Virus record (IMG/VR): IMGVR_UViG_3300023109_000007
Location: 64,001-128,000 of that record
Direction: 5' to 3' (one strand)
DNA: 64,000 bases
Source of the DNA: a virus
Part shown: piece by piece, positions 1 to 64,000 of the stretch
How the letters are laid out: each line of letters opens with the position of its first letter
Position numbering within the stretch: the stretch's first letter is position 1
Program-made: the position numbers and the translations under genes
Notes under the pieces: model-generated
What the model saw: only the letters and a program-made list of their open reading frames with translations
Database searches by the model: none
Told to the model about the DNA's origin: nothing

Positions 1-1
1 A

Positions 2-2719
2 TACTCTTTTGAATTTTGCATAATCATTTTTTGATTGCTTTAAAGATTTTACAATGTTAAAGTTTTTATTAGTTATATGATATCCTGCTAGATTCATAGG
101 AGCAGTATGCTTTACAAATCTTTTACCGTATCTATTAACATTTTTTATATCACGTAAATTGCTCGGACCTGGATATATGCCTGAAAACGCATTTATATCT
201 TCTACCATAGAATCTACATGATCAATAACTTCGCCTAATGTAAACTGAGTTATATCATCGTTGCTTGGGTTTCTTTCTAAATTAATCGGAAAATCGTAAT
301 GTCCGTTTTCATTTTTATCAGCTGTTGTTTTTACCCTTAATTCTAACACATCGTTTTCTAGTAAGTCTGTTAGAAAACGTACAAATACTCGGCCATTAAT
401 TCTGTCTAATTCATAATCTAAAAAATTACTCTTTAATTGTTTGTTAACATAAACTGCAACACGCAAGTCAGTAACATTTACTGCATTATCTACAACGTCT
501 ACTTCAAAGTTATTCTGTTGATCTATTGTAGATACATATTGTCTAATAATTTTCTGTACCATTTTAGTAGGAGTTGATTCCCAACTATTTTGGTAACTAT
601 ATTCTTTATTATTATTATATTTTTTGAGGAATGCTGTATCAGTCTTTACAGTATAAAAGCCAGCAGCATCTTGATAAACAAATGTATCAGTAAGAAGATT
701 AAAGTTAAATAATATATCTCCTGAATTTTCAATTGATTGATATTCTAATGGAAATCCTAGCTCACTATCTGCTGTTCCTTCACCTTGTGCATAACTGAAT
801 AATTTAGTACCTGCAAAATTACTTGCTTCATATGTTGTAGTATCTGAATAACTTACTTCGTTTGCATCAAACAAATCAAACGTTGGATTTATGTTTACTC
901 CGGCTTTTGCTTGTGATGCTTTCCATTGCAAATTGTCATAGTAAAATAAACTACCTGCAAATTCAACACCTTGTGTAATAAGCACTGTCTGTAAATCTTG
1001 AGGTATAGCGTCAGCTGTTTCGATTAAAGTTATTTGGCGTCTATTATTAGTTGTTATAAACTTTACTTCATAAATTTTTCCGTTAACAAGTATATCAGTA
1101 TCGGCTGCAAATAGTACACGCATGCCTTCTGCTAATGCAACACCATCAACACTATAACCTAATGATCCTTCAATTATTGAAAATACATCTGTTGTATAGT
1201 TGTCAATTAAGTCAATATCTTTTTTAGCAAATACTCCGCTATTGTGTAACTTTAATCCTGGTTCAAATTCAATAATAGGTCTTTTTGCTCTAGCACTTTG
1301 ATCTATATTACTTGGTTGATTATTTCTTAATGCTGCATAATCAATAACATCTTTGTGGAACCATCTATTGTATCTTGCCCAAGGATTTTTATCAGGAGCA
1401 GCTCTGTTTATAATAATGTAATCTTTAGTACCTGCATAACTGCTTTGGTTTGCAAAAGGTAATCTATCAAATCCTTCGCTATCAAACAAGACAGCTTTTT
1501 CGGAAGCATAAGCAGCAGGAATAATTAAGTCTTTATCTCTAACTAATGTTATTTGGCTTCCGACTCCTTCAACATAATATGTTCCTTCACTATATGTATT
1601 TGGAGTAACTTTTCCTAAGAATTCAACTTTAAGACCATTTGTAAATTTAACACCATTAGAACTTGTGTATTCTTTTTTGCCAATAATTTCTGCATCTATA
1701 TTAATTGCTGTATTTTCTTCAATATCAAAAATTCTTACTTGGCCGCTAGTATTCAAATCATTCTTACTAATATAGAATAAGAAGTCAGGAGCATTTAACG
1801 GAATAGTAAATTCTATTACTCCGCTTTCAATATATACATTTGCAATTTCTGTACCTTCTTCATCAAATCTAGATATTCCATTAGGATATAATTCACTAAT
1901 GTTTTCGTCATCTCCGATTTCAATACCGCCTTCACGTGGCTGTACAATAAATTCTCCAAGATCATATGACTCGCCAAATAATGTAGCATCAAATAATCCT
2001 TCTCCTCTAACACCTTCTCTTGTTGCTGTTATTACAGAATTGCCAGGTGTAAATGATCTTGATACTGCAAATGCCATTGGGTGGCCTGGTGTATCAATTT
2101 CAAACCTATATGTTTGACCTCTATATAATACAAGATTTGGGTTAGCAGTTAGTCCGTCTGGAGTAAACAAAAATGCAGTATCTTCTCCGGCAGTAGTTAA
2201 GCCTACTGAGTATGTACTTGTGACTGATTGAGATTGTCCTAACACTTCAACTGTTTGTGGACCAGTTGGTAACCAATAGTATTCTCTAAAGTTTACAAAT
2301 TTATCCCAATCAATATGTGGGTTCCACGGATGATAATCTTGGGCATAAGTTTCTGAATGATTAGTAGTGTTGCCGCCAAATACACCTATTTGGTTTGTAA
2401 TATCATTATAATCTTTGTAAAAATTAACAGTACCTAATTCGTCCTTTTGAACTATAGCTGGTTCAAATTGATAGTCTGTTCTTTGCTTAGATACGTCAGG
2501 AACATAATTATCTCCCGGTACAAATGCTTTTGCTGTTGTTCTTCCATAATAAGATGTAAGTTTTTCAGCTACGCCAGGTTGTATTAACTGATCTAAAGTT
2601 GCTTGTAAAAAGTTTACGTTTGCTGTTGTTCTAAAGTAACGAGGTAATAAATCTGAGCTACGTCTTTTTTCACCGCCTTCGCCCGGTAGTGGTTTATCGT
2701 TTTGATTATCTATAGCCAT
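2..2719 (-). CDS. Large virion structural/baseplate-associated protein, truncated by the window edge (not in ORF track)
   Basis: ATG at 2719 overlaps the upstream TAA (TAATG) with a GGAGG SD. It reads MAIDNQNDKPLPGEGGEKRRSSDLLPRYFRTTAN...WNPHIDWDKFVNFREYYWLP and appears to stay open to the window start (not every codon checked). It sits directly after the gp6-like gene. Confidence 0.75.
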   Translation of the reverse strand, partial: MAIDNQNDKPLPGEGGEKRRSSDLLPRYFRTTANVNFLQATLDQLIQPGVAEKLTSYYGRTTAKAFVPGDNYVPDVSKQRTDYQFEPAIVQKDELGTVNFYKDYNDITNQIGVFGGNTTNHSETYAQDYHPWNPHIDWDKFVNFREYYWLPTGPQTVEVLGQSQSVTSTYSVGLTTAGEDTAFLFTPDGLTANPNLVLYRGQTYRFEIDTPGHPMAFAVSRSFTPGNSVITATREGVRGEGLFDATLFGESYDLGEFIVQPREGGIEIGDDENISELYPNGISRFDEEGTEIANVYIESGVIEFTIPLNAPDFLFYISKNDLNTSGQVRIFDIEENTAINIDAEIIGKKEYTSSNGVKFTNGLKVEFLGKVTPNTYSEGTYYVEGVGSQITLVRDKDLIIPAAYASEKAVLFDSEGFDRLPFANQSSYAGTKDYIIINRAAPDKNPWARYNRWFHKDVIDYAALRNNQPSNIDQSARAKRPIIEFEPGLKLHNSGVFAKKDIDLIDNYTTDVFSIIEGSLGYSVDGVALAEGMRVLFAADTDILVNGKIYEVKFITTNNRRQITLIETADAIPQDLQTVLITQGVEFAGSLFYYDNLQWKASQAKAGVNINPTFDLFDANEVSYSDTTTYEASNFAGTKLFSYAQGEGTADSELGFPLEYQSIENSGDILFNFNLLTDTFVYQDAAGFYTVKTDTAFLKKYNNNKEYSYQNSWESTPTKMVQKIIRQYVSTIDQQNNFEVDVVDNAVNVTDLRVAVYVNKQLKSNFLDYELDRINGRVFVRFLTDLLENDVLELRVKTTADKNENGHYDFPINLERNPSNDDITQFTLGEVIDHVDSMVEDINAFSGIYPGPSNLRDIKNVNRYGKRFVKHTAPMNLAGYHITNKNFNIVKSLKQSKNDYAKFKRV

Positions 2720-5700
2720 TAGTAACTATAACCTCCGCTTGAAGAACTTCCCGAAGAACTACTAGAGCTACTTGAAGAAGAACTTGAACTGCTAACATTT
2801 GCTACATTACTACTACTTCTTGTGCTTAATACAGGAGCACTTTGTACCCCTACTACTTCTGCTGGTGTAGACGTAACAATTTTTCCAGACGACTGTAATT
2901 TAGAAGAAGTAATTTCGTCAATTACATCAATATCTTTTACTGTTGCGCCATTTATAAATATTTCATCGTTTTCTGAATTAATTTGGAATAGGCTTCCAAA
3001 TGATTGATCTGCTTGTTCTGGAACAATAAGAAAACTTACTAAATCAGGACTCATAAAATTCATTACATAAGAACTAAGTTCTTGAAAATAAAATGTGTCT
3101 CCAAAGTCCCAATTTTCTGTGCTAAAGAATCTATTAATTAAAGCAACTATACGTGATTTAATATCATTGTCATTTAGTACAAGATCAGGATTCTTTACAA
3201 CTTTAAATTTAACTTGCAAGTCAGGCATTGCTTTTGATCCAAATAATACTTTGTACTTAACAGGGTGATATATTATTTCATCACTTATTGATTTAATTGC
3301 ATTTAACTCTTTTCCATAAAGTCTAAATAATTCATCACTGCTAGGTGGCTTTGGTTTCATTGGCATTTCGCCTGAAAGATAAAGTCTAAACTGTGTATCA
3401 TAATTTCTACTTAATACATGAGTATCAATAATATTACTTAAACTTGGATCTATTCTATTTTCAGAATCAGCTACATGTAGGTAGTTAAACTTCAACGAGT
3501 TTCTACCAATATATGCTCTATAATTTGAAATTGTAGTTAAACTATTTGCAGTTGAATTATACTGTTTAAATACAGCTTCTTCAACTAGATAAAATATCTT
3601 TCCGTTGTTATTACTAATACGCTCTACTGCTGCTTCGTTTGTTACTTGTATAATATCTGCATTAGTATTATCAAAATATTTAAAGTCTTCAACACCATCA
3701 GACGTAGTATATAATTTTTGGTATATGTACTCATTAGCATTAACTATTTCTTCAAATATTTCAGGGTCATCAAATATGCCATCATTGTTTGAATCATAAA
3801 ATGTTACTTCTAATTTTCTAGTATCTCTGTATCCTGCTGGATCTCTAAATTCTTTAGCTGCACTCCATGTATAATCTTTATTAAACGGAACTCCAGAACC
3901 ATCAGGTTTTGAATTAATAGACAAAACATCTATTTTGTCTTTAAGAACTTTACCTGTCCTCGGATTAAAGACTTTATTTGCTTGATCAAAATAAAACTTT
4001 AGTTCGTCAGCACTTTCAAAAACATATCTTAAATTTCTGTAAGTTATTGTATATGTTTCACCATTTGTTTTGAAGTAAAGCAACCAACTAGAATCTAGTT
4101 GCTGTCCACTAACATCGCCTGTTTTACCTGTACTAAAGTCAGCTGTTGTATTAATGTTATCAGCTGTAATTAATTTCCAACGTCTTGCAATATCGTCATA
4201 TCTAATAGCATAATCGTTGTAAGCAAATGTTTGGTCAATAATCTGTGTCTTAAGGTCATCTAATAATACCGAAGACAATTTAGGTTTAATTTGTGTCAAT
4301 ATTGGTTTGATATTTGCATCGCCGTTTGAAACAGGTAATATTTCATTTAGAATAATATTTCCTATGTTGTTTGTTGTACCAGTACCGTCACCTGTAACAC
4401 TTACAACCTTTACCCATCTATATAAAGATGCGTTTGGATGATCAGCTGGTCCAGGCATTATAATATTTTCTGCATCGTCCATAAAGTGATAACCTTCTGG
4501 TGCAGCAAATCTTAACATCGATCCTGCTTCAATTAATCTTAAACTATTACTTGTAAATGCTCCAACTTTATATGATACTGCATCTTGGTCAATAAAGTTA
4601 CCTGTGTCAGCATTAGTTGACGTAGATGTTGACGACCATCGTGCATTTAAATCAGTAACAATAATTTTTGGATATTTTGCCCAATAAAAGTTTTTCATAT
4701 TAGTGCTAGTTAACAATCCTTGTATAGTATTATAAATTACACCTTCAACATCACTTTGTGTTACAAAACTAAAGTTATTCTTTTCGTCAAATTTTTGCTG
4801 GTACAAAATACCATCTGTTCCAAATAAATTTGTATTACTGTATTTTCCTGTAGTATCCTTTAAATCTAAATATCTGCTTATTCCGCTGCTAACTCTATTA
4901 ACTGATCTTGTCTTAATAATATCTTGGCTTACACCCAATGGTGCAACATTATAGTCTTCGCCTGTAATCATTCGATTTTGAGTATAATACGTTGCAGGAG
5001 CATTTGATTTTATGCTTTCATTTGACTCACTTTGTGTAGCATTATTAACAGCATACTTAAGACTCATTGTTATAGTAAGTTTTTCGTTAGTATTTTTTCT
5101 ACTAATGTAAGGTATAGAAATAGTAATATTTGACATACCTGCAGGATTAACAGAAAGATTTCTGTTAGCACTTGTTCTATAATATGTTCTAAAGTTGCCA
5201 GCTGGAAGATTGCCAAATACACCGTCACTAAACACTAGATTAATTCTATCACTAACTCTTGTAGCAACTGTAAATACGTTTCTAATATTTTTAGACAAAC
5301 TATTATAGATAATATTGTTACCTTCAACAGCAGCTAGTTTTGACCAAAGTTCGTTTTCAAATCCATTTGAATCAATGCTGTATAACCAGACATCACTGTT
5401 GTTTATGTTTGTTACATCAATAGCAATATTTTGATTAGGCGTTGGATTTTCAACAAAAAATTCTCCAGACTTTAGTGTTCCTTGTCTAAAGTGCATAAAG
5501 AAACCTGTATTAGAACTGCCAGCGCCTCTGCCGTCATCTCTAAATAGAAACGCAGGATTATTTCCTGGTAACGGTGGTTCTTCTAATATTTCTCCGTCTT
5601 GAATATCTGTACTTACTGCTTCAAATGCTACAGTAGTTCCTTCAACAGTTTTTGTAAACTTAAATCTTGGAATATCTGTGTTTAAAGAATTTAATCTGTA

Positions 5701-6258
5701 CTGCTCTGTAGATATGCCTGATACTTGTTCATTCTTTAGAGGTGTACCTACGCCGTTATTTGCAGGCAATGCTGCATTAAGTATTTTTGTAAATTGCTCA
5801 AACCAAGAGCTGCTACTAGCATCGTTCCAATTGACTGTAATACCAGCTAAATTTGTTCCTGAACTATCAATAAGTGTTTCAGTAGTTTTTATGCTATCAA
5901 ACTTTAATAGCCCTGATGCTGCTTGATTTCTTTTAGGATTATAAGAAATTAGTCTTGCTAAACGTAATATGCTTTCTCTACGTTCTGCTGTTTCAAGAAA
6001 GTTTTCTCTAGCATTTAAATCTGTTCTAAATGACAGATTTTGGCCGAGGAAAGCTATCATGTCAATTAGTGCTAAGAATTCACTAGATTCAATATAATCG
6101 TTAAAGTCTTCTGGATAATTTTGGCGCAGATAATTAATTAAAGTTCTGCGTAGGCTATCAAAATCATAACTTTGAAAATCAGCATTCCTGTATGATTGGT
6201 ATATGCGTTTCCAGTCTTCTGTTACTAACAGTCGATTTTGTCTATCTGTTGATGACAT
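2719..6258 (-). CDS. gp6: Baseplate wedge subunit (T4 gp6-like, extended)
   Basis: N-terminal DFDSLRRTLINYLR...DFNDYIESSE...ENFLETAERRESILRLARLISYNPKR and QNRMITGEDY motifs are typical of gp6/baseplate J. ATG 6258 has a GAGGA SD and was preferred over TTG 6264. Confidence 0.85.
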   Translation of the reverse strand: MSSTDRQNRLLVTEDWKRIYQSYRNADFQSYDFDSLRRTLINYLRQNYPEDFNDYIESSEFLALIDMIAFLGQNLSFRTDLNARENFLETAERRESILRLARLISYNPKRNQAASGLLKFDSIKTTETLIDSSGTNLAGITVNWNDASSSSWFEQFTKILNAALPANNGVGTPLKNEQVSGISTEQYRLNSLNTDIPRFKFTKTVEGTTVAFEAVSTDIQDGEILEEPPLPGNNPAFLFRDDGRGAGSSNTGFFMHFRQGTLKSGEFFVENPTPNQNIAIDVTNINNSDVWLYSIDSNGFENELWSKLAAVEGNNIIYNSLSKNIRNVFTVATRVSDRINLVFSDGVFGNLPAGNFRTYYRTSANRNLSVNPAGMSNITISIPYISRKNTNEKLTITMSLKYAVNNATQSESNESIKSNAPATYYTQNRMITGEDYNVAPLGVSQDIIKTRSVNRVSSGISRYLDLKDTTGKYSNTNLFGTDGILYQQKFDEKNNFSFVTQSDVEGVIYNTIQGLLTSTNMKNFYWAKYPKIIVTDLNARWSSTSTSTNADTGNFIDQDAVSYKVGAFTSNSLRLIEAGSMLRFAAPEGYHFMDDAENIIMPGPADHPNASLYRWVKVVSVTGDGTGTTNNIGNIILNEILPVSNGDANIKPILTQIKPKLSSVLLDDLKTQIIDQTFAYNDYAIRYDDIARRWKLITADNINTTADFSTGKTGDVSGQQLDSSWLLYFKTNGETYTITYRNLRYVFESADELKFYFDQANKVFNPRTGKVLKDKIDVLSINSKPDGSGVPFNKDYTWSAAKEFRDPAGYRDTRKLEVTFYDSNNDGIFDDPEIFEEIVNANEYIYQKLYTTSDGVEDFKYFDNTNADIIQVTNEAAVERISNNNGKIFYLVEEAVFKQYNSTANSLTTISNYRAYIGRNSLKFNYLHVADSENRIDPSLSNIIDTHVLSRNYDTQFRLYLSGEMPMKPKPPSSDELFRLYGKELNAIKSISDEIIYHPVKYKVLFGSKAMPDLQVKFKVVKNPDLVLNDNDIKSRIVALINRFFSTENWDFGDTFYFQELSSYVMNFMSPDLVSFLIVPEQADQSFGSLFQINSENDEIFINGATVKDIDVIDEITSSKLQSSGKIVTSTPAEVVGVQSAPVLSTRSSSNVANVSSSSSSSSSSSSSSGSSSSGGYSY

Positions 6259-6280
6259 TGGCAATTCCTCATTTGTTGTA

Positions 6281-6288
6281 GTATTTAG
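6281..6288 (-). promoter_or_regulatory. T4-type late promoter (CTAAATAC)
   Basis: Variant of TATAAATA about 22 nt upstream of the gp6-like start. The same TAAATA core precedes many structural genes in the window. Confidence 0.6.
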
Positions 6289-6310
6289 CGTTAGAGATTA
6301 ACTACTACTA

Positions 6311-6754
6311 TTATATCAGGCCGGCAGCCTGATCAAACTTAAATCGCAATGTTTCGGATATATCGAAAGCTATATATGTTAAATCTGCTTCAATTTGAAG
6401 ACCAAACTCATACGGAGTAACAGTGATAGTGTTAACTCCTACTCTAGGATCATAGTTTATAATTTCTGTAACGTTTTGAATTACTGCTTCTTTAACATCG
6501 TCAGTAAACGGTTCAAATAATATGTCCCAAATAATTGTACCAAATTCAGGATCTGATAATTTTTCGCCTTGTCTAATATGAAAGTGATTTATAATATCTT
6601 GTTTAATAATATCTAAATCGTATAATGCATAAGAATCTTTACTAATATCAACTGTTGAAAATCCTCTATAAGACCTTCCTTGCTTAGTATCCGTGGCTCG
6701 TGCAGCATTTTTTACTGTAACTCTTTTGTATAAATTCTTTTCAATAGTACTCAT
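6311..6754 (-). CDS. gp25: Baseplate wedge/sheath initiator (gp25-like)
   Basis: IKQDIINHFHIRQGEKLSDPEFGTIIWDILFEP...YDPRV motif of the GPW/gp25 family. Confidence 0.85.
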   Translation of the reverse strand: MSTIEKNLYKRVTVKNAARATDTKQGRSYRGFSTVDISKDSYALYDLDIIKQDIINHFHIRQGEKLSDPEFGTIIWDILFEPFTDDVKEAVIQNVTEIINYDPRVGVNTITVTPYEFGLQIEADLTYIAFDISETLRFKFDQAAGLI

Positions 6755-6758
6755 AACG

Positions 6759-6766
6759 TATTTACC
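6759..6766 (-). promoter_or_regulatory. Late promoter (GGTAAATA), probably giving a near-leaderless mRNA
   Basis: TAAATA core only 4 nt upstream of the gp25 ATG, with no SD between them. Confidence 0.5.
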
Positions 6767-9217
6767 TTAAACTGTTGCTGTGTTTCCTGATCCACCGACT
6801 GACCTTGCACCAAGTACATAGTACTCATCTGGCTTTGTACCATATGCGTCAGCTTGTCCACGCTGTCCATTTCTCCAGTTCTTCATTGCAGCAGCACCTA
6901 ATAAATGTGCGCCTGCTAACATGCCTGCCTTTTTATCGTTTGCATCGCCGGAACGTATGCCGCCGTTGTTTGTTAGATATATGTAGTTTTTATTTGTATA
7001 TGCTATCATTGCTTTTTCTTGGCAATTACCAACATTTGTTAACCAATCTTGTTTGTTGTTAACGCCATCTTTGCCTGTCCAAGCAGCTGGATTATTAAGT
7101 GTTCTGTTATTACCACTAGAACCTAAAATAATATATCCTGCTTCTTGACACGCTAATGATCCAAATTGATACTTACCTGAGTAGCCAATAGTATTAACAA
7201 CATCATATTTGTTGCCGCTTTCACGCTGTCCAATTGCACTCATATAATTTGCAGTTTCACTTCTACTAAATCCTGTAATTGTTCCAGGAACTTCAGAAGC
7301 AGATAAAACAGGAGCAGCTAATGTTCCTGGCTGTTGAAGAGCAGAATCAAGTGTTCTGTCAACTGTTGGATCTAACGGATCGCCTCCTGCTGATAAACTA
7401 AATCCTCCTGCACTACTGTTTGAGAAACTTGATATCGCAGGGTTAAGAGATGAAACTTGCTGGTTTGTATTTTTTCTAAATGTATCAGGTGTCTGAGCCG
7501 GTCTGCCGTCTATTAGTTGTCCAACTTGCTCTCTATCAGTTTCTTCTAATTTAAATGATTGCGGATTTTGATTTTCATGATGCGGCCAAGGTTCGTGCTG
7601 CGGAGATCTTGCTAGAATACTTTGGTACGTTCCTGGAACACTAACACCCGGAGTAATTTGAGGTAATGAAATTAAAGGCAGTCTTACAACTGGTTCAGGA
7701 GTTTCTGCTGGACCTGCTGCGCTTGCGCTACCGGACAATCCACTATTCCAATGTACTTCTCCTGCATCCCCTGAAAGTATACCCGGAGCTGCTAAACTAA
7801 TATTAGATCCTGATGATACTAACGTACTTGATGCTGAAGTAATATTAACATTTGCTCCTGCTTGTAGATTCATAGCTGCTGTTGAAATAACATTTACAGC
7901 AGCATCAGAATCTATATTAGTTGCACCTGCTGATTTAATATTAACAGCAGCACCTGCTTCTGCTTTGATTGCTGAACCAACAAGCAATTGATGACTAGCA
8001 CCAACAGTTATTTTAGATTCTGTACCTACGTCTAAATTAAAGGCATGCTTAGATTCAATTTGTACTCTGCCAGCTTCATTTCCACGTCCATCTTTATTTG
8101 CAAAGTTTGCATATCTAGCACTTGCTTTCATATTGATGTTTCTACCCGCTTCTACATTAAAGTCTCTAAATGCAGTAAAGTTTAAATCATTTTCACTGTT
8201 AACACTAATACTATCTTGACTATGAATATCTATTTTACCATCACTAGTAATTTCTATCCATGCAGTTCCACGTGAGTTAGCAATATAAATTAAATCTTCT
8301 GAATTGTGTAGTAAAATTTGATGACCAGTACGTGTCCTAAATCTTAATAATTCGTTGTGTGGTATAGTTTCGTCGCCGCCTGCTTCACCTGCTTCTAAAC
8401 TAGCATAGAAAGGCGGTGCTTCTTCTGCATGTCCTTTCCTAAGTAACTTATCGTCACCGTCATCCATAACAATACTAGAACCGCCTAAGCGGCTTGCATA
8501 GTAATTTGTTTTATTTTGTTCTGAACCTGTGTCAAGTGTAGGTGCTCCAGGACGTTTATCTGTTGGGCCTGGTGTTGACATACCAAAAACTCCGCTAGGA
8601 ACTTCTCTTCTAGCACTTGTAGTTGTAGTACCTCGTGTTTCGTCTGATATTAATCCTTGAATTTGTAAAATTTGACTAAAGTCTTTGTTGTAAGGTTTTA
8701 CAAATCTAGTTGGATCTTTACCAGTACCTGTTTCAGTTTTCTTGTTATATTCGCCTACTGGTAATTTAATACCTTGTAAATCTTGAGGAGTATTAGGAGT
8801 AGTTAAGTCAGTACTTGCTCTTCCGTCAGGAACCATAAAGTTCATATTTTCGTCTTGAATACACCCTATCCAATAAGCATAGTTTGTATTATCTTCTACA
8901 AACATAACTAGAACTTTTGTTCCAACATCTGGCGGAACAGCCCAAAAGCCATAGCTTTTTTGTGTATATTCATAGCCGTCGTTTGCTGTTGTACCCATTG
9001 ACGGAGTAACCCCATAAAATGGACTTAGATATTTACATGTTACAAGTTGGCCAGTTCGTTCAGGATTGTTACCAGAACCATTCTTAAGAAGTTCAACTTC
9101 TAATGTTCCCATATTATAAGGATCAAGATGATTAACAATAATTGCTTCATATGGGCCACCTGCTTTTGGCGGACCAGCACTATTGACTGTTCTTGATAAC
9201 GTATTTGGCCTAGACAT
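6767..9217 (-). CDS. gp5: Baseplate central spike (gp5/VgrG-like) with C-terminal lysozyme-like domain
   Basis: N-terminal OB-fold motifs (DPYNMGTLEV, SYGFWAVPPDVGTKVLV), central beta-helix repeats, and C-terminal AIGQRESGNKY...GKYQFG of the lysozyme-like superfamily. Confidence 0.75.
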   Translation of the reverse strand: MSRPNTLSRTVNSAGPPKAGGPYEAIIVNHLDPYNMGTLEVELLKNGSGNNPERTGQLVTCKYLSPFYGVTPSMGTTANDGYEYTQKSYGFWAVPPDVGTKVLVMFVEDNTNYAYWIGCIQDENMNFMVPDGRASTDLTTPNTPQDLQGIKLPVGEYNKKTETGTGKDPTRFVKPYNKDFSQILQIQGLISDETRGTTTTSARREVPSGVFGMSTPGPTDKRPGAPTLDTGSEQNKTNYYASRLGGSSIVMDDGDDKLLRKGHAEEAPPFYASLEAGEAGGDETIPHNELLRFRTRTGHQILLHNSEDLIYIANSRGTAWIEITSDGKIDIHSQDSISVNSENDLNFTAFRDFNVEAGRNINMKASARYANFANKDGRGNEAGRVQIESKHAFNLDVGTESKITVGASHQLLVGSAIKAEAGAAVNIKSAGATNIDSDAAVNVISTAAMNLQAGANVNITSASSTLVSSGSNISLAAPGILSGDAGEVHWNSGLSGSASAAGPAETPEPVVRLPLISLPQITPGVSVPGTYQSILARSPQHEPWPHHENQNPQSFKLEETDREQVGQLIDGRPAQTPDTFRKNTNQQVSSLNPAISSFSNSSAGGFSLSAGGDPLDPTVDRTLDSALQQPGTLAAPVLSASEVPGTITGFSRSETANYMSAIGQRESGNKYDVVNTIGYSGKYQFGSLACQEAGYIILGSSGNNRTLNNPAAWTGKDGVNNKQDWLTNVGNCQEKAMIAYTNKNYIYLTNNGGIRSGDANDKKAGMLAGAHLLGAAAMKNWRNGQRGQADAYGTKPDEYYVLGARSVGGSGNTATV

Positions 9218-9241
9218 TAATGTACTCCATTAAATTGTTCC

Positions 9242-9952
9242 TTAAGACGGTCCTGAAGAACCACTGTACTGTTCAAAAGGTTCACCATTTTGCTGATGTG
9301 TCAATTTGTATTGTCTGTCCCATTCAGCTCTCTGTTCTCTTTCCTGCGGATCAGTCGGTCTTGGATCTACAGCTTCAAACGCCGGAGCATTTTGATGCTC
9401 CGCAGTACTATGTGTATTAGATCCGCATTCTTTACACGCAGCAAGATTTCCTTGTGGAGTATTTACTCCTGCACCAGTACTCCCTAGTCCACGTTGTGAT
9501 CCTAGTTGTGCAGCAGCATTGGATAATGTAAATACTTTTTGTCCAGTACGATAATCATATCTATTATCTAAAGGATCTGTTGGTAAGTATGGTCTATTAG
9601 GCACTGTTTGTATTCCGCCACTAGATCCTCGTGCAGTTAAATTGCTAGGTAATTGTGATGCAGCAGCAGTTGCAGGCGAAACTGTAGATAATGATGTTAC
9701 ATCAGGACCTGCGCCTCCAAAAGGATCTAATTGAGCAGCTATATTAGTAACATCAGGCAACCCTGGAACATCTGGTATTTGAAGTTTTCCTCTTGGGTCA
9801 AATGAGTCTGGTGTTAAATTTGCTATTTCAGTTGCCTTAGCAGCAATTTTTCGTGTTGTTGCTTCTAATCTTGCTTTTTGAGTTTCGATAATAGTGCCAA
9901 CAGGACCTGCGGCTATATAATCTCCTTTTTTTAAGAAATTGTTAATTGCCAT
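9242..9952 (-). CDS. Hypothetical baseplate-operon protein with zinc-knuckle-like motif
   Basis: 236-aa ORF coupled by TAATG to the upstream gene; contains CKECGSNTHSTAEH. Confidence 0.6.
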   Translation of the reverse strand: MAINNFLKKGDYIAAGPVGTIIETQKARLEATTRKIAAKATEIANLTPDSFDPRGKLQIPDVPGLPDVTNIAAQLDPFGGAGPDVTSLSTVSPATAAASQLPSNLTARGSSGGIQTVPNRPYLPTDPLDNRYDYRTGQKVFTLSNAAAQLGSQRGLGSTGAGVNTPQGNLAACKECGSNTHSTAEHQNAPAFEAVDPRPTDPQEREQRAEWDRQYKLTHQQNGEPFEQYSGSSGPS

Positions 9953-12900
9953 TATTGCGCTCCGCCTGTTCTAGCTTGAGGTGTTTCGGTAGCAGGTAGA
10001 GACGTTGCACCACCAGAAGGAATTACTCCTCTGCGTAGACCTTGAAGTGATCCACCTTCGTTTGATGCAGCTGAGAAATGCATAGCATCTTTGCTTTTTC
10101 CTGTCCAGGCTCCGCCCCAACCCATTCCGTATTTGTTTGCTAATGCAACCATTTCACTACCTGTGCCGCCTGCTGGCATGTCTGTTATATAGTTTGGACC
10201 AAATGGGTTTTCACGAGGGTTAATATCAATAGCAATGCCGCCGGAGTGCCAACTCAGTGTTGACGTGTCGCCAATATATCTATAATTATAGCCGCCAATG
10301 CTGTATATTTCATACCCGTAGACATTTTCTAATTCGTCAATCATTGCTTGAAACTGCGGTGCTAGTGATGCTGCTACTTGTGTTGATTTGCCTTTCTTAC
10401 TAGTTGTAATAGTTGCAAGTTGTCCCCCGCTTCCAGCTGGACTACCGGCTGGTGCTGTACTGTTTGTCGCACCTGGCCCAGTTCCGCCGCTTGTTGTTGG
10501 AGAATTTGCATTTGTTAGTGTACGGTTTTGTTGGTTGCCTACTGGGCCGCCTGGTCCTGCGTATTGTCCCGCTGCCATTCTATCAGCTGCACGAGGATCC
10601 ATATTATTTGTAGCACCTTCTGTTATTGCTTCAGACTGACCTGTTGCTTCATCATTTTGGCCGCGACGTCTAATCATTTTTAAATTAGTCTTGAATTGAC
10701 CTTTACTGAATGTATTTGTAACTTCATTTACTTGGAATAGTCCACTAAACGGCTTTACTATAGTGCTAAATTGCATCAGTCCGCCTTCGGCATAATCTGT
10801 AGGAGTTCTAAAGTTTACAACAATTAATACTTCTTCGTTTTGGTAGTCCATGCCGCCATCAGCATTTGTATTACGCTTTACTCCACTTGCTGGTGCATTG
10901 TAATTTCCCATTCCGCTTGTTGGAATATAGAAAGGATCTCCCCAAATTTCCATTTCAGCTTGTACCATATCAGTATCACCATTAATTAATGTGTTATGAA
11001 ATGCTTCAGCAATTGCACGTTTTGTACCCGATGATGCAGTTGTAGCTATTCCGTTTGGTACAGGTGATTTGCCATCGCTGTTTCTAACAGGAGCTTTTGG
11101 TTCTGCTAAGCCGCCACCGCCGGCTGGACCAATGCCAGGAGGTGCTACAACCGTTCCAGGAGGTGGTGTATTTGCAACAACTTCACTTCCGGCGCCTGAT
11201 CTAATTGGTAAATTAAACTGTCCTAAATCTGCATACAAGTTTTGATAGAACGCTCCTTTAAATTCAATTGCAAAATCTAATACATCTTCATTTTTTCCTG
11301 TGTAGAAATAGTTGTATTCTTTTACTGCGTTTGCCTTTAATTCTTCTGTACTAGAAGGTGTTCTACCAGGTCCCATAAATTTAGCCTCGTCTGCTAAAAA
11401 AGGAACAACACTATATACATACACTTTTGCTTTAGTACCGTTTGTTAATTCGCTTGCTATATTTTCAGTATCAAAAACCATTGTTTCAACTTTGAACCAT
11501 GTTTTAAACCCATTTTCAGCAGGAGTTTCTGCAAGTGATTTTCCGTATTCACTACTAATAATAACATCTTCTATAATACCAACAATATTTGTACCTTGTA
11601 CATACTGCCCTGTTCTTTCAAGATCTTGTTGTGCTACTGCTTGTCGATTCATATATCTTATTGGCCCGTCATCATACATTGCATCAACATGACTTCCCAT
11701 TGGTCTAGTGCCACCTTCATTTGTATCATTAGTTAGAATAGCCCTACCAATTTCATTTACGTGAGTTTCTGAAAAATTCTTTAATGTTTCATAAACATTA
11801 GCCCCACCCGCGGCTTCTACTGCACTTGTAGCACCTTGCTTGTCATCAGGAAACATAATAATATATCTATCTTCTTGAGGAGAAACATTAGCATCTTCAC
11901 GTGTTTCATTTCTAGCGTTTAGTACATTTGTTAAACTGCGTTCGCCTCTTTGTAAATATTCATCAACAGCATTACCACTAATTGATACATCTGTTGGTAC
12001 TTGTGCAATTTCATCAACAAGTGCTTGTTCATTGTAAGGAATTGCTTCAACTGAATATCTACTACCTTGTCCGTCAACTTGAAATTCAACATTAGTTAGT
12101 TTTATCGGAACGTATTTTGTTGTAACGTTTTGTTCTTGTTTATTTGGCATTGGAGCACTATTTTCATCAAACCCCAAAAACTGTATTCTCAATATATACG
12201 GTGCTTCGATATAATTTGCATGATTTGCTTGTACTGCTGCTACCTGCATAGCTTCTAAAAACTGTCCCATACTATATGGTTCTAGTACTGTAAATGCAAT
12301 ATTTGTACCCATTGCAACACCAGTTTTAGAATTTGGAGCAATAAGTGCATCCATTTCTAAGTCTTCTAAATAATACTCTCCGGTAGTATTGTAGTTTACT
12401 TCGCCAAATGTAGTAACTCTTTCCGTAAGTGCGCCGCCGCCGGTTTGGCAAATTACATTAGATAACCCACGAGACCTAAATCCACTTTCGGGTGTGTTTA
12501 CTTCAGCACTGGTTATACAAGCTAATGTAATTCTGTAATTATATGCAGCGTATGATCTTAAAGGATTTTTTAATCTACCATTAGCATCAGTTGCTATAGC
12601 TGTGTTAGATCTATCAGTTCTACCACCTGAGCCTATTGATGCTAGTCCAAAAAACGCTCCTCCTAAGTCGCCGCTGAATAGACTTGTTGCTGAATTTAAG
12701 AGGCCACCTATTGATCCGCCTGCTACTTTTGCTATAGCACTGTTAATAACATTTTCACCAATGCCGCCAGCTAATCCGCCAGGCAATACTTTGATAGCAT
12801 TACTCATTGATTCAAAATCTTTGACTAGAGGTATCTTTCCAAGAAGGCCCATTTCAAAATCTTGCATACCGGCTCGCTGAATACTTTCTAACTTTCTAGT

Positions 12901-13095
12901 AAAATTATCTGTTATGCCTTGTACGTTTCCTGGTAGTCCTGATATACCAGATATTGCGCCGCGTAAATCTTTGTTAAATCCGCCAAAATTGACTTTAGAT
13001 AGTTGATTTTGTGCCGCCGTTAAATTTTTATTAAAGTTTCCAAGGGAGCCGGCTGCTCCTGAAATATTTGAAGATATGAAACTGCCAAAACCCAT
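9952..13095 (-). CDS. Baseplate hub-like protein with C-terminal M15-family peptidoglycan peptidase
   Basis: Hub-like core (EIWGDPFYI, FSGLFQVNEVTNTFSKGQF). C-terminal SWHSGGIAIDINP...WGGAW...DAMHF matches the Zn-peptidase M15 signature. Confidence 0.7.
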   Translation of the reverse strand: MGFGSFISSNISGAAGSLGNFNKNLTAAQNQLSKVNFGGFNKDLRGAISGISGLPGNVQGITDNFTRKLESIQRAGMQDFEMGLLGKIPLVKDFESMSNAIKVLPGGLAGGIGENVINSAIAKVAGGSIGGLLNSATSLFSGDLGGAFFGLASIGSGGRTDRSNTAIATDANGRLKNPLRSYAAYNYRITLACITSAEVNTPESGFRSRGLSNVICQTGGGALTERVTTFGEVNYNTTGEYYLEDLEMDALIAPNSKTGVAMGTNIAFTVLEPYSMGQFLEAMQVAAVQANHANYIEAPYILRIQFLGFDENSAPMPNKQEQNVTTKYVPIKLTNVEFQVDGQGSRYSVEAIPYNEQALVDEIAQVPTDVSISGNAVDEYLQRGERSLTNVLNARNETREDANVSPQEDRYIIMFPDDKQGATSAVEAAGGANVYETLKNFSETHVNEIGRAILTNDTNEGGTRPMGSHVDAMYDDGPIRYMNRQAVAQQDLERTGQYVQGTNIVGIIEDVIISSEYGKSLAETPAENGFKTWFKVETMVFDTENIASELTNGTKAKVYVYSVVPFLADEAKFMGPGRTPSSTEELKANAVKEYNYFYTGKNEDVLDFAIEFKGAFYQNLYADLGQFNLPIRSGAGSEVVANTPPPGTVVAPPGIGPAGGGGLAEPKAPVRNSDGKSPVPNGIATTASSGTKRAIAEAFHNTLINGDTDMVQAEMEIWGDPFYIPTSGMGNYNAPASGVKRNTNADGGMDYQNEEVLIVVNFRTPTDYAEGGLMQFSTIVKPFSGLFQVNEVTNTFSKGQFKTNLKMIRRRGQNDEATGQSEAITEGATNNMDPRAADRMAAGQYAGPGGPVGNQQNRTLTNANSPTTSGGTGPGATNSTAPAGSPAGSGGQLATITTSKKGKSTQVAASLAPQFQAMIDELENVYGYEIYSIGGYNYRYIGDTSTLSWHSGGIAIDINPRENPFGPNYITDMPAGGTGSEMVALANKYGMGWGGAWTGKSKDAMHFSAASNEGGSLQGLRRGVIPSGGATSLPATETPQARTGGAQ

Positions 13096-13096
13096 A

Positions 13097-13387
13097 TTAA
13101 GCTCCTATCAATGTTTTCATATTAGTTTCTTTAGGCAACCGTATTTGTGTTCCTGCAGAAAAATCGTATATTGGATCTTTTATTATGTCCATATTACGCT
13201 GTGCAAATATCCACCATAGATCCTTTGTACCGTATAAATCATATGCTAATAGATCTGGCCGATTATGATAATTAGGTGTAATTTCAAATATTACGTCATC
13301 ATCTTCAGCTGGGATTGGTATAATCTTTAATATATCTAAGTAACCTGATCTTGTTATACCTGTTTTTGCATAGGGGTTCATACTCAT
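13097..13387 (-). CDS. gp53: Baseplate wedge protein (gp53-like, LysM-like)
   Basis: RPDLLAYDLYGTKDLWWIFAQRN motif. Confidence 0.75.
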   Translation of the reverse strand: MSMNPYAKTGITRSGYLDILKIIPIPAEDDDVIFEITPNYHNRPDLLAYDLYGTKDLWWIFAQRNMDIIKDPIYDFSAGTQIRLPKETNMKTLIGA

Positions 13388-14370
13388 TAGATAAATCCTT
13401 CTGTGCCACTGGCCGCATAATCGCCGTTCGCAAACTTCTGTAGATTAAATGTAGATTGTGTTGTTCTACTGTACTGTGGTAATAGTGTTACTGTAATTGT
13501 AGATTGTACAGGAACATAGTTATCTTGGTTTTCTAAATTAACTTTTATATAATCTACTTCTGCAGGTAAATCGGTTGTAAAGTTACTTACAACTACAGGT
13601 ATGTTATTAAGAACATGTCTGCCATATCCGTTTAGTCTAGCAACCAAAGGTGGATTACCACTGTATGCTCCGTCGCCATAGAACATTTTAGTCATTGTTC
13701 TAAGATAATGTAACACAGCAATCCAGTATACGGCATCAGCTGACGATTCGCTATAAAATTCACCTGTAATTGTTATTGCATCTACTTGACTGTTTTCATA
13801 TGCATTATAAGGATAGTTTACATGAGTTGGATGTATTTGACTATAACTTGCTGTATTACCAAATAATATTGTAGGTGTAAACGGAAAAACTAGTTTGCCG
13901 CCACTGTTTTTAAATGGGTTAAATAAAGCACTGTCAGTAATAGCTTGAGGTATAGATAAACTAACTCTCCAATCATTTGATTCAGGATCAATTCCGCCAG
14001 CTGACACACTTTGACTTATTAGTTGAGCCTGTGCCGAATTAGCAGAAATTGGGTTAGCGCCAGGTGGAGGACCGCCTGCTGCTCCCATTCTGCTTCTAGT
14101 TCCAAAACCCCGTGTAAAGGTACCTTTGAGAGCGTTAAAGTCAGCTGTTGCACCTTTGGCAAGATTAAGTAAATCTGATCCTTGAGATACTAAGCCTTTT
14201 AAGCCACCAATTGACGGTTTACTAGCAAAGTTTCCGATAGCACCTTGTAAGCCACTAACTCCGCCAAAAGCTGCGGTAGCATTTGATTTTAGATTATTAA
14301 ATGTACTCTGAGCGTTCTTTACAGAGCTTGCCATTGATGATAATTGATTAAATCCGCTAAAAAGTCCCAT
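13387..14370 (-). CDS. Baseplate/tail-tube initiator (gp48/gp54-like)
   Basis: LVFPFTPTI...ITITGEF...GNPPLVARLNGYG...IPVVVSNFT motif; first gene of the baseplate operon. Confidence 0.55.
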   Translation of the reverse strand: MGLFSGFNQLSSMASSVKNAQSTFNNLKSNATAAFGGVSGLQGAIGNFASKPSIGGLKGLVSQGSDLLNLAKGATADFNALKGTFTRGFGTRSRMGAAGGPPPGANPISANSAQAQLISQSVSAGGIDPESNDWRVSLSIPQAITDSALFNPFKNSGGKLVFPFTPTILFGNTASYSQIHPTHVNYPYNAYENSQVDAITITGEFYSESSADAVYWIAVLHYLRTMTKMFYGDGAYSGNPPLVARLNGYGRHVLNNIPVVVSNFTTDLPAEVDYIKVNLENQDNYVPVQSTITVTLLPQYSRTTQSTFNLQKFANGDYAASGTEGFI

Positions 14371-14390
14371 ATTTCTTTATCTCCTACATA

Positions 14391-14398
14391 GTATTTAG
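14391..14398 (-). promoter_or_regulatory. Late promoter (CTAAATAC) for the baseplate operon
   Basis: TAAATA core 20 nt upstream of ATG 14370, followed by an AGGAG SD. Confidence 0.65.
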
Positions 14399-14427
14399 TT
14401 GACAAATTTAACTACGTATATTATAAT
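14399..14427 (+). promoter_or_regulatory. Consensus sigma70 promoter for gp55
   Basis: TTGACA (14399-14404), 17-nt spacer, TATAAT (14422-14427). Confidence 0.85.
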
Positions 14428-14456
14428 AGTATATATACTATAAGCCTGGAGCAAAA

Positions 14457-15284
14457 ATGAGAAAAAAGAACTACCTTAATAATAAGGACATTTTAAAAGA
14501 AATACACAAATCTAAGAATACATATAACAGTTACGTAGAAGAAGATTACGGACAGTTTGATATTATTTTATTAGATGTTGACAAAGTTAATATTAGAACT
14601 ATTGCAGAAGCAAAACGCAACAAAGCAAAACGTCTAAGCACAGCTGACTACGAAGCACGTAAGATGGCCGGACAAAAAGTTAAACAAGCAGAGTGCGAAG
14701 TTGATTATAGAAAAATTACAAAAGAAGAACTAATTTTTCGTGTCATGACATTTGATCATATTCCAGAAGAACCCGGAAGAAAAAAGAATCCGAAGACTAT
14801 AGCAGACACAAAAACTAAATTAAACTTTCCTCCATTTAAACATTATAAGTTTACAGATGACGGCGAATTAGTATGTGTAGGAAAAAGTCATTGGGAAGGT
14901 GGAATGGAAAACGGTTGCTTTAGTAAATCACATGGTAAGGCAACAAACAATCTAGCTATGATGTGGATGAAACTTTGTGATAGATACGCAACAAGAGGCA
15001 ATGTACGTGGTTACACTTACAATGACGAAATGCGTGGTCAAGCAATCTTGCAGTTAGCACAGATTGGCTTACAGTTTGACGAGTCAAAATCACAAAATCC
15101 GTTTGCTTACTATACTGCGGCTGTAACTAATAGTTTTGTACGTGTTATTAATATTGAAAAACGCAATCAAAATATTAGAGACGATATTCTTGAAATGAAT
15201 GACTTGAATCCAAGTTATACAAGACAACATGCAGGCGAATGGGAAGCTTCCCTAAAAAGACAAAAAGAACTTTCAAAAAAGTAG
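14457..15284 (+). CDS. gp55: Late-transcription sigma factor (gp55-like)
   Basis: YLNNKDIL, NVRGYTYNDEMRGQAILQL and FDESKSQNPFAYYT motifs; located before gp47/gp46 as in T4-like phages. Confidence 0.88.
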   Translation: MRKKNYLNNKDILKEIHKSKNTYNSYVEEDYGQFDIILLDVDKVNIRTIAEAKRNKAKRLSTADYEARKMAGQKVKQAECEVDYRKITKEELIFRVMTFDHIPEEPGRKKNPKTIADTKTKLNFPPFKHYKFTDDGELVCVGKSHWEGGMENGCFSKSHGKATNNLAMMWMKLCDRYATRGNVRGYTYNDEMRGQAILQLAQIGLQFDESKSQNPFAYYTAAVTNSFVRVINIEKRNQNIRDDILEMNDLNPSYTRQHAGEWEASLKRQKELSKK

Positions 15285-15313
15285 TTGACAAGTGTACATT
15301 TTTGTTATATAAT
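15285..15313 (+). promoter_or_regulatory. Consensus sigma70 promoter for gp47/gp46
   Basis: TTGACA (15285-15290), 17-nt spacer, TATAAT (15308-15313). Confidence 0.85.
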
Positions 15314-15343
15314 ATAACAAGTAGATAACCCGGAGACTATATT

Positions 15344-16351
15344 TTGTTTAAGAAAGCAGCAGTTTTTACTGACATACACTTTGGCCTTAAAAGTAATAGC
15401 CGAACGCATAACTCAGACTGTGAAGAATTCATTGATTGGTTTATTGTTAATGCAAAAGAAAAAGGTTGCGAAACCTGCATTTTTTGCGGCGATTGGCATC
15501 ACAACAGAAATTCACTTAATCTTACTACTATGGATGCAACAATTCGTAGTATGGAAAAGTTAGGCAAAGCATTTGATAAAGTTTTGATGTTTGTAGGAAA
15601 TCATGATTTATATTACAAAGACAAACGTGATGTAAGTTCTACTGAGTTTGCTAGGCATATACCTGGTATTACAGTAGTTGACAAGATACTAGTCGAAGAT
15701 GACGTTGCTCTTGTTCCATGGTTAGTTGGTGATGAATGGAAAAAAGTAGGAAAAATTAAAGCCAAGTATTTGTTTGGTCATTTTGAACTACCTAGCTTCT
15801 ATATGAATGCCATGGTGCAGATGCCTGATCACGGAGACTTAAAGGCTGAACATTTTGTTAATCAAGAATATGTGTTTTCAGGACACTTTCACAAACGTCA
15901 AAAGCAGGGTAAAGTACATTACTTAGGTAATGCATTTCCGCACAACTATGCAGATGCATGGGACGATGATCGCGGAATGATGGTACTAGAACACGGGGGC
16001 GAACCCGAGTACATTAACTGGGAAGCCTGTCCAAAATACAGAACAATAAAACTTTCTAAACTAATTGATGACACTGACAAACTTATTAAAGATAAGATGT
16101 ATTTGCGTGTTACACTAGACTTACCAATTAGTTATGAAGAAGCTAACTTTATTAAAGAAACTTATATTAGCAATTACGGTGTTCGTGAACTAACACTTAT
16201 ACCGCAAAAGCAGATGGAAGAAATTAGTACAGATTTAGATATTGCACAATTTGAAAGTGTTGATCAAATTGTAGCAAGTGAAATAGCAGAACTAGATACT
16301 GCCAACTACAATAAGAACACTCTCTTACAAATATATAATGGTTTAGAATGA
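15344..16351 (+). CDS. gp47: Recombination nuclease, Mre11/SbcD-like
   Basis: Metallophosphoesterase motifs DIHFG, GDWHH, GNHD, GHFE and SGHFH; TTG start with GGAG SD. Confidence 0.92.
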   Translation: MFKKAAVFTDIHFGLKSNSRTHNSDCEEFIDWFIVNAKEKGCETCIFCGDWHHNRNSLNLTTMDATIRSMEKLGKAFDKVLMFVGNHDLYYKDKRDVSSTEFARHIPGITVVDKILVEDDVALVPWLVGDEWKKVGKIKAKYLFGHFELPSFYMNAMVQMPDHGDLKAEHFVNQEYVFSGHFHKRQKQGKVHYLGNAFPHNYADAWDDDRGMMVLEHGGEPEYINWEACPKYRTIKLSKLIDDTDKLIKDKMYLRVTLDLPISYEEANFIKETYISNYGVRELTLIPQKQMEEISTDLDIAQFESVDQIVASEIAELDTANYNKNTLLQIYNGLE

Positions 16352-18120
16352 TACGAATTAAAGATTTAACAGTTAAAAACTTCATGAGTGTGGGCAATCA
16401 AACCCAGGCTGTAGATTTTAATCGAGAACAATTAACACTAGTACTTGGTGAAAATTTAGACCAAGGTGGTGATGATACTGGATCAAGAAACGGTACAGGC
16501 AAAACTACAATAATTAATGCACTAAGTTATGCATTATATGGTACTGCCTTAACTAATATTAAACGAAATAATCTTATAAACAAGACTAATTCTAAAGGTA
16601 TGTTAGTTACACTTCATTTTGAAAAGAATGGTGTTGATTATAGAATTGAACGAGGTAGATCACCTAACATTCTAAAGTTCTACATTAACGAACAAGAACA
16701 AGAAATGATTGACGAGTCGCAAGGTGATAGCCGAAAAACACAAGAGTCAATCCACGAATTGCTAGGTATGAGTCATGATATGTTTAAGCACATTGTTGCA
16801 CTAAACACATACTCTGAGCCGTTCTTATCTATGAGAGCTAATGACCAACGTGCAATCATCGAACAGTTACTTGGTATTACTATACTAACTGAAAAAGCAG
16901 ATAGACTTAAAGAAAGTGTTAAACAAACTAAAGATAGTATTACAACTGAAACTTTAAAGATAGAAGCTATACAAACAGCTAACAGTAAGATTGAAGGGAC
17001 AATTTCTAGTTTACAAAGAACACAGCGGGCGTGGCTTTCTAAGAAATCACAAGACGTTGAAAAACTAACCTTAGGAATTGACGAATTAGAACATGTAAAC
17101 ATTGACATTGAACTAGAATCGCATGAAAAACTATCAAATTGGACTGATCATAACAATGCTATTTTGGCTCTTAAAAAAGAACTTAGTACTTTGGAACCGG
17201 CACTACAACGTGCTGATAAGAGTGTAACAAAACTTGTTAAAGATGTCGCAGATTTAGAAGATGCTACGTGTTATACATGTGGACAAGAGCTACATGCAGA
17301 CAAAAAAGCAGAAATTGCAGAACGTAAAGAAAAAGAATTAGATGATGCAAAAGCATATGCACTAGAAATTACTACTAAAGTAAAAGACGTTATGCTTGCT
17401 TTGGATAAAATAGGTGACATTAATGGTAAGCCTACTACATTCTATGAAACTGCTAAAGAAGCATATGAGCATAGACAAAATGTTGATAGTTTAAGGACTG
17501 CACTTGTTTCAAAACAAAATGAAACTGATCCTTATCAAACGCAGATTGACGAATTAAACAACAGTGCTATACAAGAAATCAATTGGGACGAAATTAACGT
17601 ATTAACAGATTATAAAGAACATCAAGAATTTTTGTTAAAGTTACTAACAAACAAAGATAGCTTTATTCGTAAGAAAATTATTGATCAAAATTTAGCATAC
17701 TTAAATAATCGGTTGTCTTATTATTTAGACAAACTAGGATTGCCTCATCAGGTTGTGTTTTTAAATGATTTAAATGTTGAAATTACACAATTAGGACAAG
17801 ATTTAGACTTTGATAATTTATCAAGAGGAGAGCGTAATAGACTTATACTCGGCTTGTCGTTTGCATTTAGAGATGTTTGGGAGAGTTTATATCAAGGCGT
17901 AAACTTGTTGTTTATTGACGAACTTATTGACAGTGGTATGGATGCTGCCGGTGTTGAAAATTCATTAAGCATCTTAAAGAAAATGGGTAGAGAACGTGAA
18001 AAGAACATTTATCTTATTTCGCACAAAGACGAACTAATTGGTCGTGTTAATCATGTTCTAAAAGTTATCAAAGAAAATGGATTTACAAATTATGAAAATG
18101 ATATTGAAGTTGTAGAATAA
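16348..18120 (+). CDS. gp46: Recombination ATPase, Rad50/SbcC-like
   Basis: Walker A NGTGKT, coiled coil with CYTC zinc hook, LSRGE signature, Walker B LLFIDE, H-loop ISH. Confidence 0.93.
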   Translation: MIRIKDLTVKNFMSVGNQTQAVDFNREQLTLVLGENLDQGGDDTGSRNGTGKTTIINALSYALYGTALTNIKRNNLINKTNSKGMLVTLHFEKNGVDYRIERGRSPNILKFYINEQEQEMIDESQGDSRKTQESIHELLGMSHDMFKHIVALNTYSEPFLSMRANDQRAIIEQLLGITILTEKADRLKESVKQTKDSITTETLKIEAIQTANSKIEGTISSLQRTQRAWLSKKSQDVEKLTLGIDELEHVNIDIELESHEKLSNWTDHNNAILALKKELSTLEPALQRADKSVTKLVKDVADLEDATCYTCGQELHADKKAEIAERKEKELDDAKAYALEITTKVKDVMLALDKIGDINGKPTTFYETAKEAYEHRQNVDSLRTALVSKQNETDPYQTQIDELNNSAIQEINWDEINVLTDYKEHQEFLLKLLTNKDSFIRKKIIDQNLAYLNNRLSYYLDKLGLPHQVVFLNDLNVEITQLGQDLDFDNLSRGERNRLILGLSFAFRDVWESLYQGVNLLFIDELIDSGMDAAGVENSLSILKKMGREREKNIYLISHKDELIGRVNHVLKVIKENGFTNYENDIEVVE

Positions 18121-18311
18121 TGGATGATACACAAGATAAATTAGCTCAAGCATATTTAGAATACTTTCGAGCAAACGAGCTGTTTGAAACACGGAATAGT
18201 GTACGTACACACAGGTATGTAAGAAAATGTTTAAGAGATATTAGATCACTTGCAAAAGACAGAATGGAAGAAATACACGTAAAGTATTTGGATAAGAAAA
18301 ATAATGTTTAA
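18120..18311 (+). CDS. Small hypothetical protein
   Basis: 63-aa ORF coupled to gp46 by TAATG. Confidence 0.6.
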   Translation: MDDTQDKLAQAYLEYFRANELFETRNSVRTHRYVRKCLRDIRSLAKDRMEEIHVKYLDKKNNV

Positions 18312-19023
18312 TATTTGGAAAAAGAAAGAAAAATTACACATAGATTGCTTTACTAATTTTGGTGGTATTACTAAACTTTTTCCAATAGAATCTAGTTCTG
18401 CTTTCATGCCTGAATGGTTTAAAAAGTTGCCTACAACAGCACAAACTGATACTGGCGGTAATGTAGGAACTGTAAAATTATGTCCTGGAATAACTGATAC
18501 ATTAAAGGCCGGTATTGTTATTCCTGTTTGGTGTGATATGTTTGTAGATCATGCAAACGGAGTTGTTAAAACTGAGCCAGAAGAAATGGCAGACGGACAT
18601 CCAAGTTGGCAATGGGGGAATCATTCATTGTTTAAAGGTTATCATCATTTAAAGATTTCATCACCTTGGCGATTTAGAGAAAAAACAGGTGCAAAATTTA
18701 TGATGACTAATTCTTTTTGGAATGATCCTCAAACTAATTATTTTGTTCCAAATGGTATTTTAGATTTCAAATATCAAACTACAACTAATATTAATATTTG
18801 GATACCGAAAAATAAATTTGGAGGTAGCGGAAAATTTTTACTCGAAGCAGGAAATCCGCTAGTACAAATAATTCCATTAGAGGATAAAGAAATTGTAATT
18901 CATATGCAAGAAGTTGGTGATGATGTATTTTACGGAGACGAATTAGATTATATCTTTACACAAAAAGGCATGTATTATAAGAGAAAAAACATTTTGTCCA
19001 AACGAGAAGGCAAAAAGACTTAG
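18304..19023 (+). CDS. Hypothetical protein
   Basis: 239-aa ORF with TVKLCPGITD...GIVIPVWCD and KISSPWRF; function not assignable. Confidence 0.65.
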   Translation: MFNIWKKKEKLHIDCFTNFGGITKLFPIESSSAFMPEWFKKLPTTAQTDTGGNVGTVKLCPGITDTLKAGIVIPVWCDMFVDHANGVVKTEPEEMADGHPSWQWGNHSLFKGYHHLKISSPWRFREKTGAKFMMTNSFWNDPQTNYFVPNGILDFKYQTTTNINIWIPKNKFGGSGKFLLEAGNPLVQIIPLEDKEIVIHMQEVGDDVFYGDELDYIFTQKGMYYKRKNILSKREGKKT

Positions 19024-19040
19024 GCACACATATATACTGG

Positions 19041-19490
19041 ATGCAGTGGACATTTGAAGGTAAAATAATAGACGAAATACCAGAAGAGTACGAAGGCTTT
19101 GTTTATCTTATTACAAATATCACTACAGGACAAAAATACATAGGCAAGAAACTAGCAAAATTTAAAACTACTAAGCCACCGCTTAAAGGCAGAAAAAATA
19201 AACGACGAGGCTATAAAGAAAGCGACTGGAGAACATACTACGGTAGTTCAGACAGACTAAACGCAGACGTAGCATCAATAGGCTCAGATAAGTTTACAAG
19301 AGAAATATTATACCTATGTAAAGGTAGGGGCGAAATGTCCTACATAGAGGCAAGAGAACAGTTTGATAGGCGAGTACTTGAAACTGATGATTACTATAAC
19401 GGTATCATCAATGTTAGAGTAGGCGGTTCAGACAAACTCAAACAGGCATTGCTAGAACAAAACATCAAGGCAAAACAATCTAACACATAA
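19041..19490 (+). CDS. Stand-alone GIY-YIG endonuclease (Seg-like catalytic domain only)
   Basis: GFVYLITN...KYIGKK, YYGSS, conserved Glu helix (SYIEAREQF) and YYN. At 149 aa it has no evident appended DNA-binding domain. Confidence 0.85.
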   Translation: MQWTFEGKIIDEIPEEYEGFVYLITNITTGQKYIGKKLAKFKTTKPPLKGRKNKRRGYKESDWRTYYGSSDRLNADVASIGSDKFTREILYLCKGRGEMSYIEAREQFDRRVLETDDYYNGIINVRVGGSDKLKQALLEQNIKAKQSNT

Positions 19491-19865
19491 GGTTGGCGGG
19501 CCAGATTAATTTACCGCTGTGGAAAAAGCTCTCGTATAGAAGCACACGTAACACGTTGAGTCGCGTCTGGTAATAAGGCGTTGGATTGACGTAGATTGAA
19601 TGTTAGCAATTGAAAAACACAACACAGTACATAAAAACCCTTTAGCACTAGGAACGAAGCGAGGGAATAGTGTTACATATAATGTACATTGTATATTATA
19701 AGCAACATAATGTCGACGTAGGTTGGGAAAGGTCAGAGCCCATTGTACTTTGTGTATAAACAATTACCTACTTCCAATGTCTTGGCTGGTGCAGACTCAC
19801 ATGAAGCGCATTTTGAGATTAGATGGGACCGTAACAGGTTCCGTCTGACTGAAACAATCTACATG
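19491..19865 (+). ncRNA. Candidate large structured ncRNA directly downstream of the GIY-YIG gene
   Basis: No credible ORF. Many helices, including long-range GTAGATTG(19591-98)/CAATCTAC(19855-62), GTAGGT(19718-23)/ACCTAC(19766-71), and 10-bp stems at 19678-19700 and 19821-19846. Confidence 0.6.
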
Positions 19866-19874
19866 AAACTTAAA

Positions 19875-19984
19875 CATTATTACATTCGTAATAATGCATT
19901 TGTATCATATTCATTACTTCTATCAACAAACGAAGTATGTAGTTTGAGCGTTAAGCGAAAACAAATATCTACGAAGTAGATATT
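19875..19984. repeat. Cluster of short inverted repeats
   Basis: CATTATTAC-ATTC-GTAATAATG (19875-96), TACTTC...GAAGTA (19915-37), AATATCTAC-GAA-GTAGATATT (19964-84). Confidence 0.7.
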
Positions 19985-19996
19985 GAAACTATATAA

Positions 19997-20004
19997 TATA
20001 AATA
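19997..20004 (+). promoter_or_regulatory. T4 late promoter TATAAATA
   Basis: Exact T4 late consensus upstream of ORF 20030, with an AAGGA SD. Confidence 0.8.
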
Positions 20005-20029
20005 CATTAACTATTAAGGATTCTTCTAG

Positions 20030-20572
20030 ATGAAAATTGATGAAATTGAAAAACTTGATGAAGTGCCTGCAGGTATGCTAGGACAAGCTGGTAAAAAGCT
20101 TGGAGCAAAAGTATTAAACAAAATACCAGGTGGTGCTGCTAAATCAAAAGCTGCTAATATGGCTGCACAAGCTGACTTGGGAGATACTGCAAATAATTTA
20201 CATAAAGAATTTAATGCTCACCTTGGGTCTAAACAACTAACAATGGCACAAGCAACTGGAGAAGAATTAGTTGCTTTTCTAAAAACAAAGAATCACAAGA
20301 CTGCTGCTAGAATACCTTCTGGTGTATTACAAAAACAGCAACTTGATGCAGTACTAATGGCAGTTGCAAAAGAAGCAACGGCAGCACAAGCTGCTGCTCC
20401 GGCTGCAAATGCACCAGTAGATGCTAACAAAGATGGTATAGATGACAATACAGGAAAGCCAATCAAAGCTGCTCCTGCGGCTGGTGCAAAACCTAAAATA
20501 CCAGCAGACATTATGGCACAACTACAAAAACTTAGTCTTGAGCAAAAACAACAGTTGGCAGAGCTACTATGA
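20030..20572 (+). CDS. Putative internal head protein
   Basis: Ala/Lys-rich, late promoter, N-terminal MKIDE...KLDE resembling gp21 cleavage sites (I/L-x-E). Confidence 0.5.
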   Translation: MKIDEIEKLDEVPAGMLGQAGKKLGAKVLNKIPGGAAKSKAANMAAQADLGDTANNLHKEFNAHLGSKQLTMAQATGEELVAFLKTKNHKTAARIPSGVLQKQQLDAVLMAVAKEATAAQAAAPAANAPVDANKDGIDDNTGKPIKAAPAAGAKPKIPADIMAQLQKLSLEQKQQLAELL

Positions 20573-22146
20573 AACTAAATGAAGTAACATTATTTGAAAA
20601 CAAATCACATCGTATACTGCAAGAAGGTTGGCAAGATCTAACTGAAGCACAAAAGTTGTATCAGTCTAGATGGGAAAGAGAACTTTGGCCATTATTAGAA
20701 CAGTATGTACAATTATGTGAAAATAAGTTAACTCCAGACGAAATACAAAAAGTATTTACAAGTGCAGAACAAGTGCAAAATGCACTAGGAAAAAATACTA
20801 ACGCTTTAGGCAAAGCAGGTAACGCAGCAAAAGCTGCTGCAAAACTACCAATTGATTTAGCTAAAAAAATTGATGCTAAAATTACCGAATTAGGCAGAGC
20901 TGCTCAAAATGCTGAAGCAGTAGTAAATGCAGATGCAAAATTTGAAAAACTAAAAGCTGATATTATGAAATCTAAGCCTGACAACAAAGTTGTTAAAGGC
21001 ATAACGGCTGTAAGCGATTGGGCAAAAGAGAATCCTGGTAAAGCAAGTATTGCTGTAGGTATCTTAACAACCATTGCTGCATTTGCAGGCGGTCCTGCAG
21101 GCGGTTTAGCAGCAGGTATGATATTAAGATCAACAAAAGAGCTATTGCAAGGTGAAAAACTTTCAACAGCAATTGGCAAATCAGTTAAAACAGCAGCCTA
21201 TGGTGCTATTGCTGGCTGGGCGTTGCAAGGAATTGGTGAATGGTTTGAAGGTTTACGTTATGATGCTGTACCTTTTGAACAATCAGAAGGGCTTGTAACA
21301 CTAGAAATTGGATTTAAAGACAATATTAGTTGGCCTGGATTTGAATCTACTCGAGAAATAGGTAGTATGGTGCTTCCAGAAAGTCAATTATCTGAATTTA
21401 CACAACTACTTGATCAAATGAAAGCAGCAACAGCAGTTGTTAATCCAACAACTGATCCTGGAGCATTAAATGCCTTTGATGAACTTTGGAAATTTACAAA
21501 AGAATTTGATACACAAGAATTTATTGCCAATATGAATCTAAATAACGAAATTGCTCAAATGGTTGCTGCTGAAAACGATGCATTCCTACAAAGCATGAAA
21601 GTTATTAATGACGGATTAGCATCAATTGCACAAGGTAGTATTACTGCAAAAGGCGAAAACACTCCAGTTAAAGTAGGTAGTGAAGAATATACTGCAAAAG
21701 ACACTGCAAAAGCTGAATCTTTAGATATGAACGACAGATTTGCTCAGTATTTGAAAGAAAGACAAGTAGACGAAGCACCATTTGGCGATATGATCAAAAA
21801 AGGTGCTAAAGCAGCCGGCGGAGCCATTGCAAAAGGTGCTAAAGCAGTAGGTGCTAAAGCAAAAGAAGTTGGAAAAGAGCTAGGAAGTATTGCTACAGCT
21901 AAAAAACTAAATGCAATGTGGGTAAAGGCAGGAAAACCAATGGATGTAGGAAGTATTGTTAACATATTGCAGCAAGGCGGTGTGCAAGACAAAACTATTT
22001 CTACAATTGCTAAACAATCTAACGTTGCATTGCCAATACCTAAGGATGCTAATGCAGTTGATCCTAAGATGCAAGCATTAGCTGACCAAATTAAACAATT
22101 AGGTGTGGCTCAAACTGTTAAAGCAATGCTAACACAGCAAGTATAA
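20569..22146 (+). CDS. Putative internal head/ejection protein
   Basis: MKLNE...LFE...LQE N-terminus, internal VDE|A, hydrophobic Gly/Ala helix pair (IAVGILTTIAAFAGGPAGGLAAG). Confidence 0.5.
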   Translation: MKLNEVTLFENKSHRILQEGWQDLTEAQKLYQSRWERELWPLLEQYVQLCENKLTPDEIQKVFTSAEQVQNALGKNTNALGKAGNAAKAAAKLPIDLAKKIDAKITELGRAAQNAEAVVNADAKFEKLKADIMKSKPDNKVVKGITAVSDWAKENPGKASIAVGILTTIAAFAGGPAGGLAAGMILRSTKELLQGEKLSTAIGKSVKTAAYGAIAGWALQGIGEWFEGLRYDAVPFEQSEGLVTLEIGFKDNISWPGFESTREIGSMVLPESQLSEFTQLLDQMKAATAVVNPTTDPGALNAFDELWKFTKEFDTQEFIANMNLNNEIAQMVAAENDAFLQSMKVINDGLASIAQGSITAKGENTPVKVGSEEYTAKDTAKAESLDMNDRFAQYLKERQVDEAPFGDMIKKGAKAAGGAIAKGAKAVGAKAKEVGKELGSIATAKKLNAMWVKAGKPMDVGSIVNILQQGGVQDKTISTIAKQSNVALPIPKDANAVDPKMQALADQIKQLGVAQTVKAMLTQQV

Positions 22147-22359
22147 TTAAAAATAAGGTAAACCAGACTTTTTAGTAACTTCTATGTTCTCTTTTACTAT
22201 AGAAGCAATAATTTCTCTGTCTTCATAACACAAACCAAACACTTCGTCAGTTGTAACTCCGCCACGCATTGCCCAAGCCATTTTAAATAGTTCTGATTTG
22301 AGGGCTTTTTGTTCATTTTCTAACGTTTTGGCTTCTTCTAGGATCTCGTCAAGCCCCAT
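22147..22359 (-). CDS. Small tail-assembly-chaperone-like ORF (possible -1 frameshift extension)
   Basis: 70 aa; lies in the -1 frame of the upstream ORF, just after a slippery sequence. Confidence 0.6.
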   Translation of the reverse strand: MGLDEILEEAKTLENEQKALKSELFKMAWAMRGGVTTDEVFGLCYEDREIIASIVKENIEVTKKSGLPYF

Positions 22360-22370
22360 TGACAGGATCC

Positions 22371-23234
22371 TTATGCGAAAAAATTTGATTGATCGAATGT
22401 TATAGGTATTTCAAAAGTTTCAGGTGCACCTTCTTCAATTTCTTCTAAAGTACTTTCAACTTTCATTGGTTCAATATTAAATTTTACTTTTTGTGTTTCC
22501 AAATGATCTAAAATATCATTAAAGAACTCTTTATCTGCATTGTCAATAAATTCTTGTATATGTAAGGGGTTATCTACAACTTGATCTTCAACTTCAATAC
22601 TCTTAATACTTGTTGCTAACATGTTTACAGTCATTTGTGTGAGTTTTGCAAATGCTACATTAAACTTTTCAATCTTATCTTCATCTGGTATGTCATCATC
22701 ATTAACAATTCTAAAGATTCTTTGCTCTTCAAACGTTTTCATAGCATTACGTGTGAATTCTTTATAAGTTAACGGTGCTAAATTTACTACCATATCGCCA
22801 ACTTGAATACGATCATCAAAATGAGTGTTGGTTATCTTATTCAACATCTGTCTAAGATCCATATTATAATCACGTTCGCTTGTTGTATTAGGCGTAGTGT
22901 ACGAAATCTGCATATGTTCACCGTATGTAGCAATACGTATAGCAATTAATATAGCATCTAAGTCTACACTAGGCATTCCCCAAGCGTTTTTTATATTTGG
23001 AATACAACTTTGTATTACATCAACTGTACTTTGTCCGTTTAATAACGCATCTGGTGTTTTCATAGCTAATTCATCTTTAGCTGTCATAGCAAATACTGGC
23101 AATTCTCCAGTTTCGGTCATTTCAATTGCACCGTCTGGGTAGTATTTTCCTCTACTTGGTAAATCTAAATAAACTTTAGGCTGTCGATAGAACTTCTTTA
23201 AAGGGTTTGCACCGGGTGCAGTAATTTCTGGCAT
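22371..23234 (-). CDS. Baseplate hub assembly/tail chaperone (gp26-like)
   Basis: NPLKKFYRQPKVYLDLPSRG, MTAKDEL, DLDAILIAIRIATYG and C-terminal FDQSNFF resemble gp26-family proteins. Confidence 0.65.
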   Translation of the reverse strand: MPEITAPGANPLKKFYRQPKVYLDLPSRGKYYPDGAIEMTETGELPVFAMTAKDELAMKTPDALLNGQSTVDVIQSCIPNIKNAWGMPSVDLDAILIAIRIATYGEHMQISYTTPNTTSERDYNMDLRQMLNKITNTHFDDRIQVGDMVVNLAPLTYKEFTRNAMKTFEEQRIFRIVNDDDIPDEDKIEKFNVAFAKLTQMTVNMLATSIKSIEVEDQVVDNPLHIQEFIDNADKEFFNDILDHLETQKVKFNIEPMKVESTLEEIEEGAPETFEIPITFDQSNFFA

Positions 23235-23245
23235 GAGCGTCTCCG

Positions 23246-23285
23246 TATAAATACATTATATAAATATGTATCGTTATTATTTATG
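23246..23285. promoter_or_regulatory. Overlapping, oppositely oriented late promoters
   Basis: TATAAATA at 23246-53 and 23259-66 (+), CATAAATA at 23285-23278 (-), between the gp26-like and tape-measure genes. Confidence 0.75.
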
Positions 23286-23311
23286 TGCGCACTTAACTGG
23301 ACTTTTGATAA

Positions 23312-26300
23312 TTGGCTGAACAAACTGTAGAAATTGAAAACGTAGGCGGGGTTGGCGTTGCAAGCGAAGTTACTCTTGAAAGAGTAGCCAAAGCTGTGGA
23401 GAAAATGTCTGGAATCAAGAGCAAAGGCCAGGCAGTTGAAAACAAACTACGTGAATTACATAACAAAGCACAACAAAGTGGTGTTAAAGTTGTTAAAGAT
23501 AGCACAAAGGCATTAGATAAAAATACAGAAGCAGTTGATTCTTCAACAACTGCATTTAATTCTGCTGCTAAGGGTGCATTAGGGCTTGCAGCTAAAGGTT
23601 TTGGTACATTATTAGGTAGTGCAATAGGATTATCTAAAGAACTTTTAAACGGCGGCAACCGAGTAACAGATTTTGCTCAACATATTCCTTTAGTAGGCAG
23701 TCATTTAGCAATACTTACAGGATTTATGGATAATACTGTAAATCAATTTAGAAGTTTAACTGCTGTAGGTGTTGATTTCGGCGGAAGTTTGTTTGAAGTA
23801 CAAAATATGGCTGCAAAAAGCGGACTAAGTCTTGACACATTTTCTTCTGTAATTCGAAATAATAGTCAAGACTTAGCATTATTGGGTGGTAACGCAAGAT
23901 TAGGTGCAATAAGATTTACAGAGATTAGCAGACAACTACAAAGCAAATTTGGACCACAGTTTAGTGCATTAGGTATGACAATGGAAGAAACAGCAGAGTA
24001 TACTGCTGACTATATCAAATTACAAACTAGACTCGGCCGAAGTCAGCAAATGAGTGATACTCAACTAGCTCAAGGTACAGCGTCATATACGATGCAATTA
24101 GATAGACTTGCTAAACTTACAGGTAAACAACGAGATGAAATTGCTGCTAGTTTAGAAAAAGAAAGTCTAGATGCACGTATGCAAGCAGTAATGTCTACAA
24201 TGAGCGACACTGCTCAAAAAAATCTTCTAGGTGTAACAACCATACTTGAAGCAGCAAGTCCTAAAACTGCAGAAGCTATTAGAGAGATGGTTGCAACTAA
24301 CGGAGTTCCTATAAGTGATTTTGCTAAGGACTTAATGCGTACAACTCCCGAGTTGCGAGCGCTGACAATCGGACTTAGAAATGAGACCGTTACACAAGAA
24401 GAATTTATAGAAGGTATGAACGCAGCTATTGAGTCTAGTCACAATCTTTCAGACGAACTGATATTAAGCTATGGAACACAAGCTGCCTTAGGTAGTTCAG
24501 TTGGTAGTGCAGCACTTGAATTAAGAACTCTAGGTAAACTTGCAACAGAGTCAGCAGATGCAACAGAAGCCCAAAAAGAAGCAGCAGATAGAAACGCTGC
24601 AGGACTTCTTGATTTCGAAAGACGAATTACAGAAGTAAGAAATAAAATTAAAGTTGCATTAATAGATAGCGGAATATTTGGATTGCTAGAGACAAGTATA
24701 GACAAAGTTATAAGTTACTTTACAAGTGAAGAAGGCATGAAAGCTGTAGAAGATACAATTAAATCAATGGCAGCAGGTATAAAAGAATTTGTAGACTTAG
24801 TTCAAGACAAAGGATTGTTTGGAGCAATAGGCGAAAAAATGGGAGATGCATTAAAGGCAGCTCTTACTAGTCCAGCAGTACTTACAGCAGTAGGCGGAGC
24901 ATTTGCATTACTATTAGGCGGCGCAGCAATTAAAAGTGCAGTTACTGGAGCAATAGGCGGATTGTTCAGTGGCGGCGGTGGCGGCGGTGGCGGCGGTGGC
25001 AAAGGTCGAGGCCGAGGTGGCGGCGTTGGTAAAGGTGCAGGCGCAGCAGTTGGAAACTTTGTTGGATCAATGGGCGCCGGTGTAATGAAAGGTGCTGCTA
25101 CAGGACTAGCAGCATTTGCTAATCCACAAATATTGGTTGGTGCTGGTATACTTGGCGGTGCAATTACTGCTGTTGGTGCAGGTATAGCAGGTGCAGCATG
25201 GTTGTTAGGTAAATCATTACCTACGTTTGTTGATGGATTAAAATCATTTGAAGAAATAGACGGTACAGCATTATCAACAGCAGCGACTGGTATGCTAGAC
25301 CTAAGTCTTGGAATGGCAGCGTTTGGTGCTGGAACAGCAGTAGCCGGACTTGGAACAATGGTAGGCGGTATTACTGAAGGCATAGGAAAACTATTTGGTG
25401 CTGATGATCCGTTAACTAAACTAAAAACATTTAGTGACACAAAAATAGATGCAGCACAAGTAAAGTCTAATGCAGAAGCAATGAAAGACTTTAGTGATGC
25501 AATGGGTGCAGCAGCAAGCGCACCAGGTGAGTCAATAACAAAAGCAATAGGTAGTTCAATTGCAGGATTCTTTGGAGCTGAAGGCGGTATACCTTATGAC
25601 CAAATAAAAGAATTTGAAAAACATAGCTTTGACGCAGCAAAAATAAAATTAAATTCAGAAGCACTAGTTGCGTTTACAGATGCTTTAGCAACTTCTAAAA
25701 AAGGAGAAGCTGTTGCAGGCGCAAGCGCAGCAGTTGGAGCAATTGGTAATGCAATTGCAGGATTCTTTGGCGGCGAAAGTGGTATACCGTATGATAAAAT
25801 AGCAGAATTTGAAACACATACTTTTGATACAGTAAAAATAAAGGCAAATGCCGAAGCAATGGTAGCATTCAACGAAGCTCTAACTTCTAGTGCAAGTGCA
25901 AGCCAAGAAAGCGGCATAAAGAGTGCTGTAGGAGCAATTGGTAGTGCTATTTCAAGTTTCTTTGGCGGATCAACGCCATTTGAAAAAGTAAAAGAATTTG
26001 GTGACTTAGCAATAAACGCTACTGGCGTACAAGCAAATGCTGAAGCAATGGGATCTTTTGCTACAGCAATGACAGCATTTTCTGGTTCTGGTATTGAAAA
26101 TGTTTCTATTCCTAAAGCACTAGTTGATCGAATGGAAGATATGGCAGCAATTACAGGAACTGGATTCAAAACTACAGCAGACGGCTTAACAGCATTAACC
26201 GCAGTACCTGGACTAGCAGCTACAATAACATCACTTAATTCACTTGACGCAACTGACGTTCTAACGTATAATGAAGCTATGAAAGATTTAGTTGAAGTAT

Positions 26301-26545
26301 TAAGAGAATTAAATACCGAACTTGCTAAAGATAATAAAGTTGGTTTTGGTACTGGAACTAATGCAGGAGATGTTGTTAGTAAATTAGATTCAATCGGCGG
26401 ATCCAGCTCAGGAAGCAATCAAGCACTAAATCAGTTAAATAGTACTATGCAGCAAGTATTAACTGTATTAGAAGAAACATACGTATTAGAAGAAAAACAA
26501 AATACAAATATCAAAGGACTAAACGGAAATTTAATCCGAGGTTAA
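23312..26545 (+). CDS. Tail tape-measure-like protein
   Basis: 1077 aa, helical and Ala/Gly-rich, with hydrophobic segments, a poly-Gly linker and three AIGxxIxxFFG repeats; adjacent to the chaperone pair; TTG start. Confidence 0.7.
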   Translation: MAEQTVEIENVGGVGVASEVTLERVAKAVEKMSGIKSKGQAVENKLRELHNKAQQSGVKVVKDSTKALDKNTEAVDSSTTAFNSAAKGALGLAAKGFGTLLGSAIGLSKELLNGGNRVTDFAQHIPLVGSHLAILTGFMDNTVNQFRSLTAVGVDFGGSLFEVQNMAAKSGLSLDTFSSVIRNNSQDLALLGGNARLGAIRFTEISRQLQSKFGPQFSALGMTMEETAEYTADYIKLQTRLGRSQQMSDTQLAQGTASYTMQLDRLAKLTGKQRDEIAASLEKESLDARMQAVMSTMSDTAQKNLLGVTTILEAASPKTAEAIREMVATNGVPISDFAKDLMRTTPELRALTIGLRNETVTQEEFIEGMNAAIESSHNLSDELILSYGTQAALGSSVGSAALELRTLGKLATESADATEAQKEAADRNAAGLLDFERRITEVRNKIKVALIDSGIFGLLETSIDKVISYFTSEEGMKAVEDTIKSMAAGIKEFVDLVQDKGLFGAIGEKMGDALKAALTSPAVLTAVGGAFALLLGGAAIKSAVTGAIGGLFSGGGGGGGGGGKGRGRGGGVGKGAGAAVGNFVGSMGAGVMKGAATGLAAFANPQILVGAGILGGAITAVGAGIAGAAWLLGKSLPTFVDGLKSFEEIDGTALSTAATGMLDLSLGMAAFGAGTAVAGLGTMVGGITEGIGKLFGADDPLTKLKTFSDTKIDAAQVKSNAEAMKDFSDAMGAAASAPGESITKAIGSSIAGFFGAEGGIPYDQIKEFEKHSFDAAKIKLNSEALVAFTDALATSKKGEAVAGASAAVGAIGNAIAGFFGGESGIPYDKIAEFETHTFDTVKIKANAEAMVAFNEALTSSASASQESGIKSAVGAIGSAISSFFGGSTPFEKVKEFGDLAINATGVQANAEAMGSFATAMTAFSGSGIENVSIPKALVDRMEDMAAITGTGFKTTADGLTALTAVPGLAATITSLNSLDATDVLTYNEAMKDLVEVLRELNTELAKDNKVGFGTGTNAGDVVSKLDSIGGSSSGSNQALNQLNSTMQQVLTVLEETYVLEEKQNTNIKGLNGNLIRG

Positions 26546-26556
26546 TGGAGTCATAA

Positions 26557-28314
26557 ATGAGTTGGAAAAAACATTTTACACCTGTCGCAACTGGTGACAA
26601 TATGGGAGGAAGTTATAGCCCTCTCGGGGGTGCGTCCAACGGAAGCAATCCAGGTCCTGCACGTACTAACTATTCAAGTTACTTGCCAGATGTATATGTA
26701 GGAACTCCAAACAGAGTTGAGCGTTATGGTCAGTACAACACAATGGATCAAGATTCAGAAGTTAATGCTGCACTTGATATACTTGCTGAATTTTGTACTC
26801 AAGAAAATAAACAAAATAGAACTCCGTTTATAATGGACTTCAAACAACAAGCTACTAATTCAGAAGTTACTATTATACAACAGTACTTGCTTCAATGGTG
26901 CAAGCTACAAAACTTTGATACTAAGATGTTCCGTACAATGAGAAATATTTTTAAGTATGGAGATGCATTTTTTATTAGAGACCCAGAAACCAAACGCTGG
27001 TTCTATGTTGATCCTGCTAACGTAACAAAAATTATTGTGAATGAATCAGAAGGCAAAGAACCTGAACAGTATGTTATTAAGAACTTTAATTTAAATTTTA
27101 AAGATGCAGTAGCAACAACTCCACACACCACAGGCGGAAACATAAGTGGCGGCGGCGCAGGTTCTTATCACCCGCAAGGCAATGCTAGAGGAATGGTAGG
27201 TCAACCGCAATCAAGTTTTACTGCAAGTAGATTTACAGAAGAAGACGGCGAAATAACTGTTGATGCAAAACATATGGTTCATCTAAGTTTGTCAGAAGGG
27301 TTAGATCAAAACTTTCCTTTTGGTAACAGTTTACTTGAAACTATTTTTAAAGTTTACAAACAAAAAGAATTACTTGAAGATGCAATTATTATCTATCGAG
27401 TACAACGTGCGCCAGAGCGCAGAGTATTCTACGTTGATGTGGGCAACATGCCTTCACACCTTGCTATGCAATTTGTTGAGCGTGTTAAAACGGAAATACA
27501 TCAAAGACGTATCCCATCGGCGACAGGAGGCGGCACTAACGTCATAGACAGTTCTTATAATCCTCTGTCAATTAACGAAGATTACTTTTTCCCACAAACT
27601 GCTGAAGGACGTGGATCTAAAGTTGAAACACTACCAGGCGGTACTAACTTAGGAGAGATTGATGACCTTAGATATTTTACTAATAAGCTCGTACGCGGTT
27701 TACGAATCCCTAGTTCATACCTACCTACCGGCGCTGACGATTCATCTGCGCAGTACAATGATGGACGAGTCGGCACTGCATACATACAAGAATTAAGATT
27801 TAATACTTACTGTGAGCGTTTACAAAATCTTGTATCTGAAGATTTTGATTTAGAATTTAAGCGTTACATATTGGAAAAGGGTGTAAACATTGACACAGCA
27901 ATGTTTGATCTAAGATTCCAACCACCACAAAACTTTGCAGCATATAGACAAAGTGAAATTGATAATGCACGTATTCCTACATTTACACAAATGAGTGCAA
28001 TACCTTACGTTTCAAATAGATTTGCAATGAAACGTTTCTTAGGAATGTCAGACGAGGAGTTAGCAGAAAACGAACGCTTGTGGCGAGAAGAAAATGATGA
28101 AGCAATTGACCAGCCACCTACTGATGCAGGAACTGAACTAAGAAGTGCAGGAATTACAGGAGCAGGTATGGAAGCAGACTTAGGTGCAGCAGAAGATGAA
28201 TTAGACACTGGCGAAGCACCGATTGATGGCGGTGCTGGCGCAGGACCAGAAACTGTTACAGCTGATCCAATTGGTGGAACAGGCAATGACGCAACAACTG
28301 ACCAAACTGTATAA
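26557..28314 (+). CDS. gp20: Portal protein
   Basis: LLEDAIIIYRVQRAPERRVFYVDVGNMP, EDYFFPQTAEGRGSKVETLPGG and LRIPSSYL motifs. Confidence 0.95.
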   Translation: MSWKKHFTPVATGDNMGGSYSPLGGASNGSNPGPARTNYSSYLPDVYVGTPNRVERYGQYNTMDQDSEVNAALDILAEFCTQENKQNRTPFIMDFKQQATNSEVTIIQQYLLQWCKLQNFDTKMFRTMRNIFKYGDAFFIRDPETKRWFYVDPANVTKIIVNESEGKEPEQYVIKNFNLNFKDAVATTPHTTGGNISGGGAGSYHPQGNARGMVGQPQSSFTASRFTEEDGEITVDAKHMVHLSLSEGLDQNFPFGNSLLETIFKVYKQKELLEDAIIIYRVQRAPERRVFYVDVGNMPSHLAMQFVERVKTEIHQRRIPSATGGGTNVIDSSYNPLSINEDYFFPQTAEGRGSKVETLPGGTNLGEIDDLRYFTNKLVRGLRIPSSYLPTGADDSSAQYNDGRVGTAYIQELRFNTYCERLQNLVSEDFDLEFKRYILEKGVNIDTAMFDLRFQPPQNFAAYRQSEIDNARIPTFTQMSAIPYVSNRFAMKRFLGMSDEELAENERLWREENDEAIDQPPTDAGTELRSAGITGAGMEADLGAAEDELDTGEAPIDGGAGAGPETVTADPIGGTGNDATTDQTV

Positions 28315-28317
28315 ATA
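28310..28317 (+). promoter_or_regulatory. T4 late promoter TATAAATA overlapping the portal stop codon
   Basis: Exact consensus, 5 nt before ATG 28323. Confidence 0.75.
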
Positions 28318-28322
28318 CTAAC

Positions 28323-28571
28323 ATGATACTTCGAGAACTATTTTATTTTGATAAAGAAACAATTGATCCGGTAGACGATAAGTCTTATGAGCCGGAAAAT
28401 GATTCATCACCTGTTAAAAAAGATGACACTCGCAAGACTAGACTTACATTACGCCAAATCAATCGGGTTCGCAAAGCAAACGAATTACATACAGAACAAT
28501 CAAAGAATGATCTATTCTTTGTTAGACAAATGTATGGCATTGCTTCTAATGCTGAAGCCGGTGGGGTTTAA
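28323..28571 (+). CDS. Small head-module protein
   Basis: 82-aa ORF (MILRELF...RKTRLTLRQINRVRK...VRQMYG) between portal and protease. Confidence 0.7.
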   Translation: MILRELFYFDKETIDPVDDKSYEPENDSSPVKKDDTRKTRLTLRQINRVRKANELHTEQSKNDLFFVRQMYGIASNAEAGGV

Positions 28572-29329
28572 TGGGTAAATTAGATAAGTCACAATACACA
28601 AAAGAGCAATGGAAAAAAATTAAAGCAGAACGCAACGCTGCAAAAGCACGTTCACGAGCTGCTAAAGAAGTAGCAAAGAGAAATGCATTAATAGAAGCAT
28701 GTGCTAAAAAGATTTCCAAAAGAATAAAAGATTCTAAATGTGCATTTGTATTAGGCAATGGCGCAAGTAGAAAAGAAATAGATTTACATCTATTAAAAAG
28801 TGCAGGATGTGTATACGGTTGTAATGCACTGTACAGAGAGTTCGAACCTGATTATCTAGTTGCTGTCGATACTAAAATGATTATTGAATTGCATAAAGCA
28901 GGGTATCAAAGAACTCACGAAGTTTGGACCAACCCAAACAAAGCGTATACTAATTATCACGGATTTAATTTTTTTCAACCTAGCAAAGGCTGGAGCAGTG
29001 GACCAACAGCATTATGGTTATCAAGTCAACATGACAACGAAGTAATTTATATACTAGGCTTTGATTATAAAGGCCATGAAGACGGTAAACGCTTTAACAA
29101 TATATACGCAGACACATTCAATTATAAAAAGAGTAACGATAGTGCAACATATTTTGGAAATTGGATGCGTCAAACTACTACTGTTATTAAAGAAAATCCT
29201 AAAAAAAGATATATAAGAGTAATAGAAGAAGAAGGATTTATTCCGCAAGATTTAAAAATCCTTCCTAATTTAGAACACATTTTTGTCAAGGATTTATTAA
29301 AAATTCTTCAAGATCCTGATATTCTATAA
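28571..29329 (+). CDS. Maf/DUF115/sialyltransferase-like Rossmann protein
   Basis: AFVLGNGASR, YGCNALYR, PDYLVAVD, WSSGPTAL and IYILGFD motifs. Confidence 0.55.
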   Translation: MGKLDKSQYTKEQWKKIKAERNAAKARSRAAKEVAKRNALIEACAKKISKRIKDSKCAFVLGNGASRKEIDLHLLKSAGCVYGCNALYREFEPDYLVAVDTKMIIELHKAGYQRTHEVWTNPNKAYTNYHGFNFFQPSKGWSSGPTALWLSSQHDNEVIYILGFDYKGHEDGKRFNNIYADTFNYKKSNDSATYFGNWMRQTTTVIKENPKKRYIRVIEEEGFIPQDLKILPNLEHIFVKDLLKILQDPDIL

Positions 29330-29435
29330 AAACGAGTCGTTTTGAGCCTATTTCTACGTACTTTTCTGTATAAAGAGTAAATATATTATGACAGCCCACG
29401 CCCTCGAGGCGTACATACATTTATAGGAGATGAAA

Positions 29436-30416
29436 ATGGCAGATCGCAGCAAATTTGAAGAAATGCTCGAGCGTCTTATCAATGAAGATAAGGATGGCGC
29501 AGAAGAGCTATTCCACGAGATTGTAGTAGAAAAATCACGTGATATATACAACAACCTACTAGAAGATGAATCAGAAGTAGACGAGTCAGATGACGAAGTC
29601 GAAGAAGCTACTGATGAAGAAGTAGATGAGTCAGATGAAGATCTAGACGAAGCATCAGACGAAGAAGTTGATGAGTCAGACGAAGAAGTCGAAGAAGGTT
29701 TTGACCTTGACGAGTTCGAAGTAGAAGCTGACCCAATGGACGCAATGATGGGTGGTGACGCAGGCGACGACATGGAAATGGACATTGACATGGACGGCGG
29801 CGACGAAGAAGGCGACGACGAAGGTGATGAAGGCGATGTTGAAGATCGTGTAGAAGACCTAGAAGATGCGCTAGATGACCTAAAAGCAGAATTTGAAAAA
29901 ATGATGGCTGGTGACGACGAAGGCGACGACATGGATGACATGGGCGACGACGAAGGCGAAGAAGAGCCAGAAGAAGCATTTGCATTTGAAGCAAGCGACG
30001 AAGAAGTCGACGAAGCTGCTGATGAAGAAGTAGAAGAAACAACTGATGAAGAAGTAGACGAAGCAGAAGAAGAAACTGAAGAGTCAGAAAAATCAGCTGG
30101 TGAACAAATGCGCGAATACGTAGAAAAAGTAAGCGCAACAATGGGTGACAATGGTGTTAACAACAAGTCAGCACACGCAAGCCCAAATCACATGGGAGAC
30201 GGTACCTCAGCTAACATTCTAAATGGCGGCGAAGATAACGGTGGCGGTGACCATGCTGGTCTAGCAGATATTAATGCTAAAGAAGATGACGCAGGCAACA
30301 TTAACAAGCCAGGCGGAAAAGCATCTAAAGCAGGAAAATCACAGCCAGGCCACGGGGCTGAGAAAAAAGGTAAGCCCGAAGCAGCAGCTGATAAGAAATC
30401 ATCTATCGGCAGCTAA
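29436..30416 (+). CDS. Highly acidic prohead core protein
   Basis: D/E-rich with many EEVDE units; lies just upstream of gp21. ATG 29436 has proper spacing from the AGGAG SD. Confidence 0.7.
   Translation: MADRSKFEEMLERLINEDKDGAEELFHEIVVEKSRDIYNNLLEDESEVDESDDEVEEATDEEVDESDEDLDEASDEEVDESDEEVEEGFDLDEFEVEADPMDAMMGGDAGDDMEMDIDMDGGDEEGDDEGDEGDVEDRVEDLEDALDDLKAEFEKMMAGDDEGDDMDDMGDDEGEEEPEEAFAFEASDEEVDEAADEEVEETTDEEVDEAEEETEESEKSAGEQMREYVEKVSATMGDNGVNNKSAHASPNHMGDGTSANILNGGEDNGGGDHAGLADINAKEDDAGNINKPGGKASKAGKSQPGHGAEKKGKPEAAADKKSSIGS
29560..30085 (+). repeat. Coding tandem repeats (xxDEEVDE)
   Basis: Degenerate 21-24-nt GAYGAAGAAGTNGAYGAR units in two blocks (about 29560-29700 and 29990-30085). 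Confidence 0.7.
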
Positions 30417-30434
30417 TAGAGTAAGGAACTTAAA

Positions 30435-31058
30435 ATGATGAACTTACGAGAGCATTTGACATTCGACGCAGCTAGAATGGTCGTTGAATCTGCTAATGAA
30501 GGGAAAGACCTTTATATGAAAGGTATTATGATACAGGGCGGTGTGCGTAATGCAAACCAACGTGTATATCCTGTAAATGAAATTGGCAGGGCTGTCAAAA
30601 CCCTCAATGATCAAATAACGAACGGATTTAGTGTTCTTGGCGAAGTTGATCATCCAGAAGGCCTTAACATTAACCTAGACCGTGTTAGTCATATGATATC
30701 CGAAACTTGGATGGACGATGCAAACGGTTACGGTAAACTTAAAATTTTACCAACTCCAATGGGACAACTAGTAAAGACAATGCTTGAAAGCGGCGTCAAA
30801 CTAGGTGTCTCATCTAGGGGCTCTGGTAACGTTTCTGAAGACGGCAGTAACACCGTTTCAGATTTTGAAATTATCACTGTGGACGTTGTGGCTCAGCCTA
30901 GCGCCCCTGGTGCATATCCTACACCAATTTACGAACATCTAATGAATACACGTGGCGGATATCAGGCATATGAATTAGCGCAGGCAACTAAACACGACGA
31001 CAAGGCACAAAAGTATCTAAAGGAATCACTGATCAATATGATCAGTAAACTCCAATAA
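30435..31058 (+). CDS. gp21: Prohead core protease
   Basis: NANQRVYP, GEVDHP, VSH, TPMG, GVSSRGSG and DVVAQPSAPGAY motifs. Confidence 0.95.
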   Translation: MMNLREHLTFDAARMVVESANEGKDLYMKGIMIQGGVRNANQRVYPVNEIGRAVKTLNDQITNGFSVLGEVDHPEGLNINLDRVSHMISETWMDDANGYGKLKILPTPMGQLVKTMLESGVKLGVSSRGSGNVSEDGSNTVSDFEIITVDVVAQPSAPGAYPTPIYEHLMNTRGGYQAYELAQATKHDDKAQKYLKESLINMISKLQ

Positions 31059-31072
31059 ATTAGGAGAACGTA

Positions 31073-32182
31073 ATGATAGATGCACTGAAACACCTCTTTG
31101 AAAACGATGTAGTTTCCCAAGAGATCAGGGCTCAAATCGAGGAAGCATGGGAAGCAAAGATTCGCGAAAATAAATTAGCTGCTACAGCTGATTTACGTGA
31201 AGAATTTGCTCAGAAGTACGAACATGACAAATCTACAATGGTTGAAGCTATTGATAGTATGTTATCTGAAAAACTTGCTGAGGAAATTCAAGAATTTGCT
31301 GAAGATCGCAAACAACTCGCAGAAGCAAAAGCAAAATATGCTGTTGCAATGCGTGAAAATGCAGATCTTCTAAAAGATTTTGTTGTAGGTCAACTACAAG
31401 GCGAAATCAAAGAACTACATGCAGACAAAGCAGCAATGCAAGAAAACTACGCAAAACTCGAAGAGTTCGTAGTCGAGTCCCTATCAAATGAAATTGCAGA
31501 ATTTTATGAAGACAAAAAAGACTTAGCTGAAACAAAAGTACGTTTAGTACGTGAAGCTAAGACACACTTTGCTAAAGTCAAAAAGAACTTTATCGAAAGA
31601 AGTGCTACAGCAGTTTCTGAAATGGTTGGTAAATCACTTAAAGGTGAAATGGCAACTCTTAAAGAAGATATTGAAGCAGCACGTAGAAACGACTTTGGTC
31701 GTAAAATATTTGAAGCATTTGCAAACGAATATAGCATTTCACATTTAAATGAAAAAGGTGAAACTGCGAAGCTAATGAAAGTTGTTGAATTGAAAAATAA
31801 ACAACTATCAGAAGCAAAAGCATTTGCTACAAAAGCTAAAACACTTGCAGAAAAAACAAGCAAAGAGAAATCACGCTTAGTTGAAGCTGCAAAGCGTGAA
31901 AAAATTATGAACGATTTGATTTCGCCACTAGGCAAAGATCAAAGAGAGATTATGACAGACTTACTGGAATCTGTACAAACTGATCGTTTACGTAAACAGT
32001 TTGACAAGTATCTACCATCGGTTATCGATAGTGGAAATGCTCCAGCGAAGCAGAAGGCAGTTCTAGCAGAAGGCAAAACAATAACAGGCAACCGTGACGA
32101 TATGTCACAAACTAACGTTAGTAGAAAATCAGCAGACGATGGGAATGTCTTAGACATCCGTCGATTGGCTGGCTTAAATTAA
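31073..32182 (+). CDS. gp22: Prohead core scaffolding protein
   Basis: Charged coiled-coil protein between gp21 and gp23. Confidence 0.75.
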   Translation: MIDALKHLFENDVVSQEIRAQIEEAWEAKIRENKLAATADLREEFAQKYEHDKSTMVEAIDSMLSEKLAEEIQEFAEDRKQLAEAKAKYAVAMRENADLLKDFVVGQLQGEIKELHADKAAMQENYAKLEEFVVESLSNEIAEFYEDKKDLAETKVRLVREAKTHFAKVKKNFIERSATAVSEMVGKSLKGEMATLKEDIEAARRNDFGRKIFEAFANEYSISHLNEKGETAKLMKVVELKNKQLSEAKAFATKAKTLAEKTSKEKSRLVEAAKREKIMNDLISPLGKDQREIMTDLLESVQTDRLRKQFDKYLPSVIDSGNAPAKQKAVLAEGKTITGNRDDMSQTNVSRKSADDGNVLDIRRLAGLN

Positions 32183-32192
32183 GGAGATAATT

Positions 32193-33365
32193 ATGTCAGA
32201 ACTACTAGAAAGTCGCTGGCAGGATACCAAAACAGCTTTACTTGAAGGCCTATCAGGCAATAAAAAAGCAGTAATGGCTTCCACGCTAGAAAACACTCGC
32301 AAGTATTTGAGTGAAAGTGCAACAGCTGGTGCTACTTCCGCCGGTAACGTTGCTACTCTTAACAGAGTAATCCTACCAGTCATCAGACGTGTTATGCCAA
32401 CAGTAATAGCAAATGAGCTAGTTGGTGTACAGCCTATGACAGGTCCAGTGGGTCAAATCCACACATTAAGAGTTCGTTATGCGGACACTTTCAACGCAGG
32501 TGCATCAGGTGCAACAGCAGGTGAAGAAGCTCTAAGCCCATTCAAAATTGCTGAATCATATTCAGGTGCAACAGACGGCAAGGCTGCGGCAACAGCAGTA
32601 CAGGAAGGACAAGCTGGAAACAGAATGTCAATCCAAATCTTGAAACAAACTGTAGAAGCAAAAACACGCAAACTAAGCGCACGTTGGACCTTCGAAGCAG
32701 CTCAAGATGCACAGTCTATGCATGGCATTGACGTTGAAGCAGAAATCATGGCAGCTCTTGCACAAGAGATTACTGCTGAGATTGACCAAGAAGTTATTGC
32801 TTCGCTACAAACACTAGCAGGCACAGCAGCTGAAACATACGACCAAGCAGCAGTATCAGGTACAGCTACTTTTGTTGGTGACGAACATGCAGCACTTGCA
32901 GTTCAAATCAACAGAGTGTCAAACTTGATTGCACAGCGTACACGCAGAGGCGCAGGTAACTATGCAGTGGTATCACCATTTGCACTAACTATCCTACAGT
33001 CTGCAACTACAAGTGCATTTGCACGTACAACTGAAGGCACATTTGAAGCACCAACTAACACTAAAATGGTTGGTACATTAAACAATGCAATGAAAGTATA
33101 TGTAAACACATACTCAGCAGATAACGCTGATGTACTAATTGGTTACAAGGGATCAAGTGAGTCAGACGCACCAGCGTTCTATTGCCCATATATCCCACTA
33201 ATGTCAAGTGGTGTAGTACTAGACCCAGCATCATTCGAACCAGTCGTGAGCTTCATGACACGTTACGGATATGTTGAGCTAACTAACACAGCTTCGTCAC
33301 TAGGTAACGCAGCTGACTACTTAGGTAAAGTTGCTATTACTAATGGTAACGTTAGCTTTAGCTAA
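32193..33365 (+). CDS. gp23: Major capsid protein
   Basis: LVGVQPMTGPVGQI, VEAKTRKLSARWTFEAAQD, EITAEIDQE, AFYCPYIPL and FMTRYG; probable maturation site YLSE|S. Confidence 0.96.
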   Translation: MSELLESRWQDTKTALLEGLSGNKKAVMASTLENTRKYLSESATAGATSAGNVATLNRVILPVIRRVMPTVIANELVGVQPMTGPVGQIHTLRVRYADTFNAGASGATAGEEALSPFKIAESYSGATDGKAAATAVQEGQAGNRMSIQILKQTVEAKTRKLSARWTFEAAQDAQSMHGIDVEAEIMAALAQEITAEIDQEVIASLQTLAGTAAETYDQAAVSGTATFVGDEHAALAVQINRVSNLIAQRTRRGAGNYAVVSPFALTILQSATTSAFARTTEGTFEAPTNTKMVGTLNNAMKVYVNTYSADNADVLIGYKGSSESDAPAFYCPYIPLMSSGVVLDPASFEPVVSFMTRYGYVELTNTASSLGNAADYLGKVAITNGNVSFS

Positions 33366-33382
33366 GTTTATATAGTAATCCT

Positions 33383-33411
33383 AAAATAGGCGCTACGGCG
33401 CCTATTTTTTT
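33383..33411 (+). terminator. Rho-independent terminator after gp23
   Basis: AAAATAGGCGC-TACG-GCGCCTATTTT followed by a T run; UNCG-type tetraloop. Confidence 0.9.
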
Positions 33412-33431
33412 GGCTACAAATCTAAGTATCA

Positions 33432-33439
33432 CTAAATAC
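33432..33439 (+). promoter_or_regulatory. Late promoter (CTAAATAC) for the porin-like gene
   Basis: TAAATA core between the gp23 terminator and ATG 33482. Confidence 0.55.
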
Positions 33440-33481
33440 CCTGATACACATTCTTAAACTACCACAGAAAGGTAATACATT

Positions 33482-34489
33482 ATGAAACAGATATTGATTA
33501 CATTATCTGCAATATTTTCTATTATTGCAGCATCTGCTTACGCAGAAACAACAACAACTCTTGAACAAAGAGTTGCTAACTTAGAAAAGTCAGCACCTTC
33601 ACTTCCGGCAGGTGTGTTTATTAACGGTGAAATTGAATTATACATTGATCCTGATAGTACAACAAATAAAACGGAAACTAATGCAGAAATATTTATAGGT
33701 CTGCAAAATGAGATTGACCATCCTGTAATAAATTGGGCAGGAGCAAGCACACGCCTTGATTCAAAATATTCCTTAAACAGAACATTGGACAATACTATTG
33801 TTGAAAAACAATTAGGATTTGGAATTGCTGGTACAAGATTATATTTTGGCGAAACAGATGCTCAACGTTTAGGCTTTGCAAAAACATCTAAAATTGGCGC
33901 ACCATTAGTTATTACAGAGTCAAGTAGTAGAATTGACCATAATGAAAAAATTGTACTTACATTTGGTGGATGGAAAAACAACAACGAGTTTGAGTTTGAC
34001 GAATATAGATTACAGCGTGATACGCCATACGGCGGAGTTGTAGCATACGATCCAAATAATGAAGTAACATATGCAGGAGCAACAGTAAGTTTATTTGGAC
34101 TAGCTGATGTTTCTTATATGCGTATTGACAAAAAAGATGCAGTACTACAAGAAGGCTATTCAATTGGCACTCAAGTACTTCGTAGATACCGAATACCTGT
34201 AGGACTTGGAGTTGAAGTATGGGACGATGGCAACACTGGAACATTTACTTCTGAAAGTAGAATTGATATGGGAATAATGTACAATGTCAATAAAGAATTC
34301 ATGCTTACTGCACATAAAGTCAAAAATGACGATATTGGTACAGATGCAATGTACTACGGAGCATTATATACTGTAGGTAATATCCAAACTGGATTGTATT
34401 TGCACCAAGTAGATAGAACAAACACATGGACCGGTCAAAGAACTGAATATGCCGATAGTATGAAAGCTACAATTAAATATTCTTTTTAA
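33482..34489 (+). CDS. Outer-membrane porin-like beta-barrel protein
   Basis: Sec signal peptide (MKQILITLSAIFSIIAASAYA), short coiled coil, amphipathic beta strands, C-terminal ATIKYSF (BAM-type terminal Phe). Confidence 0.7.
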   Translation: MKQILITLSAIFSIIAASAYAETTTTLEQRVANLEKSAPSLPAGVFINGEIELYIDPDSTTNKTETNAEIFIGLQNEIDHPVINWAGASTRLDSKYSLNRTLDNTIVEKQLGFGIAGTRLYFGETDAQRLGFAKTSKIGAPLVITESSSRIDHNEKIVLTFGGWKNNNEFEFDEYRLQRDTPYGGVVAYDPNNEVTYAGATVSLFGLADVSYMRIDKKDAVLQEGYSIGTQVLRRYRIPVGLGVEVWDDGNTGTFTSESRIDMGIMYNVNKEFMLTAHKVKNDDIGTDAMYYGALYTVGNIQTGLYLHQVDRTNTWTGQRTEYADSMKATIKYSF

Positions 34490-34498
34490 AAAAAAAGG

Positions 34499-34526
34499 TT
34501 GACATCTTATATATAGATGCTATTAT
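34499..34526 (+). promoter_or_regulatory. sigma70-type promoter
   Basis: TTGACA (34499-504), 16-nt spacer ending in TGc, TATTAT (34521-26). Confidence 0.7.
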
Positions 34527-34534
34527 GTATATAT

Positions 34535-34740
34535 AAGCTAAACGACGGTTTAGATTAGATAGTGCAAGGAACGGTGTTGCGTAGTGACACAACTTGGCTA
34601 GTAGCTGTAGTGGCAACATATGAGTGTAGAGATACAAAGATATGTTTTTGGAAGTAACTATCCGATGCTAGGCTCCTCCGAACATGGCGAGAGCTACTAG
34701 GAGGTTGTTGGTATTCTCAGAGTCCAACCTATCACTTTAT
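34535..34740 (+). ncRNA. Candidate stand-alone structured ncRNA
   Basis: ORF-less and bracketed by a promoter and terminator. Helices include CTAGTAGCT/AGCTACTAG, AACATAT/ATATGTT with a GAGA tetraloop, GTGTTGC/GTGACAC and AGGTTG/CAACCT. Confidence 0.65.
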
Positions 34741-34744
34741 TATT

Positions 34745-34779
34745 AAAAGGTCTACCCACTAATGCGGTAGGCCTTTTTT
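34745..34779 (+). terminator. Rho-independent terminator
   Basis: AAAAGGTCTACC...GGTAGGCCTTTT followed by a T-rich tail. Confidence 0.8.
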
Positions 34780-34797
34780 CTTTTCTCTTAGACCTTT

Positions 34798-34901
34798 GAT
34801 AAATACTATTGTCAAATAGTGTGCCGCAAGGCGGACTTATGCTGTACCCACAGCGTAGCTCATAGAACGGGCATAGGACTACTTTTTATAGGAGAAAAAA
34901 A
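34798..34901 (+). promoter_or_regulatory. Late promoter (GATAAATA) plus structured 5' leader
   Basis: GCC-GCAA-GGC, TATGCTGT-ACCC-ACAGCGTA and GCTC...GGGC hairpins before the AGGAG SD. Confidence 0.55.
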
Positions 34902-35306
34902 ATGGGAAGACCAATTAATAAAAGATTTTTCGGAGAGCCAACAGCAGCTGGTTCTGAAATCAAAGTACGTTTTCGTGCTACAGGACAAGCAGAAGCAAAC
35001 GGCTGGATTGTAAAGCAATTAGGATCTAAGAAGTTCCGTTGCTACGATGGTACTAACACAATGGATTGTACAATCGTTGACAAATCACAAGGTACGTTAG
35101 CAGTAGGCGAAATGACGATTACAGTTAAAGACGATGGCGGCACAGCACGTCAAGTAACTAAAATTGCAGGACGCAAAGTAACACTTGACTCAGGCGCAAG
35201 TATTGCTTGGAACTTCAGTAATGCTACAGATGATGCAGCAGTTGAAATGGAAGAAGCTGGTACAGCTGATGACTTCACTGGCGCAGACGATTTCGAAGCT
35301 GACTAA
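34902..35306 (+). CDS. Putative virion structural protein
   Basis: 134 aa, strong SD, late promoter; MGRPINKRFFG...WIVKQLGSKKF. Confidence 0.65.
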   Translation: MGRPINKRFFGEPTAAGSEIKVRFRATGQAEANGWIVKQLGSKKFRCYDGTNTMDCTIVDKSQGTLAVGEMTITVKDDGGTARQVTKIAGRKVTLDSGASIAWNFSNATDDAAVEMEEAGTADDFTGADDFEAD

Positions 35307-35314
35307 AAATAAAT

Positions 35315-35335
35315 TAGGGGGATTTATTCCCCCTA
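35315..35335. terminator. Intergenic hairpin (weak terminator or mRNA stabiliser)
   Basis: TAGGGGGA-TTTAT-TCCCCCTA, with no long U tract. Confidence 0.5.
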
Positions 35336-35355
35336 CACTTAGCTAGGATTACATA

Positions 35356-36357
35356 ATGTCAAGATTTCTTAAAGTACCAAACGGTGATTACAAAATACAA
35401 GTACAAGATCAAGGATCTATTGTATTAGATACAGGCTTTCAAACAGGCCAAGTTCGCATCACTGGAGATCTTGTAGTTGAAGGTGACACAACAACTGTAC
35501 AGTCTGAGAACATGAGTGTTAGAGATAACATAATTGTTATTAATGACGGAGAAGCAGGTGTAGGTGTTACATTAAATGAAGCAGGATTAAGAATTGATCG
35601 AGGTAGTTTAGTTGATGCATTTATGGTGTTTGACGAAGACTTAACATGGACTGATCCAGTAACAGATAGTTTAAGAGAAGGTGCGTTTGTTTTCAAAGAT
35701 GTAAACGGCGGAGCAGTTGGCTTACGATGTAATAGTATATCAACAGGCGGCGGCGACTTATACTTAATTAATTCAAGTACTGGTGTTGTTAGTGTATCAG
35801 GTACAAACAACTATGAAAATAATGTTACTGACGATGACCACCTTCCTAATAAGAAATATGTAGATGATGAAATTATTAATGCGTTTGCTACAGTATTCCA
35901 AGCAAGAATTGGTGAAGGGTCTGTACTTCCTTCGTTTGTTGAAGTTGAAGATAACGAAGACACAACACTTCCAAGTGTTGTAAAGATTGGACTAGACGAT
36001 GTTGTTGTAGCAGAGTTCTACCGCAACAGAATAGAATTAAACGATTTAAGAATCGAAGGAACAAAACTAGAAACAGTTAACTCTAATGAAGACTTAGTAC
36101 TTTCTACACCAGGATCAGGCGTAGTACGAGTACAAGACGTACTAGAGATATCGTCAACACCTAGTATTGACGATCCAGATCAAAACTTATTACAAGCAGG
36201 TGTACAATACGAACCTGGCTTTCCGAGTAATGGTATTAGACTATATGTAAAAGAAAGAGAATTTGGCGGCAGCGGAGTTTTCTTCAAACATCAGGATCTA
36301 ACTAGAGACGAATTAATAAGTAAGAATAGATCAATAGTTTATAGTATGATATTTTAA
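35356..36357 (+). CDS. Virion structural/fibre-associated protein
   Basis: ITGDLVVEGDTTTV...DNIIVIN...AGLRIDRG and NKKYVDD fibre-type motifs. Confidence 0.65.
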   Translation: MSRFLKVPNGDYKIQVQDQGSIVLDTGFQTGQVRITGDLVVEGDTTTVQSENMSVRDNIIVINDGEAGVGVTLNEAGLRIDRGSLVDAFMVFDEDLTWTDPVTDSLREGAFVFKDVNGGAVGLRCNSISTGGGDLYLINSSTGVVSVSGTNNYENNVTDDDHLPNKKYVDDEIINAFATVFQARIGEGSVLPSFVEVEDNEDTTLPSVVKIGLDDVVVAEFYRNRIELNDLRIEGTKLETVNSNEDLVLSTPGSGVVRVQDVLEISSTPSIDDPDQNLLQAGVQYEPGFPSNGIRLYVKEREFGGSGVFFKHQDLTRDELISKNRSIVYSMIF

Positions 36358-36367
36358 AGGATAAAAG

Positions 36368-36745
36368 ATGGCAATTAGCAGTGTAGCAGTAGCAAATACA
36401 GATACAGATTTAATACTTGTACCAGATCCGGTTGCAGGATGGGATCCTGCAACATCACCTGAACCTACAATAAGGTATGCAGTTACAACTATTATGGTTT
36501 GTAATACTTGGGTACCTAATCCAGTTCATGAAGAAGATGGTATAACAAATTTTGATTTGCATCTTGTTAAAAGAGATGAACCAAAGAGTGACACAAATAA
36601 GATTATAAATGCTTTACAATTACCTGCAGGTGAAACATTTACTTTTGATTCAGAAAAAATAATTCTAGAATCAGGTGATAAAGTAGTTATAGTAGGTGAA
36701 TCACCTACTAATCTAAGTGCAACGGTAAGTTACTTAGAGGTATAA
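36368..36745 (+). CDS. Small structural protein (paralogue of 44990 and 59844)
   Basis: Shared pattern xxP...V..(C/T)N...LP..T.....K.I......V...S.......SY.E. Confidence 0.65.
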   Translation: MAISSVAVANTDTDLILVPDPVAGWDPATSPEPTIRYAVTTIMVCNTWVPNPVHEEDGITNFDLHLVKRDEPKSDTNKIINALQLPAGETFTFDSEKIILESGDKVVIVGESPTNLSATVSYLEV

Positions 36746-36746
36746 A

Positions 36747-37256
36747 ATGAGATTAATTAAAGCACAAAGCACAAATTTAAGAAGTATTCGAGGCAAAGGC
36801 GTTAGATACGATATAAATGACCAAGTTATTATGGATTCAAAGACTGGTATGCTTGTGCCTAAAGGGCCTGAAAGAGATAGACCTTTTTATCCTGAAAATG
36901 GATTTGTTAGATATAATACTAACGACGAACAATTAGAAGCATATCAAAACGGTGCTTGGAGAGAAATACGCTTCAAAGAACCTAATCAAGATCCTGGTAT
37001 TGTACAGCAGTCATTAGGTGTCGGCGACGAAGTTGAAACAGACTTTGGACCATTAAACAGTGCTGATGCAGACTTTCCTGTGCCAGCTGCTGCACAAAAT
37101 GTCTTAGTATTTGTTGAAAATGTATTCCAAATTTCAACAACAAACTATATACTGGTTCAAAATCCAGCAGGAAAAACACCAGGATGGTATATTAGGTTTA
37201 GCACAGCAGTTCCATTCGGAAAACCAGTTACTGTACTACATAACTTTGACAAGTAA
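36747..37256 (+). CDS. Structural protein with fibre-type RP...G..RYN module
   Basis: VPKGPERDRP...GFVRYNT...LEAYQNGAW and VLVFVENVFQ. Confidence 0.65.
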   Translation: MRLIKAQSTNLRSIRGKGVRYDINDQVIMDSKTGMLVPKGPERDRPFYPENGFVRYNTNDEQLEAYQNGAWREIRFKEPNQDPGIVQQSLGVGDEVETDFGPLNSADADFPVPAAAQNVLVFVENVFQISTTNYILVQNPAGKTPGWYIRFSTAVPFGKPVTVLHNFDK

Positions 37257-37260
37257 AACC

Positions 37261-37268
37261 TATAAATA
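37261..37268 (+). promoter_or_regulatory. T4 late promoter TATAAATA
   Basis: Exact consensus upstream of ATG 37287, with an AGGAG SD. Confidence 0.8.
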
Positions 37269-37286
37269 CATTGTATAGGAGTTAAT

Positions 37287-40200
37287 ATGTCACAGTCTGG
37301 TAGAATAAGTGGCGGCGTTCTAAGAGCCAACATTGAAATTAATGAAAATAATGCAGGAAAAGATTTTCTAAATTTTAAGAATTCTGGCGCAAGCACAGCA
37401 GTATTACACATAGATCCACTAACAAGTAGGATTGGTGTAAATATGGAAAACCCATCTCGTCCGTTAGAAGCTCCTGTTAAAATTCGTACTACGCATCTTG
37501 ATGCAGATACAATGTATTTGCCCAACTTTACTATCGACGGCAACATTACAAATAATATAGGCCCAACTACATACATTGGTGCTGCAACAAAAATTGTTAG
37601 TAGTAGTATTGCTGTTGCTGATCTAATAATAGATAATCAAGAAATTAGAAGTAGACTTACTGATAGTAATATTAATTTACAACCTGGTACTGGCGGTACA
37701 GTAAATGTATTCAATGATGTTAATGTATTTGGATCACTAAATGCAACAGGAAACATTTCACATGCAGGTAGCTTAATATTTGGTGATAATCTTGCTGAAG
37801 ACACAGTTTCATTTGACGTTGACATAAACAGTGATCTTATACCTGATGCTTCTAATACATATAATTTAGGAAGTCCAACTAAACGTTGGGGATCTGCTTA
37901 TATCAATTTACTTAATGGCAATGCAATCCAAGCAGGATCAATATCAACAAATATTGTAAACAGTGAATTACGTCCAGGAAATATATTTTATGTTTCAATA
38001 AACGGCGACGATACTAATGTAGGTGATCATCCTCAAGGTCCATTTAGAACATTAACTCGTGCATTACAAGCAGCAGACTCAAGTGCAGGCGGACCGGTTA
38101 ATATAAAAATAACACCTGGAGAATACCAAGAGCAATTACCATTAATAATTCCTCCTAATACTACAGTTGCAGGCGCTGACTTAAGAAATTGTATAATATC
38201 GCCAGCAGCAGGATACACTGATAAAGATGTATTCTTACTTGACGATAGTACAGGGGTAGAAAATTTAACTATCAAAGATTTCTTTTATAATAGCGGAAAT
38301 AACACCGGACATGCCTTTAGATTTAGAAACGGCGGCGCAGTTACTACTAGATCTCCGTATGTTAGGAATTGTACAGTAATTACAGCAGGTAGTGTTACGT
38401 CAGTTAGTGATCCAAGAGGTTACGATCAAGGCGATGCAGGACGCGGTGCATACATTGATGGTGCTGAATTAGATAATGCAAGTATAAATGCTGCATTATT
38501 GTTTCATGCTGCAACATTTATTACTCCAGGAGTCGATGCTGTAACAATGACAAACGGCTGTAGAGTCGAATGGTTAAACTCATTTACTTACTTTGCAGCA
38601 AAAGGATTACGAGCAGTTAGAGGTTCAACAGGTAGAACTAGTACAGATGGTAGCACAGTTGAATACGGAGCAGAAGTAAGAGCAATTGGTTCTGCAAACG
38701 TATACGGCGGCATTGGTGCTGAAGCAGACGGTGATGGTACAATAATGTATCTTATTAATCATAACTTTGCATACATCGGTGTTGGTAAAGATATTACAAA
38801 TGATGCTACACTTGTTGATTCGTCTCAAGTAGCATTACAGCTTAATACTGGTAAGATATTCTATAGTGCTACAGATCAAGTAGGTAAATTTAATGTTGGT
38901 GATGATTTCTTTGTAGATTTAGACAAAGGTATTACAAATATTGACACTTCAAATGTGAATTTTGATGGATTAAATAGCCTTGCTATACAAGGAACCAATA
39001 GTAGAACATTATTAAGTTCAGAAGCTGTAGATACCGGCAATTTAAGACTTGCTGGTAACACATTATTTTCGTTATCAGGCGATGTAAATATTACTGCGGC
39101 AACATCAACAACTAATTTACAAAATAATGTAAGTATGAAAAAAGACTTGTCAATGACAGGCGACTTTACTATTGACGGGTCATTAATAACTTTTGGTAAT
39201 CAGTTTCAAGACACAGTTACATTTAATGTAGACATTGATCAAAATCTTAATCCTGATAACACACAAGAACATATATTAGGATCTTCTAGTTACAGATGGA
39301 ATGTTGCATACCTAAGTAAAGCAGAATTAGATGGTATACAAATTTTTGATAACCAAATAACTACTAAAGATACTAATGCAAATTTAGAACTTCTTAGCAA
39401 CGGCGGATCAGGAGTTGTATCGTTGGAAAACGTTACATTTAGAGACAATGTTATTAGTACGTATGCCGGAGATCTAAATTTAAATATCACAACTGATTTC
39501 CTTGATATACAAAGTGAAAAATTTGTACTATCTAATGGTACAACAGCTCAACAAATTAGCAATCAGTCTGCGTTAAGATTTAACACACAAACAGGATTGT
39601 TTGAAGGATACGGCGATGGTAGGATTACATTCGGAGGCGTATACTCAGATAACCAAAGAACAAAAGTAGTTGCACACAAAACAAATAATACTTTAAACTT
39701 CTATGTTAATAATATAGAAGTTGGCGAAGTTAATGCAATGGGTTTAGAAATAAACGGATTACAAAGTGACGGAATATTAATTAACGATAACGTAATTACT
39801 ACTAACGAAACTAATGCAAATTTAGAACTACGCAGAACAACAAACGAAACTATACGATTAAATGATCAAGAATATATTAGAGATAATATAATTACAAATA
39901 ATAATCCTGCTGGGGCAATGATATTAGGTACTACAGGTAACGGATTTATAAAGTTTGTAGGTACTACAGGTACGTTCCTTAGTACAAGTGGTCAAGTTTC
40001 AATAGATGATATATCAGCAGTAAGTATTGCTACAAATACTGTTACTGGATCTAATATTTTTGCAACAACAGCTGGTGGTGTAAGTATACAATCTGCAGGA
40101 ACCGGAGTAGGTGATAATGGAGGGTTTGCAACTAACACACACTATCTATTTACAAGTACATCTAATACTAGCATAGAAACAAGCGAACTTGATCTTACTA

Positions 40201-41108
40201 ACTTTAGCGGAGCTTCTTTAGAAGGTAAAGTTATTGTTGGCACAGGATCAAATGGTAGACAGCGTCCAGAAAATTTAGAAACATTGTTGTTCCAATGGTC
40301 AGATGATAACACAAATTGGCAAACTATAGGAACTATTGCATCAGGAGCAACAGCAGCAGAACAAGCTGATTGGTCTGACTTTGAAGTTAGAGTACCATTA
40401 GACGTATTTGGACTTGCTATTCCTGCTGCAAATGGATCTATAACAACATCTGAAATTGGAAGTTCGTCAAATGCAAGCAATCAAACCTTTAGATTAAATA
40501 TTGAAGACTTGTTAGGATTTGAACCTGATAATGCAACTATTACTTCAATTGAGTTTAGAGGTGACTTTGGTGATAATACAGAATATGTTGATGTAACAAT
40601 TAACGGTGTAACATATAGAATAGGCGAAACAGAAGATGCAGGTGACAGTGCAGTATTTTTGCCAAGCACCAACGGAACAAATATTGATATAACTAGTTTG
40701 CTTAATGAAGTAGATTTTCAAACAGGATTTGAAGTTAGTGTAAATCCGTCTAGCGATATTAGTTTTGATACTGTAGGTATTGGAGACTGGTGGCAACTAC
40801 GATTTAATATTGATGCAACAAGAGATGAAGTAAGCACAGATATCTCACAAATTAAATTTAGATTGTTTGAAAATGTTACATCATTAGATGATGGTGATAA
40901 TTTTGGGGTTACTGATTTATCACTTAGATATTCTACTGATGAAAGTGTTAGTCCTGAAATTGGTGCAATAAGATTTAATATAGGTTCTAAGCAACAAGAA
41001 GTATACAATGGTACAATATGGATACCAGGTACTGGTCAAGAAGAAGATCCTGTAACTAATGAAGTTATGGAAGATCTTAGTAACGAATGGACGTTAATCC
41101 TAGGCTAA
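37287..41108 (+). CDS. Large tail fibre/spike with beta-helix and reelin-like domains
   Basis: GRISG N-terminus, FYVSING.D...PFRTL...PGEYQE...GADLR pectin-lyase-like cap, and RSPYVRNCT; paralogue of 41254. Confidence 0.7.
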   Translation: MSQSGRISGGVLRANIEINENNAGKDFLNFKNSGASTAVLHIDPLTSRIGVNMENPSRPLEAPVKIRTTHLDADTMYLPNFTIDGNITNNIGPTTYIGAATKIVSSSIAVADLIIDNQEIRSRLTDSNINLQPGTGGTVNVFNDVNVFGSLNATGNISHAGSLIFGDNLAEDTVSFDVDINSDLIPDASNTYNLGSPTKRWGSAYINLLNGNAIQAGSISTNIVNSELRPGNIFYVSINGDDTNVGDHPQGPFRTLTRALQAADSSAGGPVNIKITPGEYQEQLPLIIPPNTTVAGADLRNCIISPAAGYTDKDVFLLDDSTGVENLTIKDFFYNSGNNTGHAFRFRNGGAVTTRSPYVRNCTVITAGSVTSVSDPRGYDQGDAGRGAYIDGAELDNASINAALLFHAATFITPGVDAVTMTNGCRVEWLNSFTYFAAKGLRAVRGSTGRTSTDGSTVEYGAEVRAIGSANVYGGIGAEADGDGTIMYLINHNFAYIGVGKDITNDATLVDSSQVALQLNTGKIFYSATDQVGKFNVGDDFFVDLDKGITNIDTSNVNFDGLNSLAIQGTNSRTLLSSEAVDTGNLRLAGNTLFSLSGDVNITAATSTTNLQNNVSMKKDLSMTGDFTIDGSLITFGNQFQDTVTFNVDIDQNLNPDNTQEHILGSSSYRWNVAYLSKAELDGIQIFDNQITTKDTNANLELLSNGGSGVVSLENVTFRDNVISTYAGDLNLNITTDFLDIQSEKFVLSNGTTAQQISNQSALRFNTQTGLFEGYGDGRITFGGVYSDNQRTKVVAHKTNNTLNFYVNNIEVGEVNAMGLEINGLQSDGILINDNVITTNETNANLELRRTTNETIRLNDQEYIRDNIITNNNPAGAMILGTTGNGFIKFVGTTGTFLSTSGQVSIDDISAVSIATNTVTGSNIFATTAGGVSIQSAGTGVGDNGGFATNTHYLFTSTSNTSIETSELDLTNFSGASLEGKVIVGTGSNGRQRPENLETLLFQWSDDNTNWQTIGTIASGATAAEQADWSDFEVRVPLDVFGLAIPAANGSITTSEIGSSSNASNQTFRLNIEDLLGFEPDNATITSIEFRGDFGDNTEYVDVTINGVTYRIGETEDAGDSAVFLPSTNGTNIDITSLLNEVDFQTGFEVSVNPSSDISFDTVGIGDWWQLRFNIDATRDEVSTDISQIKFRLFENVTSLDDGDNFGVTDLSLRYSTDESVSPEIGAIRFNIGSKQQEVYNGTIWIPGTGQEEDPVTNEVMEDLSNEWTLILG

Positions 41109-41130
41109 CGTAGCCCTTTTCTTTATTTTT
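41103..41130 (+). terminator. Possible intrinsic terminator over the stop codon
   Basis: GGCTA-ACG-TAGCC followed by CTTTTCTTTATTTTT. Confidence 0.5.
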
Positions 41131-41253
41131 GATAAATATTATTAATGCAACGTATGACCAATACTTGCAGGGACAAACTGTGGTTAGCCAGCAAAGAACC
41201 GTAAGGGTGAGAATTAGGCTAGAGGGACAGGATCCCCGTATTGAGGAGAAAAG
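41131..41253 (+). promoter_or_regulatory. Late promoter (GATAAATA) plus structured 5' leader
   Basis: CAATAC(41159-64)/GTATTG(41238-43) closes three internal hairpins and abuts the GAGGAG SD. Confidence 0.55.
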
Positions 41254-44200
41254 ATGGCTGTTGGTCGCATATCCGGTCCGCTCTTGAAGCAAAACTTACT
41301 TCGTGAAGGAGTAGACTTAGCTTTTGAGACTGACTTACTTTATCTAGATGTGAATAACAACCGCATCGGTATTAACAAAACAAATCCTCAATTCGATTTA
41401 GATGTTAATGGTATAGTACGCACCCCCACTGTTGAAGCAACAACATTCGCCGATATAAGCGGCGTTCAATTCTCTGGTGATACAATATCTACTACAAATA
41501 GCACACTTACAATCGGTACAGGCGACAATGTAGTATATCAAAACAGATTAGAAATTGATGACATTAATTTAGAAAATAATGTTATTAGTACAGACAATAC
41601 AAATGCAAATATAGAATTTAGACCAAACGGAACTGGTAGTGTCGAAGTACATTCTGACATGAACGTAACAGGTAACATATTTGCAACAGGAAATATTACA
41701 GCAGACGGCGAAATTACTATTGGTGATGCTGATACAGACTTCATTACATTTAATGCTGAAGTAAACAGTAATATTATACCAGACATAGATAACACATACA
41801 ACTTAGGTAGTGATCCTGATCTAGGAGGTAAGCAATGGGGTGATGTCTATGTGCAAAATTTCTTTGCAGGAACAGTTGATACAACTGGATTAATAGTTGA
41901 CGGCATAGATTTAAATCTACGCCCAGGCAATACAATCTTTGTTGCAGAAAATGGTGATGATGCTAGTTCAGGTGATCATCCACAAGCACCATATGCTAGT
42001 GTAGTACAAGCATTAACAACAGCAACAGCAGGTGATACTGTTTATATTATGCCTGGTGTTTATACAGAAGTGTTTCCACTTACAATACCTACAGGTGTAA
42101 ATGTACACGGACATAGTTTGAGAAGTGTTACAATACAACCAACTGCTGGTACAGTAACTAATGATGCGTTTATTCTAAATGGTGAAACTACAGTTGAAGA
42201 ATTAACAATTACAGGATTTAATTTTGATTCCGGCAACAACACAGGTTACGCATTTAAGTTTAATTCAACATTCCAAGTAAACAGCAGATCACCTTACATA
42301 AGAAATGTAAGTGTTATTACAACAGGTACAACAACTACAGCGGAAGATCCAAGAGGATTTAATACAGGTGATGCAGGTAAAGGCGCATACCTTGACGGAA
42401 GTTCAGCAACACCTGCAAGTAAAGAAGCAGCGTGTTTATTTCACGCTGTAACATTTATTACTCCTGGAGTTGACGCTGTTACATTTACAAATGGTGTTAG
42501 AATAGAATGGCTAAACTGCTTTACATATTTTGCTAATAGGGGCGTATACTGTGTTGACGGTACTGACGGAAAAGCAAGTGTCGGCAAAACAGCACTTCGT
42601 GTCAGTGATTTAACAGGAACAATTACACAAGGCGAAACTGTAACATATTATGATACAGACGGAGTAACAGTATTAGCAACAAGCACAGTCGAAAGTGTTG
42701 ATGCAGATAACAAATTTTATGTAAGTGGAAAAGTTACAGGATTTGAAACAGCTGAAGAACGCCCAGGAAAACAAGTCACAGCAAACGGTGACGCACAACT
42801 TGACACATCTATCAAAAAGTTTGGTACAGCAAGTTTACAAGTTGACGGCACTGGTGATTATGCAAGTATACAGCCACAAAATGATTTTGGTTTTGGAACT
42901 GGCGACTTTACAATTGAAACTTGGATTTATCTTCCTTCAACACCTGCAAGCAATAACGTATTAATAGATTTAAGAGCAGCACTCGATAGTGACGTTGCTC
43001 CAATGCTTAAGACAAGTAACGGATCTCTTTATTACTTTACTGACAATGCAAATAAGATTACAGCAGCAGGCGCAATATCAGCAACAACATGGCATCATAT
43101 TGCTTTAACACGTAACGGCACTGATACAAAATTATTTGTAGACGGAACACAAGCAGGCACAACTTACACTGATAATAATGATTACGGAACTGCTAAACCA
43201 TTAACAATTGGTGCAGCACATGATGCATCTGATGCAACAACAGGTCATTTTGATGATGTTAGAGTTATAAAAGGTACAGCAATATATACTGCAAACTTTA
43301 CTGCACCTACAGTAAATTTATATGCAACTCCTACTACAGTATTATTACTTAGATTTAACGGAGTTGATGAGTCTACAACTTTTGAAGATGAAGTAATTTA
43401 CGCACAAGATATTAGATTTAGTGGCGGTGCAACAGCAACTAGAATTACACTTGCAGATTACACAGATTTCGGCGCAGAAGTTAGAATGATTGGTAGTGCA
43501 AGTGTATATGGTAACTATGGTATTTGGGGCGACGGTCCAGGGGTTATTGTATATGCAATCGGACAAAACTTAGCATACATTGGTAACGGCAAAGAAGTTA
43601 CTAACGATGCAACAACAGTTATACAATCAAACGAAGTAGTTGAATTAAACAATGCAAAAGTAAGATACAACTCAGTTGACCATAAAGGCGACTTTAGAGT
43701 AGGCGACTTATTCTACGTTAACCAAGAAACTGGCGTAATAACATTTACAAGTTCTAACTTTAATGTATCTGCTGGACAAGGACTTACTTTCACAGATGGC
43801 GGCAACACTACATTTGTTGACGGCAATAGAATTGACACAGGTAATTTAAGACTTAGTGGTAATACATTAGAAAGCCTTTCAGGAGACGTTAACGTAACTT
43901 CTGCAAGTGATCAAATTAATTTAAACAATAATGTTAATATTACAGGAAACTTAGATGTTACTGGTAATGTTACAATTGGCGGCGATATTACAATTGGTGA
44001 TGAAGCATCTGACGCAATAGAATTTATAGCTGGCATAAACAGTGATATTGTTCCTGCACAAAACAGTACATATAGCTTAGGTACTCCTAGTAGAATTTGG
44101 AAAAATATTTGGGCTAACCAAGCAGAAATAGACGATATAAGAATCACACAAAATTATATTACTACTACAGCAACAAACGCTAACTTAGAATTAAGATCAA

Positions 44201-44985
44201 GCGGCACAGGTAGTATAGTAATTGATAACTTGACTGTAGACGATATTACAGTTTCAAGTACATCAGATATAAATTTAGCAGCAGCAAGCGGATATGTAAA
44301 AATACAAACTACTGGTGCTATAAAACTTCCAACAGGTACTACAGCAGAAAGACCAGCAGTTGAACCAGGCATTGTAAGATTTAATACACAGTTAAACAGA
44401 TTTGAAGGTTACGATGGCAGTGACTGGATACAACTAAATGGTGTTATTGATCTTGATGGTGATACACAAATTAGAGCTGAACAAACACAAGGTGCAAATG
44501 ACAATATTATAAGATTTGATATTGCAGGCACTACTGTAGCAGACCTTAATGGAACAAGATTAGCAGTTCCAAGGTTAACCGTAGATGACATCGAGATCGA
44601 CACTAATGTGATAACTACAGTTACAACAGATACAGATTTAGAACTAAAGGCACAAGGAACAGGCAGCGTATTATTAGAGAATTTTGCATTTGATGATAAC
44701 AAAATTACTAATACAGTTACTGATAGTATAACACAATTTGTTAGCACAGGTAACGGGTACGTAAAAATTGATGGCACCAACGGTGTTGTTATTCCGGTAG
44801 GTACAAACCTTAATAGACCGGCCCCAGCTTTCACAGAAGTTGGTATGTTAAGATTTAATACGTCAGATGGACGAGTTGAAGCATACGACGGATTGCAATG
44901 GGGGTCAGTTGCTGGACAAACAGGTGCTATTACAACAATTGACGCAGGTTTCTTAGCAGTAGAAACAGTTTTATACTTAGGATAA
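41254..44985 (+). CDS. Large tail fibre/spike with beta-helix and LamG/concanavalin-A-like domain
   Basis: MAVGRISGPLLKQNL; GDFTIETWIY...WHHIALTR...LFVDG...FDDVRV (LamG-like); two RP..G..RFN modules. Confidence 0.75.
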   Translation: MAVGRISGPLLKQNLLREGVDLAFETDLLYLDVNNNRIGINKTNPQFDLDVNGIVRTPTVEATTFADISGVQFSGDTISTTNSTLTIGTGDNVVYQNRLEIDDINLENNVISTDNTNANIEFRPNGTGSVEVHSDMNVTGNIFATGNITADGEITIGDADTDFITFNAEVNSNIIPDIDNTYNLGSDPDLGGKQWGDVYVQNFFAGTVDTTGLIVDGIDLNLRPGNTIFVAENGDDASSGDHPQAPYASVVQALTTATAGDTVYIMPGVYTEVFPLTIPTGVNVHGHSLRSVTIQPTAGTVTNDAFILNGETTVEELTITGFNFDSGNNTGYAFKFNSTFQVNSRSPYIRNVSVITTGTTTTAEDPRGFNTGDAGKGAYLDGSSATPASKEAACLFHAVTFITPGVDAVTFTNGVRIEWLNCFTYFANRGVYCVDGTDGKASVGKTALRVSDLTGTITQGETVTYYDTDGVTVLATSTVESVDADNKFYVSGKVTGFETAEERPGKQVTANGDAQLDTSIKKFGTASLQVDGTGDYASIQPQNDFGFGTGDFTIETWIYLPSTPASNNVLIDLRAALDSDVAPMLKTSNGSLYYFTDNANKITAAGAISATTWHHIALTRNGTDTKLFVDGTQAGTTYTDNNDYGTAKPLTIGAAHDASDATTGHFDDVRVIKGTAIYTANFTAPTVNLYATPTTVLLLRFNGVDESTTFEDEVIYAQDIRFSGGATATRITLADYTDFGAEVRMIGSASVYGNYGIWGDGPGVIVYAIGQNLAYIGNGKEVTNDATTVIQSNEVVELNNAKVRYNSVDHKGDFRVGDLFYVNQETGVITFTSSNFNVSAGQGLTFTDGGNTTFVDGNRIDTGNLRLSGNTLESLSGDVNVTSASDQINLNNNVNITGNLDVTGNVTIGGDITIGDEASDAIEFIAGINSDIVPAQNSTYSLGTPSRIWKNIWANQAEIDDIRITQNYITTTATNANLELRSSGTGSIVIDNLTVDDITVSSTSDINLAAASGYVKIQTTGAIKLPTGTTAERPAVEPGIVRFNTQLNRFEGYDGSDWIQLNGVIDLDGDTQIRAEQTQGANDNIIRFDIAGTTVADLNGTRLAVPRLTVDDIEIDTNVITTVTTDTDLELKAQGTGSVLLENFAFDDNKITNTVTDSITQFVSTGNGYVKIDGTNGVVIPVGTNLNRPAPAFTEVGMLRFNTSDGRVEAYDGLQWGSVAGQTGAITTIDAGFLAVETVLYLG

Positions 44986-44989
44986 CACA

Positions 44990-45319
44990 ATGGCAACATT
45001 TTTTAGAAATAACGTAATAAAAGAAATTGGCACAAAGCCTGTAGAAATTCTACAGACAACGCCAGCAAACAGGGCAACAGTGATTGGACTAAGTTTAACA
45101 AATTTAACTACTAGTTTTGTTTACTGTAGTGTATTAATACAGGATGATACTAGTGTTACTGGTTTCTACTTAAAAGAAACATTGTTGCCAGCAAACACAA
45201 GTTTGCGAGTAGTATCAACAGGTGAAAAATTAATTATTGCACCGTCAAACAAATTACTTGTACAAGCAAGTGTAAACGATTCAATTGATTGCGTATTAAG
45301 TTACGTAGAGATTACATAA
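44990..45319 (+). CDS. Small structural protein (paralogue of 36368 and 59844)
   Basis: TVIGLSLTN...LLPANTSL...EKLII...LSYVEIT. Confidence 0.65.
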   Translation: MATFFRNNVIKEIGTKPVEILQTTPANRATVIGLSLTNLTTSFVYCSVLIQDDTSVTGFYLKETLLPANTSLRVVSTGEKLIIAPSNKLLVQASVNDSIDCVLSYVEIT

Positions 45320-45329
45320 GGAAATAGAT

Positions 45330-45710
45330 ATGTCATATTATGTAGGTAACAATCCACAAGACGTAGTAAACGGAATTATTAAACGTTATTTCTACGGTAT
45401 GCGCAGAAACGATGACGGAGAACTATTTCTAGTTAGATCCGATCAGTTACAAGGCGGCGAAGAACAAACAGTTACAGTTAACGATCTTGGAACAGCAGAC
45501 GGAAACTTTCCAGACTTTGAAGAAGGTATTGATTTCTTAGACGGTATTGATGAAGATCATAACTTTCTTTATGAAAATTTAAGATATCCTCAAATTAAAT
45601 GGGATGGTAGATCAATATTGTACTACGTTGATCCAACAGATGGTCAACTTATATTAAGAATTAGTGAAGGATATGAGTATCCGCAAAATATTTCAGCAGA
45701 AGGATACTAA
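45330..45710 (+). CDS. Hypothetical structural protein
   Basis: 126 aa; RYFYGMRRNDDGELF...YPQIKWD. Confidence 0.65.
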   Translation: MSYYVGNNPQDVVNGIIKRYFYGMRRNDDGELFLVRSDQLQGGEEQTVTVNDLGTADGNFPDFEEGIDFLDGIDEDHNFLYENLRYPQIKWDGRSILYYVDPTDGQLILRISEGYEYPQNISAEGY

Positions 45711-45721
45711 GGGGTTTTTAA

Positions 45722-48700
45722 ATGGCAGAGTTTAATTTAGAAAGATTTAAGTATAACTGGACAGGTGAATGGACACCTTTCATAAGTTATAAAAGAGATG
45801 ACGTTGTAAGACATGGCGCAAAATCATATGTATGTGTTGTAACACACACAGCTGACGCAAACTTCTACGTTGATTTAGATTACATATTACCTAATTCAAA
45901 TCCACCGGTATCACAGCCAAAATGGAAAGTAATGACAGACGGTAAATCAACATTTGTTGGTGACTGGACAATTGGTAACGAGTACAGATTAGGTGATGTT
46001 ACATTATATTCAGGTACATTATATTATTGTGTAGTTGCGCATACTGCTGCTGAGTTTGGAGCTGAAATAACAAACTGGAGCGTGTTAGCAATAGGAAATA
46101 AATTTGTAGGATCTTGGGCTCCAACAACATATTACGGTCCAAATGCACTAGTAAAGTACAACGGTATTGTTTACAAGTGTTTAGTAGGACATTTAAGTCA
46201 AAGTGCTTTAATTGGTATTGAAGACGAATTTGGTGATGACTCGGCAGGTAAATGGGAAGTGTTCTTAGACGGTGTTGAATTTGTAGGAAATTATGCTGGC
46301 GGAACAAGGTATAGAAAAAATGATTTAGTTAAGTATGGTAGTTCTATTTGGAGATGTACAGTAGGACACAGTGGTGCTAACCCAATTGACAACAGATACT
46401 TTAATGTAGAATTTCCAGGACAAAACACAGAAGGCGATTGGAACGCAGATAATAGTTATCAAGAAGGGGATTTAGTAAGATCCGGTGGTAGCGTATACCT
46501 AGCTATTGCGTCTACAACAGGTGAAAAACCAGACTTTGTTGATTCAAGTTCGACTTGGTTAAAAGTTTCACACTCTAACAACTTTAGAGGCGACTGGGAC
46601 GCAACTGCAACTTATTCAACAGGTGATTTAGTACGTAGGGGTGGTGAATTATTTAGATGTGTAAGAAACACACTTAATGACGGTTCGACACTTGATTATT
46701 TAGACGATAACGATTGGGAACTTGTAGTTCCGTCACAAAATTGGAAAGGTCCTTGGACACAAGACACAACTTATGGTAGAGGCGATATTGTTAACTTCTT
46801 TGGTAACACATATTATGCTTCTCAGTCACACTTATCAACAGATAACAACTTTCCGGGCGATAACGGTAGTGGATTTAACTATTGGGACTTATTAGTACAG
46901 TCTGGTAACACAGTTGGTATGAACAATACAGGTGACTTACTAACTTATAATCTTTCACGTAGATTACAAGGTGACGGGTCAACATTTGATGTAACTAACG
47001 TACCTATCGGTGAACGTCAACAAGTACTAATGGTAGACGATAATGAAACATTAGGTTATGAATATTATTCTAAAGCATCAAACCAACTATATGTTTCACT
47101 TGACGGTATTGACGACGAAACTGATACTTTAAGAGGATCAATACATTTACCATTTAGAACAGTTAAGTATGCAGCTGAATATGCTGATAAAAACTTTAAT
47201 GGCGAGCTTTGTAAAATATTTATTAGTACAGGTAGATTTGAAGAAACCCTGCCTATTATTGTACCAAAGAATTGTGTAATTATGGGAGACGAACTTCGTT
47301 CAACAACAATTGCTGCAGGCTCACCTGATCCTGACTTAGCAGTCGATCTTTCTTACAGAAAAACAGTTATTGCTAGATTAAGAGCAATTATGCCAAATAT
47401 GCTGTCAGGAGGCGAATTTGAAAAAACTCCAGGCAATACATTTGATTTTGATAATACATTCCCTGCATCAGATTCTACAAACACTAATAACTTACAAGTG
47501 TTGCTTGATACATATGACGACTATTTAGACTTTTACATAGGAAGTATAGGTAATGTTGCAGATACTGAAGGTAACAACGGCGCCGACACGTCAACTGAAG
47601 TTGGTTATGCTCGCGATATTTTATTAAACAATAGAAACTTTATAATTGGCGAAGCAACAGCTACTATGGATAACTTTAGAGCAGATGTTACAAGTGCTAA
47701 TGGTTCAGAAGATTGGCTAATTGGTGCAACAGGTAACTTGACTGTAGGGTTACCTATCAAATTTGCAGATACAATTGGCGGCCTAGAAGCAAATGTACGT
47801 TACTATGTACACAGCATTGTAGATAATATTACTTTCAAAGTATCGAAGCGTGTAGGTGATGACCCAGTTGATTTAATAAGTGAAGTTAAAACAGTACAGC
47901 AATATTACGATTATAAAGCACAGCAAGTTACATTAGACATAAGTCTATTAATTGAAGCACTAAGATATGATTTATTATATCCAGGAAACTATAAAACAAA
48001 ACTAGCTGCAAGATATTACACAAATGATATTTTAGGTAGTAACTTAGAAGATATGTTCTACTTTAGAGATGCAACAGGCATGAGACAATGTACTATTGAA
48101 GGTCTTAAAGGTGTACTTAATCCTCCAGGAGTATTTGAATTTTACCAACGTCCGACAGCTGGTGCTTATGCATCACTAGATCCAGGTTGGGGACCAGAAG
48201 ATGAGCGTTGCTGGATTATGACTAGATCACCTTATATACAAGGTGTAACAACATTAGGTACAGCATGTATTGGTATGAAAGTTGACGGAGCATTACACAA
48301 CGGTGGTAATAAGTCAATGACAGCTAACGACTTTACACAAGTATTAAGTGATGGTATTGGAGCATGGATTGATAATAATGGTAGAGCAGAACTTGTGTCC
48401 GTATTTACATATTATAATCAAGTTGGATACTTAGCTACACAAGGCGGAGTTATACGTGCAACAAACGGTAACAACTCATATGGTAGATACGGAGCAGTAG
48501 CAGAAGGTATTGATCCAAACGAAATTTCTAAAACTGCAACAGTGTTTAACAGAAATCAAGACGCACAAGTAAGTGCAGTGTTCGCTGGCGAAGTTAGTGA
48601 CTTTATTCTTAACTTAGAATATAGCAACGCAGGTCAAAACTATACAAATGCTAATGTTGCATTTACTGGTTCAGGAGCACAAGCAAATGCTGTATTTGAA

Positions 48701-51487
48701 GATATAAGAGATGGCGGATTATTCGAAGCAAGATTGCTTACACCACCAGATTCAGGTAGCGCAGGCGGCAGTGGATATACACTTGAAGGTAACAACGCAC
48801 AAGATGGTGACGAAACTACTATTACTCTTGCAACAGCAGATGATAATGACGCAGCAGCGTATACAGGGCAGCGAATTCTTATTACATCAGGTGTAGGTAC
48901 AGGACAGTATGGATATATACAATCTTACAATTCAGTAACAAAAGTAGCATCTGTTTATAAAGAAAGTAATGATGAGCCAGGTTGGGATCATGTTGTTGCA
49001 GGTACTGAAATTGCTAGTGAACTTATAAGCAGTACAACATATAGAATTGAACCAAGATTAACTGTAAATGCTCCTGCCTTTACAGCAGAACAAAAATTTA
49101 TTCCAGGAAACGGTAACTGGGTAGATGTTGCCTTTGGCGGCACAACTGAAACTTTCTTAGATATTGCAGGCGAATTTGGTACAGGAGAAACTACTGATGT
49201 AGTTGCACAAGTTGCTAGATTTAATGTTACAAAGACAGGACAAAGTTACGTTGTAACATTAAGAAGCGGTTTTGATGGAGCAGGATATGCTGTAGGCGAT
49301 ACTATTACAATTGTTGGCGCATCAGTTGGCGGTACAACACCACTTAACAATATTGTAATTACTGTCACAGAAATATCAAATGATAGTACAAACAGTATTT
49401 CAAACTTTACAACAACCGGTACAGGTACAGAAGGACGTTTTGTATCAGTACTTAAAGGTTCACTAAGTGCAGCATATTCTAGTAATGGCGGAGACTCGTG
49501 GTCACCAGCTGACTTGCCTGATTCAGGAGACTGGACAGCAGTAGCAGCAGGAAACAACAGATTTGTTGCAATTAGAGATGCATCAGCAAGAATGGCATAT
49601 AGTTTAGATGGCATAAATTGGACTAGAGGATTCTTACCACAAAACAGAGAATGGATAGATGTAATATATGCAAAGAATAAATTTGTTGCTATTGCAGCAA
49701 ACTCTCAAGATTATGCAATATCAGAAGATGGCATAACTTGGACTGAGCAAGTATTTCCAGATGTTACTTCCGGAGGAGTTGGTGACTCAACAGCAACACA
49801 ATGGCAGTCAATTACATACGGAAAAAATAAGTTTGTAGTATTATCAAATGCCGATAATGTAATTGCAACATCGCCGACAGCTGGTACAGGATCATGGACA
49901 GTTTACGAAGATGCACTTCCGGTAGTTACTGATTGGCAAAGTGTTGCATACGGTAACAACCGTTATGTTGCTATATCAAGAACAAACAGTGAAGCAGCAT
50001 ATAGTTTTGATGGCGAAACATGGACATCAGCAACTATGCCAAAACAAGACGGATCATCACATCATAACTGGACTAAAATTAGATACGGACAAGGCATATT
50101 TTTTGCAGTAGGTGATACAGGTAGTAGAGATGTTGGACAGGACCCGACTTTTGGTGAAACTACATTTGCAGCAACATCTGAAGATGGAATTATATGGACC
50201 AACAGAGAACTACCAAGCCCAAGACAAAAATATAGATCATGTGCATTTGGATCGTTTGAAGGTAGAGGCAGATGGATGCTAACAGCTGAGAATGACATTG
50301 GTGACGGAACATGTAGAGTGTTTACTGGTTGTAGAGCAAAATTGAGAGCTAATATTAATACTGGTGTGTTTAGTGAAATTAAAGTTTGGGATCCAGGTAG
50401 TGGGTATACAGCAGAAGATCCTGCTGTAATAACAATAGTTGATAACGCATTTTCAGTTGCAGTATTAACAGAAAACAGAATAGGTAACGGCGTTCTTGCA
50501 CAACCTAGCTTTGTATTTAGAGGTTTTGGATATAGAACATCTAGCACACGAGCAAACATAAGTGGTGACGGTTTTGCAGATATTATTCCAATTGGTGCAG
50601 ATATAGTTGTAGATAATTTAGACGTATATCCAGGACCAGGTGCACAGTTCTTGTTTGCAAGTATTCCAGACTTAGACACTGCTAACGAAGACGACTTAAA
50701 GATTTTCACAGTACAGCAGATAACACCACTTGGTGCTGATGATAATGGAAAATTAAAAGCAGGAATAAAACTTACACCTATTATAGAAAACTCAGACAGT
50801 CTTCAAAACGCTGTTGTAATAACAATACGTTCACGTTATTCACAGTGTCGTATTTCAGGACACGACTTCTTAGATATCGGAACAGGAAACTTTATAACAA
50901 CAAACTATCCAGATGTTTATTCAGACGGTGCTTACTTTATTGCTGCACCTGAAAACGAAGTACAAGAAGAAAACGGTGGACGAGTGTTCTATACAAGTAC
51001 AGACCAAGATGGTAACTTTAGAGCAGGTGAGTTGTTTAGTGTGCAACAGGCAACAGGTATTGTTACAATTAGTGCTGAGTTCTTTGACTTAGATGGGTTG
51101 AGTGAATTAGCACTAGGCGGAGTTAGACTTGGTGGTTCGGGTGCTGTTGTTAGAGAATTCTCAACAGATCCAAACTTTACTGAAGATAGTAACAACGTTG
51201 TTCCGACACAACGAGCAATAGCAACATTCTTGCAAAACAGACTTAGCCAAGGTGGTAGTGCTCTTGAAACAGGAACACTTATTGCAGGTGTTACACGTCT
51301 AGGTAACAAAGGAACAGAGGACCAGTATATTGACACTACAACTGGTATTGAAATATTATTACCGAGAAGAATGGTAATTGATAAAGGAGCAGAGATTAGC
51401 GGAACAATAGTTAAGCAAATGATCATTCTAAGCGAAAGCGGAAATGACTTTAGCACTGACAATGACTTTAGTGACGGTAGTTTTTAA
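45722..51487 (+). CDS. Giant fibre protein: CBM5/12-like repeats, beta-helix, Asp-box propeller
   Basis: About eight W...Y..GD.V...G..Y.C...H repeats, GDELRST, RSPYIQ, and S.DG..W Asp-boxes; paralogue of 51540+53564. Confidence 0.75.
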   Translation: MAEFNLERFKYNWTGEWTPFISYKRDDVVRHGAKSYVCVVTHTADANFYVDLDYILPNSNPPVSQPKWKVMTDGKSTFVGDWTIGNEYRLGDVTLYSGTLYYCVVAHTAAEFGAEITNWSVLAIGNKFVGSWAPTTYYGPNALVKYNGIVYKCLVGHLSQSALIGIEDEFGDDSAGKWEVFLDGVEFVGNYAGGTRYRKNDLVKYGSSIWRCTVGHSGANPIDNRYFNVEFPGQNTEGDWNADNSYQEGDLVRSGGSVYLAIASTTGEKPDFVDSSSTWLKVSHSNNFRGDWDATATYSTGDLVRRGGELFRCVRNTLNDGSTLDYLDDNDWELVVPSQNWKGPWTQDTTYGRGDIVNFFGNTYYASQSHLSTDNNFPGDNGSGFNYWDLLVQSGNTVGMNNTGDLLTYNLSRRLQGDGSTFDVTNVPIGERQQVLMVDDNETLGYEYYSKASNQLYVSLDGIDDETDTLRGSIHLPFRTVKYAAEYADKNFNGELCKIFISTGRFEETLPIIVPKNCVIMGDELRSTTIAAGSPDPDLAVDLSYRKTVIARLRAIMPNMLSGGEFEKTPGNTFDFDNTFPASDSTNTNNLQVLLDTYDDYLDFYIGSIGNVADTEGNNGADTSTEVGYARDILLNNRNFIIGEATATMDNFRADVTSANGSEDWLIGATGNLTVGLPIKFADTIGGLEANVRYYVHSIVDNITFKVSKRVGDDPVDLISEVKTVQQYYDYKAQQVTLDISLLIEALRYDLLYPGNYKTKLAARYYTNDILGSNLEDMFYFRDATGMRQCTIEGLKGVLNPPGVFEFYQRPTAGAYASLDPGWGPEDERCWIMTRSPYIQGVTTLGTACIGMKVDGALHNGGNKSMTANDFTQVLSDGIGAWIDNNGRAELVSVFTYYNQVGYLATQGGVIRATNGNNSYGRYGAVAEGIDPNEISKTATVFNRNQDAQVSAVFAGEVSDFILNLEYSNAGQNYTNANVAFTGSGAQANAVFEDIRDGGLFEARLLTPPDSGSAGGSGYTLEGNNAQDGDETTITLATADDNDAAAYTGQRILITSGVGTGQYGYIQSYNSVTKVASVYKESNDEPGWDHVVAGTEIASELISSTTYRIEPRLTVNAPAFTAEQKFIPGNGNWVDVAFGGTTETFLDIAGEFGTGETTDVVAQVARFNVTKTGQSYVVTLRSGFDGAGYAVGDTITIVGASVGGTTPLNNIVITVTEISNDSTNSISNFTTTGTGTEGRFVSVLKGSLSAAYSSNGGDSWSPADLPDSGDWTAVAAGNNRFVAIRDASARMAYSLDGINWTRGFLPQNREWIDVIYAKNKFVAIAANSQDYAISEDGITWTEQVFPDVTSGGVGDSTATQWQSITYGKNKFVVLSNADNVIATSPTAGTGSWTVYEDALPVVTDWQSVAYGNNRYVAISRTNSEAAYSFDGETWTSATMPKQDGSSHHNWTKIRYGQGIFFAVGDTGSRDVGQDPTFGETTFAATSEDGIIWTNRELPSPRQKYRSCAFGSFEGRGRWMLTAENDIGDGTCRVFTGCRAKLRANINTGVFSEIKVWDPGSGYTAEDPAVITIVDNAFSVAVLTENRIGNGVLAQPSFVFRGFGYRTSSTRANISGDGFADIIPIGADIVVDNLDVYPGPGAQFLFASIPDLDTANEDDLKIFTVQQITPLGADDNGKLKAGIKLTPIIENSDSLQNAVVITIRSRYSQCRISGHDFLDIGTGNFITTNYPDVYSDGAYFIAAPENEVQEENGGRVFYTSTDQDGNFRAGELFSVQQATGIVTISAEFFDLDGLSELALGGVRLGGSGAVVREFSTDPNFTEDSNNVVPTQRAIATFLQNRLSQGGSALETGTLIAGVTRLGNKGTEDQYIDTTTGIEILLPRRMVIDKGAEISGTIVKQMIILSESGNDFSTDNDFSDGSF

Positions 51488-51513
51488 GGAAAAATGAGCA
51501 ATCAACATATTAG

Positions 51514-51521
51514 GATAAATA
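51514..51521 (+). promoter_or_regulatory. Late promoter (GATAAATA)
   Basis: TAAATA core upstream of ATG 51540, with a GGAG SD. Confidence 0.65.
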
Positions 51522-51539
51522 CTTTGAGCGGAGTAGAAA

Positions 51540-53564
51540 ATGGCAGAATTTAAACTAGGTAGAATTAGGTTTGTCTGGAAAAACAATTGGACAACCAGTA
51601 CCACATACTATAAAGACGATGTTGTCTTTAACGGCGGCAGAATGTATATTTGTGTCATTGGACACGAAAGTCAGGCAAACTTTTATAGTGACTTTGACGT
51701 TGTTCCGCCAAAATGGAATATTGTCAGTGATGGATTTCAGTGGAAAGGTGACTGGTCAACAGGCACAGCATACATCTTTAATGACATTGTAAAATACGGC
51801 GCTCGCTTGTATGTAGCAACAGCAGTACATACATCACAAGCATCTGCTAATGACGGATTAGAAGCTGATATTGGAAACTGGGATGTCTTTGGCGAAGGCT
51901 TAGACTTCAAAAGTACATGGTCAGTAAGCACGAAATATAAAATAAACGACCTAGTTAAATATGGCGGCTATTCATATGTATGTATTACTCCACATACATC
52001 GTCAGCAACAGCATCGCTTGGTTTAGAAGCAGATCAATCTAAATGGTCCGTTCTTAATGCAGGTATTGAATACAAAGGTAACTGGCAAGGTTCTGCAACA
52101 AGATATAAAATAAATGATGTTGTTAAGTACGGTGCAAGTCTTTGGCTTGCAACAACTGCTCATTCAAGTACTAATAACTTTTCAACAGATGAGTCAAATT
52201 GGACACAGTTTGTTCAAGGTTTCCAATTTGAAGATGATTGGGATACTTACAAAGTTTACCAAAAAGGTGATGTTGTTAGATACGGTGGTAATCAGTATGT
52301 AGCATTAGAAAACCATACAGGATCACGTCCAACAGATGAAACAGATGATCCTAATAACTGGCAGCTATTTACAGAAAACTTTAGATTCTTAAACGCTTGG
52401 GGCGAAGACTCAACTAACCAAGATTATAAAGTTGGTGAAGTTGTTAAGCACGGCGGATACACATACTTGTGTATTAAAGACAGTAATAACAATGAACCAC
52501 CAGACGCAACATATTGGACAAGACTAAACAGTGGCTTTAATTGGAAGGGCGCATGGGTAGATGATTCACGTTATATATTAGGTGATGTAGTACGTTACGG
52601 ATCAAGCAGTTATGTTTGTGTAAATGCACACTGGTCAGAAGGTGATGACTTTTCAACAGTACAAGTTGGTGCAGCCGGCGGCGGAAATGAAAATTCACGT
52701 CCAGACCGAGACGCAACAGGTACATACTGGAACGTTCTAACAGTTGGTAGTGAAGCAGAATTCCTAACTACAAAAGGCGACTTAGTTTATTACGGCGGTG
52801 CAGGTCCAACAAGATTACCAGTAGGTAGCGAAGGACAAGTATTACGTGTAAGCGACGGAGCAATTCCAGAATGGTCATACTTGGGCGCAACAGACGATGT
52901 TTACTATGTTGCACCACATGGTGTTGATAAGCCTGCTCCAGATGCAGGACGCACAATTGATAAGCCTTTCAAAACTATTAGATATGCATGTGAAGCAATT
53001 GAAAATGGATCAAGAGTTCCAGCAGTTGCACGTATGTTAGAATTAAACAGACAATTTATAACAAGAGAAATTGTTGAGTGGACAGATTATCAAGTAACAA
53101 ATAACATTGCTCCTTTCACAGCAGCATTTACATATGCACAAGAAAAATGTGAAAGAGATATGGGTTTCATTGTTGACGCCTTTATATATGATTTAACACA
53201 TGGCGGAAATGTAAAATCAAGAGAAGCAGCATTACGTTATGTAAGAGATCCAGGAAAATTTTATGCACTTGGTCAAGAAGCAGAAACTGTAGCTAGTATT
53301 AACTACGGCATTGCATTGATACAAAAAGTGCTTCTAGGTGAAGCACCAGCAGTAAATTACCAAACAACAAACGGTGATAATTCAACAGCAGTAGTTGCAC
53401 AGTATTTTGATACTAACTTTACTAGCTTAGATACACTAGAATATAACGGAGCCGGAGGCTCTACAGGAACAGCATTGGGCGTTAACGCATCTATCCAAGA
53501 TCCAGATGCAACTGGTAGTGGCGGCTACGGCGGTGGCGACAATGACGGCGGAGGATACTACTAA
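51540..53564 (+). CDS. Giant fibre protein, N-terminal part (CBM5/12-like repeats)
   Basis: MAEFKLGRIRFVWK, repeated W...Y...D.VKYG..Y motifs, LTTKGDLVYY...RLPVG, and the first helical C-x-R-D repeat. Confidence 0.75.
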   Translation: MAEFKLGRIRFVWKNNWTTSTTYYKDDVVFNGGRMYICVIGHESQANFYSDFDVVPPKWNIVSDGFQWKGDWSTGTAYIFNDIVKYGARLYVATAVHTSQASANDGLEADIGNWDVFGEGLDFKSTWSVSTKYKINDLVKYGGYSYVCITPHTSSATASLGLEADQSKWSVLNAGIEYKGNWQGSATRYKINDVVKYGASLWLATTAHSSTNNFSTDESNWTQFVQGFQFEDDWDTYKVYQKGDVVRYGGNQYVALENHTGSRPTDETDDPNNWQLFTENFRFLNAWGEDSTNQDYKVGEVVKHGGYTYLCIKDSNNNEPPDATYWTRLNSGFNWKGAWVDDSRYILGDVVRYGSSSYVCVNAHWSEGDDFSTVQVGAAGGGNENSRPDRDATGTYWNVLTVGSEAEFLTTKGDLVYYGGAGPTRLPVGSEGQVLRVSDGAIPEWSYLGATDDVYYVAPHGVDKPAPDAGRTIDKPFKTIRYACEAIENGSRVPAVARMLELNRQFITREIVEWTDYQVTNNIAPFTAAFTYAQEKCERDMGFIVDAFIYDLTHGGNVKSREAALRYVRDPGKFYALGQEAETVASINYGIALIQKVLLGEAPAVNYQTTNGDNSTAVVAQYFDTNFTSLDTLEYNGAGGSTGTALGVNASIQDPDATGSGGYGGGDNDGGGYY

Positions 53565-56500
53565 TGGCTACAGTATTTGAAAGAGTACAATCGCTCGGTG
53601 AAATAATTACCGATGCAGTAACAGCAGGTGTGGATACTAATGTACCACCCAGAGAAATTAGGAACAGTTTAGTAAAAGTAGCAACAGGTACTTATACTGA
53701 AGTGCTTCCGATACGTGTTCCAGCAGAAACATGTATTATAGGTGACGAATTACGTTCAACTAACGTACAACCTAGAAAAGCAACAAACGCTACACTAACT
53801 CCTAGAAAGGACTTTAGATTTAGCCATCATGCATTAAACAGACTTACTGAAATTATTGGTGATGTTGTAGACGGTACCTCCGTAACGCCAACATCAGGAA
53901 ATAACGTAACTCAGTTTGCACAATTTCCATTAGGTCAGCCTGCAGAAAGAGATTCTGCAGAAATGCTTTCAAAAATACTAATAAGAAATATTGACTCTTC
54001 ATTACAAACACAGCTAGGAAGAGAAATTCCAGCAAGTGCTTCAACAGATGGAGATTTTCAAAAAGCAGCTGACATGATTAGTATAAACAAAGAGTTTATA
54101 CAACAAGAAGTTATTGCTTACATTAAAGACCAGTATCCAAACTTAGATTATAGTAGAACATCATGCAAAAAAGATGTTGCATTTATTTCAGATGCAGTTG
54201 TATACGACTTAGTATATACAGGTAACTGGCAAAGTATTCAAGCAGGTCTTGCATATTATGACGGTAGTACAGGTAATCTACAAATTGATAGTGAAGAAAA
54301 AACAGCAACTATTGCTGCATATACACACTTAAAAGATGTATTAAAGCAAATAGGTAGAAGTACAGCAGTTAGCCCACAGTACTCAACAGGTGGCGCAGCT
54401 CAGTTCTTAGGCGATGGCGGCTCAGTTGCAGCGTCAACAGCTATTGACGGCTTAGTAGATGATATTATTACAATAATTAATCTAGGACCTGACAATGCTC
54501 CAACAATTACATATCCAAATGTAGCAGGCGTTGCAGCAGGACTTACAGGTGCTTCAACAACATTACTTACAAAGTATACAGATATTAAAGAAGGTGCTAT
54601 TGACTTTATAAGCAAAAACTTTGGTAGCTTTAGATATAATGCTACAACTTGTCGTAGAGACTTAGGACGCATACTTACAGACGTTGCACTAGACGTTGCA
54701 TTAGGTACAAACTATAATGCAGTGTTCAACGGTATTTCATATACACGCCCTGTAAATGCATATAACTTGCAAACACAGCGTACAGAAACTTCAGGTGCTA
54801 TTAGATTTGCAAAAGGTCAAGCAGGCGCAGCATTAACTGATGCAACTGCACTTAGTAGAAGTAACGCAGCATTTGATGAAATATTAGATATCTTAGACAA
54901 TAGTTCAATTTACACAACTGGAGCAGTACCAGGTGACGGACTTGCAGATGCACTAAGTTTACCAACAGGATTAAGTTCAGCAGATCAAACAAATGCTGCT
55001 GCACAGCTAGATGCTAACAGAGTGTTTATTGCAGCTGACGTTAATGCTTATGTAGCAGCTACATATCCATCATTAACATATGACGCAGCAAAATGTGCAA
55101 GAGATGTAGGATATATATTAGATGCTTTAAGATATGATATATTATATGGCGGAAACAGTGCTTCAATAAGAATTGCTCAATCGTACTTTGGTAGCACAGG
55201 TGCAGCTTATCCAGCAGGTCAAATTACTGAAACAGCAGCAGCTTATACACATATGAAAAGTATCTTAGATGATATCATTGAAGAAACATCTATTACTCCG
55301 CAAACAGGTAATACTGAAACACAAAACACTGCAGGAACAGCAGGTACTAGTACAGAATCTACTACTGCTCAAAATAATTTACAAGTTACAATTGATGCAA
55401 TTACAGCAGGTAACACAGATAGTTTACCTACAACAGTATTTCCAAACTTAGCTACACTAGGTGTTAGTGGAACATTACAAACTGAGAAAGCTGCTATAGA
55501 TACAGCACAGCCTACTATTATACTTGATACAATACAGTATATTAATACAACATACAGTGACTTTAAATATAACCAAGCTAAGTGTATGAGAGACATTGGA
55601 TTGATTCTTGATGCTGCTCGTTACGATTGGCAGCTAGGATCTAACTTTGCAGGTATGGTTGCAGCAATGAGTTATTTGCGTAGACCAAGTGCAAAAGTTA
55701 GGGATGAACAAAAAGCAGCTTCACTAGCATCATTTAAATATGCAAAAGAACAAGCAAAATTAAATGTAGGCGGTGATGCAACAGCTATTGCAGGATTAGA
55801 AACTACATTTGAATGGATTGATAATGTATTATTTGGTGGTTCAAACGAAGGATCAAATAGACAAACTGATGAATTTAATGTATATGCAGCAAGACGTCAA
55901 TTAGAACTTAATAAAGAATTTATTAAAGAAGAACTAACAACTAAAGTTAACAACTTCTTTAAAGGTACAAGTAGTGAAATTGGCGCAGCAAACATAATTA
56001 CAATTTCAAGTACTAACTGGTTGCACTTAGGTATGGAAATTAAGTTTGATAGTATACTTACAGGTGTTCCTGAAATAGTCGAAGGTCAAACTTACTATGT
56101 ACGTACAATTGTTGACGGTACACACTTTACAATATCAGAAACATACGGCGGCGCTGAACATACACTTAATCAAAGTACTACAGGTACAATGAATATACTT
56201 CCAGTATACGAATACAACACAACATTATGTAAACGTGATATTGATTCATATATTGACGCAATTAAAGAAGATATGACATGGCCAGCTAATTATCGTAGAG
56301 ATTATACAGATAGTATTTCTTGTGTATATCCAGGTATATATAAAACACGTTATGCAGCTAGATACTATGTAAATAGTGTAATTGGTTCGCAAGAAGAAGA
56401 TTTCTACTACTTACGTAACGGTACTGGCATAAGACTACAAACGCTTCAAGGACTAGACGGCGACCTAAGTCCAAACAATGCCCTTGGCACTAAACGTCCA

Positions 56501-59500
56501 ACAGCTGGTGCTGTTTGTTCGTTAGATCCAGGTTGGGGTCCAAATGATGAAGATGTTTGGATTATTTCAAGATCACCATATGTACAAAACTGTACAACAT
56601 TTGGTAACGCAGCAGTTGGACAAAAAATTGACGGTGCGCTACACAATGGCGGTAACGACTCAATTGTTAGTAACGACTTTACACAAGTTATTAGTAACGG
56701 TATTGGTGCATGGATTACAAACAACGGTAGAGCAGAGCTTGTGTCAGTGTTTACATATTATGCACACATTGGCTACCTTGCAGAAAACGGCGGCAGAATA
56801 CGTGCTACTAACGGTAACAACTCATACGGGTCGTTTGGTTCTGTAGCAGAAGGCGTTGATCCTTTTGAAACACCAATTACAGGTATTGTTGATAACAAGT
56901 CACAATATAACGCAACTGTTGTTTCAGTAGAGAGTGATGCAGATAAACTGTTTAGCTTTGAATATTCGCATATGGGTAGTGACTATACTGTAGTTAACTA
57001 TGATATATTTGGACCAGGTGATGGTGAAGTTATTGAAGGTGACGAATTCCGTGACGATGGTGTGTTTAATGTTAGAATACTTGATTTAGATGATTCAAGT
57101 GGTGAACTAGGAGGTAGTGGTTATGTAAACGTACAAAACACTGCACAGTCTGGTACTACAACATCACTTACACTTGCAGCTACAGACGGTAACATTTCGA
57201 GTGCTTATCCAGGTATGAAAGTATTTGTTACAGGTGGTAATGGTGTTGGACAACATGCTATTGTTAAAGCATACAACTCAGGATCTAAACAAGCAGACAT
57301 TGTTAGAGAAACTGAAACAGTCTTAACAGCAGGTAGTTTTGTTACTAGTGATTTGTATAGAATTGACGAACTAGGTACAACAGACTTTACACTAATAAGT
57401 AGTTTAACAAATCCACAGCCAGGACAGATATTTTCAGCAACAGGTGCAGGCGCCGGCGACGGTAAAGCAACTAAGGTAGTTGATGGTTGGGATCATCATG
57501 TTAAAGGAACAACAATCGTTGCTCCAAACAGTAGTTCAACATATGTTATTGAACCACAAGCATTCTTTGATGCACCAACTGCTCCAAACGCAACAACAGC
57601 AGATAGAGCTCAATCAAGAACATTTGAAGATACAGTTTATGCAGAAACTGCAAAACTTTATAGCGCAGTAGGAGTTACAACTTACAGTGGTACATTTGGA
57701 GCTGATGCTACATTTAATATTACTAGAAACGGTAGCAAGTACTTTGTTGATATCGCCGGCGGCGGTAGAAACTACGCAAGATTAGAAACTATTACTCTTG
57801 CTGGTACAAGCATGGATGGTGCTACACCAGCAAACGATATTACAGTTACAGTAACATCAGTTAACTCAGCAACAGGTGCAATAACAGGCATTGACTTTGC
57901 TGGCTTTGGTAGAGCAGGACAATTTGTAAGTGTTACAGCAGGCGCTGAAGTACAATTAAGTGTCGACGGTACAACATGGACAGAAGTTACACTTCCAGGA
58001 GCAGCACCAACTGGTCAAGTAAGAATTGCAACTGGTCTTATATTTGATGGTAGTTCGTTACTACGTGATAGTGCTACAGTTATTGTTGCACAAACAAGTA
58101 CTAATGCTAATAACATTTGGTATGCTACAGACGATTTAACAAGTTGGACAAATACTACACTAACTGGTGCTACTATTAACCAACCAATTGATATTGCGTT
58201 TGGTAGTGGTAAGTTTATGGTTGTACATGCAGGTAGCGACAGTCACTTCTTTAGTGAAGATGGCGGCGTTAACTGGACAGAAAAAGCAAGCACACTTCCT
58301 GCAACAGGTTATGAATTAGTAACTTATGGACAAGGTAAGTTTGTTGCAGTTGATAAAGTTACAGCAAATGTAGCGTATATTGATCAACTACAAGCAACAC
58401 TATCAGGAACTTGGCAGATACAGACACTTCCAAATGCAGATAACTGGGCTGATATTGCTTATGGTAACAATAGATTTGTAATTGTAAGTAATAACAATAA
58501 TAGAGGTGCATTAAGTGTAGACGGCGGAGATACTTGGTCAGAGATTACACTACCATCGGGAGCGTACAGTAGTATTGCTTACGGTCAAGGTGTGTTTGGA
58601 GCAACTAGAACAGATAGTACTAATGTTGCATATTCTGAGTTTGGTAACGAATGGCAAGAAATATCTGTTGGAGACAACAGTGGTCCAATAGCATTTGGTA
58701 ATCCGCAACGTACAGGTGTGTTTAGTGTTAACGGAACTGGCGCAGGAACTACCCACAATTTACTTACAATTGGTTCAAGAGCTAGAGGTAGAGCTGGCGT
58801 AGCAAGTGAAAAAGTATTTGAAATTAGACTAACAGATCCAGGTTCAAACTATTTAGGTGCAGAAGCTCCAAAAGCATACATATATGATCCAAACAACATT
58901 TATGATGTTGTAGTTGAAACAAGAGTTGGCAAAGGTGTTGTTGGACAACCTAGCTTTGCTAATAGAGGATCAGGATTTATTAGTGCAAGTGCAGAAGTTA
59001 ATGCTGCAAGTTCAAATGGTGTTGCAGACTTCTTCCAAACAGGTACATTTGTTGCTGTAAGAAGACTTACTGAAAGACCAATTGCTGGTTCAAACGTTGT
59101 ATTTGGTAGCTTACCAGACAAGACATTTAAACTAGTTAATATTGTATCGTTTGTAGGCGATGAGCCAGGAACATATACAGCGTTCTTAAACTTATCACCA
59201 CAGATGTCAGTAGTAGATGCTCCAGTAGATGGCGATAGTGTAACACTTAGAATACGTTACTCACAAGTACGTCTAACAGGACATGATTTCTTAGACATTG
59301 GTACAGGCGGATTTCAAACTACTAATTATCCAGGACTTCCTACAATAGACCCGGATCAAACAACAGAAACAAGAGTTGGCGGCGGCGGACGGGTGTTCTT
59401 TACAACAACTGACCAAGACGGTAACTTTAGAGCAGGTGATTTGTTCAGTATTGAACAGTCAACTGGTATTGCAACGTTGAATGCTGATGCATTTAACATT

Positions 59501-59824
59501 GCTGGTCTCCAAGAACTTTCACTAGGTGAAGTTACACTAGGCGGTGCTTCAGCAAGCATTAGCGAGTTCTCAACAGACCCATTCTTCACTGCTAACAGTG
59601 ATACAGTTGTGCCAACTCAACGTGCGATTAAAGCGTACATTGAAGCACAAATTGGTGGCGGTGGTGCGTCACTTAACGTTAACAGTGTAACAGCTGGTGA
59701 GATTTTCATTGCAGGTAATACTATTACAACCATCACTGACCCAGTGATAAATATACAAGCGAAGATGAATTTCCAAGGCGGGGTAGTTGGACTACCAATA
59801 GCATATAATTACTTCTTAAGATAA
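53564..59824 (+). CDS. Giant fibre protein, C-terminal part (helical repeats, beta-helix, Asp-box propeller)
   Basis: TAATG-coupled with a GGAGGA SD. GDELRST, five C-x-[RK]-D helical repeats, RSPYVQN, and a C-terminus highly similar to 45722 (GHDFLDIGTG...TDQDGNFRAG). Confidence 0.78.
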   Translation: MATVFERVQSLGEIITDAVTAGVDTNVPPREIRNSLVKVATGTYTEVLPIRVPAETCIIGDELRSTNVQPRKATNATLTPRKDFRFSHHALNRLTEIIGDVVDGTSVTPTSGNNVTQFAQFPLGQPAERDSAEMLSKILIRNIDSSLQTQLGREIPASASTDGDFQKAADMISINKEFIQQEVIAYIKDQYPNLDYSRTSCKKDVAFISDAVVYDLVYTGNWQSIQAGLAYYDGSTGNLQIDSEEKTATIAAYTHLKDVLKQIGRSTAVSPQYSTGGAAQFLGDGGSVAASTAIDGLVDDIITIINLGPDNAPTITYPNVAGVAAGLTGASTTLLTKYTDIKEGAIDFISKNFGSFRYNATTCRRDLGRILTDVALDVALGTNYNAVFNGISYTRPVNAYNLQTQRTETSGAIRFAKGQAGAALTDATALSRSNAAFDEILDILDNSSIYTTGAVPGDGLADALSLPTGLSSADQTNAAAQLDANRVFIAADVNAYVAATYPSLTYDAAKCARDVGYILDALRYDILYGGNSASIRIAQSYFGSTGAAYPAGQITETAAAYTHMKSILDDIIEETSITPQTGNTETQNTAGTAGTSTESTTAQNNLQVTIDAITAGNTDSLPTTVFPNLATLGVSGTLQTEKAAIDTAQPTIILDTIQYINTTYSDFKYNQAKCMRDIGLILDAARYDWQLGSNFAGMVAAMSYLRRPSAKVRDEQKAASLASFKYAKEQAKLNVGGDATAIAGLETTFEWIDNVLFGGSNEGSNRQTDEFNVYAARRQLELNKEFIKEELTTKVNNFFKGTSSEIGAANIITISSTNWLHLGMEIKFDSILTGVPEIVEGQTYYVRTIVDGTHFTISETYGGAEHTLNQSTTGTMNILPVYEYNTTLCKRDIDSYIDAIKEDMTWPANYRRDYTDSISCVYPGIYKTRYAARYYVNSVIGSQEEDFYYLRNGTGIRLQTLQGLDGDLSPNNALGTKRPTAGAVCSLDPGWGPNDEDVWIISRSPYVQNCTTFGNAAVGQKIDGALHNGGNDSIVSNDFTQVISNGIGAWITNNGRAELVSVFTYYAHIGYLAENGGRIRATNGNNSYGSFGSVAEGVDPFETPITGIVDNKSQYNATVVSVESDADKLFSFEYSHMGSDYTVVNYDIFGPGDGEVIEGDEFRDDGVFNVRILDLDDSSGELGGSGYVNVQNTAQSGTTTSLTLAATDGNISSAYPGMKVFVTGGNGVGQHAIVKAYNSGSKQADIVRETETVLTAGSFVTSDLYRIDELGTTDFTLISSLTNPQPGQIFSATGAGAGDGKATKVVDGWDHHVKGTTIVAPNSSSTYVIEPQAFFDAPTAPNATTADRAQSRTFEDTVYAETAKLYSAVGVTTYSGTFGADATFNITRNGSKYFVDIAGGGRNYARLETITLAGTSMDGATPANDITVTVTSVNSATGAITGIDFAGFGRAGQFVSVTAGAEVQLSVDGTTWTEVTLPGAAPTGQVRIATGLIFDGSSLLRDSATVIVAQTSTNANNIWYATDDLTSWTNTTLTGATINQPIDIAFGSGKFMVVHAGSDSHFFSEDGGVNWTEKASTLPATGYELVTYGQGKFVAVDKVTANVAYIDQLQATLSGTWQIQTLPNADNWADIAYGNNRFVIVSNNNNRGALSVDGGDTWSEITLPSGAYSSIAYGQGVFGATRTDSTNVAYSEFGNEWQEISVGDNSGPIAFGNPQRTGVFSVNGTGAGTTHNLLTIGSRARGRAGVASEKVFEIRLTDPGSNYLGAEAPKAYIYDPNNIYDVVVETRVGKGVVGQPSFANRGSGFISASAEVNAASSNGVADFFQTGTFVAVRRLTERPIAGSNVVFGSLPDKTFKLVNIVSFVGDEPGTYTAFLNLSPQMSVVDAPVDGDSVTLRIRYSQVRLTGHDFLDIGTGGFQTTNYPGLPTIDPDQTTETRVGGGGRVFFTTTDQDGNFRAGDLFSIEQSTGIATLNADAFNIAGLQELSLGEVTLGGASASISEFSTDPFFTANSDTVVPTQRAIKAYIEAQIGGGGASLNVNSVTAGEIFIAGNTITTITDPVINIQAKMNFQGGVVGLPIAYNYFLR

Positions 59825-59843
59825 GAAAATGGAGACATAAAAA

Positions 59844-60164
59844 ATGGCAAACGGAAGATTAGGAGCAGCAGATCTTGCAGCAGGCGTAGACACAAGTGTT
59901 TATACTGTACCAGAAACAACTTTCTCAGTTGTTACTGTTGCTTTTTGTAATAGAAGCGCAAGTCCAAGAAACATTAGACTTGCAATGGCAACATCAGGAA
60001 CACCAACAAATGCAGATTATTTAGAATATGATGTAGAATTGTTGGGTTACGGTGTTGTTGAGAGAACAGGTATTGTTGCAGATACAGGTAAACAAATTGT
60101 TGTCAGATCAGATGACGCTGACGTTACTTGCATTGTAATGGGACTTGAAACAGCAACAGAATAA
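59844..60164 (+). CDS. Small structural protein (paralogue of 36368 and 44990)
   Basis: YTVP...VVTVAFCNR...YLEYD...ERTGIV...MGLE. Confidence 0.65.
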   Translation: MANGRLGAADLAAGVDTSVYTVPETTFSVVTVAFCNRSASPRNIRLAMATSGTPTNADYLEYDVELLGYGVVERTGIVADTGKQIVVRSDDADVTCIVMGLETATE

Positions 60165-60174
60165 GGACAGTAAC

Positions 60175-60516
60175 ATGGGTAGAAAAACACACCAAGGTGC
60201 AGTAGGCGCAGGAAAAGTTCAAAAATTTCCAAACGTTGATGCTTCTACAAGTGTAGCAGCAGATGTTAATAAAACATACTGGGTTGATACGAGTTCAGGA
60301 GGTTTAACATTAACACTTCCTTCAGTTCCAGCAAAAGGCGATGCTGTTCGAATTTTCGACGCAGGTTATACTTTTGATACAAACAACTTAACAGTTGCAC
60401 GTAACGGACAACTAGTTATGGGACTCGACGAAGATCTAACAGTTAATACTCAAGGCGCTGCATTTGATCTAGTATACTATAATCCCAGCCGCGGCTGGAG
60501 AATCTACACAACTTAA
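60175..60516 (+). CDS. Fibre-associated protein (gp9/gp34-type repeat)
   Basis: YWVDTSSGGLTLTLPSVPAKGDAV...LTVARNG...LVY....GW. ATG 60175 has an AAGGA SD and was preferred over the TTG at 60145. Confidence 0.65.
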   Translation: MGRKTHQGAVGAGKVQKFPNVDASTSVAADVNKTYWVDTSSGGLTLTLPSVPAKGDAVRIFDAGYTFDTNNLTVARNGQLVMGLDEDLTVNTQGAAFDLVYYNPSRGWRIYTT

Positions 60517-60530
60517 GGAACGCAACTAAT

Positions 60531-61484
60531 ATGGCTTTATATTCAGCATTTAAAAAGATCGACTCGTTCGCTGTTGTAGACCTACAGATTCAAACTGTAG
60601 ATATCGAAAATGATACAGTACAATCAGCTAAGATAGCTGACGGTGCTGTTACAGCAGCTAAGATTGCTTCAGGAGCAGTTACATCAGATAAATTGTCTGC
60701 TTCATTAGATCTTAGTTCAAAAACAGTTACTTATAGACCAATTGTAAATAGTGACTTGTCTAGTAGTGCTGGTATAACAAGTGGTAAACTTGCAGGCGGA
60801 GCTGTTGTTGCTAACTTAGGTTATACACCAGTAAACAAAAGTGGCGACACTATGACTGGCAGACTTAATACTATATCAGGTAGTGCAAGTTCGCCAGCTA
60901 TTAGAGGTTCAAGTGACGGTAACACAGGCATTTATTTTCCGAGTGGTGATGATATGCGCTTTAGTGTTAACGGCAATGATGCAATGCAAATTGATAGTAG
61001 TGCTAGAGTTAGATATCCTCAAAAGCCAGCTTTTGCTGCTGCAGGACGACCAGGATGGTTATATTCTAACTCATATGGCGGTACAGGTTATAGAGAACTA
61101 AATTCAATTATGAATTGGGAAGTAAGCCATCAGTATGGAGGTTCAAACTATAATACTAGTAACGGACGCTACACTGCTCCTGTAGCGGGCTGGTATCACT
61201 TCTCAACTATGTGGTATTTACTTAACAACTCTAACGGTACTAACAGTTACATACATGCATTTATTAGTAGAAACGGAGATCAAGGTACAACACCAACAGG
61301 TAGAACACCTTATACAATGAACATGCACGGTAACAGAAATAACTACGATGACGGTGCAAACTATAATAGTGTATTGTATTTAAACTCTGGACAATATGTA
61401 AGTTTGTATGTTCGTTGGCATGCAAACGGCAACTCAAGACACCACGCAGGTCACCATATCTTTAGTGGACATTTGGTAGGATAA
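60531..61484 (+). CDS. Short fibre with C-terminal C1q-like domain (paralogue 1)
   Basis: KIADGAVT repeats, LGYTPVNKSGDTMTG, PAF, GRYTAPVAGWYHF and terminal FSGHLVG. Confidence 0.75.
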   Translation: MALYSAFKKIDSFAVVDLQIQTVDIENDTVQSAKIADGAVTAAKIASGAVTSDKLSASLDLSSKTVTYRPIVNSDLSSSAGITSGKLAGGAVVANLGYTPVNKSGDTMTGRLNTISGSASSPAIRGSSDGNTGIYFPSGDDMRFSVNGNDAMQIDSSARVRYPQKPAFAAAGRPGWLYSNSYGGTGYRELNSIMNWEVSHQYGGSNYNTSNGRYTAPVAGWYHFSTMWYLLNNSNGTNSYIHAFISRNGDQGTTPTGRTPYTMNMHGNRNNYDDGANYNSVLYLNSGQYVSLYVRWHANGNSRHHAGHHIFSGHLVG

Positions 61485-61488
61485 AGCA

Positions 61489-62415
61489 ATGGCAGTATAT
61501 AATACATTTAAGAAAATTTCAACAAGAGCTGTTATTGACGGTGAAGTTGAAAATGCAAAGTTAGCAGACGGCGCAGTTGGCACAACAGAACTTGCTAATA
61601 GTGCAGCACAAACAGTTGAAATTAATAATGGAGCAGTAACAACTGGTAAACTAAATTCAAATCTTGATATTAGTGGTAAAACTGTAGTATATAGAGCAAT
61701 GGTTGATGGAGACTTTGCAAGTGGTGCTATTGCAGGATCAAAACTTGCAAGTTCTGCTTCTGTAGATAACTTAGGGTATACACCAGTTAATAAAGTCGGC
61801 GACACAATGTCCGGACAAATTATTTACGATAATGCTAACTATGTTGCTAGTTCGGGTGCTACAACAAGTGGACTTAGATTTAGTGCAGATAATATTGAAA
61901 TAAGATCAGGCGGTAATTTAAAATTCCAATTTGACGGAAGCGGTAGACCATTAGAAGCTGATAGACCAGCTTGGGTAGCTAGTGGTAACGGCGGCTGGAG
62001 ATATGCAAACTCTTACGGAGGCCCAGGCGGTTGGAGAGAACTTGACGACATGGGTTACCAATATAGTACCAGCGGTGGCATTACAACAAGTAATAACTGT
62101 CGTGTTACAGCTCCTGTAGCAGGTTACTACTATGTGTATCTACAAAGTTATTTTTATAATGACAACAATAACTCCAATGGTTATACACACTGGAATATTA
62201 GTAAGAACAGCTCCATTGGCACATCAACAACAGGCCGAGTGCCGCACACAATTTTCTCACATGGTGTTAGAAACAACTATACTCCTGGTATTATGTGCGG
62301 AATCGTAACATATATGAATGCCGGACAATATGTTTCGCCACAACCATATTGGGGCGGCAACCAAGGTAGACACCACGGAAACCACACACAGTGGTGCGGA
62401 TATTTGATAGGATAA
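61489..62415 (+). CDS. Short fibre with C-terminal C1q-like domain (paralogue 2)
   Basis: Same architecture; RVTAPVAGYYYV and terminal WCGYLIG. Confidence 0.75.
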   Translation: MAVYNTFKKISTRAVIDGEVENAKLADGAVGTTELANSAAQTVEINNGAVTTGKLNSNLDISGKTVVYRAMVDGDFASGAIAGSKLASSASVDNLGYTPVNKVGDTMSGQIIYDNANYVASSGATTSGLRFSADNIEIRSGGNLKFQFDGSGRPLEADRPAWVASGNGGWRYANSYGGPGGWRELDDMGYQYSTSGGITTSNNCRVTAPVAGYYYVYLQSYFYNDNNNSNGYTHWNISKNSSIGTSTTGRVPHTIFSHGVRNNYTPGIMCGIVTYMNAGQYVSPQPYWGGNQGRHHGNHTQWCGYLIG

Positions 62416-62418
62416 AAC

Positions 62419-63354
62419 ATGGCATTATATGATACATTTAAAAAGATTGACGCACATGCACTTGTAGATGGAAGTTTACAATCACAAGATATTGGTGCAG
62501 CACAAGTTACAGATACTAAAATTGGATCCAATCAAGTTAGTACAGATCAATTAGGTGACGGTGCTGTTTCAGGAACACAGCTGGCTGGTAGCATTGATAT
62601 ATCAAGCAAAACAGTTACTTATAGAACTGTTACAAACGCCGACATATCAGGAAGTGCAGCTATTGCAGGTTCAAAACTTGCAAGCGGCGCAGCAACCGGT
62701 AACTTAGGATATACTCCTATGAACAAAGCTGGCGACCAAGTAACAAACCTAAGGTTATCAAACGGTTCAACAGGTACAACATCATTAGGGCCAAGTGGAG
62801 ATAACAATACGGGTATTAACTTTAGCGGTAATGATACTATATTGCTTACAGGTGGCCAAGAAGCTATGCGTACTAGAGGAAACAATGTTACTAGAGAACG
62901 TTCTCCAATGTTCCACTCAACAGGTACTAGTGGTTGGAGATATAATAATTCATACGGAGGCTATGGCTGGAGAGAATTAAACGGAAACTTTGGCTGGAGT
63001 TCATACCAACGTGGCGGTACTAACTTCCAAAACGGTAATGGTAGATTTTATGCACCTGTTGCAGGATTTTATCAATTCCAATTCCAAACATATTGTCGTA
63101 ACGACACAAATGGTACTGATGGATATGTACACTTCAGTTTTGGTAAAAACGGTGGTGTTGCTATGCACGGCGGTAGAACACCACATGGTATTTGGAGACA
63201 CGGCGGTAGAAACAACTATGCGCACGGATTGTATGCAGATCTAGGAACATATATGAATGCTGGTCAATATGTAAGCGTTTGGATATTCTGGCGTAACTCA
63301 CAAACAAGATTCCACGGCGCTCATAGTATCTTTAACGGATACCAAATTGCATAA
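62419..63354 (+). CDS. Short fibre with C-terminal C1q-like domain (paralogue 3)
   Basis: Same architecture; GRFYAPVAGFYQF and terminal FNGYQIA. Confidence 0.75.
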   Translation: MALYDTFKKIDAHALVDGSLQSQDIGAAQVTDTKIGSNQVSTDQLGDGAVSGTQLAGSIDISSKTVTYRTVTNADISGSAAIAGSKLASGAATGNLGYTPMNKAGDQVTNLRLSNGSTGTTSLGPSGDNNTGINFSGNDTILLTGGQEAMRTRGNNVTRERSPMFHSTGTSGWRYNNSYGGYGWRELNGNFGWSSYQRGGTNFQNGNGRFYAPVAGFYQFQFQTYCRNDTNGTDGYVHFSFGKNGGVAMHGGRTPHGIWRHGGRNNYAHGLYADLGTYMNAGQYVSVWIFWRNSQTRFHGAHSIFNGYQIA

Positions 63355-63357
63355 ATA
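63350..63357 (+). promoter_or_regulatory. Late promoter (CATAAATA) over the stop codon
   Basis: TAAATA core upstream of ATG 63377. Confidence 0.55.
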
Positions 63358-63376
63358 CTTATAAGGACGATAAACA

Positions 63377-63619
63377 ATGAGAAACATTACTTTTGAAATA
63401 ACAGATATGGAGTATAAGGTTCTAGCAAACCAAGCACTAGACCCAGAAGGTTGGGTAGAGAATGCTGTAGGTCATGTAGTAGAATTAGCCAAAGATGAAA
63501 TGGTTAACCTCGAAATGACTAGAATGTTTGAAGACCCTAATACAACACAAATGACAACTAATAGAGATGAAATTGTAGCAAACTACGGTGGATCTTTACT
63601 AGGTAACCCGAATAGCTAA
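63377..63619 (+). CDS. Small protein, possible fibre chaperone
   Basis: 80 aa; ITDMEYKVL...DPEGWVEN resembles the next ORF. Confidence 0.6.
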   Translation: MRNITFEITDMEYKVLANQALDPEGWVENAVGHVVELAKDEMVNLEMTRMFEDPNTTQMTTNRDEIVANYGGSLLGNPNS

Positions 63620-63634
63620 TAGGAGAGAGATAAC

Positions 63635-63982
63635 ATGGCCCATTCATTTACAGTACAAATAAGTGATGCTGATTACAAAGCTCTTTGCTACGTAACAGAT
63701 AACCCAAATCAATACTGTGACGATAAAGTTACAGGATACATTCTAGAAATGGTAGACAGTGTTGCTGACGCATTGGTTAGAGAAGAATTTTCAAAACCAG
63801 GCACACGTAATATACCTGCTACAAAAGAAGGTGTTATTCAAGCAGCTACACTAAAAACAGCAGCACAACACCAAGCAGATACAACAGCAAAAATGGAACG
63901 TATGATGATAGATCCAGATGACATTGATGAAGATGTTGATGGCACAGGTGCATCATCTATGTACATACCAGAAGGTATTTAA
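63635..63982 (+). CDS. Small protein, possible fibre chaperone (paralogue of 63377)
   Basis: 115 aa; ISDADYKAL...NPNQYCDD...IPATKEGVI. Confidence 0.6.
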   Translation: MAHSFTVQISDADYKALCYVTDNPNQYCDDKVTGYILEMVDSVADALVREEFSKPGTRNIPATKEGVIQAATLKTAAQHQADTTAKMERMMIDPDDIDEDVDGTGASSMYIPEGI

Positions 63983-64000
63983 TATATAAATCGTTCTAAA

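What the first reader, a model, noticed from the sequence alone, without database searches (positions are those of the whole stretch)
19029..19865. Minimal GIY-YIG nuclease followed immediately by a ~375-nt multi-domain structured RNA: candidate nuclease-ncRNA system
Seen: the 149-aa GIY-YIG ORF is essentially a bare catalytic domain. Its stop codon (19490) is followed with no spacer by an ORF-less region, in an otherwise tightly packed genome. That region folds by eye into nested helices: TGGCGG/CCGCTG (19494-519); ACGTTGA/TTGACGT enclosing GCGTCT/AGGCGT; a perfect long-range helix GTAGATTG(19591-98)/CAATCTAC(19855-62) closing a ~255-nt domain; CCCTT/GAGGG; TATAATGTAC/GTATATTATA; GTAGGT/ACCTAC enclosing TGGG/CCCA; and AGATGGGACC-GTAACA-GGTTCCGTCT. 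Two possible pseudoknots: loop GGTCAG(19731-36) with CTGACT(19845-50), and 5' loop GCCAG with TTGGC/CTGGT near 19782-90. Frequent G-U pairs favour RNA on the + strand. Known: phage GIY-YIG homing endonucleases such as I-TevI usually carry separate DNA-binding domains, while IscB/TnpB nucleases get specificity from an adjacent structured RNA. Inference: this may be a co-transcribed nuclease-RNA ribonucleoprotein (possibly RNA-guided) or a new large phage ncRNA class. I do not recognise it as a group I/II intron, RNase P, tmRNA or tRNA.
Basis: partly seen in the sequence, partly recalled or inferred. Interest (0 to 1): 0.85.

Follow-up and report, generated by a model that had tools for sequence, protein, structure and literature searches.

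The report
Twin-box structured RNA beside phage nuclease
The gene-free stretch behind a small DNA-cutting enzyme gene of this uncultured marine phage encodes a real, knotted RNA of roughly 400-500 bases that no catalogue holds. It carries one 7-letter word twice, and the two copies always mutate together. Its job is unproven and nothing shows that it guides the enzyme.

Summary
The ORF-less stretch after the 149-aa GIY-YIG gene (19041-19490) is a genuine structured RNA on the + strand. On 30 diverse relatives, a 12-helix model with one pseudoknot has 33 of 61 pairs with compensatory changes, against 18.6 in shuffles (0/500). Rfam 15 has no match. The oddest feature is a 7-nt word present twice (19799-19805 and 19861-19867). 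The copies change in parallel: 156 of 161 loci are identical, with about 17 independent co-changes on a tree and no complementary partner in cis.

The RNA-guided-nuclease reading is not supported. The RNA, with twin boxes, also occurs without the nuclease in podovirus-like contigs. The nuclease family (phrog_447) occurs in 807 cultured-phage records, none with this RNA. Within this phage clade the pair is fixed: 62 of 62 evaluable gp46-selected loci carry the nuclease and none is vacant.

Best reading: an autonomous new RNA class next to a resident Seg-type homing-endonuclease gene. The boxes most simply read one complementary strand, perhaps the RNA's own template DNA. This scan had already found the same family in at least seven other genomes.

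The parts
19041..19490 (+). 149-aa stand-alone GIY-YIG nuclease gene (SegE type; phrog_447)
   Evidence: Pfam PF19835, E 1e-35, residues 3-123. phrog_447, E 3.6e-39. Intact in 152 of 164 related loci; the other 12 are cut by the end of the DNA held.
19479..19493 (+). Conserved single-stranded 5' leader of the RNA (CAACACATAAGGTT type). It overlaps the last codons and the stop of the nuclease gene.
   Evidence: Nearly invariant in A1. Also present in L123 and L132, which have no nuclease gene.
19495..19518 (+). P1 hairpin GGCGG/CCGCT with a 14-nt loop holding GCCAG
   Evidence: 97.8% paired; 3 of 5 pairs with double changes.
19519..19547 (+). P2 (GTG/CAC) enclosing the small hairpin P2a
   Evidence: P2 is 96.7% paired, with UA<->AU exchange. 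The outer P2a pairs show 11 and 14 double changes. The inner P2a pairs are poorly aligned, 53% paired.
19553..19592 (+). P3 (ACGTTGA/TTGACGT) closing a variable domain that exists in at least three alternative forms
   Evidence: 96.1% paired; CG<->UA 14:14 and AU<->GC 16:10. The alternative inserts are seen.
19594..19611 (+). P4 local hairpin GATTG/CAATT.
   Evidence: 96.7% paired; 4 of 5 pairs with double changes.
19627..19631 (+). 5' strand of pseudoknot PK1 (GTACA)
   Evidence: Pairs with 19744-19748. 97.2% paired; 5 of 5 pairs with double changes.
19638..19665 (+). P5 hairpin (CCCT/AGGG) with the invariant loop word AGGAACGA (19650-19657)
   Evidence: 95.7% paired; 4 of 4 pairs with double changes. 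Loop invariance.
19669..19708 (+). P6 variable hairpin, shortened in many relatives to GAAA- or GTAA-capped stems
   Evidence: 19671/19707 is the top covarying pair (CG 51, TA 49, AT 13). Length variants.
19715..19774 (+). P7 (GA.GTAGGT/ACCTAC.TC) enclosing P8 (TGGG/CCCA, loop AAAGGTCAGAG) and the 3' strand of PK1 (TGTAC, 19744-19748). This is the most conserved core.
   Evidence: 100% and 97.5% paired. Mean identity to the window is 0.85 over 117 relatives, partly inflated by the 17-nt search motif.
19780..19818 (+). Probable hairpin Hx (TCTTGG/TTGAGA) that carries box 1 in its apical part
   Evidence: 69.8% paired in a poorly aligned stretch; 3 of 6 pairs with double changes. Only moderately supported.
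19799..19805 (+). Box 1 (ACATGAA), preceded by the invariant ACTC
   Evidence: Parallel covariation with box 2.
19822..19845 (+). Hairpin Hy (GATGGGACC/GGTTCCGTC)
   Evidence: 97.4% paired; 3 of 9 pairs with double changes.
19861..19867 (+). Box 2 (ACATGAA), preceded by the invariant ATCT, in an unpaired stretch
   Evidence: Identical to box 1 in 156 of 161 loci. 17 independent co-changes, 0 opposite, 1 unchanged.
19876..19895 (+). Hairpin T1 after box 2, often capped by a UUCG-type loop and followed by a weakly U-rich run
   Evidence: Covarying pairs 19877/19894, 19881/19890 and 19882/19889. That it acts as a terminator is inference only; the terminator scan did not call it.
19942..19983 (+). 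Conserved block GTTTGAGCG..GCGAAAAC with a 2-bp mini-hairpin, then hairpin T3 (19965-71/19977-83). Part of the same unit.
   Evidence: 19949/19955 CG 102, TA 17. Six covarying pairs in T3. A related GAGCG block follows the RNA in L123 and L132 despite a different gene context.
19997..20004 (+). TATAAATA, then AAGGA and the ATG at 20030: the next gene's own late-type promoter and ribosome-binding site. This marks the 3' limit of the RNA unit.
   Evidence: Read. The consensus of the T4 late promoter is recalled, not tested.

Best explanation
The stretch 19479-19985 is an autonomous, strongly selected, pseudoknotted non-coding RNA gene of an uncatalogued family ('twin-box RNA'). The family is carried by a large clade of uncultured marine T4-like phages and by some podovirus-like phages.

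The GIY-YIG gene in front of it is a stand-alone Seg-type homing-endonuclease gene. It became resident next to this very conserved RNA gene and is read on the same transcript. It is not the RNA's obligate protein partner.

The conserved core (PK1, P5-P8) is a scaffold. The working parts are two identical 7-8-nt boxes behind the fixed words ACUC and AUCU. One probably sits at the top of a hairpin; the other is in an unpaired stretch about 60 nt downstream. Their sequence is free to vary but must stay identical, so they act by base pairing, not as a protein-binding site.

No third covarying site exists in cis. The most economical partner of box 1 is therefore the complement of box 2, that is, the template DNA strand of the RNA's own gene. 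The folded RNA would re-anneal to its own locus as a short R-loop anchor, in the way proposed for ColE1 RNA II. This could serve priming, local control of transcription, or strain-specific self-recognition.

Shown: the RNA structure, the box coupling, the independence from the nuclease, and presence in RNA libraries. Inferred: co-transcription, the partner of the boxes, and any downstream effect.
For: Real RNA.
- The 12-helix model is 92.9% paired against 83.9% in shuffles. 33 of 61 pairs have double changes against 18.6+-1.9 (0/500), and slid controls give 10-15.
- G-U pairs and GNRA/UUCG loops fit the + strand only.
- Mean identity to the window is 0.85-0.87 for the core, 0.75 for the nuclease gene and 0.29 for the next gene.
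- There is no conserved ORF.

New family.
- No Rfam 15 match.
- No blastn match in 50,697 phage records.

Twin boxes.
- 156 of 161 loci have identical boxes.
- At least 12 different words occur.
- The best mutual-information partner of every variable box-1 column is the same column of box 2, with 98-99% identical letters.
- On a tree built without the box columns, box 1 changes 18 times and box 2 changes 17 times. In 17 independent pairs box 2 goes the same way, in 0 the other way, and in 1 it is unchanged.

No cis partner.
- No consistent reverse complement within +-3-4 kb.
- No Watson-Crick-covarying column.
- No 6-nt pairable window common to more than 43 of 118 sequences.

Independence from the nuclease.
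- L123 and L132 have the RNA and twin boxes but no GIY-YIG gene within the ~700 nt searched upstream of the RNA's expected start (>=934 nt upstream of the motif was held).
- L132 has a perfect TTGACA-17-TATAAT about 140 nt upstream of the RNA.
- The nuclease family is in 807 phage records without the RNA.

Expression.
- Contigs of RNA libraries from 4 studies cover the nuclease gene and the RNA and bridge their junction.
Against: - Nothing was measured for an RNA-DNA contact. Seven or eight A/U-rich pairs are weak without help.
- The cumulative GC-skew minimum of the window lies at about 14 kb, where gene direction flips, not at the RNA. There is therefore no support for an origin there.
- Hx, which should display box 1, is only 69.8% paired in my alignment.
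- In this clade the RNA is never seen without the nuclease. 62 of 62 evaluable gp46-selected loci have the nuclease, 50 of the 50 that reach far enough have the RNA, and none is vacant. The nuclease is intact in 152 of 152 complete copies, and its stop codon lies in the RNA leader. A functional tie in this clade therefore remains possible.
- A trans target elsewhere in these large, incompletely assembled genomes could not be searched. CheckV estimates 36% completeness for this contig.
- RNA-library contigs can come from contaminating DNA, and they show no RNA ends.
Confidence: 0.45

Rival explanations
1. Nuclease-RNA particle. The RNA supplies the DNA-recognition module that the bare GIY-YIG domain lacks. 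Box 1 is a 7-8-nt guide, and box 2 is the matching DNA site at the edge of the cassette.
For: The pair is strictly linked in this clade: 105 of 108 motif-selected loci with enough upstream DNA and 62 of 62 gp46-selected loci. The nuclease is intact in 152 of 152 complete copies, down to 56% identity. The stop codon lies inside the RNA leader. RNA-library contigs bridge the junction. Box 1 equals a DNA word 60 nt downstream, which is what a guide-target pair would look like.
Against: The RNA with twin boxes exists without the nuclease. The nuclease family exists in 807 phage records without the RNA. The nearest cultured relatives have unrelated downstream DNA. The 148-aa size is normal for phrog_447. 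The matching site lies in the phage's own genome, so a guide would aim at self. No vacant allele was found that homing could invade (0 of 62).
Confidence: 0.12
2. Trans-acting riboregulator or sponge. The two boxes are duplicate seeds that pair with one outside RNA, a phage or host transcript containing the complementary word.
For: One box is probably in a loop and the other is in an unpaired stretch, like the seeds of multi-seed small RNAs (recalled: RNAIII, RsaE). No cis partner exists. RNA libraries hold the RNA.
Against: The word changed about 17-18 times within one clade, between phages whose nucleases are about 89% identical. A host target would not move that fast. A phage target needs three sites to change together, and no such site lies within +-3-4 kb. 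In the 137.7-kb contig, 9 complementary 7-mers occur besides the boxes' own complements. The most striking is a 12-nt copy of the box-2 word and its flank on the minus strand, at contig position about 131,582; it lies inside a coding frame and looks like chance.
Confidence: 0.18
3. Processing or splicing signals. The RNA is cut (by itself or by an RNase) after ACUC and after AUCU. This would release or remove the ~60-nt inter-box piece. The identical boxes would keep both junctions the same, like the overlap regions of recombination sites.
For: Fixed 4-nt words precede both boxes, and the word after them is free but matched. Spacing is narrow: 40-68 nt, mostly 56-62. The core is ornate and has GNRA loops, like ribozymes.
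Against: No contig in 4 RNA libraries joins box 1 to box 2. The joints seen are strain variants of P3 and P6. No known self-cleaving or intron model matches, even at E<=10. None of 127 distinct DNA sequences lacks the inter-box piece. Recognition without any complementary guide would not explain why the two boxes must be identical.
Confidence: 0.1
4. Decayed group I intron or homing cassette. The RNA is the remnant of a self-splicing intron that once carried the GIY-YIG gene.
For: GIY-YIG genes are typical passengers of phage group I introns (recalled). The RNA has a pseudoknot that joins an upstream strand to the inside of a conserved helix after an A-rich joiner, plus GNRA-capped peripheral stems.
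Against: The Rfam group I model does not match, even at E<=10. There is no interrupted gene, and the flanks do not form one reading frame. The order of the hairpin and the pseudoknot strand inside P7 differs from P7-P3'-P8 (my reading against the recalled group I scheme). The RNA is under stronger constraint than its neighbours and occurs without any nuclease gene.
Confidence: 0.03

Closest known systems
Free-standing Seg-type GIY-YIG homing endonuclease genes of T4-like phages (for example SegB inside the T4 tRNA gene cluster; recalled)
   Same: A small stand-alone GIY-YIG gene (Pfam SegE_GIY-YIG) sits between genes of a T4-like phage, directly beside a conserved structured-RNA gene.
   Different: Here the gene is fixed and intact in every evaluable member of the clade, not sporadic. 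No vacant allele was found. Homing or cleavage was not tested.
GOLLD and ROOL RNAs (Rfam RF01998, RF03087; accessions as given in the earlier scan notes)
   Same: Large, ornate, pseudoknotted non-coding RNAs, often phage-borne, known first from metagenomes, and of unknown function.
   Different: No Rfam family matches the region at the gathering score or at E<=10 or four divergent members at E<=1. This RNA is smaller (about 400-500 nt), is not near tRNA genes, and has the twin boxes, which those RNAs are not known to have.
ColE1 primer RNA II (recalled: Masukata and Tomizawa 1990; not read here)
   Same: A folded RNA of several hundred nucleotides in which an upstream RNA segment is proposed to pair with the template DNA strand further downstream. 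The RNA therefore carries the same word twice.
   Different: This is an analogy only. There is no sequence or structure likeness, no origin evidence here (GC-skew minimum elsewhere), the words are 7-8 nt of mixed sequence, not G runs, and no RNase H site is known.
Phage P4 immunity RNA system (seqA and seqC flanking CI RNA with seqB; recalled)
   Same: Two copies of one short word in a structured phage transcript, acting by base pairing and defining specificity.
   Different: In P4 both copies pair with a complementary seqB in the same region. Here no complementary word exists in cis.
IscB/TnpB omega-RNAs (HEARO and IS605-orfB RNAs)
   Same: A nuclease gene lies next to a large structured RNA.
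   Different: The nuclease fold is different. There is no Rfam match. The RNA is found without the nuclease and the nuclease without the RNA. There is no terminal guide taken from flanking DNA.

Membership tests
Any Rfam 15 family (group I/II introns, RNase P, tmRNA, GOLLD, ROOL, HEARO, self-cleaving ribozymes) | Score at or above the family's gathering threshold | tested here: not met
   The whole window at gathering thresholds gives only freshwater-2 at 34820-34904. The region 18900-20200 at E<=10 gives three matches of 14-17 bits against cut-offs of 45-100. Four divergent members at E<=1 give 0 matches. ARAGORN finds 0 tRNA or tmRNA genes.
Group I intron | Interrupts a gene whose exons join into one frame or one RNA | tested here: not met
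   The upstream gene ends with its own stop. The downstream gene has its own TATAAATA, ribosome-binding site and ATG. Indels in the 3' tail are not multiples of three.
Group I intron | P3-P8 pseudoknot with a P7 guanosine pocket in the order P7-P3'-P8-P7' | tested here: inconclusive
   A pseudoknot into the P7-like helix exists, but the hairpin comes before the pseudoknot strand. The group I scheme is recalled. Catalysis is not testable here.
SegE-type GIY-YIG nuclease (Pfam PF19835; phrog_447) | Profile match over the whole catalytic domain | tested here: met
   PF19835: E 1e-35, profile positions 1-123 of 123. phrog_447: E 3.6e-39, profile positions 9-143 of 148.
SegE-type GIY-YIG nuclease | Conserved GIY, YIG, Arg, Glu and Asn motifs kept under selection | tested here: met
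   The consensus of 152 intact copies keeps EGFVYLITN, KYxGKK, KRRGxKESDW, EAREQF and YYNGIINVRVGG at >=95% or >=70%. Which residues are catalytic is recalled, not tested.
Mobile homing-endonuclease cassette | Sporadic distribution, with vacant alleles among close relatives | tested here: not met
   0 vacant among 62 evaluable gp46-selected loci; 18 of the 80 were too short. The same protein family sits in other contexts in Melnitz and cyanophages.
RNA-guided nuclease system (omega-RNA type) | Obligate co-occurrence of nuclease and RNA across lineages | tested here: not met
   The RNA occurs without the nuclease in L123 and L132. The nuclease occurs without the RNA in 807 phage records.
RNA-guided nuclease system (omega-RNA type) | RNA-dependent binding and cleavage | not testable with these tools
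   This needs biochemistry. The complex predictor takes no RNA.
Twin-box RNA (the family defined here and in earlier notes of this scan) | Core P5-P8 with PK1, then ACUC+word ... AUCU+the same word | tested here: met
   The window has PK1, P5-P8, box 1 at 19799-19805 and box 2 at 19861-19867. 156 of 161 relatives have matched boxes.

The most novel reading that the evidence does not exclude
The twin-box RNA is a programmable self-recognition device. Box 1, held out by a conserved RNA scaffold, pairs with the template DNA strand at box 2 of the same locus and tethers the RNA to its own genome. Because the word can drift as long as both copies match, each phage strain has a private 'address'. 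In mixed infections, the event it triggers would then fire only on self. Candidate events are priming of DNA synthesis, a programmed nick by the neighbouring GIY-YIG nuclease that feeds the adjacent SbcCD-like (gp46/47) recombination machinery, or local transcription control. That would be an RNA-addressed cis-acting DNA element of a kind not described in phages.
Probability: 0.2. Interest if true: 0.9.

Novelty: categorically new. Interest (0 to 1): 0.68.

Why it matters
Large structured RNAs with strong conservation usually mean unusual biochemistry, and few classes remain unexplained. This one is abundant: the protein-guided scan alone found at least 595 related viral contigs. It is more conserved than the proteins around it and is shared by two kinds of marine phage.

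It also carries a signature I could not find described anywhere: two identical short words that co-mutate in parallel with no complementary partner nearby. Solving it would reveal either a new way for an RNA to address DNA or RNA, or a new processing reaction.

It also corrects a tempting misreading. A minimal nuclease beside a big RNA need not be an RNA-guided nuclease.

No cultured phage carries the RNA, so for now it is a target for in vitro work.

Tried and rejected
- Known RNA family: rejected.
- Hidden protein gene: rejected. In 85 loci no ORF of 60 aa or more recurs at one place or frame in the first ~420 nt. The next long + strand ORF starts 369-627 nt downstream. The two ORFs that my greedy ORF map kept inside the region are not conserved.
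- A cis anti-box: not found by exact reverse complement, by mutual information over -760..+420, or by 6-nt pairable windows.
- Extra copies of the box near the nuclease start or elsewhere within +-4 kb: none that covaries.
- Own contig: besides the boxes' own complements, 9 complementary 7-mers occur. The most striking, at contig position about 131,582, is a 12-nt copy of the box-2 word and its flank on the minus strand; it lies in a coding frame, so I treat it as chance.
- Splicing between the boxes: no such joint in the RNA-library contigs. The joints seen are strain variants. Contigs cannot show RNA ends or rare forms.
- Replication origin: the GC-skew minimum is at about 14 kb, not at the RNA. 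This is a weak test in a phage whose skew follows gene direction.
- Cultured carrier: none by blastn.
- Bacterial carrier: the 3 hits in genome contigs are the same phage module inside contigs binned with a Crocinitomicaceae MAG and a Neomarinimicrobiota MAG. These are probably binning artefacts and at most a faint host hint.
- Relatives of the podovirus-like context: a protein-guided scan gave the query's own contig and 4 others (one is L132's own contig), several ending near the RNA. I did not analyse them further.
- Very close pairs differing only in the boxes: none. The nearest neighbours with different boxes differ at 16 or more of about 270 other positions.
- PDB by sequence: no match for the nuclease.
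- I built no covariance model and ran no protein fold; neither would have changed the verdict.
- Literature: two full-text searches and 11 passages of PMC10690425 mention no such RNA. For the IStron/TnpB preprint I saw only the search listing and the start of its abstract.
Full report
**What is there.** The window is part of a 137,746-base IMG/VR virus contig that CheckV rates 36% complete. Upstream of the finding lie SbcD-like and SbcC-like nuclease genes, the T4 gp47/gp46 pair (phrog_100 E 1.6e-69; phrog_77 E 2.6e-100). Next come a 63-aa ORF and a 239-aa ORF (phrog_7084). The 149-aa ORF follows at 19041-19490. It is a SegE-type GIY-YIG domain (Pfam PF19835, E 1e-35, residues 3-123) and belongs to phrog_447, whose profile is 148 residues long. 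After its stop codon come 539 nt without a conserved ORF. The next gene starts at 20030 behind TATAAATA and AAGGA. A baseplate-hub gene lies further on, on the other strand.

**Is the RNA real?** The + strand folds at -136.9 kcal/mol, z -3.75 (0 of 100 shuffles as good). The - strand gives z -1.84.
- A protein-guided scan with the nuclease found at least 595 related viral contigs. In the 80 kept (86-94% identity), the DNA after the stop aligns to the window at about 80% as far as 19960-20040.
- In 85 loci no ORF recurs in the first ~420 nt.
- Conservation is blocky. Near-invariant cores such as 19711-19750 alternate with replaceable hairpins at 19551-19590 and 19671-19710. Many relatives shorten these hairpins to GAAA- or GTAA-capped stems.
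- On 30 diverse sequences (A1) a 12-helix model is 92.9% paired against 83.9% in shuffles. It has 33 of 61 pairs with changes on both sides against 18.6+-1.9 (0/500); slid controls give 10-15.
- Frequent G-U pairs, for example 25 and 27 of 30 in P3, fit only the + strand.
- Over 117 relatives, mean identity to the window is 0.85 (19709-19775) and 0.87 (19822-19868). It is 0.75 for the nuclease gene and 0.29 for the next gene. The first figure is inflated by the 17-nt motif used to collect part of the set.

Every string is where it was said to be.
- Supported helices: GGCGG/CCGCT, ACGTTGA/TTGACGT, CCCT/AGGG, GTAGGT/ACCTAC with TGGG/CCCA, the variable hairpin, and GATGGGACC/GGTTCCGTC.
- Not supported: the long-range helix 19591-98/19855-62. 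Where its 5' strand varies, the partner that compensates is 19607-11, a local hairpin.
- The proposed GCCAG/TTGGC pseudoknot is unpaired at its A-U position in 16 of 27 sequences with letters there (3 rows are gapped).
- GGTCAG/CTGACT is pairable but invariant, and one side was fixed by my search motif.
- A different pseudoknot, 19627-31 with 19744-48, has changes on both sides at all five pairs.
- The unit is longer than stated. A conserved leader (CAACACATAAGGTT type) begins by 19479, inside the end of the nuclease ORF. Three or four further hairpins and a conserved GTTTGAGCG..GCGAAAAC block run to about 19985.

**The twin boxes.** ACATGAA occurs at 19799-19805 after ACTC, and again at 19861-19867 after ATCT.
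- Across relatives the word varies. Forms seen are ACATGAA, ACATAAT, ACATGAT, ACGTGAA, ACATGAG, ACAGAAA, ACAGGAA, GCATAAA, GCATGAA, GTATGAA and ACATAAA. L123 has ATCATCAAGT and L283 has GAATAAT.
- The two copies match in 156 of 161 loci.
- Among 127 distinct sequences, 125 hold an exact repeat of 7-11 nt, mostly 56-62 nt apart. The two exceptions differ at the seventh letter. In 5 of the 125 the longest repeat my script picked was another AT-rich word, so the box count rests.
- The best mutual-information partner of each variable box-1 column is the same column of box 2, with 98-99% identical letters.
- On a tree of 127 rows built without the box columns, box 1 changes 18 times and box 2 changes 17 times. 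Over the six variable positions, the phylogenetically independent pairs show box 2 going the same way 17 times, the other way 0 times, and unchanged once. Each position alone is too small for significance; the pooling is my own arithmetic.
- No complementary partner exists in cis. No further covarying copy lies within +-4 kb.

**Relation to the nuclease.** Of the 117 loci collected by the RNA motif alone (L089-L205), 105 have the GIY-YIG gene directly upstream and 9 lack enough upstream DNA. One (L162) is a chance hit in GC-rich DNA. Two (L123, L132) are true RNAs without the nuclease.
- In L123 and L132 the RNA lies between a tail-fibre-like gene and the terminase genes. This points to a podovirus-like genome, though that label is my inference.
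- L132 has a perfect TTGACA-17-TATAAT about 140 nt upstream of the RNA.
- Conversely, tblastn finds the nuclease family in 807 cultured-phage records. blastn finds the RNA in none. In Melnitz (69% identity) and Synechococcus phage B23, the DNA after the gene is unrelated.
- Inside this clade the pair is fixed. Of 80 loci chosen by gp46 alone, 18 are too short. All other 62 have the nuclease, and 49 also show the RNA by blastn. Twelve end before the RNA would begin. One (L283) carries a divergent version that still has ACTC+GAATAAT ... ATCT+GAATAAT.
- The nuclease ORF is intact in all 152 complete copies, down to 56% identity.

I therefore read it as a resident Seg-type gene beside a very conserved RNA gene, not as the RNA's obligate partner. 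A clade-specific collaboration cannot be excluded.

**Expression.** Logan contigs from RNA libraries of four studies cover the nuclease gene and the RNA and bridge their junction. No contig joins box 1 to box 2; the joints seen are strain variants of P3 and P6. Contigs cannot show ends, strand or rare forms, and DNA carry-over is possible.

**How it probably works.** The fixed flanks with a free but matched word argue for recognition by base pairing. The word changed about 17-18 times within one clade. A conserved host target is therefore unlikely, and a phage target would need three sites to change together. The most economical partner of box 1 is the complement of box 2, that is, the template strand of the RNA's own gene. 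ColE1 RNA II (recalled) offers a precedent for an upstream RNA segment re-pairing with template DNA. I hold this at about one in four to one in five.

The GC-skew minimum is elsewhere and nothing was measured. The rivals are duplicate seeds for an unseen trans RNA, processing sites, a clade-specific nuclease guide, and a decayed intron. They are ranked in their own section.

**Novelty.** No Rfam family matches. No cultured phage carries it. No paper found in two full-text searches describes it. The IMG/VR catalogue of 10,006 unnamed candidates (PMC10690425; passages read) may contain it in supplements I could not open. This scan had already noted and followed up the same family in at least seven other genomes under the name twin-box RNA. 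I reached the parallel covariation before reading those notes, and my counts agree with them.

Noticed in passing
window 18304-19023: The 239-aa ORF (phrog_7084, unknown function) between the 63-aa ORF and the nuclease gene is an insertion. Only L084-L088 have it; all the other related loci lack it. A paralogue with the same N-terminal pattern lies on the minus strand of the same contig at about 131,790-132,495, outside the window.
   Followed up: partly
window 34820-34904: The only Rfam match in the window at gathering score is freshwater-2 RNA (RF02980, 68.4 bits, E 2.5e-08). It sits in a 412-nt ORF-free gap (34490-34901) that another first-reader note calls a separate ncRNA candidate.
   Followed up: no
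loci L007, L010, L011, L017, L029, L036, L038, L052, L062, L067, L075, L088 (about window 19626-19637): Twelve of the 85 loci examined (nuclease- or 239-aa-ORF-selected) end 136-147 nt after the nuclease stop, just before the invariant RNA core (L079 ends at 128 nt). Many gp46-selected contigs also end inside the nuclease-RNA module. Probably assemblers break where an ultra-conserved core is shared by strains with different P3 and P6 inserts.
   Followed up: partly
L283:5120-5600: A divergent 'type 2' RNA follows the same nuclease gene. It has a different core and a GCAA-capped hairpin in place of Hy, yet keeps ACTC+GAATAAT ... ATCT+GAATAAT and the GAGCG block. The family is therefore wider than my 17-nt motif can find.
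   Followed up: partly
L206, L207, L208 (genome contigs): The same nuclease-RNA module lies on contigs of 72.8, 335 and 153 kb binned into a Crocinitomicaceae MAG and a Candidatus Neomarinimicrobiota MAG. This looks like phage DNA in bacterial bins, and at best a faint host hint.
   Followed up: partly
window 19024-19040 and homologous places in relatives: The nuclease ATG is preceded at 5-8 nt by a conserved GGTAAGTA / ATATATA / ATAAGTA word and no clear Shine-Dalgarno sequence. This may be a late-type promoter with a near-leaderless start, or an unusual ribosome-binding site.
   Followed up: no
L123:5023-5424: In the podovirus-like contig that has the RNA but no GIY-YIG gene, an ORF about 1.9 kb upstream ends with an HNH-like CDNRxCxNPxHL motif. 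I recognised the motif from memory and did not test it.
   Followed up: no
window 14000-15400: The cumulative GC skew of the window turns at about 14 kb, where gene direction flips just before the SbcD-like gene.
   Followed up: no

Follow-up and report, generated by a model that had tools for sequence, protein, structure and literature searches.

A probable stand-alone gene for a diverged manA-type RNA in the head-gene cluster of a marine giant myovirus

Since they entered Rfam in 2010, the manA RNAs have stayed an orphan family, a candidate cis-regulatory element or riboswitch whose loop pairing was marked 'pseudoknot?' when it was described (Weinberg et al. 2010, PMC2864571), and a 2026 preprint still introduces them in these terms (10.64898/2026.07.01.735769). 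That preprint reports cryo-EM structures in which manA RNAs form pentamer-based decamers and a 60-mer shell in vitro, held together by the intermolecular contacts L5–L7′, L8–L9′ and L6–P6′; the conditions were 10 mM Mg and concentrated RNA, and the members of the family that assembled are other than the one studied here. The large ornate RNAs GOLLD, ROOL and OLE are reported to be stand-alone structured RNAs that are often associated with phages and multimerise by RNA–RNA contacts (Nature 2025, PMC12286853), features that invite comparison with our RNA, but their length runs to several hundred nucleotides and they have no relation to it in sequence or fold. The manA family and the self-assembly of some of its members are already known. 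New here are a clade that falls below the Rfam cut-off for manA and occurs in a giant phage other than a cyanophage, a closed layout of promoter, RNA and terminator inside a head-gene cluster, and counts across the family that speak against calling it 'cis-regulatory'. In the accessible literature on manA we found no statement that these RNAs are stand-alone transcription units, although supplementary alignments and gene contexts may bear on the point.

The window, by which we mean the whole stretch of 64,000 nucleotides that was analysed, belongs to a 137.7-kb IMG/VR virus record with a completeness estimate of 36%. The closest matches to its capsid protein, at 67–71% identity, are in the giant myoviruses Vibrio phage 2.275.O, Sinorhizobium phage Phosso, CBB, GAP32 and PA5oct (287–469 kb), and the DNA runs that contain the stretch come from marine or seawater metagenomes; the carrier is an uncultured marine giant myovirus and not a cyanophage. 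The RNA gene occupies a spacer in the head-gene cluster (Table 1). An ORF scan of positions 34490–34901 found no open reading frame of at least 60 amino acids on the plus strand. Two small frames that overlap the RNA, of 31 amino acids on the plus strand and 54 on the minus strand, were considered as genes and rejected, as relatives show indels of 1–2 nt and paired changes there. No tRNA lies beside the window's copy.

Table 1. Positions of the RNA gene, its parts and its neighbours in the window
Feature	Position	Strand	Details
T4-type portal gene	26557-28314		in the window
Gp23-type major capsid gene	32193-33365		in the window
Upstream 335-aa ORF	stop at 34489		no Pfam or PHROG family
Spacer with RNA gene	34490-34901		412 nt
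Sigma70-type promoter	34499-34526	+	-35 TTGACA 34499-34504; 16-nt spacer; TG-extended -10 TATTAT 34521-34526
manA-type RNA core	34538-34733	+	nine helices, two junctions
P1	34538-43/34548-53		CTAAAC/GTTTAG
P2	34558-62/34729-33		GATAG/CTATC
P3	34565-68/34593-96 and 34574-80/34584-90		CAAG/CTTG and GTGTTGC/GTGACAC
P4	34598-603/34666-71		CTAGTA/TGCTAG, covarying
P5	34604-06/34612-14		
L5-L7 complementarity	34608-34611 with 34657-34660	+	UAGU with ACUA
P6	34615-21/34640-46 and 34625-28/34633-36		AACATAT/ATATGTT and TGTA-GAGA-TACA; GNRA loop L6 GAGA 34629-32
P7	34648-52/34661-65		
P8	34675-79/34700-04		CCTCC/GGAGG
L8-L9 complementarity	34689-34693 with 34714-34718	+	GAGAG with UUCUC
P9	34707-11/34724-28		GTTGG/CCAAC, 100% paired
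Intrinsic terminator	34745-34785	+	stem AAAAGGTCTACC 34745-34756 / GGTAGGCCTTTT 34766-34777; 9-nt loop; T-run 34774-34784
Late-promoter-like word	34798-34805	+	GATAAATA; between terminator and freshwater-2
freshwater-2 motif (RF02980)	34820-34904	+	68.4 bits, cut-off 49.9; separate neighbour of the RNA gene
Downstream 134-aa ORF	34902-35306	+	no family (Pfam, PHROG)

The freshwater-2 motif, whose 3′ end reaches the start codon with which the 134-aa ORF opens, is the sole Rfam family to reach its cut-off in the window under Rfam's own filters; a literature search for 'freshwater-2' returned nothing relevant. The word GATAAATA ahead of it resembles TATAAATA, the late promoter word of T4-type phages, and is probably a separate promoter that would serve the downstream gene.

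Relatives of the RNA were gathered in two independent ways, through the flanking proteins and through a word pattern taken from the most conserved junction. An nhmmer search of the spacer against the protein-anchored loci returned many full-length copies of the RNA and, at other loci, the freshwater-2 part alone. The word pattern matched at least 119 stretches of viral contigs; 18 matches at contig edges were dropped, as were five in which the 3′ half of the RNA is absent (L221, L135, L149, L158 and L173), and 130 instances collapsed to 100 distinct cores among the matches listed. Having been gathered by an exact word pattern, this set is not an unbiased sample. The window's own clade, clade A, contributes 45 of the 100 distinct relatives among the matches listed and is mostly below threshold in the Rfam model.

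The preliminary description had proposed an RNA gene that stands by itself within the late structural cluster, with a sigma70 promoter (TTGACA-N16-TATTAT), a stretch free of open reading frames and its own terminator, and on each of these points it holds, signals and fold alike being conserved in relatives. The promoter scores 11/12, with TG upstream of the −10 element, and no other site in positions 33000–36500 looks as much like a promoter; it is conserved in the alignment of syntenic relatives and lies 12 nt ahead of the modelled RNA, which would place the start of transcription near 34533. A promoter scoring at least 10/12 precedes 93 of the 100 distinct relatives among the matches listed, against 9 of 500 random windows from the same loci, and across these listed relatives the −10 element ends either 12 or 17–20 nt before the start of the model. 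The terminator begins 12 nt behind the RNA fold, and its stem has the G+C core GGTCTACC/GGTAGGCC. It forms in the single-sequence fold and was detected by a dedicated terminator scan; a consensus terminator scan missed it because its loop is 9 nt long. Among the matches listed, 59 of the 100 relatives have a terminator whose start is no more than 30 nt behind the RNA, the control being 37 of 500 windows with 120 nt of start positions scanned. Relatives carry differing hairpins at this site, and among the matches listed as many as five distinct terminator stems occur behind identical 3′ ends of the RNA. The word [TG]ATAAATA occurs within 120 nt downstream of 69 of the 100 relatives among the matches listed and in 8 of 495 control windows. 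From promoter to terminator, the predicted transcript is about 245 nt long.

Between these signals lies an RNA whose nine-helix, two-junction fold, as modelled, is shown to be kept by compensatory changes. The single-sequence fold has an energy of −74.1 kcal/mol (z = −2.26; 3 of 200 shuffles fold as well) and already contains P1, P2, P3, P6, P7, P8, P9 and the terminator, and P2, P3, P4, P8 and P9 also emerge when RNAalifold is applied to a MAFFT alignment made without a guide. In a model-guided alignment of the 100 sequences among the matches listed, 81.2% of cells pair compared with 63.2% in shuffles, and the covariation score is 0.482 compared with 0.171 in shuffles (0 of 500 as high) and at most 0.127 in slid controls. 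In the same 100 listed sequences, P4, P8 and P9 are paired in 98.7%, 94.0% and 100% of cells, with many double changes. The invariance of P2 and P3a in this set is by construction, the word pattern fixing ATAGTGCAAGGAA and AACTTG; the junction words are also kept in 13 of 13 protein-anchored relatives. P1, P5 and P7 stand in a register that is offset between clades in the covariance-model alignment, hence their low values (59–83%), and they were judged on the clade-A alignment. In that MAFFT alignment of 45 clade-A sequences among the matches listed, 90.5% of cells pair compared with 79.1% in shuffles, and double changes occur at 40 of 66 pairs; the structure was taken from the window's row, so that the alignment leans towards the window.

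Five of the seven helices in the preliminary description have been kept by evolution; P4, P5, P7 and the loop–loop pairings were absent from it. Its CTAAAC/GTTTAG, its GATAG/CTATC, its CAAG/CTTG enclosing GTGTTGC/GTGACAC and its AACATAT/ATATGTT capped by TGTA-GAGA-TACA correspond to P1, P2, P3 and P6 and are supported in the alignments of relatives. For CCTCC two roles had been suggested: pairing with GGAGG is borne out as P8, and action in trans as an anti-Shine–Dalgarno word is not, because all five P8 pairs change on both sides and the word itself is therefore not conserved. A perfect 9-bp long-range pairing, CTAGTAGCT/AGCTACTAG, is present in the window but is paired in 64.0% of cells compared with 63.1% in shuffles of 45 close relatives (90 of 500 shuffles as high), and it competes with the covarying P4. 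The proposed AGGTTG/CAACCT helix shows no double change; the true helix there is P9, GTTGG/CCAAC.

The RNA had been thought to match no recognisable motif of tRNA, tmRNA, SRP, 6S or RNase P; an Rfam search had been proposed as the check, and identity with a known Rfam family had been named as a refuting outcome. By that standard the RNA does belong to a known family, manA (RF01745), although the window's copy is itself below threshold. In a sensitive scan, the Rfam model aligns to the spacer at 34538–34738 over model positions 1–192 of 192, with 42.1 bits against a gathering cut-off of 55.2 (E = 1.5e-9 for the 551 nt searched). All 13 distinct copies from syntenic relatives match manA at full length with 39–49.7 bits, and 14 of 16 wider relatives match at E <= 0.01, five of the 16 above the cut-off (55.4–61.9 bits); one of these five, L189, is a member of the window's own clade. 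Our own covariance model, R1, built from 51 representatives, matches all 100 distinct instances among the matches listed (127–179 bits), scores 164.6 bits on the window at 34531–34735 and finds a single copy in the phage record. The cultured cyanophage S-SSM7 carries a canonical manA, to which the Rfam model gives 123.6 bits, and R1 detects this RNA too at full length (38.2 bits, E = 1.1e-10). In architecture, too, the RNA agrees with the manA consensus, having the first hairpin, the closing helix, two multi-helix junctions and nine helices.

The two groups share the order of helices, a GACG-type loop on the first hairpin, a GNRA-capped long hairpin and GGUA...UCC in P9, as well as phage hosts from aquatic habitats, complementarity at equivalent loops (with weak covariation in the L5–L7 part) and models that find each other's members. 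They differ at the P2–P3 junction, which reads GUGCAAGGAA in the window and GUGaCUGAAUAA in the Rfam consensus, and in L5/L7, which is UAGU/ACUA in the window and UGGU/ACCA in the consensus. In contrast to the 5′ UTR location of manA, the window's RNA is closed by its own terminator, and this terminator, the late-promoter-like word and freshwater-2 all intervene before the next gene; the carrier, moreover, is a giant non-cyanophage. On this comparison of models and alignments, the window's RNA and the Rfam members of manA are one continuous family, in which the window's RNA is a diverged, sub-threshold relative and not a new class. Nothing in a scan of the window reached the Rfam models of GOLLD, ROOL or OLE. 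Compared by blastn with cultured phages, neither the 412-nt spacer nor the RNA by itself gave more than chance words of 19–36 nt; the one in S-SSM7 lies inside a coding sequence, is unrelated to the real manA of that phage and was set aside. R1 found no match in four cultured giant relatives (MG592671.1, PV764938.1, KU574722.1 and MK797984.1) at a sensitivity that finds the window's copy.

Across the family the RNA stands in many settings. Among the matches listed, 41 of the 100 relatives have no close terminator, and many of these lie 19–104 nt before a gene. Genes resembling gp32 follow 22 terminator-less copies among the matches listed (N-termini judged by eye; the gene behind L182 was confirmed by the Pfam gp32 family), and other such copies precede a rubrerythrin gene (L202), a peroxiredoxin-like ORF or ORF-poor sequence; some are 19–29 nt before a start codon, including two ahead of rubrerythrin (L202 and L127) and L148. 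Two relatives (L120 and L131) have tRNA-Gly(UCC) as the following gene, 8 nt behind the RNA. In S-SSM7 the canonical manA is directly preceded by TTGACA-N17-TATAAT and abuts tRNA-Gly(UCC), and over these three phages the gap between RNA and tRNA-Gly is 0–9 nt; by its layout, the manA–tRNA-Gly pair in S-SSM7, L120 and L131 is a stable-RNA operon. The species 1 and 2 RNAs of phage T4 are stable and are made in one transcript with tRNAs. The likeness to these three loci is one of layout, and the window's copy differs in having no adjoining tRNA. In S-SSM7, an annotated 'hypothetical protein' overlaps the manA RNA.

Six RNA libraries contain 20–30% of the words of an 801-nt stretch at this locus. 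In four libraries from four studies, contigs of relatives cover approximately 34529–34740 with depths, summed over organisms, of 8–3345; several of these contigs reach the promoter or further upstream, and carry-over of DNA is possible. Such coverage does not count as evidence for a discrete transcript, nor do parts left uncovered count as evidence against one. The word depth of the upstream ORF in relatives' contigs from RNA libraries, again summed over organisms and open to DNA carry-over, is 0–4.8.

Two loop pairs connect the RNA to the assemblies described for manA, with loop numbers that we matched to the preprint by counting helices in the Rfam consensus. For L8–L9, 62 distinct loop pairs among the matches listed have a best cognate run of 4.52 compared with 3.56 ± 0.10 when permuted (0 of 1,000 as high), in a permutation that ignores relatedness. 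More than a dozen word pairs occupy one register, among them GAGAG/UUCUC, AUGA/UCAU, AGGAU/AUCCU, AUGGAAU/AUUCCAU, UGGU/ACCA and CUGAU/AUCAG. Column by column, 62.2% of cells are paired compared with 50.5% in shuffles, but with 60.2% when the loops are slid by −1, and an unrestricted best-run test does not separate cognate from non-cognate loops (4.66 and 4.36) because L8 is long. For L5–L7, 95.0% of cells are paired compared with 93.3% in shuffles of the 45 clade-A sequences among the matches listed, with a single covarying pair (AU 32, GC 4, GU 3) and with pairing broken in some subclades. The L8–L9 complementarity thus appears well supported and that of L5–L7 weakly so. In the preprint (10.64898/2026.07.01.735769), L5/L7 and L8/L9 are interfaces of the 60-mer former manA_A0F1; the window's RNA keeps complementarity at both and has the GNRA loop L6, although the RNAs of the preprint have other sequences and the interfaces of the window's RNA are predicted from its sequence.

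Taken as a gene, positions 34499–34785 very probably encode a stand-alone, structured manA-type RNA. For the reading as a whole, that of a stand-alone, trans-acting manA-type RNA gene whose product would most likely self-assemble into a multimeric particle, we lean towards acceptance with reserve, and the part of it in which the RNA works through self-assembly is put forward tentatively. According to this proposal, host RNA polymerase would make the RNA early in infection ('early' being read from the promoter type), and late transcripts from the head genes may also end at its terminator. The RNA would act in trans, as opposed to controlling the next gene, and would present L8/L9, L5/L7 and the GNRA loop L6 for RNA–RNA contacts through which a multimeric particle may form; in infection such a particle might be a scaffold, a decoy or a means of sequestration. 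The unit resembles a movable stable-RNA gene and not the leader of one gene, and for this reason we prefer a trans-acting structural RNA; self-assembly is preferred because the interfaces are kept and because cryo-EM has revealed it in other manA RNAs. In a more specific and unlikely version, 245-nt subunits joined by L8–L9′ and L5–L7′ kissing loops would form a closed, RNA-only shell or ring from early infection onwards, serving as a compartment or decoy that might, for example, sequester a host factor.

The RNA might alternatively act in trans as a monomer, binding a host or phage protein as a sponge or decoy, as 6S RNA does with RNA polymerase, or binding a target RNA, with the loop pairs as tertiary contacts within the molecule. 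This explanation shares all the evidence for a stand-alone unit and has on its side the high conservation of the junction words, including that in the protein-anchored relatives. P8 and P9 are neighbouring hairpins of 5 bp each, and the presumed geometry of adjacent stems of equal length allows intramolecular docking, so that the two could kiss within one molecule; covariation between loops fits contacts within a molecule and between molecules alike and cannot tell them apart. Against it, no partner is known, anti-Shine–Dalgarno action is unlikely for a CCUCC that is paired and not conserved, and cryo-EM shows other manA RNAs using these loops between molecules, as the preprint reports (10.64898/2026.07.01.735769). 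We consider a monomeric role improbable, if still credible, next to self-assembly.

Somewhat less plausible still is a cis-acting riboswitch or attenuator, in which a ligand or condition would set how far transcription passes the terminator to reach freshwater-2 and the 134-aa gene behind it. It has the literature on its side, manA having been rated cis-regulatory and a probable riboswitch located in potential 5′ UTRs in the original description (Weinberg et al. 2010, PMC2864571), and the RNA does lie upstream of a gene on the same strand, as do the terminator-less relatives that sit close to a start codon, for which a role in cis stays credible. The terminator, however, neither overlaps the fold nor covaries with it, and as noted it is exchanged freely behind identical 3′ ends. 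Blocking its 3′ arm costs 13.3 kcal/mol on average compared with 14.1 for the hairpin itself (mean ratio 0.96 over 59 units), and therefore no competing antiterminator is apparent; mutually exclusive pairing between the 3′ part of the RNA and the terminator was not found in this energy test of 59 units, and no alternative pairing compensates for a blocked terminator. The genes downstream are unrelated (a structural gene, gp32, rubrerythrin, a tRNA), and the late-promoter-like word and freshwater-2 would already serve the downstream gene in the window. Of 79 loci with homologues of the 134-aa gene, the RNA stands upstream in 22, some flanks being cut short, and 57 keep the gene and its own leader without the RNA, the freshwater-2 leader included. 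Conservation of promoter and terminator together with this patchy presence fits a stand-alone gene better than a cis-regulatory role.

It is very unlikely that the fold and terminator mainly serve to protect or end the head-gene transcript, as a structured 3′ terminus of that late mRNA from upstream, and that the promoter is incidental. In favour of this reading, the stretch from the stop of the 335-aa gene at 34489 to the RNA has no terminator, so that late read-through must pass through the RNA before it ends at the RNA's terminator. Against it, the promoter is present in 93 of the 100 relatives among the matches listed and in many contexts, a 200-nt fold of nine helices with covarying loops exceeds what end protection needs, and this type of RNA also precedes tRNA genes as well as gp32 and other early genes.

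These findings bear on the family as a whole. An entire clade, in giant phages that are not cyanophages, escapes the Rfam manA model, and the anatomy of the gene, with its own strong host-type promoter and often a terminator or a tRNA behind, points to a free-standing stable RNA that comes and goes as a cassette beside unrelated genes. The same anatomy makes the manA cages seen in vitro testable in biology, as it supplies a transcript, its expected ends and the loop pairs. If the shell reading were true, the manA family would consist of structural RNAs of viruses instead of riboswitches, and the many stand-alone copies of giant phages and cyanophages, whether closed by a terminator or linked to a tRNA, would be their natural genes.

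The 335-aa ORF adjoining the manA-type RNA upstream (window 33482-34489) matches no Pfam or PHROG family and has homologues in 28 viral contigs, with 51-98% identity. On the downstream side, the 3' end of a second structured element, the freshwater-2 RNA motif, reaches the ATG of the 134-aa ORF (34902-35306), and GATAAATA lies upstream of this motif at 34798-34805. Some relatives lack the manA-type RNA and still have the freshwater-2 motif.

Structured RNAs associated with the manA-type RNA in the window and in related viral loci
Feature	Position	Details
Freshwater-2 RNA motif (RF02980)	window 34820-34904	68.4 bits; cut-off 49.9
tmRNA matches	L202 6272-6576 and L222 2866-3140	permuted tmRNA RF04321, 106.6 and 80.4 bits; alpha_tmRNA, 85.8 bits
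tRNA-Gly(UCC)	L120 105-179	uncultured contig; 3' of manA-type RNA
tRNA-Gly(UCC)	L131 4366-4439	uncultured contig; 3' of manA-type RNA
tRNA-Gly(UCC)	NC_015287.1 151564-151634	cultured cyanophage S-SSM7; 3' of manA-type RNA
Glutamine riboswitch aptamer (RF01739)	L011 3528-3574	score above cut-off

The sequence that follows the manA-type RNA varies among loci. Two of them (L005 and L007) carry an insert of approximately 540 nt (about 3790-4325) between the manA-type terminator and freshwater-2; the insert starts with an ORF whose N terminus resembles a lipoprotein signal. In four others (L122, L194, L167 and L146), the place of the terminator is taken, within the 200 nt 3' of the RNA, by another stretch of conserved, ORF-poor sequence that may represent additional RNA modules. 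Elsewhere, tRNA-Gly(UCC) follows after only 0-9 nt (L120, L131 and S-SSM7); in S-SSM7, the annotated CDS SSSM7_180 (151441-151572) overlaps the manA-type RNA and is probably spurious. Two viral contigs (L202 and L222) contain tmRNA matches as well as a manA-type RNA.

Glutamine riboswitch aptamers, of which the window has none, also score above the cut-off in L042, L058, L071, L074, L112 and L134. They occur directly 3' of the homologue of the 335-aa gene, approximately 150 nt upstream of the manA-type promoter, and this intervening position gives those phages three Rfam motifs within a single spacer.
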